Source: Candidatus Undinarchaeota archaeon (GTDB taxonomy: Archaea > SpSt-1190 > JASMDC01). From it: DNA of 17,489 bases. Below the pieces are notes generated by a model. It made no database searches. It saw only the letters and a program-made list of their open reading frames with translations, and had not been told where the DNA came from. Below, piece after piece: positions 1 through 17,489 of the stretch. Position 1 is the first letter of the stretch; each line of letters starts with the position of its first letter. A program made the translations under genes and the position numbers. The stretch is taken from the NCBI GenBank assembly GCA_964519305.1, contig CAZFHY010000032.1:1-17489 (forward strand). Direction: 5' to 3'.

Positions 1-593
1 GAGTCGTCCGATGTGGTGGGTTTCTGCTTGTCTATCTTGACGGGATTGCTAGTCCCGACCGTCTCGGTGTTGTCCATCGCGTCCTTGCTCGAGTACCGCA
101 CGTATCGCGTGCACACCTGCCCTTCGTCGCACGCGATTGCTATTGGCTGTGTGTAGGTGGTGTCGGGCGTGCACGTCCCCGCTGAGTCGGTGCAGTAGGT
201 TATCGCGCCGCACCCCGCCCCCGATCCGTCGTCGCAGGACAGTGTGATGGTCCGGTCACTCGCGTGCCAGCTCCCGTCGGAGTCGTCCGATGTGGTGGGC
301 TTCTGCTTGTCTATCTTGATGGCCACGCTCGTCTTCACGTTCTCCGTGTTGTCGAACACGTCCTTGCTGTAGAAGCGGACATAGTGCGTGCACACGCTCC
401 CCGTCTGGCAAGCGAGGGCCATCGGCCCCGTGTACACCGTCCCGGGCGCGCACGTCCCGTCGCCGTCGGTGCAGTAGTAGGTGGTGTCGCACCCGGCCCC
501 GGAGCCGTCGTCGCACGTCAGGGTGAACTGCTGGTCGCCGCCATACCATCCCTCCACCGTGATGCTGGGCGTCGTGGTGGGTAGATCATTGTC
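1..593 (-). repeat. Tandem 93-94 aa coding repeats (two complete plus start of a third), 6 Cys each
   Basis: Units start at Asp codons ending at 593, 311 and 32 (periods 282 and 279 bp) and share W..D...TL.CDDGSGAGC....YCTD..GTC.P.T.YT.P....C..G.VCT.YVR..SKD..DNTE. DNA 1-40 nearly equals 280-319. Confidence 0.9.
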
Positions 594-2957
594 CACCAGG
601 GAGCGTATCCCCTCGCTCACGGAGAGGTGGTCGTGCTTGGTCACCACCAGTGTCACGGTCCCCTCAGATGAGGATGTGAAGCCGTTGAACGAGGCCTTCC
701 CTTGGGCGTCGGTGGTCCGTACCACTTGGACGTCGCTGCTCTTAGAAAGGCAAACGCGCGCCCCCTCGACGGGCTGCTCGCCAGGTTTCGTTACCGTGAC
801 CTCGAAGGTGTGGGCATGCCCCGTCCGGAAGGCCGCAGGCTGGCCAGAGGCGGTGATGGTAACCGGCTCGCTGGTCCAGATGGGCGTCTCGGGATCGCCC
901 AGGAGGACGTAGCCGTAGTAGTTCCTCAGCCGGTGCTTGTCACTAGTGGAGCCGTAGAACGGATGATCTACCGAGTACTGCGTCTTCGAGCGATAGAGCG
1001 CCTCGCCGGGAGAGTAGTAGCCGGAGAATAGCGACTGCCAGAACAGCTTGTTCATCTTCTGGTTGTACGTGGTGCCGGAATAGGAGTAGTAGGACACGCG
1101 GCTGGCGCCTACGTACCCTATCGCCCCCGACGAGGCCTGGTTGACGAGCCACTCGCCCAGGGAGTCCGAGGAGCCGTCGAACAGCGCCGTCAGGCAGGCG
1201 CCCGCGTACACCATGGGGGGATTGTCCTGGTTCGTGAGCGTGTTTGAAGTGGACAGGAAGTTGGTCCACTGGATCTCGTTCGTGCACCCGCACGAGGAGC
1301 AGTCCCTGTCGCAGAACCCGTCAGAGTCATGGTCCTGGGTCCAAAGGAGCCTGCTGATACTCGTCTTGGACCCATGCGCCTCCATAGAGAGCACGCCGTA
1401 GCCCTGGTTGATCTGCGAGACGACGTTGGTGTTGGTGAGCGGCTCGGTGCATTCATAGGTGGACGGATCTATCCCCGATTTCTCGTACAGCGTCGTGAAG
1501 GAGTAGTCCTGGGGGAACACATCGTTCTTGAGCGTCTCCATGATCTTCGCATCGTCGCACCTGGTGCTGATCTCGACCTGATTGTCGCAGTCGTTGTCCT
1601 CGCGATAGTTGGAGATGGCGCCCAGGAGGAGGGCCCGTGACATCCACTCGCCAACCTCCGGATCCTTCTCGTACTTGACGATCTTGTTGGCCACCTGCGA
1701 GGCTGTGGTCCCGTCCGACACGGCGATCCTTCCGACGTACACCTCCGCCGTCAGGTCGATGCGCTGGACACCGCCCCCCCAGTGGTCGTCGACGAGCTCG
1801 CCGTAAAGGTGGTCGCCGTCGTAGTCCCAGTTGCTGCTCAGGTCAGCGTAGTAGAGGTCCGTGGGTGTGGAGTCGCCGTCGCAGAGGTAACCAGTGTGCG
1901 AGCCCGTGTTCCCCCCCACCTTGTCGTACGCGCATCGCGGGGGGACGTAGTTATAGTCCCCGAGGAGCAGGACCCACTTGGTGCCATAGTTGTTGTGGAG
2001 GTTGATGAGGCCGTTCCTGATCTTCTCGGCGAGGTCGTACCCGGCATAGTTGGAGTTGAAGTATGCCGTCGAGGCGAGACCTACGGTGTATCCCTTTTGG
2101 TACTTCCACGTCCCCAGCGTGTTCGCCGCCGTGTTGAAGGTGGGGCTATAGTACACGACGAGGTACTCGTACGTGGTGCCAGCAGCGGCCGGCGGGTCCT
2201 CCTCTCCTGAGGCGCCCTCGCCGCTCCCGGCCCCGCCCTCCTCCCCTCCACCAGATGGGCCGGGCGCGACGGACGCTGCGAAGCCGTCGTCCAGGGCATA
2301 GTCGTTCTCGACGATTGACCGAATAAAGTCGCGCTCCTCCTCCTGCCCTCCCGCGCCCCGCGGTCCTTCCCAGCCCAGATGGACACGCACCTTCACACGC
2401 GGGTGAAAGAGCAGCGTCCCGCTCGCCTGGTAGTAGGTGAGGGGGTACACCGCCGCCTGGAACACGTCGTACCCCATCATGTGCCTGGTCCCGTAGGACT
2501 TGAAGGGGCGAGGGGGGTAGGGCGCGGACGAGCCGTAGATTGACGCGTTGCGTTGAGGGGGCTTGTTATCGGTCGGGCTAACCGGGTAGGGAGTGGGGGG
2601 TACGTGGTGATTGGTACCTAGGTGAACCGTGGCCAGGTGCAAGACCTCCATGGACGTGACCATGTACCCCTCGGGGATATACAGGGTGACAATCCTCATG
2701 GGGAGCATGGGGTGCGTGGGCTCGGAGATGAACGTAGTGTTCTCGATAGTGATGGTCGTGATCCCGTCCTCATCGACGATCACCGGGTCCGAGAAGGCAA
2801 CCTCGATGTCGAAGTACGTCAGCTCCTGGGAGTACATCGCGCTCGAGGCGATGTTGGAGCTAACGTCGAGCTCGGTAGATAGCACGAGCGACGGGAGCAG
2901 AACCATCAGCAAGAGTCCTAATACTGGGACACCGATTCCTACCTTACAATTCTGCAT
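1..2957 (-). CDS. Secreted C25 (gingipain-family) cysteine peptidase with propeptide, Ig-like domain and C-terminal Cys-rich repeats; partial, continues past position 1
   Basis: Manual translation from ATG at 2957 (MQNCKVGIGVPVLGLLLMVLLPSLVLS, signal-peptide-like) stays open to the window edge. Propeptide-like EPTHPMLPMRIVTLYIPEG; C25 motifs KWVLLLGD, PTDLYYADL, EVYVGRI, KIVKYEK, MEAHGS (His 1374-1376), YAGACLT (Cys 1194-1196), GAIGYVGASR, YVLLGDP. Missing from the ORF track because there is no stop in the window. Confidence 0.9.
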   Translation of the reverse strand, partial: MQNCKVGIGVPVLGLLLMVLLPSLVLSTELDVSSNIASSAMYSQELTYFDIEVAFSDPVIVDEDGITTITIENTTFISEPTHPMLPMRIVTLYIPEGYMVTSMEVLHLATVHLGTNHHVPPTPYPVSPTDNKPPQRNASIYGSSAPYPPRPFKSYGTRHMMGYDVFQAAVYPLTYYQASGTLLFHPRVKVRVHLGWEGPRGAGGQEEERDFIRSIVENDYALDDGFAASVAPGPSGGGEEGGAGSGEGASGEEDPPAAAGTTYEYLVVYYSPTFNTAANTLGTWKYQKGYTVGLASTAYFNSNYAGYDLAEKIRNGLINLHNNYGTKWVLLLGDYNYVPPRCAYDKVGGNTGSHTGYLCDGDSTPTDLYYADLSSNWDYDGDHLYGELVDDHWGGGVQRIDLTAEVYVGRIAVSDGTTASQVANKIVKYEKDPEVGEWMSRALLLGAISNYREDNDCDNQVEISTRCDDAKIMETLKNDVFPQDYSFTTLYEKSGIDPSTYECTEPLTNTNVVSQINQGYGVLSMEAHGSKTSISRLLWTQDHDSDGFCDRDCSSCGCTNEIQWTNFLSTSNTLTNQDNPPMVYAGACLTALFDGSSDSLGEWLVNQASSGAIGYVGASRVSYYSYSGTTYNQKMNKLFWQSLFSGYYSPGEALYRSKTQYSVDHPFYGSTSDKHRLRNYYGYVLLGDPETPIWTSEPVTITASGQPAAFRTGHAHTFEVTVTKPGEQPVEGARVCLSKSSDVQVVRTTDAQGKASFNGFTSSSEGTVTLVVTKHDHLSVSEGIRSLVDNDLPTTTPSITVEGWYGGDQQFTLTCDDGSGAGCDTTYYCTDGDGTCAPGTVYTGPMALACQTGSVCTHYVRFYSKDVFDNTENVKTSVAIKIDKQKPTTSDDSDGSWHASDRTITLSCDDGSGAGCGAITYCTDSAGTCTPDTTYTQPIAIACDEGQVCTRYVRYSSKDAMDNTETVGTSNPVKIDKQKPTTSDD

Positions 2958-2997
2958 AGTAGTAACTACCTGCTAGTTATTGACATTGTTTGGATAG

Positions 2998-3005
2998 CAT
3001 ATAAG
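2998..3005 (-). promoter_or_regulatory. Putative TATA box of the C25 peptidase gene
   Basis: CTTATATG on the minus strand about 40 nt upstream of ATG 2957 in an AT-rich intergenic region. Confidence 0.5.
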
Positions 3006-3057
3006 GGTTGTTGTAATACTCTAAGGATGGTCGGGCCATCGGGGAGCGCTGGCGCGC

Positions 3058-4833
3058 TCACTCGAGGTAGTAGTACTCGCCCTTCGCCTTCTGTTCCCGG
3101 TCCTTTAGGGAGGCCGTCTTGTTCGCGCGTGGCCGACGGGTCTCCGGATCGCGTCGGAAGGTGACGCCCACGTCCTTAAGGAAGAGGTTCATCCCGTCCC
3201 GCATCGCCATGGGGCCCACAGCCTTGCCCGAGACGCCCGGTCGGCCTATGAACACCATGAGCCGGTTGGAGAGGTAGTCGAGGAAGAGGATGTCGTGGTC
3301 GACCACCATGCACGACGCCTCCCGGCGCTCCATGGTGCGGCGGATGACCCGGGCCGCGTTGATGCGCTGCTCGACATCGAGGTATGCCGCGGGCTCGTCG
3401 AGCAGGTACAGGTCGGCATCGCGGGAGAGGCAGACGGCGATGGCGAGGCGCTGGAGCTCACCACCCGACAAGTGGACGATACGCTTGGTGAGCAGGCCCT
3501 CGAGGGCCAGGGGGCGGAGCACTTCGGTCTGGTAGAGCCCCGTACCGACGTCCGCGGAGACGGCCTTGAGCGTGGACTGGACCGTGGCGTTGCCCTTGGC
3601 CTCTAGGTACTGAGGCTTGTACGAGACCTTCACGGTCGTGTCGATGGAGCCCTCGTCAGGCTCCTCCACTCCGGCCAGCATCTTTACCATGGTGGTCTTT
3701 CCGATCCCGTTGGGTCCGACGATCCCCACGACCTCTCCACGGAATACGTTGCCCTTGGGGACGTCCAGGGAGAAGCTGGAGAACTTTCGTTTAAGTCCCT
3801 CGAAGGTCACGAGTTTCTCTGCGTCCCGCTCGGGTATCGGGGCCCGCACATCGAATTTGATGGGGCCGGTCCGGAACCGCACGTTCTCCTCCTTGAGGTA
3901 CCCGCCGAGATATGTGTTGATACCGGCCCGCGCACCGCGCAGGAGGGAGACCACGCCGAACGCCGCCGCCTTGCCGTACATCAGATGAGTGTAATCTGTT
4001 AGGTAGTCGAGGATGACCAGATCGTGCTCGACGACCATCACGGCCTTGTCCTGGGCCGCCAGTTCCCTGATGACCTTGGACACGTTGAGGCGCTGCTTGA
4101 TGTCGAGATAGGACGAGGGTTCGTCAAGGAAGAAGAATTCTGCGTCCCGGGCTAGACATCCTGCGATGGACACACGCTGCATCTCGCCGCCAGAGAGCTT
4201 CTCCACGGGATGGTCGATGAGGTCGGTGAGCTCGAAGGCCTTCACAAGCTCGTCCATACGACCGGCCTGGTCAATCTTCTCCAGAAGCTCACGTGCGCTC
4301 TTGCCTTTGTACAATTTGGGGATCGCGGTGATCTGCTGGGGTTTGAATGCGAGGTTGACCGTACCATTCCGCAGCTCTTGGAGGTAGTTGAGGATCTCGT
4401 TGCCGGCGAAGAAATCCGCGATACCGTCCCAGTCGGCGGGCTCACCAGTTCCAAGGTTAGGTGTCAGCTGGCCGCCGAGGATGGAGATGGCCGTGGACTT
4501 CCCGATACCGTTCGGCCCTAGAAGGCCCACAACGGAACCACGCTTGGGCACCGGAAGCCTGAACAGGCGGAAACCGTTGATACCGAAACGGTGGACCGGT
4601 TCGGTCTTCAGTTCCTCTGGGAGGTTGACGATGATGATCGAGTCGTGAGGGCACTTGTTCACGCAGATACCGCATCCCACGCACAGTTCCTCGTGGATGA
4701 CTGGCTTACCGTCCTCACCCACGGTGACAGTTTCGTCCCCGGTACGGACGCGTGGGCAGAAGCGTTGGCACGTGTACGGACAGTCACGCCCGCCCTGACA
4801 CTCGTCCTTCTTGACGATGGCGATGCGCGTCAT
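3058..4833 (-). CDS. rli: ABCE1/RLI ribosome recycling ATPase
   Basis: N-terminal two-[4Fe-4S] domain (C..C..C..C, then CVGCGICVNKCP), two ABC domains (GPNGIGKS / GPNGIGKT, LSGGEMQR / LSGGELQR, LDEPSSYLD / LDEPAAYLD), C-terminal TFRRD...RPRANK..S.KD.EQK..G.YYY. Confidence 0.98.
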   Translation of the reverse strand: MTRIAIVKKDECQGGRDCPYTCQRFCPRVRTGDETVTVGEDGKPVIHEELCVGCGICVNKCPHDSIIIVNLPEELKTEPVHRFGINGFRLFRLPVPKRGSVVGLLGPNGIGKSTAISILGGQLTPNLGTGEPADWDGIADFFAGNEILNYLQELRNGTVNLAFKPQQITAIPKLYKGKSARELLEKIDQAGRMDELVKAFELTDLIDHPVEKLSGGEMQRVSIAGCLARDAEFFFLDEPSSYLDIKQRLNVSKVIRELAAQDKAVMVVEHDLVILDYLTDYTHLMYGKAAAFGVVSLLRGARAGINTYLGGYLKEENVRFRTGPIKFDVRAPIPERDAEKLVTFEGLKRKFSSFSLDVPKGNVFRGEVVGIVGPNGIGKTTMVKMLAGVEEPDEGSIDTTVKVSYKPQYLEAKGNATVQSTLKAVSADVGTGLYQTEVLRPLALEGLLTKRIVHLSGGELQRLAIAVCLSRDADLYLLDEPAAYLDVEQRINAARVIRRTMERREASCMVVDHDILFLDYLSNRLMVFIGRPGVSGKAVGPMAMRDGMNLFLKDVGVTFRRDPETRRPRANKTASLKDREQKAKGEYYYLE

Positions 4834-5345
4834 TCGTCGTCCCGCTTCTTCTTGTCCTGGACACGGACCTCGAACTCACCACCGAAGAGATAGGCGAGCA
4901 TGGCCACGAACCGATCGAGGTCGACCTCGCCGGCCCGGTTCACCTCGACGAGGCGCTTGGAGCCCGTATCGGTGTAGACGTTGGAGATGGCTCGCAGGCG
5001 GCCCGGGTAGATTACCCTGTCCACGGTGCCCCTCACGTCGTCCCGCTGGCCTACGACGACGACCCGCTTGCCCAGCGTGTCGGTGAGACGCTTGACCCGA
5101 GTACCCTTCTTTCCGATGATGCGGCCCACGTCCTCCACACGAGTGATGATTACGAACCGGTCACCTAGGTCGAATCCCCGGGCGATCTCTGATTCCTGGA
5201 GAGCGCGGGACCGACGACCGATGCGGGCGATGGCGCGTGAGATTGTGATATCGGCCTGGTCGATCTCCCCTGCCTCCAGACGCGGCTCGTCAACAGCACA
5301 GAGGGCTGACGAATTTGCGCAGAATGCACAGATGGGAAGCTTCAT
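4830..5345 (-). CDS. Archaeal NusA-like KH-domain protein with N-terminal Cys cluster (171 aa)
   Basis: Start revised to MKLPICAFCANSSALCAVD (ATG 5345, TATA 23 nt upstream); KH GxxG loop in VGRIIGKKG; ATGA 4-nt overlap with the ABCE1 start. Confidence 0.85.
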   Translation of the reverse strand: MKLPICAFCANSSALCAVDEPRLEAGEIDQADITISRAIARIGRRSRALQESEIARGFDLGDRFVIITRVEDVGRIIGKKGTRVKRLTDTLGKRVVVVGQRDDVRGTVDRVIYPGRLRAISNVYTDTGSKRLVEVNRAGEVDLDRFVAMLAYLFGGEFEVRVQDKKKRDDE

Positions 5346-5368
5346 GCTCAACGAATCCTGCATAAGAG

Positions 5369-5374
5369 TTATAA
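5369..5374. promoter_or_regulatory. Palindromic TATA box TTATAA shared by divergent KH and nadM genes
   Basis: TTATAA lies exactly 23 nt from both ATG 5345 (-) and ATG 5398 (+). Confidence 0.75.
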
Positions 5375-5397
5375 GTGCATCTCGCCTTCTTCCCAGA

Positions 5398-5904
5398 ATG
5401 CGCGCACTCGTCATCGGGCGCTATCAACCGCCCCATAATGGCCATGTCAGGGTGCTCAGCGACATCGCCGCGAAGTTCGACGACGTGGTCGTCGGTATCG
5501 GCTCCGCCCAGGCGTCACATACGCAAAATAACCCCTTCACAGCAGGTGAGCGTGTTTGGATGCTCTCCAAGGTGATGAAGCAGTCTGGCAAGGGTGTGTT
5601 CTTCTTTGTGCCCATCATCGATGTCAATCGTAACGCCATCTGGGTGCGTCACGTGGAGTCCATGTGCCCGCCTATCGATGTAGTGTTCTCCAACAATCCC
5701 TTGGTCCGGCGTCTGTTCTCCGAGGCCGGATTCGACGTGCGCCACTCACCGTTGTACGAGAGGGAGACGCTCTCGGGCACGGAGATCCGACGACGCATCG
5801 TGGCCGGCGAGGACTGGGAGTCGCTCGTCCCGCCCGAGGTCGCCGACCTCATCAAGCGCGTCGACGGGGTCGAGCGCATCCGGACCCTTGAGGAGAAGGA
5901 TTAG
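5398..5904 (+). CDS. nadM: Nicotinamide-nucleotide (NMN) adenylyltransferase (168 aa)
   Basis: MRALVIGRYQPPHNGH (HxGH motif), GIGSAQ.SHT.NNPFTAGER, SNNPLV, SGTEIRRRI, W..LVP. Start at ATG 5398 rather than 5026. Confidence 0.96.
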   Translation: MRALVIGRYQPPHNGHVRVLSDIAAKFDDVVVGIGSAQASHTQNNPFTAGERVWMLSKVMKQSGKGVFFFVPIIDVNRNAIWVRHVESMCPPIDVVFSNNPLVRRLFSEAGFDVRHSPLYERETLSGTEIRRRIVAGEDWESLVPPEVADLIKRVDGVERIRTLEEKD

Positions 5905-5916
5905 GGGATCCGGACC

Positions 5917-6450
5917 GTGGGCCCGTACCCTCAGCAGGCCGGAGGCGCATACCAAAACCAGGGATACGGCTCATACTACGGCAGCCGCGGCTACGGAATG
6001 GTCCAGCAGCGTATGGACTACGGCCAGCCCCAGATGGACTATGGGCAGTCCCAGATGGGCTACGGCCAACCCCAGGCAGCACCCGCTGCGGGTGGGGGGG
6101 GCGTCAGCATATCGCCCAATGTCATAGTCCTCATCCTCCTGCTCGTCGTGGCGGCCTACTTCGGTTACGGCGTCATGACGGACGAGGGGCCTTACGGTCG
6201 TGAGGGGATGAAGGAGTACCTGGCCAAGAACCCGACAACGAAGGTGATGGTCACACTCGTCCATTCGGAGGAGATGTCGTTCGATCAGGTTGTGGACGCG
6301 ATCAACGCCACGGGCGGTCAGCCCTTCGCCGGGGACAAGGCCACTCGAAAGGTACAGTTCTTCATTGCAGCGGCGGATTCCAAGGGTCTGTTAGAGGAAC
6401 CGTGGATCGAGTCCTTCCGGTTCGCTCCCGCCCCTGTGGATAAGACTTAG
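5917..6450 (+). CDS. Hypothetical single-pass membrane protein with N-terminal G/Y/Q low-complexity region
   Basis: GTG start 12 nt after the nadM stop; 53-aa GYQ-rich N-terminus; hydrophobic helix VIVLILLLVVAAYFGYGVM; small alpha/beta C-terminal domain. Confidence 0.8.
   Translation: MGPYPQQAGGAYQNQGYGSYYGSRGYGMVQQRMDYGQPQMDYGQSQMGYGQPQAAPAAGGGGVSISPNVIVLILLLVVAAYFGYGVMTDEGPYGREGMKEYLAKNPTTKVMVTLVHSEEMSFDQVVDAINATGGQPFAGDKATRKVQFFIAAADSKGLLEEPWIESFRFAPAPVDKT
6013..6075 (+). repeat. 3 x 21-bp imperfect coding tandem repeat (MDYGQPQ/MDYGQSQ/MGYGQPQ)
   Basis: atggactacggccagccccag, atggactatgggcagtcccag, atgggctacggccaaccccag read directly. Confidence 0.9.
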
Positions 6451-6459
6451 ACGTGAGCG

Positions 6460-7665
6460 TCAGTCCCGCAGTCGCGTGGCCATGAAGTCCTCGATGGCAT
6501 CGCAGGCACTTTCCAGCTCGGCAGGTGGTGCCAGGAAAACGACACGGAAGTGGTCCTTGCCGAAATCCTCGCAGAACCCGCTGCCATGGACGCACAGCAC
6601 ACCGGCCGTCTCCAGCATGTCCAGCACGAATGCCTTATCGTTCTTCCACGGCCCGCGCTCGATATCGATACGGGGGAAGGCGTAGAACGCGCCCTCGGGT
6701 CGGGCCACTGAGAGCCCGTCGATGGCGTTGATGCGCCGGGAGATGATGTCCCGCCGCTCCATGAGCTTCTTGCGGTTCTCCTCGATATGCTCCTGCGGAC
6801 CCTCCAGGGCGGCCAGTGACGCGACCTGGGCAGGATGGTTCAGACAAAGTCGCACACGCGCCTGGCGGATGCAACCATCGTACAGACCGTCCAATCGCCC
6901 CTCAGAGTCCCTGAAGGCCATGTACCCGACACGCCAGCCAGGGACCATGTAGACCTTCGAGAAACCGTTGAGGAGGATCATGGGTACCTCCTCGGAGAGG
7001 GCCAGGGGTGATGTGTGGGGCAGGTCGTACACCAGCCCGTCATAGATCTCGTCGCTGATGATGGGCAGCTCGTGCTCAGCGGCCAGGTCGATGATCGGAC
7101 CTAGCACCTGGGGCGTGTAAGCGGAGCCCGTGGGATTGTTCGGATTGATGAGAGCGATGGCCTTGGTACGGTCCGTGATCTTGGCGCGCAGGTCATCGAT
7201 ATCGGGTTGCCAGCCGTTGTTCTCGTCCGTTCGGTATGTGCGGGGGATGCCGCCCATGAACTTCACTAGCGTGGTGTACGGCGGGTAGCTCGGTCCCGGA
7301 ACGAGGATCTCGTCCCCCTGCTCCAGCAGCGCTCCGAACAGGAACACGAGCGCCTCGGAGATACCGGCAGTGACTAGCAACTTTGACGGATCCAGATCGA
7401 TACCGTACTTCTTACGCTCATGGTCCACGATGGAACTGATGAGGGGTTTGTACCCTTGCGAGTCGGAGTAACCGTTGTGGCCATCGCGTAGCGCCTGGCA
7501 GTACGCCTCCACCATGTGCGGAGGTGTTTCGAAATCGAAAGCGATTGGGTCGCCGATGTTGAGCTTGAGTATTTTTCGGCCCTGTTCCTCCAGCTTGCGA
7601 GCTGGGATGAGAACGTCACGAATCGCGTACTCGATGTTGGCCGAACGCTTGGTGGGATTGATCAT
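6460..7665 (-). CDS. PLP-dependent class I/II aminotransferase, alanine-aminotransferase-like
   Basis: IEYAIRDV, KLNIGDP, INPNNPTG, SDEIYD, NGFSKVYMVPGWRVGY (PLP lysine), PEGAFYAFP, HFRVVFL; SD GGGTGA 6 nt before ATG. Confidence 0.93.
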   Translation of the reverse strand: MINPTKRSANIEYAIRDVLIPARKLEEQGRKILKLNIGDPIAFDFETPPHMVEAYCQALRDGHNGYSDSQGYKPLISSIVDHERKKYGIDLDPSKLLVTAGISEALVFLFGALLEQGDEILVPGPSYPPYTTLVKFMGGIPRTYRTDENNGWQPDIDDLRAKITDRTKAIALINPNNPTGSAYTPQVLGPIIDLAAEHELPIISDEIYDGLVYDLPHTSPLALSEEVPMILLNGFSKVYMVPGWRVGYMAFRDSEGRLDGLYDGCIRQARVRLCLNHPAQVASLAALEGPQEHIEENRKKLMERRDIISRRINAIDGLSVARPEGAFYAFPRIDIERGPWKNDKAFVLDMLETAGVLCVHGSGFCEDFGKDHFRVVFLAPPAELESACDAIEDFMATRLRD

Positions 7666-7703
7666 GGCGTGTCACCCTGTGTGCGGGGCACAACACCATG
7701 ACG

Positions 7704-7716
7704 GGTTTTAAAAACC
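7704..7716 (-). promoter_or_regulatory. TATA box of the aminotransferase gene within a short palindrome
   Basis: Minus strand GGTTTTTAAAACC about 40 nt upstream of ATG 7665, leaving room for a leader with the SD at 7672-7677. Confidence 0.6.
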
Positions 7717-7756
7717 TGAGCCCCGCGTCGGGGGCGAGATCCCATGGTGACAGATC

Positions 7757-8539
7757 CTAGCGCCGCCTCCTCTCCGCCTGTATCTGGTACTGGTCGAAGA
7801 TCTCATTGAAGAGGTTGTTGGTGTTCATACCGATCCGCCGGTCCACTTCGCTCACGACACCGGGATCGACACGCTTTTTCCCATAGCCATCGCCGACCTC
7901 GATACCCGCGCGGACGGCCTGCTTCACGGTCCCGAGTGCCTTGCCCTTGTTCGATCGGATGGACTTGTAGGCGTCGTCAAAGCCCTTTTTCAGGTATGGC
8001 TTGAGCGCCTCGGCATTGCTGTGGTATCCAGTGAGGTTATCGAGGAAGTCCCTGGCAACGTACCGGGTATCCACCATGTCCGTCATGAGAACTGACTCCA
8101 TGTCGATCCGTGTAGCCTTCTTACCGTCGTAGAACACGTTCTTTGCGTGACCGTCCCCTACGCCGAACACGAAGTCGTAGGCGCATACCTTACCGATCTC
8201 GTAGGCAAACCGCTTCGGGTTCTTGTCGATCGCGTTACGGGACTTGATTACCATGTCCCCTGACGCTGATTCCATAACGCCGAATCCTTTGTACTGCTTG
8301 ATGCGATAGGTAGGGAGACCGGCGTATCCCGCGAGCTTGGAGCCCACGATCTCCCCGCGCACGTCCCCCTCTTTCGCGTAGTACGAACCGGAGGACGAAA
8401 AAAGAAGCCCCTTCTCCTCAACATCGATGCGGTAGGCCGAATTGATGTTGCCCTCATCAATGCGGTAGGTCCCAGTGACGTTAGTTTTCTCACCGGAGAA
8501 ATCACGTACCGCATACTCAAGGGTAGAACGGGCCAGCAT
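7757..8539 (-). CDS. Atypical kinase-like protein (HipA / PI3-PI4-kinase / LanM-kinase-type fold), 260 aa
   Basis: EGNINSAYRI (Gly-loop-like), YYAKE (Lys), GEIVGSKLA..AGLP (helix C Glu), YDFVFGVGDGHAKNV (DxHxxN), RIDME (metal-binding Asp). Start revised to ATG 8539, 25 nt from TTTAAATA. Confidence 0.72.
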   Translation of the reverse strand: MLARSTLEYAVRDFSGEKTNVTGTYRIDEGNINSAYRIDVEEKGLLFSSSGSYYAKEGDVRGEIVGSKLAGYAGLPTYRIKQYKGFGVMESASGDMVIKSRNAIDKNPKRFAYEIGKVCAYDFVFGVGDGHAKNVFYDGKKATRIDMESVLMTDMVDTRYVARDFLDNLTGYHSNAEALKPYLKKGFDDAYKSIRSNKGKALGTVKQAVRAGIEVGDGYGKKRVDPGVVSEVDRRIGMNTNNLFNEIFDQYQIQAERRRR

Positions 8540-8564
8540 GCTACTACTATATAGTGGTAACAAC

Positions 8565-8572
8565 TATTTAAA
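8565..8572 (-). promoter_or_regulatory. TATA box TTTAAATA for the kinase-like gene, overlapping the methyltransferase stop codon
   Basis: Consensus-like archaeal TATA 25 nt upstream of ATG 8539. Confidence 0.65.
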
Positions 8573-9179
8573 GGTTTCCCTTCTCGACCCCCTTACGGCC
8601 TATGACTACCATGTGCCGACCTCCGTGACGACCTGCGCGCATAGTGGAGAACGGGTACCATGTTGAAGAGACGACGTGGGTGGAGAACCCTAGCTTGCGC
8701 ATTCGTGCTTCAGCGTCCAAGTACCATGGATCGATGCCTTCGAACTCGGTGTAGCTCCAGTAGAAACGCCCTTCGGGGGAAAGGACGCGGTCCACCTCCT
8801 CGAAGTACTTTCTAGGATGGAGATCTAGGTTCGTAGATACAACGACATTGAAGCGTTCATCTGGAAGGGAGCGCGCGTCGAGACGACGATATTCGATAGG
8901 GATGCGTAAGAGCCGGGAGAGGGACCTTCCAAGGCCGAGGGAAGTACCATCGATGTCACCGACAACGTAACGATCGGCCCCACCGGCGTAGAATCCTTGG
9001 AGAGGGATCCCACCCCCGCCGAGGTCTAGAACCTGGCAACCAGTGAGGTCTACTAGCTGGCGGAGCTTAAGATGATGACGCCAGCCGAGATTGAGGAACG
9101 TATGGAATAAAGAGAACCGGAGGGCTCGGAGGGGCCGCCGTCGACCTGAACGCGACGGCGGACCGACGGAGCGTCCCAT
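8568..9179 (-). CDS. Class I SAM-dependent methyltransferase
   Basis: Motif I VLDLGGGG, acidic VVGDID, LDARSLPDERFNVVVS, EVDRVLSPEGRF. Substrate unknown and start uncertain. Confidence 0.85.
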   Translation of the reverse strand: MGRSVGPPSRSGRRRPLRALRFSLFHTFLNLGWRHHLKLRQLVDLTGCQVLDLGGGGIPLQGFYAGGADRYVVGDIDGTSLGLGRSLSRLLRIPIEYRRLDARSLPDERFNVVVSTNLDLHPRKYFEEVDRVLSPEGRFYWSYTEFEGIDPWYLDAEARMRKLGFSTHVVSSTWYPFSTMRAGRHGGRHMVVIGRKGVEKGNL

Positions 9180-9194
9180 GGGGGACTGAACTGA

Positions 9195-9386
9195 TTACTT
9201 GTACTGCTCGGCGCAGAACTGCATCTGAGCGGCGAGGTAGTTGGAGATGAAGCTCAGGGAGCGCGCGGCGAGGATGTCCGCGCAGGTGAGCATGTCCTTC
9301 TCCGACTTCGCACACTCGTCCTTTTCGCTGCAGTTTGCACAGATGTGCACCACGAAGTCCTTCATGGGGCTCTCGATGATGGTCAT
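9195..9386 (-). CDS. Small Cys-rich hypothetical protein (63 aa)
   Basis: GC3-rich codon usage, own TATA-like TTTTTATTT (9408-9416) about 21 nt upstream, pattern CxxC-x5-C-x9-C plus a fifth Cys. Confidence 0.75.
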   Translation of the reverse strand: MTIIESPMKDFVVHICANCSEKDECAKSEKDMLTCADILAARSLSFISNYLAAQMQFCAEQYK

Positions 9387-9441
9387 GGACCGTGACTAGA
9401 TGATTAGAAATAAAAACTCTTCCCGAGCATGGGCCGATCCA

Positions 9442-10017
9442 TCAAAGGTGGATCTCCATGCGGGAGTCGTGGTGCCTGTCCCGCTTCTTGCGTTCTTGCT
9501 CGGAGAGCTGGTACATCTGGTAATATGGGTCCGTATCGCGGTCGAGTAGCGAGGTGAACGCGTTCACCAAGGCCGCGAAGCCCAGGAACGCGAAAGCGGG
9601 GATGGTGCCCTCTGCCATGACTGTGGCTATGGAGGCGAATGTCTCGAACAAGGCCTGGATCAGCGGTTCCTCACCTGCGATCGGTTCAACGACCTTGAGG
9701 GTGATCTGGCTCTGGGCACCGTACATGATAGGGATCCATGAGAGGAGCACGAACGCCCCGAAAATGATCGATAAGGTGCGCTGGCCATCCTCCATGGCGG
9801 CTCGGAAGGCGAAGAACACGCGCTTCTCGCAGAAGAAGAGGTAGAGACCGATAGGGGCGAGGCGGATAGCACAGATCATGAGGGTGTTATTGATGACATC
9901 CCCGATCTCGTCGATGGAAAGCGTGAACCGGAAAGGATAGAACACGGCCAGGAGTACGATGGGATAGACGAAGAGCCCTGTCATGCCCCTGTCAGCATCC
10001 TCGAGCTGGGGCCGCAT
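9442..10017 (-). CDS. Hypothetical membrane protein (about 4 TM segments)
   Basis: Four hydrophobic stretches and a charged C-tail; TATA-like TTTTTATC at 10041-10048, 23 nt upstream of the ATG. Confidence 0.8.
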   Translation of the reverse strand: MRPQLEDADRGMTGLFVYPIVLLAVFYPFRFTLSIDEIGDVINNTLMICAIRLAPIGLYLFFCEKRVFFAFRAAMEDGQRTLSIIFGAFVLLSWIPIMYGAQSQITLKVVEPIAGEEPLIQALFETFASIATVMAEGTIPAFAFLGFAALVNAFTSLLDRDTDPYYQMYQLSEQERKKRDRHHDSRMEIHL

Positions 10018-10051
10018 AGGTCCTTATTGACCACTCACTGGATAAAAAGGT

Positions 10052-10516
10052 TCACACTAGCCGGTAGGTATTCCGGGTATTGTCTTCCTCGTAATCGCCA
10101 CCGCGCGGATGGTCCCATGCCTGTGGTGTCCTTTCCCAGAACTCCCCTGCGGCATGGTCCTCTTCTTGCGTGAGGCGCATGTAGTTGTTTAGCTCACCGA
10201 ACAGGGCGTTGTCCTCGGAAAGGTCGGAGAACTGGTTGAGAAGGCGTAATATCCATTCCCTTCGTTGGGCGGGTGGGAGCTCTTTGCGGATGAACTCGAG
10301 ACGAGAGCGGAGGTCCGCCTCGCGGTCGATGTTCTCCGGGTGAGGGTCCTGCACGGGCCATAGGGGCTCATCATCGAACACCGGTTCAGGGTCGATGACG
10401 GGTGCTGCAGGGATAGCATCGAGTTCAGGGATTGGACCTATGACTGGGTCCTCTTCATCAGAGGGCCCTTCCATGAACGGACTGAGCAAGCTAGTGAGCG
10501 GATCGTCGTCATTCAC
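10052..10516 (-). CDS. Hypothetical acidic, Pro-rich protein (154 aa)
   Basis: Start revised to GTG 10516 (MNDDDPLTSLL) behind SD-like GAGGT, just after the stop of 10527..10748. The track's Ser/Arg-rich extension is the off-frame read of that gene. Confidence 0.7.
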   Translation of the reverse strand: MNDDDPLTSLLSPFMEGPSDEEDPVIGPIPELDAIPAAPVIDPEPVFDDEPLWPVQDPHPENIDREADLRSRLEFIRKELPPAQRREWILRLLNQFSDLSEDNALFGELNNYMRLTQEEDHAAGEFWERTPQAWDHPRGGDYEEDNTRNTYRLV

Positions 10517-10526
10517 GGAGAATACC

Positions 10527-10748
10527 TCAGTAGTTATGGTAGTCCTCGTAGAGGTCCGACTCGGAGTCCCACTTGTCGATCTCCGGGAACTCCGGCGTGA
10601 TGACCTCTTTGAAGATAAGGAGGATGAGTATGGCGGCAACGAGCAGCGATATCGGGGTTGAGAAGAAGTTCACGACTACCGAAATGAAGATGGCCAGGAG
10701 TCCCAGGCCAAAGAGGTAGTTCATAGACATGAATTCTTCGTGTCCCAT
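10527..10748 (-). CDS. Small two-TM membrane protein (73 aa) with acidic Tyr-containing tail
   Basis: Hydrophobic LFGLGLLAIFISVVVNFF and ISLLVAAILILLIF, tail DKWDSESDLYEDYHNY; TATA 28 nt upstream. Confidence 0.75.
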   Translation of the reverse strand: MGHEEFMSMNYLFGLGLLAIFISVVVNFFSTPISLLVAAILILLIFKEVITPEFPEIDKWDSESDLYEDYHNY

Positions 10749-10776
10749 TTCCTTACCAAAAGAGCACCGTCGGAAG

Positions 10777-10784
10777 TTTTTATA
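10777..10784. promoter_or_regulatory. Bidirectional TATA element TTTTTATA / TATAAAAA
   Basis: 28 nt from ATG 10748 (-) and 29 nt from ATG 10814 (+). Confidence 0.6.
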
Positions 10785-10813
10785 GTTTTCCTATGATAAC
10801 TATACCGAACGCT

Positions 10814-11923
10814 ATGACTCGGCTCCTCCTTCTCTCGAACGTACACGGGGATGGTCTCTTCCTTTCTCACGTCCTTGAGGAGGGCAGGAAGACCGGGGTG
10901 GACGGTCTTCTTGTCAGCGGTGATCTGGGTGGTGACCGGGCTTGGCCGGTCCATCCTGAAGCTGACGATCTCGATCGTGCCTTCCTTGAGAGACGGGGCG
11001 TCATGCCATATCCGGTGGACGCTACCACCTTCGATGCTTTTGCTCGCCATTTCAACGATCTTCTTGATATGAAGGCCACGGCGGAGGATATGGCCTCTCT
11101 TGACCACTTGTTCAAGGAGGGTGCTGCCAAGCTAGAAGGGTCCGATTTCGGTAAGAGGTCGCTCACAACGGTGCTGGGGATGATCGAGACGTTCTGTACC
11201 GATAACGACCTCCCCTGCCTGATGGTACCGGGCTCCGGGGATATCGATAGCGCCTCTGACCTGATAGAAGCGACCGGGGCGCGAACGCCCCTTTTCAAGC
11301 TCATCCACGGGGACTGTGCCGACATCGGCGACCTTGCCATCGTTGGCCTAGGCCGGGTCGTGACAACTGACAGTTCCGGGACGATGGAGACACTTTTCAC
11401 CAAGAGTCCCGCATCGTTCTTCGCCGGACATGCCCGCTCACGACCGGAGGTCCACAGGTCCGTGGGGCATAACGAGCTCCCGGAAAAGGACGCTGGCAGG
11501 CTTCTGGGCCGGGGCTACAAGAAAGCAAGAGGACGCCCGGTAGTGCTCCTCAGCCACACGCCACCATTCGCATCGGGAGCGGACCTCGTTGTCTCAAAAG
11601 AGGGGCAGGTGCATCCCACCGGATCGTCCGCTGTGCGTACGTACGCTACGCATGCCGAGACGATCTTCGTCAATACTGGCCACATCCGGGCCTGTACAGG
11701 GCTCACACGCATCGGTGAGACGCTGATCGTCAATACGGGACAGCTCGCCGGACTTGAGCGACCCCTGTACAACGTACGCAACGTTGTGGACGAGGTCGCC
11801 ACGTCGTACGTGCCCGTGGCCATCTGGGAGCCGTTGGGCGGGATGGCCGCCATCGCAGAGGTGGAGGGACGGGATGTCCGTGCCTCACCCATCATCGTGA
11901 CCGAACATGTCGAGGACGCATAG
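10814..11923 (+). CDS. Calcineurin-like (Icc-related) metallophosphoesterase-fold protein, degenerate active site (369 aa)
   Basis: LLLSNVHGD, LVSGDLG, VPGSGD, LLSHTPP, NTGHIR, IVNTG. Start revised to ATG 10814 on TATA spacing. Confidence 0.85.
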   Translation: MTRLLLLSNVHGDGLFLSHVLEEGRKTGVDGLLVSGDLGGDRAWPVHPEADDLDRAFLERRGVMPYPVDATTFDAFARHFNDLLDMKATAEDMASLDHLFKEGAAKLEGSDFGKRSLTTVLGMIETFCTDNDLPCLMVPGSGDIDSASDLIEATGARTPLFKLIHGDCADIGDLAIVGLGRVVTTDSSGTMETLFTKSPASFFAGHARSRPEVHRSVGHNELPEKDAGRLLGRGYKKARGRPVVLLSHTPPFASGADLVVSKEGQVHPTGSSAVRTYATHAETIFVNTGHIRACTGLTRIGETLIVNTGQLAGLERPLYNVRNVVDEVATSYVPVAIWEPLGGMAAIAEVEGRDVRASPIIVTEHVEDA

Positions 11924-13013
11924 GTTCCGGGCGGTACTAGTCGCCGACATCCATGGGGATGTAGAGAACACGCGCCGAGCCGTGCGGTTCCATCTCTCAC
12001 GTAAAGCGGACGCATTCTTGGTTGCCGGTGACGTGGGCTCTCGTGCAGTCTGGCCCATTTCCCCTGATGCCACGGTGAAGGAGAGTGACACGCTCAGGGA
12101 GCGGGGCTACTTCCCCTTCAAGGTAACGCAGGACGAGCACCGGCGGTTCGAGGAGTACGTGAAGGATGTGAAGGAGGAACGCCCCGTGGACAAGGAGCGT
12201 GTGACGTGGGTCGAAAAGCTCATCGAGCGCGGCCGAGAGGACCCGGATTTCAAGGGCTTCACGCGTAAGAGCCTCAGGGACGTTATGGATGTCCTCAAGA
12301 CCATCAAGAAGCAGCCTGTGGCCATAGTGTTGGGCGAGCAGGATTACTTCAACGCCGAGCGTGTGGTGGAGGAGGTGGCAGAGGACCACCCGAACATCGT
12401 CCATGCCCACGGGCGGGCGGTCCCCCTCGGCGACGATCTGGCCGTCGTAGGCCTCGGACGTGTCGTTGAGCTGATGCCCACTGGGCTTCCCACATCGCTC
12501 ATCCCCTGGGAATCGTACTATCTCAACACCTTCCATACACAGGTCCTGACCCAGAACGCACCCCGCCTGGAATATTCTGAAGAGGAGTACGGCCGCCTTC
12601 TCCTTCGTGCATATCGAAAAGCAGAAGGGAAACGGATCATCCTGCTCTCGCATGTCCCTCCATACCGCTCGGGCGCCGATATTGGTATCTTCGGTGATCC
12701 TGAGGACGAAGAGAAGTTCAAGGTGTTCTTCGTCGGATCTAGGATGGTGGCCAAGTTCGCCCACCGTCCTGCGACGGCCGTCGTGGGTTGCGGTCATGTA
12801 CACTCGTGCGTTGGGATGACCTACCTCGAGGGTACTCCTGTGGTCAATCCTGGGCAACTGCGGATGATGGAGAATCCCATCATGAACCTGCGGACCTACC
12901 GGGATCCTTTCGCACGCGAGTACGTCGCCGGGCCTCGCTGGGACGCTATAGGTTGTGGTGGGGCCTTGCTCGAGATCGGACCGGAGATCGATGCGAACAG
13001 GTTCGAGGTCTAG
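11907..13013 (+). CDS. Calcineurin-like (Icc-related) metallophosphoesterase-fold protein, paralog of the preceding gene
   Basis: VLVADIHGD, LVAGDVG, VLGEQD, LLSHVPPY, VGS, CGHVH, VVNPG; 17-bp overlap with the upstream paralog. Confidence 0.9.
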   Translation: MSRTHRFRAVLVADIHGDVENTRRAVRFHLSRKADAFLVAGDVGSRAVWPISPDATVKESDTLRERGYFPFKVTQDEHRRFEEYVKDVKEERPVDKERVTWVEKLIERGREDPDFKGFTRKSLRDVMDVLKTIKKQPVAIVLGEQDYFNAERVVEEVAEDHPNIVHAHGRAVPLGDDLAVVGLGRVVELMPTGLPTSLIPWESYYLNTFHTQVLTQNAPRLEYSEEEYGRLLLRAYRKAEGKRIILLSHVPPYRSGADIGIFGDPEDEEKFKVFFVGSRMVAKFAHRPATAVVGCGHVHSCVGMTYLEGTPVVNPGQLRMMENPIMNLRTYRDPFAREYVAGPRWDAIGCGGALLEIGPEIDANRFEV

Positions 13014-13024
13014 ATCCTGTAGAT

Positions 13025-14554
13025 TTACTCATTGATCTCTACCGGGCCGCCTATGGCAGCAGTCACTTCCCTGGCATCGAGGAGGTCCGAGCGCAAGGTG
13101 AGTGCTCGCATCGCCATGGCTGTGAATGGGACAACGGCTGCCCCGTTCCTGTCCTCCCACATACCGTCCTCGCCCCGTAGATCAAGGAGCAATGGGTACC
13201 CCACGAGCTGGAGCTCCTCCAACGCCTCGATGAGCTTGGGATCGTTGTCCACGTCCGTCCCTGGTGGCGGATCCGTCATGGCGCCACTGACTGCGGCCAG
13301 AACGAGCGCGAGACCGGGGTGTGGGACCATTACTTTCCCGTAACCGAAACCGAACCGCTCGGCAGAGGCCTCGTCATCGCTCATGCTCTCGAGCTCATCG
13401 GTCCCGATGGTCGCTAGCTCATGGAGCGCCTTAGTGACCGTGCGCTCACATTCGAACACACGTCCCTCGTCACCGTCCCGGTGGAACGCGGGGACAGAGG
13501 CCGAGAGCGCGATGGTGGCGAGGGCCATGAGGTACGGCGCTCGAGCGTTCACGAGCGTCTCTTTCCGCTCGATAGTGTCTATGTAGTGGAATGTCTTCCC
13601 CTTCACATCAAGGACTAGCAGGTCGGCCAAGCGCCGGAGGAGCTGGTTCGCCATCTCGACCGTCTCCTTCTCCTCACCCAGGTGGGCAAGTGTTGCGGTA
13701 TATGCTGATAGTGCGAGCACGCACTCGCATCGCGAGAACGTGCGCAACCGCTGCTGGATTTGATCTTCGAGGTGTGCGTTCAGAGCAGTGAACGATTCCG
13801 CTGCCATTTTGGTAATGGCTTGCGCTTCTTCCTCTACATGGGACCGTTCCTCAACTGTCAAGCGACGTTCGACCTTGAGGGTATGGTTGAGATAATGGAC
13901 CGCCTCGGCGCATACTCGTAGGAACCGCGCCTCCGATTCGGGGCGCATGATATCGCTGAATCCCTCCAGACCGAGGTCGGGATCTGCCAGAGAATCTGCT
14001 GATCGTAGCTTGTCCAGTAGCGGTCGCATATCCTCGTACCTGATGTGGAACGACTTACTGTAATGGTACAGGTCCAGTTCTAGGAGGGTCAAGAGCCCGT
14101 CACAGAACGAGAGGAGCCCCTCTGCTTCAAGCGTGGCGGTCTGCAAGGCCCTGAGGGACGTTGCGGCACGTGACGGATCGGCAGGGCGGTCTTCGGGCCG
14201 CAGGGTGGCAGCGAAGTCAGGTTCGATGCTCAAGTGGTCGTTCCCCCTGATCCTTAGGACCTCCCCTATCTCCTGATCGCGCTCCTTCCGCTTTCCTGAG
14301 GCATCGATGATCTCGATCACGTGCTGGGACAACCGCCGGAGCACATGTGTCTCCAGGTCCTTAGGCGAGCGCACCCAAAGGGGGTGGAGCTCGCGCTTCA
14401 AGGCGCTATACAGATCATCAACAGTGATCTCGGGATGCTCATAGACGTGTTTGATCACGAGAAGACGGGCTTCGTTCCTGTTCTCCACGTTGTTCACGAA
14501 AATGGACCCTGTGGTGCGTAACTGGTGTAATGTCCGGGGATCGAGCCGCGCCAT
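13025..14554 (-). CDS. Hypothetical protein, possible N-terminal winged helix and C-terminal alpha/alpha-barrel
   Basis: 509-aa ORF with TATA TTAAATA (14578-14584) 23 nt upstream. RLLVIKHVYEHPEITVDDLYSAL is wHTH-like; LLDLRGEDGMW...FTAMAMRAL resembles a prenyltransferase/squalene-cyclase QW-type repeat. The domain calls are tentative. Confidence 0.8.
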   Translation of the reverse strand: MARLDPRTLHQLRTTGSIFVNNVENRNEARLLVIKHVYEHPEITVDDLYSALKRELHPLWVRSPKDLETHVLRRLSQHVIEIIDASGKRKERDQEIGEVLRIRGNDHLSIEPDFAATLRPEDRPADPSRAATSLRALQTATLEAEGLLSFCDGLLTLLELDLYHYSKSFHIRYEDMRPLLDKLRSADSLADPDLGLEGFSDIMRPESEARFLRVCAEAVHYLNHTLKVERRLTVEERSHVEEEAQAITKMAAESFTALNAHLEDQIQQRLRTFSRCECVLALSAYTATLAHLGEEKETVEMANQLLRRLADLLVLDVKGKTFHYIDTIERKETLVNARAPYLMALATIALSASVPAFHRDGDEGRVFECERTVTKALHELATIGTDELESMSDDEASAERFGFGYGKVMVPHPGLALVLAAVSGAMTDPPPGTDVDNDPKLIEALEELQLVGYPLLLDLRGEDGMWEDRNGAAVVPFTAMAMRALTLRSDLLDAREVTAAIGGPVEINE

Positions 14555-14598
14555 GTGTATACCAATGGCGTAAGAGATATTTAAGTATTCGTCTACAC

Positions 14599-14617
14599 TT
14601 TACACTGAAAGTGTAAA
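14599..14617. promoter_or_regulatory. Perfect inverted repeat TTTACACT-N3-AGTGTAAA, candidate operator
   Basis: 8-bp arms between divergent TATA boxes at 14578-14584 (-) and 14630-14635 (+). Confidence 0.6.
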
Positions 14618-14674
14618 AGTTGGGTGGTACTTATACCATCGGCACGACTAGTTACTACAGAGGGGTGACCTACA

Positions 14675-16660
14675 ACGGCCATAGATATCGCAGCACTTCT
14701 ACTCTTTGGAGCGAAGTATATCGGTGTAGCGGGATTGTTCGTCGTCGTGATGATAATTCTCTACGAGACCTGGAGGGAGTTAAAGCTCCTAAAGGCCGCC
14801 GAGAAACAGTTCGTGGACCTGTTCAAGGACCGCAAGCCCGTGTCCGTGGACGACCTCATGAACTACCTTGGTCTGACCTCATTCTCTTGGTTCATTATTC
14901 TTGAGATCGCCATGCGGACCGATGTGGACCTGTTCAAGGCCATCGAGTATGCATACCAACAGATCAATGCCTGCCACGAGCAGCTATTCTCTGAGGGTAC
15001 GTACTGGGGTGGCTTCATCCTGGACGAGGCGTTCTACGCAACGCCCATGTCACGTACGGCCGGAGAGCTCCTCTCGCGCCAGGATTACCAGCGCCGCAGC
15101 GCCCAGCAGCTCCTTTCTACCATCCAATCCGTCCAGACCGCTGTGTACAACCTCCGGGCCGACCAGCAGAAGATAGATGAGAGGCTGGGGGTGTTCGAGG
15201 ACAATCTCCGCGGCTTCAACGAGGTCTCTGACCGGCGAAAGATCAATATCAGCAACGTGGAGGAGTGGCCCGACGAAGTGGCAGCGGCCTGCCTCACGGG
15301 CTCCAAAGAGGAATTCGTGAGGGGTATCTTCATCGACGAGTACGGTGGTAACGCCAGCATCTCGGCCCTAGCGACAGGACGTGCGACGGGCGGGAAACCA
15401 GTGGAGACCTTCCGGGGGGTGATGATGTGGTTCTACCGGGTCCAGGACTATAAGAGCGTGGACGAACTGGTGAAGAACAAGAAGATCAATCCCGCGGTGG
15501 CAGCTGTTCTCAAACGGAAGCTCCAAGAGTACCTCCATTGGAAGATCAACTACTATCAGATGCTCCACCGCCTCAAGACGGAGATCCACAAGAACATGTC
15601 GCTCCAGCTGGCCAACCTCCGATCATACAAGATGTGGGCAGCGCGGCACATAGCGGCCGCGGAGAAGATCCGCATCGATACGTTCAACGAGTTCCAGCGG
15701 ACCAGTGAGCGGGGCCAGATGGAAGGTGTGGTGAGAGAGCAGATCGAGTGGGTGCCGCGTGTTAGGTACACTGCGTACTTCCTCTTTACACAACCCATGT
15801 GGCACTTCTGGAAACCGATGTGGAAGGTACTCGTCGAGCGTGCCATGGTCGTGTACTCCGAGCCCGGGACACCCTTCCTCTGGGGCAGGGTAAGAACATG
15901 GAGCTACATAGGTATTGTAGAGGTAGAGCGCCTTGCGAACGTGGTCCAATGGGCGTCGTTCAACGTCTGGTGGCGTGGGGATCCCACCGTGTTCTCACAG
16001 CGGATCCCTGCAAAGCGGGCACGGTCCCACGCGTTCCTCATGTACTGGCTCAACAAGGCATCGGGCTTCTCGCCATGGGAGACCATCGATTACGGTGACA
16101 AGCTCTTCAATAAGAAGAACAAGCCCAAATGGCTCAAGGAGCTCGAGGATGACGAGGGTGACCTCGAGGCCGAGGAGTACGGTGAGAAGGAAGACCACGG
16201 GCACTCTCATGAGGGCGGGCTCCTCGACACGGTGTTCGCCAAATGGCTTCCAGGGATCGTGAACTTCATCACGTTCGGGTGGCTGGACGAGCTCTTCCGC
16301 TTCGATCCATCGCATGTCAACGATGGGTTAGTTACCAGGCAGGTGGAACGGGTCGAGCACATCTTCGAGCCCCTCCGCCGAGGTATCGCTGAGTCGTGGT
16401 ACTCGGTCATAGATATCCTGGCTACCTTCGGTCTCTATCCAAAGGGTCTTGGTCTCTCCTACGGTGGTGACGCTCCTCCCATCGACCGGTACGGAAGGTT
16501 CCGCGGTATGTTCGGCGGGCTCTTCTCCAGTCGGCGCAGGAGGGCTATGTACGCGCTGCTCTTCGAGATGCAGCCCATCTTCACTGCTGCCATGCAGGAA
16601 GCATGGAGAGGGGCTTTCAAGTTCGATCTGAACCCGCCACAGATGCAAGGGAGGCACTGA
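14675..16660 (+). CDS. Hypothetical membrane-anchored, largely helical protein (661 aa if the ACG start is used; 641 aa from TTG 14735)
   Basis: Long ORF with GC3-rich codons; frame open back to 14669; SD GAGGGGTGA then ACG GCC ATA; N-terminal hydrophobic segment, coiled-coil-like middle, Trp-rich C-terminal half. Confidence 0.85.
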   Translation, partial: TAIDIAALLLFGAKYIGVAGLFVVVMIILYETWRELKLLKAAEKQFVDLFKDRKPVSVDDLMNYLGLTSFSWFIILEIAMRTDVDLFKAIEYAYQQINACHEQLFSEGTYWGGFILDEAFYATPMSRTAGELLSRQDYQRRSAQQLLSTIQSVQTAVYNLRADQQKIDERLGVFEDNLRGFNEVSDRRKINISNVEEWPDEVAAACLTGSKEEFVRGIFIDEYGGNASISALATGRATGGKPVETFRGVMMWFYRVQDYKSVDELVKNKKINPAVAAVLKRKLQEYLHWKINYYQMLHRLKTEIHKNMSLQLANLRSYKMWAARHIAAAEKIRIDTFNEFQRTSERGQMEGVVREQIEWVPRVRYTAYFLFTQPMWHFWKPMWKVLVERAMVVYSEPGTPFLWGRVRTWSYIGIVEVERLANVVQWASFNVWWRGDPTVFSQRIPAKRARSHAFLMYWLNKASGFSPWETIDYGDKLFNKKNKPKWLKELEDDEGDLEAEEYGEKEDHGHSHEGGLLDTVFAKWLPGIVNFITFGWLDELFRFDPSHVNDGLVTRQVERVEHIFEPLRRGIAESWYSVIDILATFGLYPKGLGLSYGGDAPPIDRYGRFRGMFGGLFSSRRRRAMYALLFEMQPIFTAAMQEAWRGAFKFDLNPPQMQGRH

Positions 16661-16661
16661 G

Positions 16662-17333
16662 ATGGCAATTAACCTGCCAGTGGGTATGCCGGACGTGATG
16701 GTCCCCCGCAACGCCACATTAATGGGGCTGCTGCAAGAGGAGGACTCCGAGTTCCACGGTACCGGTATCTATAGTGCGCGCCAGAACCCGGCATGGGTGG
16801 ACGCCTTCGGTACCAGTGGCCGTACAGGCCGCTGGTCCAAGGTGGCGGTCAAGAACTTCGAGCTCACCTACGTGGGAAAGCTCTTCCCGGAGGTGGAGGA
16901 CACCTTCATCCAACTAATGAAGGAACGCGGATTCCGCATCATGGAGAACTTCTTCTTCCTCGCCACGCGACGGGTGCGCGACATTATCCTTCACGGCGGC
17001 ATAATGCTGCGTGAGGAGGACTATATGTTCTCCCAGATCCGCATCCCGTACCTCACTCTGTGGATCCCGGACCGGCCTTTCCCTCCTGGAGTGGGTTGGC
17101 TTGAGGGCGAGCCCCCGACGGGTCCCTATGCCATCTGGACAACGTGGTACGTGGACATGGATTTCGAGCTAATCTGGCAGCGCAATCCCGCGCTCAAGCA
17201 CCTGCTGCCATACTACATGAAGTACGTGAAACGCAGGCGTCTTGAGGAGCTCGTGAAGAAGTGTCAGCAGGAGCTCAGAGAAGTCGACAAGGAGTGGCGC
17301 AGACGCACTGCCCGGCTCATGCGGATGAAGTAG
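16662..17333 (+). CDS. Hypothetical protein (223 aa), operonic with the upstream gene
   Basis: ATG 1 nt after the upstream stop, preceded by SD GGAGG; alpha/beta core and long charged C-terminal helix. Confidence 0.85.
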   Translation: MAINLPVGMPDVMVPRNATLMGLLQEEDSEFHGTGIYSARQNPAWVDAFGTSGRTGRWSKVAVKNFELTYVGKLFPEVEDTFIQLMKERGFRIMENFFFLATRRVRDIILHGGIMLREEDYMFSQIRIPYLTLWIPDRPFPPGVGWLEGEPPTGPYAIWTTWYVDMDFELIWQRNPALKHLLPYYMKYVKRRRLEELVKKCQQELREVDKEWRRRTARLMRMK

Positions 17334-17375
17334 TCCGCAAGTGCCATAACGGAGGCCCGGCGGGCGACCACTAAC

Positions 17376-17383
17376 CTTAAAAG
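17376..17383 (+). promoter_or_regulatory. TATA box of tRNA-Gly
   Basis: CTTAAAAG about 30 nt upstream of the mature tRNA 5' end. Confidence 0.6.
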
Positions 17384-17412
17384 ATTTCGCCTCCTCCGGC
17401 ACGAGGTCAGGT

Positions 17413-17489
17413 GCGCCGGTAGTCTAGCTGGCCTAGGACATCTGCCTGCCACGCAGATAACTCGGGTTCAAATCCCGACCGGCGCACCA
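17413..17489 (+). tRNA. tRNA-Gly (GCC), intronless, CCA encoded
   Basis: Acceptor GCGCCGG/CCGGCGC, anticodon arm TCTGC-CTGCCAC-GCAGA (GCC at 17448-17450), T arm TCGGG-TTCAAAT-CCCGA, discriminator A then CCA. Confidence 0.97.

What the first reader, a model, noticed from the sequence alone, without database searches (positions are those of the whole stretch)
14675..17333. Two-gene operon resembling uncharacterised families conserved in DPANN archaea: best candidate for an undescribed system
Seen: a membrane-anchored helical protein (FYATPMS...AQQLLSTIQSVQTAVYNL...INPAVAAVLKRKLQEYLHWK...QLANLRSYKMWA) coupled by a 1-nt gap to a 223-aa protein (ELTYVG...LMKERGF...DFELIWQRNPALKHLLPYYMKYVKRRRLE). 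From memory, not a search, both patterns recall function-unknown proteins recurrent in Woesearchaeota, Pacearchaeota and related genomes. Inference: a lineage-specific membrane-associated complex (envelope remodelling, division or host contact), here with a TM extension, regulated promoter and unusual start.
Basis: inference. Interest (0 to 1): 0.7.

Follow-up and report, generated by a model that had tools for sequence, protein, structure and literature searches.

The report
Conserved DPANN gene pair, function unknown
These two coupled genes are real and belong to two undescribed protein families that occur together in nearly every tiny "DPANN" archaeon searched, and in no other archaeon searched, usually beside a DNA-repair-like metal enzyme, so they probably form part of an unstudied housekeeping machine.

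Summary
Both ORFs exist as described: A at 14735-16660 (641 aa from TTG) and B at 16662-17333 (223 aa), 1 nt apart. Neither matches Pfam, NCBIfam or any solved structure by sequence.

A has full-length relatives in 16 of 16 other genomes of its class, whose record titles name Undinarchaeota. A profile search also found a long tail of 430-570-aa "hypothetical proteins" labelled Nanoarchaeota, Woesearchaeota, Aenigmarchaeota, Nanohaloarchaeota or DPANN. B is a diverged member of a 165-190-aa family.

Across 301 archaeal genomes, A was found in 69 and B in 72. Both were found in 68, and all of these are small genomes except this genus.

In 16 of 20 relatives' loci fetched, A lies beside a 510-890-aa Endonuclease-IV-like TIM-barrel protein. 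Pol-beta-type nucleotidyltransferases often follow it. B-like genes lie beside A in 7 of the 20.

The "envelope, division or host-contact complex" reading is not supported. Only this lineage has an N-terminal membrane anchor on A, and that anchor needs a non-canonical start codon.

My best guess, at low confidence, is a housekeeping complex that processes phosphodiester bonds, probably in nucleic acids. The scan had already noted the A-like/EndoIV-like pair on other DNA (e1-1092385, e1-1398776).

The parts
14576..14589 (+). A/T-rich TATA-like element (GATATTTAAGTATT) in the 125-nt intergenic region shared with the divergent gene 13025-14554
   Evidence: Read directly from the sequence. Nearly conserved in G001. 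Function not tested.
14594..14617 (.). Perfect 8-bp inverted repeats (TACACTTT/AAAGTGTA and TTTACACT/AGTGTAAA), a possible operator just downstream of the TATA-like box
   Evidence: the repeat finder I2 and I3. Arms conserved in G001, with one change in the loop. The operator role is inference.
14660..14668 (+). Shine-Dalgarno-like GAGGGGTGA, whose last three bases are the in-frame TGA that closes the upstream frame
   Evidence: Sequence. It lies 6-18 nt before the candidate non-canonical starts ACG 14675, ATA 14681 and ATC 14687, and 66 nt before the TTG at 14735.
14669..14734 (+). In-frame extension of gene A that encodes the first half of a transmembrane helix and has no canonical start codon
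   Evidence: Hydropathy maximum 2.24 over 19 residues. 3 of 4 substitutions against G001 are synonymous. BLASTP alignment to P0002 begins 7 residues before the TTG. RNA-library contigs of a ~90% identical relative begin at 14669 and 14684, which is a weak hint only.
14735..16660 (+). Gene A: 641 aa, mostly helical, with a long antiparallel helical hairpin (about residues 104-168 and 253-311). It belongs to a DPANN-wide family of 430-660-aa proteins.
   Evidence: ORF; class-wide alignment A4; exhaustive profile search; 69 of 301 genomes; tree; AlphaFold model confident only for residues 110-310.
16649..16654 (+). Shine-Dalgarno-like GGGAGG for gene B, inside the 3' end of gene A
   Evidence: Sequence.
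16662..17333 (+). Gene B: 223 aa. It has a disordered N-terminal extension of about 55 aa that is specific to this lineage, then a beta-alpha-beta4-long-alpha core. It is a diverged member of a DPANN-wide family of 165-190-aa proteins.
   Evidence: ORF; hhalign between its own clade and the 14 class members gives probability 91%, E 9.4e-7 over 149 columns; alignment A5; model with core pLDDT about 85; 72 of 301 genomes.

Best explanation
Genes A and B are this lineage's copies of two old, vertically inherited, single-copy protein families. The families co-occur and are confined, as far as searched, to DPANN-type archaea.

In most other DPANN lineages the A gene is followed directly by gene C, often with overlapping stop and start codons. 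C is a 510-890-aa Endonuclease-IV-like (xylose-isomerase-fold) metallo-TIM barrel with an insertion of roughly 250-300 aa. One or two Pol-beta-type nucleotidyltransferase genes follow C in at least 7 loci. Two or three tandem B paralogues often sit divergently upstream of A.

My reading is that A is the helical, coiled-coil scaffold of a cytoplasmic housekeeping complex built around the C phosphodiesterase, and B is a small beta-alpha-beta4-alpha subunit of it. Its most likely job is to process or repair phosphodiester ends of nucleic acids.

In the window's lineage, a 3.6-Mb member of the Undinarchaeota class, the set is rearranged. C is on another contig, A and B have become translationally coupled, A has gained an N-terminal membrane anchor, and B has gained a 55-aa N-terminal extension.

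Shown: family membership, distribution, co-occurrence, gene order and folds. Inferred: physical complex, substrate and membrane location.
For: Homology and distribution:
- A alone finds 16 of 16 other class genomes and 0 of 24 other archaeal families.
- The exhaustive profile search gives 160 proteins at E<=1e-3, of which 13 are at E<=1e-30.
- A profile of the distant members (A6) hits 69 of 301 archaeal genomes. All are 0.5-1.6 Mb except G000 and G001, and it hits the window itself at E 3.9e-22.
- B joins the small-protein family at hhalign probability 91%.
- The widened B profile hits 72 of 301 genomes. 18 of the 55 non-class hits contributed rows to that profile, so 37 are independent detections.
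- Overlap from my tally: 68 with both, 1 with A only (G020, 77% complete), 4 with B only.

Vertical descent:
- In the A tree the window plus P0002 is sister to the 10 small-genome class members, and the 12 form one side of a branch (SH-aLRT 100).

Gene order:
- C-like genes lie in 16 of 20 fetched loci. 10 are directly downstream of A, 5 are downstream after a K/E-rich coiled-coil ORF, and 1 is in a divergent operon with B and B'.
- B-like genes lie beside A in 7 of those 20 loci, and also in G003 and G011.
- C matches PF01261 in 6 of 7 proteins tested and MJ1311 (3wqo) at E 1.2e-16.
- Its invariant or near-invariant H, H, E, D-x-x-H, H, H, E columns resemble the EndoIV metal ligands as I recall them.
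- Nucleotidyltransferase domains were found in 9 of 9 downstream neighbours tested, one with an N-terminal HhH domain.

This genome:
- G000 keeps a C-like 714-aa gene on contig C16 (E 1.8e-35).

Expression hint:
- Contigs of two RNA libraries from one study, from a ~90% identical relative, cover 24 and 26 of 30 bins across A and B, and none of the bins before 14606.
Against: No direct evidence shows that A, B and C bind each other.

In this class the genes are mostly unlinked. A and B are adjacent only in G000, G001, G003 and G011, and C is elsewhere.

The substrate is a guess:
- C's nearest solved relative, MJ1311, is itself uncharacterised.
- No C protein reaches the cut-off of any NCBIfam model, and the nucleotidyltransferases match only generic minimal-NTase models below cut-off.
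- B's structural neighbours are mostly lipid- or ligand-binding helix-grip proteins and KA1 domains at middling Z of 6-8.4, which fits a lipid role as well as a nucleic-acid one.

The A model is confident only for a generic helical hairpin.

Five small, 95-99% complete archaeal genomes gave no A match, so the family is not universal among small archaea.

Related genomes are not independent samples, so the co-occurrence table overstates its support.
Confidence: 0.45

Rival explanations
1. Lipid or membrane module. B is a helix-grip (START/Ups1-like) or KA1-like lipid binder. C is a trinuclear-metal phosphodiesterase that acts on phospholipid head groups. A is a membrane-proximal scaffold. Together they would take up or remodel host-derived lipids, which DPANN archaea cannot make.
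For: By my reading of the entry titles, about half of B's top 50 structural neighbours are START, Bet v 1, AHSA1, Ups1 or Aster-type lipid or ligand carriers. Examples are 4xhr (Z 8.0) and 6cay (Z 7.2). Several others are KA1 domains. A carries a membrane anchor in this lineage. That DPANN depend on their hosts for lipids is established knowledge, recalled here.
Against: The Z values of 6-8.4 lie in the range the tool calls common for unrelated folds. Foldseek gave no match at E<=0.001. B has 5 strands and one short helix before the C-terminal helix, and no cavity was tested. An N-terminal anchor is absent from A outside this clade, and no B (0 of 53) or C (0 of 25) has a hydrophobic window. 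The neighbouring nucleotidyltransferases, one with HhH, and the EndoIV-like ligand pattern fit nucleic acids better.
Confidence: 0.2
2. Structural or cytoskeletal assembly. A polymerises through its long helical hairpin, as ESCRT-III or PspA do, and works in division or membrane shaping, with B as an adaptor.
For: The only confident part of the A model is a long hairpin whose top structural match is the CHMP4B hairpin (Z 11.2, rmsd 1.0, 79 residues). Snf7 and an Asgard ESCRT-IIIB also appear at Z 10.2. A is hard to model as a monomer, with mean pLDDT 53.6.
Against: Those matches sit within 1-2 Z units of dozens of unrelated hairpins such as seryl-tRNA synthetase, SMC and designed proteins. The tool itself warns that Z under about 13 is uninformative for helical proteins. 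The two helices are separated by about 85 residues rather than a tight turn. No Pfam family, Snf7 and PspA included, matched more than 2 of 67 A-family members. The conserved partner is an enzyme.
Confidence: 0.1
3. A and B work independently. Their co-occurrence would reflect only shared descent in DPANN, and the 1-nt coupling here would be a local accident.
For: In most class members the two genes lie on different contigs or 12-15 kb apart. Related genomes inflate any co-occurrence count.
Against: Adjacency recurs in different orientations in separate lineages. It is co-directional here, convergent in G003 and G011, and divergent in 7 of 20 other loci from several families. Only 5 of 73 genomes carrying either gene lack the other.
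Confidence: 0.15
4. Mobile, viral or defence cargo.
For: In G001 a transposase-like ORF lies convergent to B. The window's contig ends in a tRNA gene right after B.
Against: In the class, A is single copy in most genomes searched and B in all 17. Both are present in every class member, and the A tree follows the taxonomy. Neighbours in other lineages are housekeeping genes for ribosomal proteins, ABCE1 and RNase P proteins (my reading of the ORFs). PADLOC and PHROGs were not searched.
Confidence: 0.03

Closest known systems
The 'orphan ~480-505-aa protein + Endonuclease-IV-like TIM barrel with ~250-300-aa insertion' pair of Woesearchaeota-type genomes, noted earlier in this scan (e1-1092385, e1-1398776). 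I found no description of it in papers.
   Same: The window's A is a full-length, distant homologue of that orphan partner. The A4 profile finds those proteins, and the A6 profile built from them finds the window at E 3.9e-22. Gene order A then C was confirmed here in 15 of 20 loci.
   Different: Here C is unlinked, on contig C16. A is about 130 aa longer, has an N-terminal anchor and is coupled to B. The B family and its co-occurrence with A do not appear in the summaries of those notes that I was shown.
MJ1311 of Methanocaldococcus jannaschii (PDB 3wqo) and Endonuclease IV/AP_endonuc_2 (PF01261), for the partner protein C
   Same: C matches 3wqo at E 1.2e-16 and PF01261 in 6 of 7 proteins tested. 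It keeps His/Glu/Asp columns like the EndoIV trinuclear site, as I recall that site.
   Different: C carries a large insertion in the barrel and is two to three times longer. It never reaches the nfo model cut-off. In the class, only one separate gene, in G003, does so. MJ1311 has no known function. C is not in the window.
Helix-grip/TBP-like beta-alpha-beta4-alpha domains: START/Bet v 1/AHSA1, the Ups1-Mdm35 lipid carrier (4xhr), and KA1 domains (5wi2)
   Same: B's core has the order strand, helix, four antiparallel strands, long C-terminal helix. Its best structural neighbours are of these kinds, at Z 6-8.4.
   Different: There is no sequence similarity to them. Z is in the range of chance arrangements. 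Foldseek gave nothing at E<=0.001. No ligand cavity or membrane-binding patch was examined.
Mre11-Rad50 and SbcCD, offered as a working analogy only: a metallo-phosphoesterase paired with a long coiled-coil protein
   Same: A long antiparallel coiled-coil protein is encoded directly beside a metal-dependent phosphodiesterase, often with overlapping stop and start codons.
   Different: I saw no P-loop motif in A's conserved columns (read by eye). C has a TIM-barrel fold, not the calcineurin fold. No homology is claimed.

Membership tests
DPANN-wide 'A' family (unnamed; 430-660-aa helical proteins) | Full-length profile similarity, including the conserved blocks F.[AY]SE.S..[FH]G, [VF]D..GG, N..[VA]...LKRK...[YF]..W and Y..W | tested here: met
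   Alignment A4 has 36 invariant columns across 17 class sequences. The A6 profile of 106 distant members hits the window at E 3.9e-22. W269 is invariant in 100 sequences.
DPANN-wide 'A' family | Single copy, with a gene tree that follows the taxonomy | tested here: met
   One match in G000 and one in G001. The 12 class rows form one side of a branch with SH-aLRT 100.
DPANN-wide 'A' family | EndoIV-like TIM-barrel gene directly downstream | tested here: not met
   In the window B follows A, and the contig ends 156 nt after B. In G001 nothing C-like follows. G000's C-like gene is on contig C16. The same unlinked state holds for the 12 class genomes in which C was found.
DPANN-wide 'B' family (unnamed; 165-190-aa beta-alpha-beta4-alpha proteins) | Profile similarity over the whole core | tested here: met
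   hhalign probability 91.3%, E 9.4e-7, 149 columns. G72, E95, E118, Y121, P141, G154, D167, W172 and L178 are invariant in 19 sequences. The single-sequence search was only marginal, at E 5.1e-4.
START/Bet v 1-like (SRPBCC) superfamily, for B | Helix-grip fold with a ligand cavity, and sequence or profile match to a member family | tested here: inconclusive
   Structural neighbours at Z 6-8. No Pfam or NCBIfam match. Foldseek found nothing at E<=0.001. The cavity was not examined.
ESCRT-III/Snf7/PspA superfamily, for A | A tight alpha1-alpha2 hairpin followed by alpha3-alpha5 in a protein of about 200-250 aa, with a Pfam Snf7 or PspA match | tested here: inconclusive
   The hairpin superposes on CHMP4B at Z 11.2 but does not stand above unrelated hairpins. 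About 85 residues lie between the two helices. No such Pfam match among 67 members.
Endonuclease IV (nfo, TIGR00587), for the partner C of this genome | Score above the curated cut-off of 129.65 bits | tested here: not met
   Only one gene, in G003, passes the cut-off. C-like genes score about 20 bits over model positions 59-115.

The most novel reading that the evidence does not exclude
A, B and the EndoIV-like protein C, with their nucleotidyltransferase neighbours, would be the core of a previously unrecognised housekeeping machine. It was inherited from the common ancestor of Undinarchaeota, Nanoarchaeota/Woesearchaeota, Aenigmarchaeota and Nanohaloarchaeota.

That would make it a set of protein families specific to DPANN and spread across it, which a 2021 protein-family survey reported not finding. 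A 3.6-Mb relative with a complete-looking genome keeps the set. This would mean it predates, or is independent of, extreme genome reduction, and it could serve as a molecular marker for DPANN common ancestry.
Probability: 0.35. Interest if true: 0.8.

Novelty: categorically new. Interest (0 to 1): 0.66.

Why it matters
DPANN archaea make up a large share of archaeal diversity, yet most of their conserved genes have no known role. Whether they share an ancestor is still debated. Castelle et al. [quoted passage not shown]

Here two families, too diverged for ordinary clustering to link, connect at least four named DPANN groups. They co-occur in 68 of the 73 genomes that carry either one. They are also tied by gene order to a metal phosphodiesterase and to nucleotidyltransferases.

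This gives a concrete, testable module of three or four proteins. At least one organism that carries it bears the name of a described nanohaloarchaeon, so pull-downs and enzyme assays are feasible. The variant in a 3.6-Mb genome offers a contrast between a large-genome and a reduced-genome setting.

They may already list these families under lineage-level clusters.

Tried and rejected
- Pfam and NCBIfam on A, B and relatives: nothing for A or B. Scanning 67 A-family members one by one, no Pfam family matched more than 2.
- PDB sequence searches with the B profile and the A6 profile: only chance-level rows, E 0.2 and above.
- Word-index homologue search: only 2 clusters for A, 4 for B, and 13 for the B profile. 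These families are rare in that index.
- Complex prediction on A plus B with alignments of 100 and 53 rows: 'no answer', score 0.00 in both runs, controls not run. This counts neither for nor against binding.
- ESM Atlas: best scores were 0.84 (LXG-type helical proteins, for a Woesearchaeota-type A) and 0.83 (unnamed archaeal clusters, for B). Both are at the level that shuffled proteins reach.
- VIA-align on the A model: only generic helical hairpins.
- Foldseek on B: top rows are Cyt-type toxins and START proteins at E 4e-3 and worse. I did not pursue these.
- The C profile A7 on G000 found nothing at E<=1e-3. The class-specific profile A8 then found the gene.
- nfo model across the class, to ask whether C is the only AP endonuclease: unclear, because other small TIM-barrel genes give sub-threshold hits.
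- CCA-adding-enzyme idea for the neighbouring nucleotidyltransferases: rejected. TIGR03671 scored 17.9 bits against a cut-off of 281.
- Five small genomes without A, re-searched with the broadest profile: still nothing. Absence is not proven.
- Sigma-70 promoter and terminator scan: at chance level and not suited to archaea.
I draw no habitat claim from them. The stretches that RNA contigs do not cover are no evidence of silence.
- Literature searches: 'DPANN / endonuclease IV / conserved hypothetical', 'MJ1311', and 'DPANN / signature proteins / arCOG / uncharacterized / Undinarchaeota'. None turned up a description of these families.
- PADLOC, PHROGs and viral contig collections were not searched.
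Full report
**1. The observation**

The window (17,489 nt, GC about 0.54-0.63) is contig C32 of genome G000. That genome is 3.63 Mb in 42 contigs, 99.83% complete and 4.29% contaminated. It is archaeal, since an ABCE1 gene lies at 3058-4833.

ORF A is 14735-16660 (+, 641 aa, TTG start). ORF B is 16662-17333 (+, 223 aa, ATG start). They are 1 nt apart. A GGGAGG precedes the ATG of B by 7 nt.

The contig ends 156 nt after B, inside a tRNA-Gly(GCC) gene. In the sister genome G001 the operon is also just A and B, followed by a convergent transposase-like ORF.

**2. The start of A**

No ATG, GTG or TTG lies between the TGA at 14666-14668 and the TTG at 14735. This in-frame stretch nevertheless encodes the first half of a hydrophobic helix. 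The Kyte-Doolittle mean over 19 residues reaches 2.24.

Several observations suggest the stretch is translated:
- It is conserved in G001, with 3 of 4 substitutions synonymous.
- It aligns with the N-terminus of the 67%-identical orthologue P0002, which starts with ATG. That alignment begins 7 residues before the TTG.
- A Shine-Dalgarno-like GAGGGGTGA ends at 14668. Candidate near-cognate starts are ACG 14675, ATA 14681 (ATT in G001) and ATC 14687.

The anchor is therefore likely, but the start codon is unproven.

Upstream lie a TATA-like box at 14576-14589 and 8-bp perfect inverted repeats at 14594-14617. Their function is untested.

**3. Family A**

Neither protein hits Pfam or NCBIfam.

Within the class:
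- A alone finds full-length relatives of 504-592 aa in 16 of 16 other genomes of its class, and none in 24 genomes of other archaeal families.
- A pattern scan of 185,579 species genomes returned 16 loci. Six of the 16 record titles say Undinarchaeota or Undinarchaeales. The rest carry generic or older labels.
- The 17-sequence alignment is collinear from end to end and has 36 invariant columns.

Beyond the class:
- An exhaustive HMMER search with the alignment found 160 proteins at E<=1e-3. Of these, 40 are at E<=1e-10 and 13 at E<=1e-30.
- The tail consists of 430-570-aa proteins without Pfam domains.
- Of 30 proteins looked up, 6 carry a source name, and every name is 'hypothetical protein'. 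The organisms named are Nanoarchaeota, Woesearchaeota, Aenigmarchaeota, 'DPANN group', Ca. Nanohalovita haloferacivicina, and one class member labelled Altiarchaeota.
- A profile of 106 distant members matched 69 of 301 sampled archaeal genomes, the window itself at E 3.9e-22. All matched genomes are 0.5-1.6 Mb except G000 and G001.
- Five small, 95-99% complete genomes remained negative with the broadest profile.

A quick maximum-likelihood tree (67 rows, LG+G4) places the window and P0002 on a long stem as sister to the 10 small-genome class members. The 12 form one side of a branch with SH-aLRT 100. This fits vertical descent with fast evolution in this lineage.

**4. Family B**

B alone finds only its own genus, plus one marginal hit at E 5.1e-4.

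That hit belongs to a 165-190-aa family that is single copy in 15 of 15 small-genome class members. Profile-profile comparison of B's own clade (5 sequences) with 14 of those members gives probability 91.3%, E 9.4e-7, over 149 columns. The joint alignment has 10 invariant columns.

B thus consists of the family core plus an N-terminal extension of about 55 aa that is predicted to be disordered.

A widened profile of 53 rows matched 72 of 301 genomes. Of the 55 non-class positives, 18 had contributed rows to the profile. The copy number is usually 2 tandem copies outside the class, 3-4 in Woesearchaeota-type genomes, and 1 in the class.

My tally across:

| Presence | Genomes |
|---|---|
| Both A and B | 68 |
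| A only (G020, 77% complete) | 1 |
| B only (G108, G129, G161, G206) | 4 |
| Neither | 228 |

**5. Gene neighbourhoods**

I fetched 20 loci around distant A homologues and mapped their ORFs against my profiles.

The gene for C, a 510-890-aa protein, lies as follows:

| Position of the C gene | Loci |
|---|---|
| Directly downstream of A, same strand, often overlapping stop and start | 10 |
| Downstream of A after a 160-205-aa K/E-rich coiled-coil ORF | 5 |
| In a divergent operon with two B paralogues | 1 |
| Not in the locus | 4 |

Properties of C:
- It matches PF01261 (xylose-isomerase-like TIM barrel, AP_endonuc_2) in 6 of 7 proteins tested.
- It matches the uncharacterised MJ1311 structure 3wqo at E 1.2e-16.
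- Its invariant or near-invariant His, Glu and Asp columns resemble, from my recall, the Endonuclease IV metal ligands. They flank an insertion of roughly 250-300 aa.

Other neighbours:
- B-like genes lie beside A in 7 of the 20 loci, mostly as a divergent tandem pair. They are convergent to A in G003 and G011.
- All 9 downstream neighbours tested carry Pol-beta-type nucleotidyltransferase domains, and one has an N-terminal HhH domain. They match only generic models and are not CCA-adding enzymes.

In the class, C-like genes of 612-695 aa were found in 12 of 15 small genomes, unlinked to A. G000 has one on contig C16 (714 aa, E 1.8e-35).

Two earlier notes of this scan (e1-1092385, e1-1398776) had described the A-like/EndoIV-like pair in Woesearchaeota-type genomes with unknown function. 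I confirmed that gene order independently.

**6. Folds**

The A model has mean pLDDT 53.6. It is confident only for residues 110-310, which form two long helices (104-168 and 253-311) with a small domain between them. Its structural matches are generic hairpins.

The B model has mean pLDDT 71.5, with the core at about 85. Its order is strand, helix, four strands, long C-terminal helix. Foldseek gave nothing at E<=0.001. VIA-align gave Z 6-8.4, mostly to helix-grip lipid or ligand carriers and to KA1 domains. These are leads only.

Hydropathy analysis shows an N-terminal anchor only in this genus-level clade (G001, P0002 and the window's extended frame). Four other A proteins have internal windows of 1.63-1.84. 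No B (0 of 53) and no C (0 of 25) has such a window.

**7. Expression hint**

Contigs from two metatranscriptome libraries of one study belong to a relative about 90% identical to the window. They cover 24 and 26 of 30 bins across A and B, and none of the bins before 14606. Their ends fall at 14669 and 14684. A DNA contig from the same sample spans the whole stretch. Contigs cannot show expression level or true transcript ends, and DNA carry-over is possible.

**8. Interpretation**

What is firm: A and B are real, conserved and vertically inherited. They co-occur and are repeatedly adjacent. They belong to a DPANN-wide gene set that also includes an EndoIV-like metallo-TIM barrel.

What is inferred: the proteins form a complex, and the complex processes phosphodiester bonds, probably in nucleic acids. 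The inference rests on C's ligand pattern and on the nucleotidyltransferase and HhH neighbours.

The lipid alternative rests on B's weak fold neighbours and on this lineage's anchor.

I found no paper describing these families. Castelle et al. 2021 report finding no DPANN-specific family set (passages read).

Noticed in passing
whole genome G000 (window = G000:C32): The genome is 3.63 Mb, 99.83% complete and 4.29% contaminated. Its sister G001 is 3.8 Mb. The 15 other species genomes of the same class are 0.6-1.2 Mb, and published Undinarchaeota MAGs average 0.66 Mbp (PMC7414124, passage read). The A tree supports class-level kinship of this contig. A large-genome sister of a DPANN class would be notable. 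A chimeric bin was not excluded.
   Followed up: partly
window 17413-17489: tRNA-Gly(GCC) with an encoded CCA lies at the very end of the contig. DNA contigs from other runs also end or branch there, so the assembly break is probably caused by a repeat.
   Followed up: partly
window 3-2957 (-): An ORF of 985 aa, open at the contig end, with a peptidase C25 (gingipain-like) domain (PF01364, E 1.7e-55) and Ig-like or carboxypeptidase-regulatory-like domains.
   Followed up: no
window 10793-11923 and 11907-13013 (+): Two overlapping paralogous calcineurin-like metallophosphoesterase genes lie just upstream of the 509-aa unknown gene 13025-14554 (-), which is divergent from A. The same order occurs in G001.
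   Followed up: no
L153:10620-11306 (-) = G000:C16: A 228-aa protein with a type VI secretion Hcp domain (PF05638, E 5.2e-28) sits in this archaeal genome, about 2 kb from the C-like gene. A 714-aa coiled-coil protein follows C.
   Followed up: no
L124, L125, L128, and window 3058-5414: ABCE1 and a Zn-ribbon/KH-domain gene lie within a few kb of the A/B cluster in 3 of 20 DPANN loci, and about 10 kb from A in the window. In the loci these ORFs were identified by my reading of their N-termini. This may be a remnant of ancestral gene order.
   Followed up: no
L012-L015, L018, L020, L022, L023 (class family f2): In these 8 loci of the small-genome family f2, A is flanked on one side by a divergent cluster of small ORFs with hydrophobic, pilin-like N-termini (my reading), and in most of them by large secreted-looking proteins. 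On the other side lies a DUF373 membrane protein (PF04123, E 9e-67 in one tested).
   Followed up: no
window 7757-8563 (-): A 268-aa ORF with weak sub-threshold matches to DUF4135 and to the PI3/PI4-kinase catalytic region.
   Followed up: no
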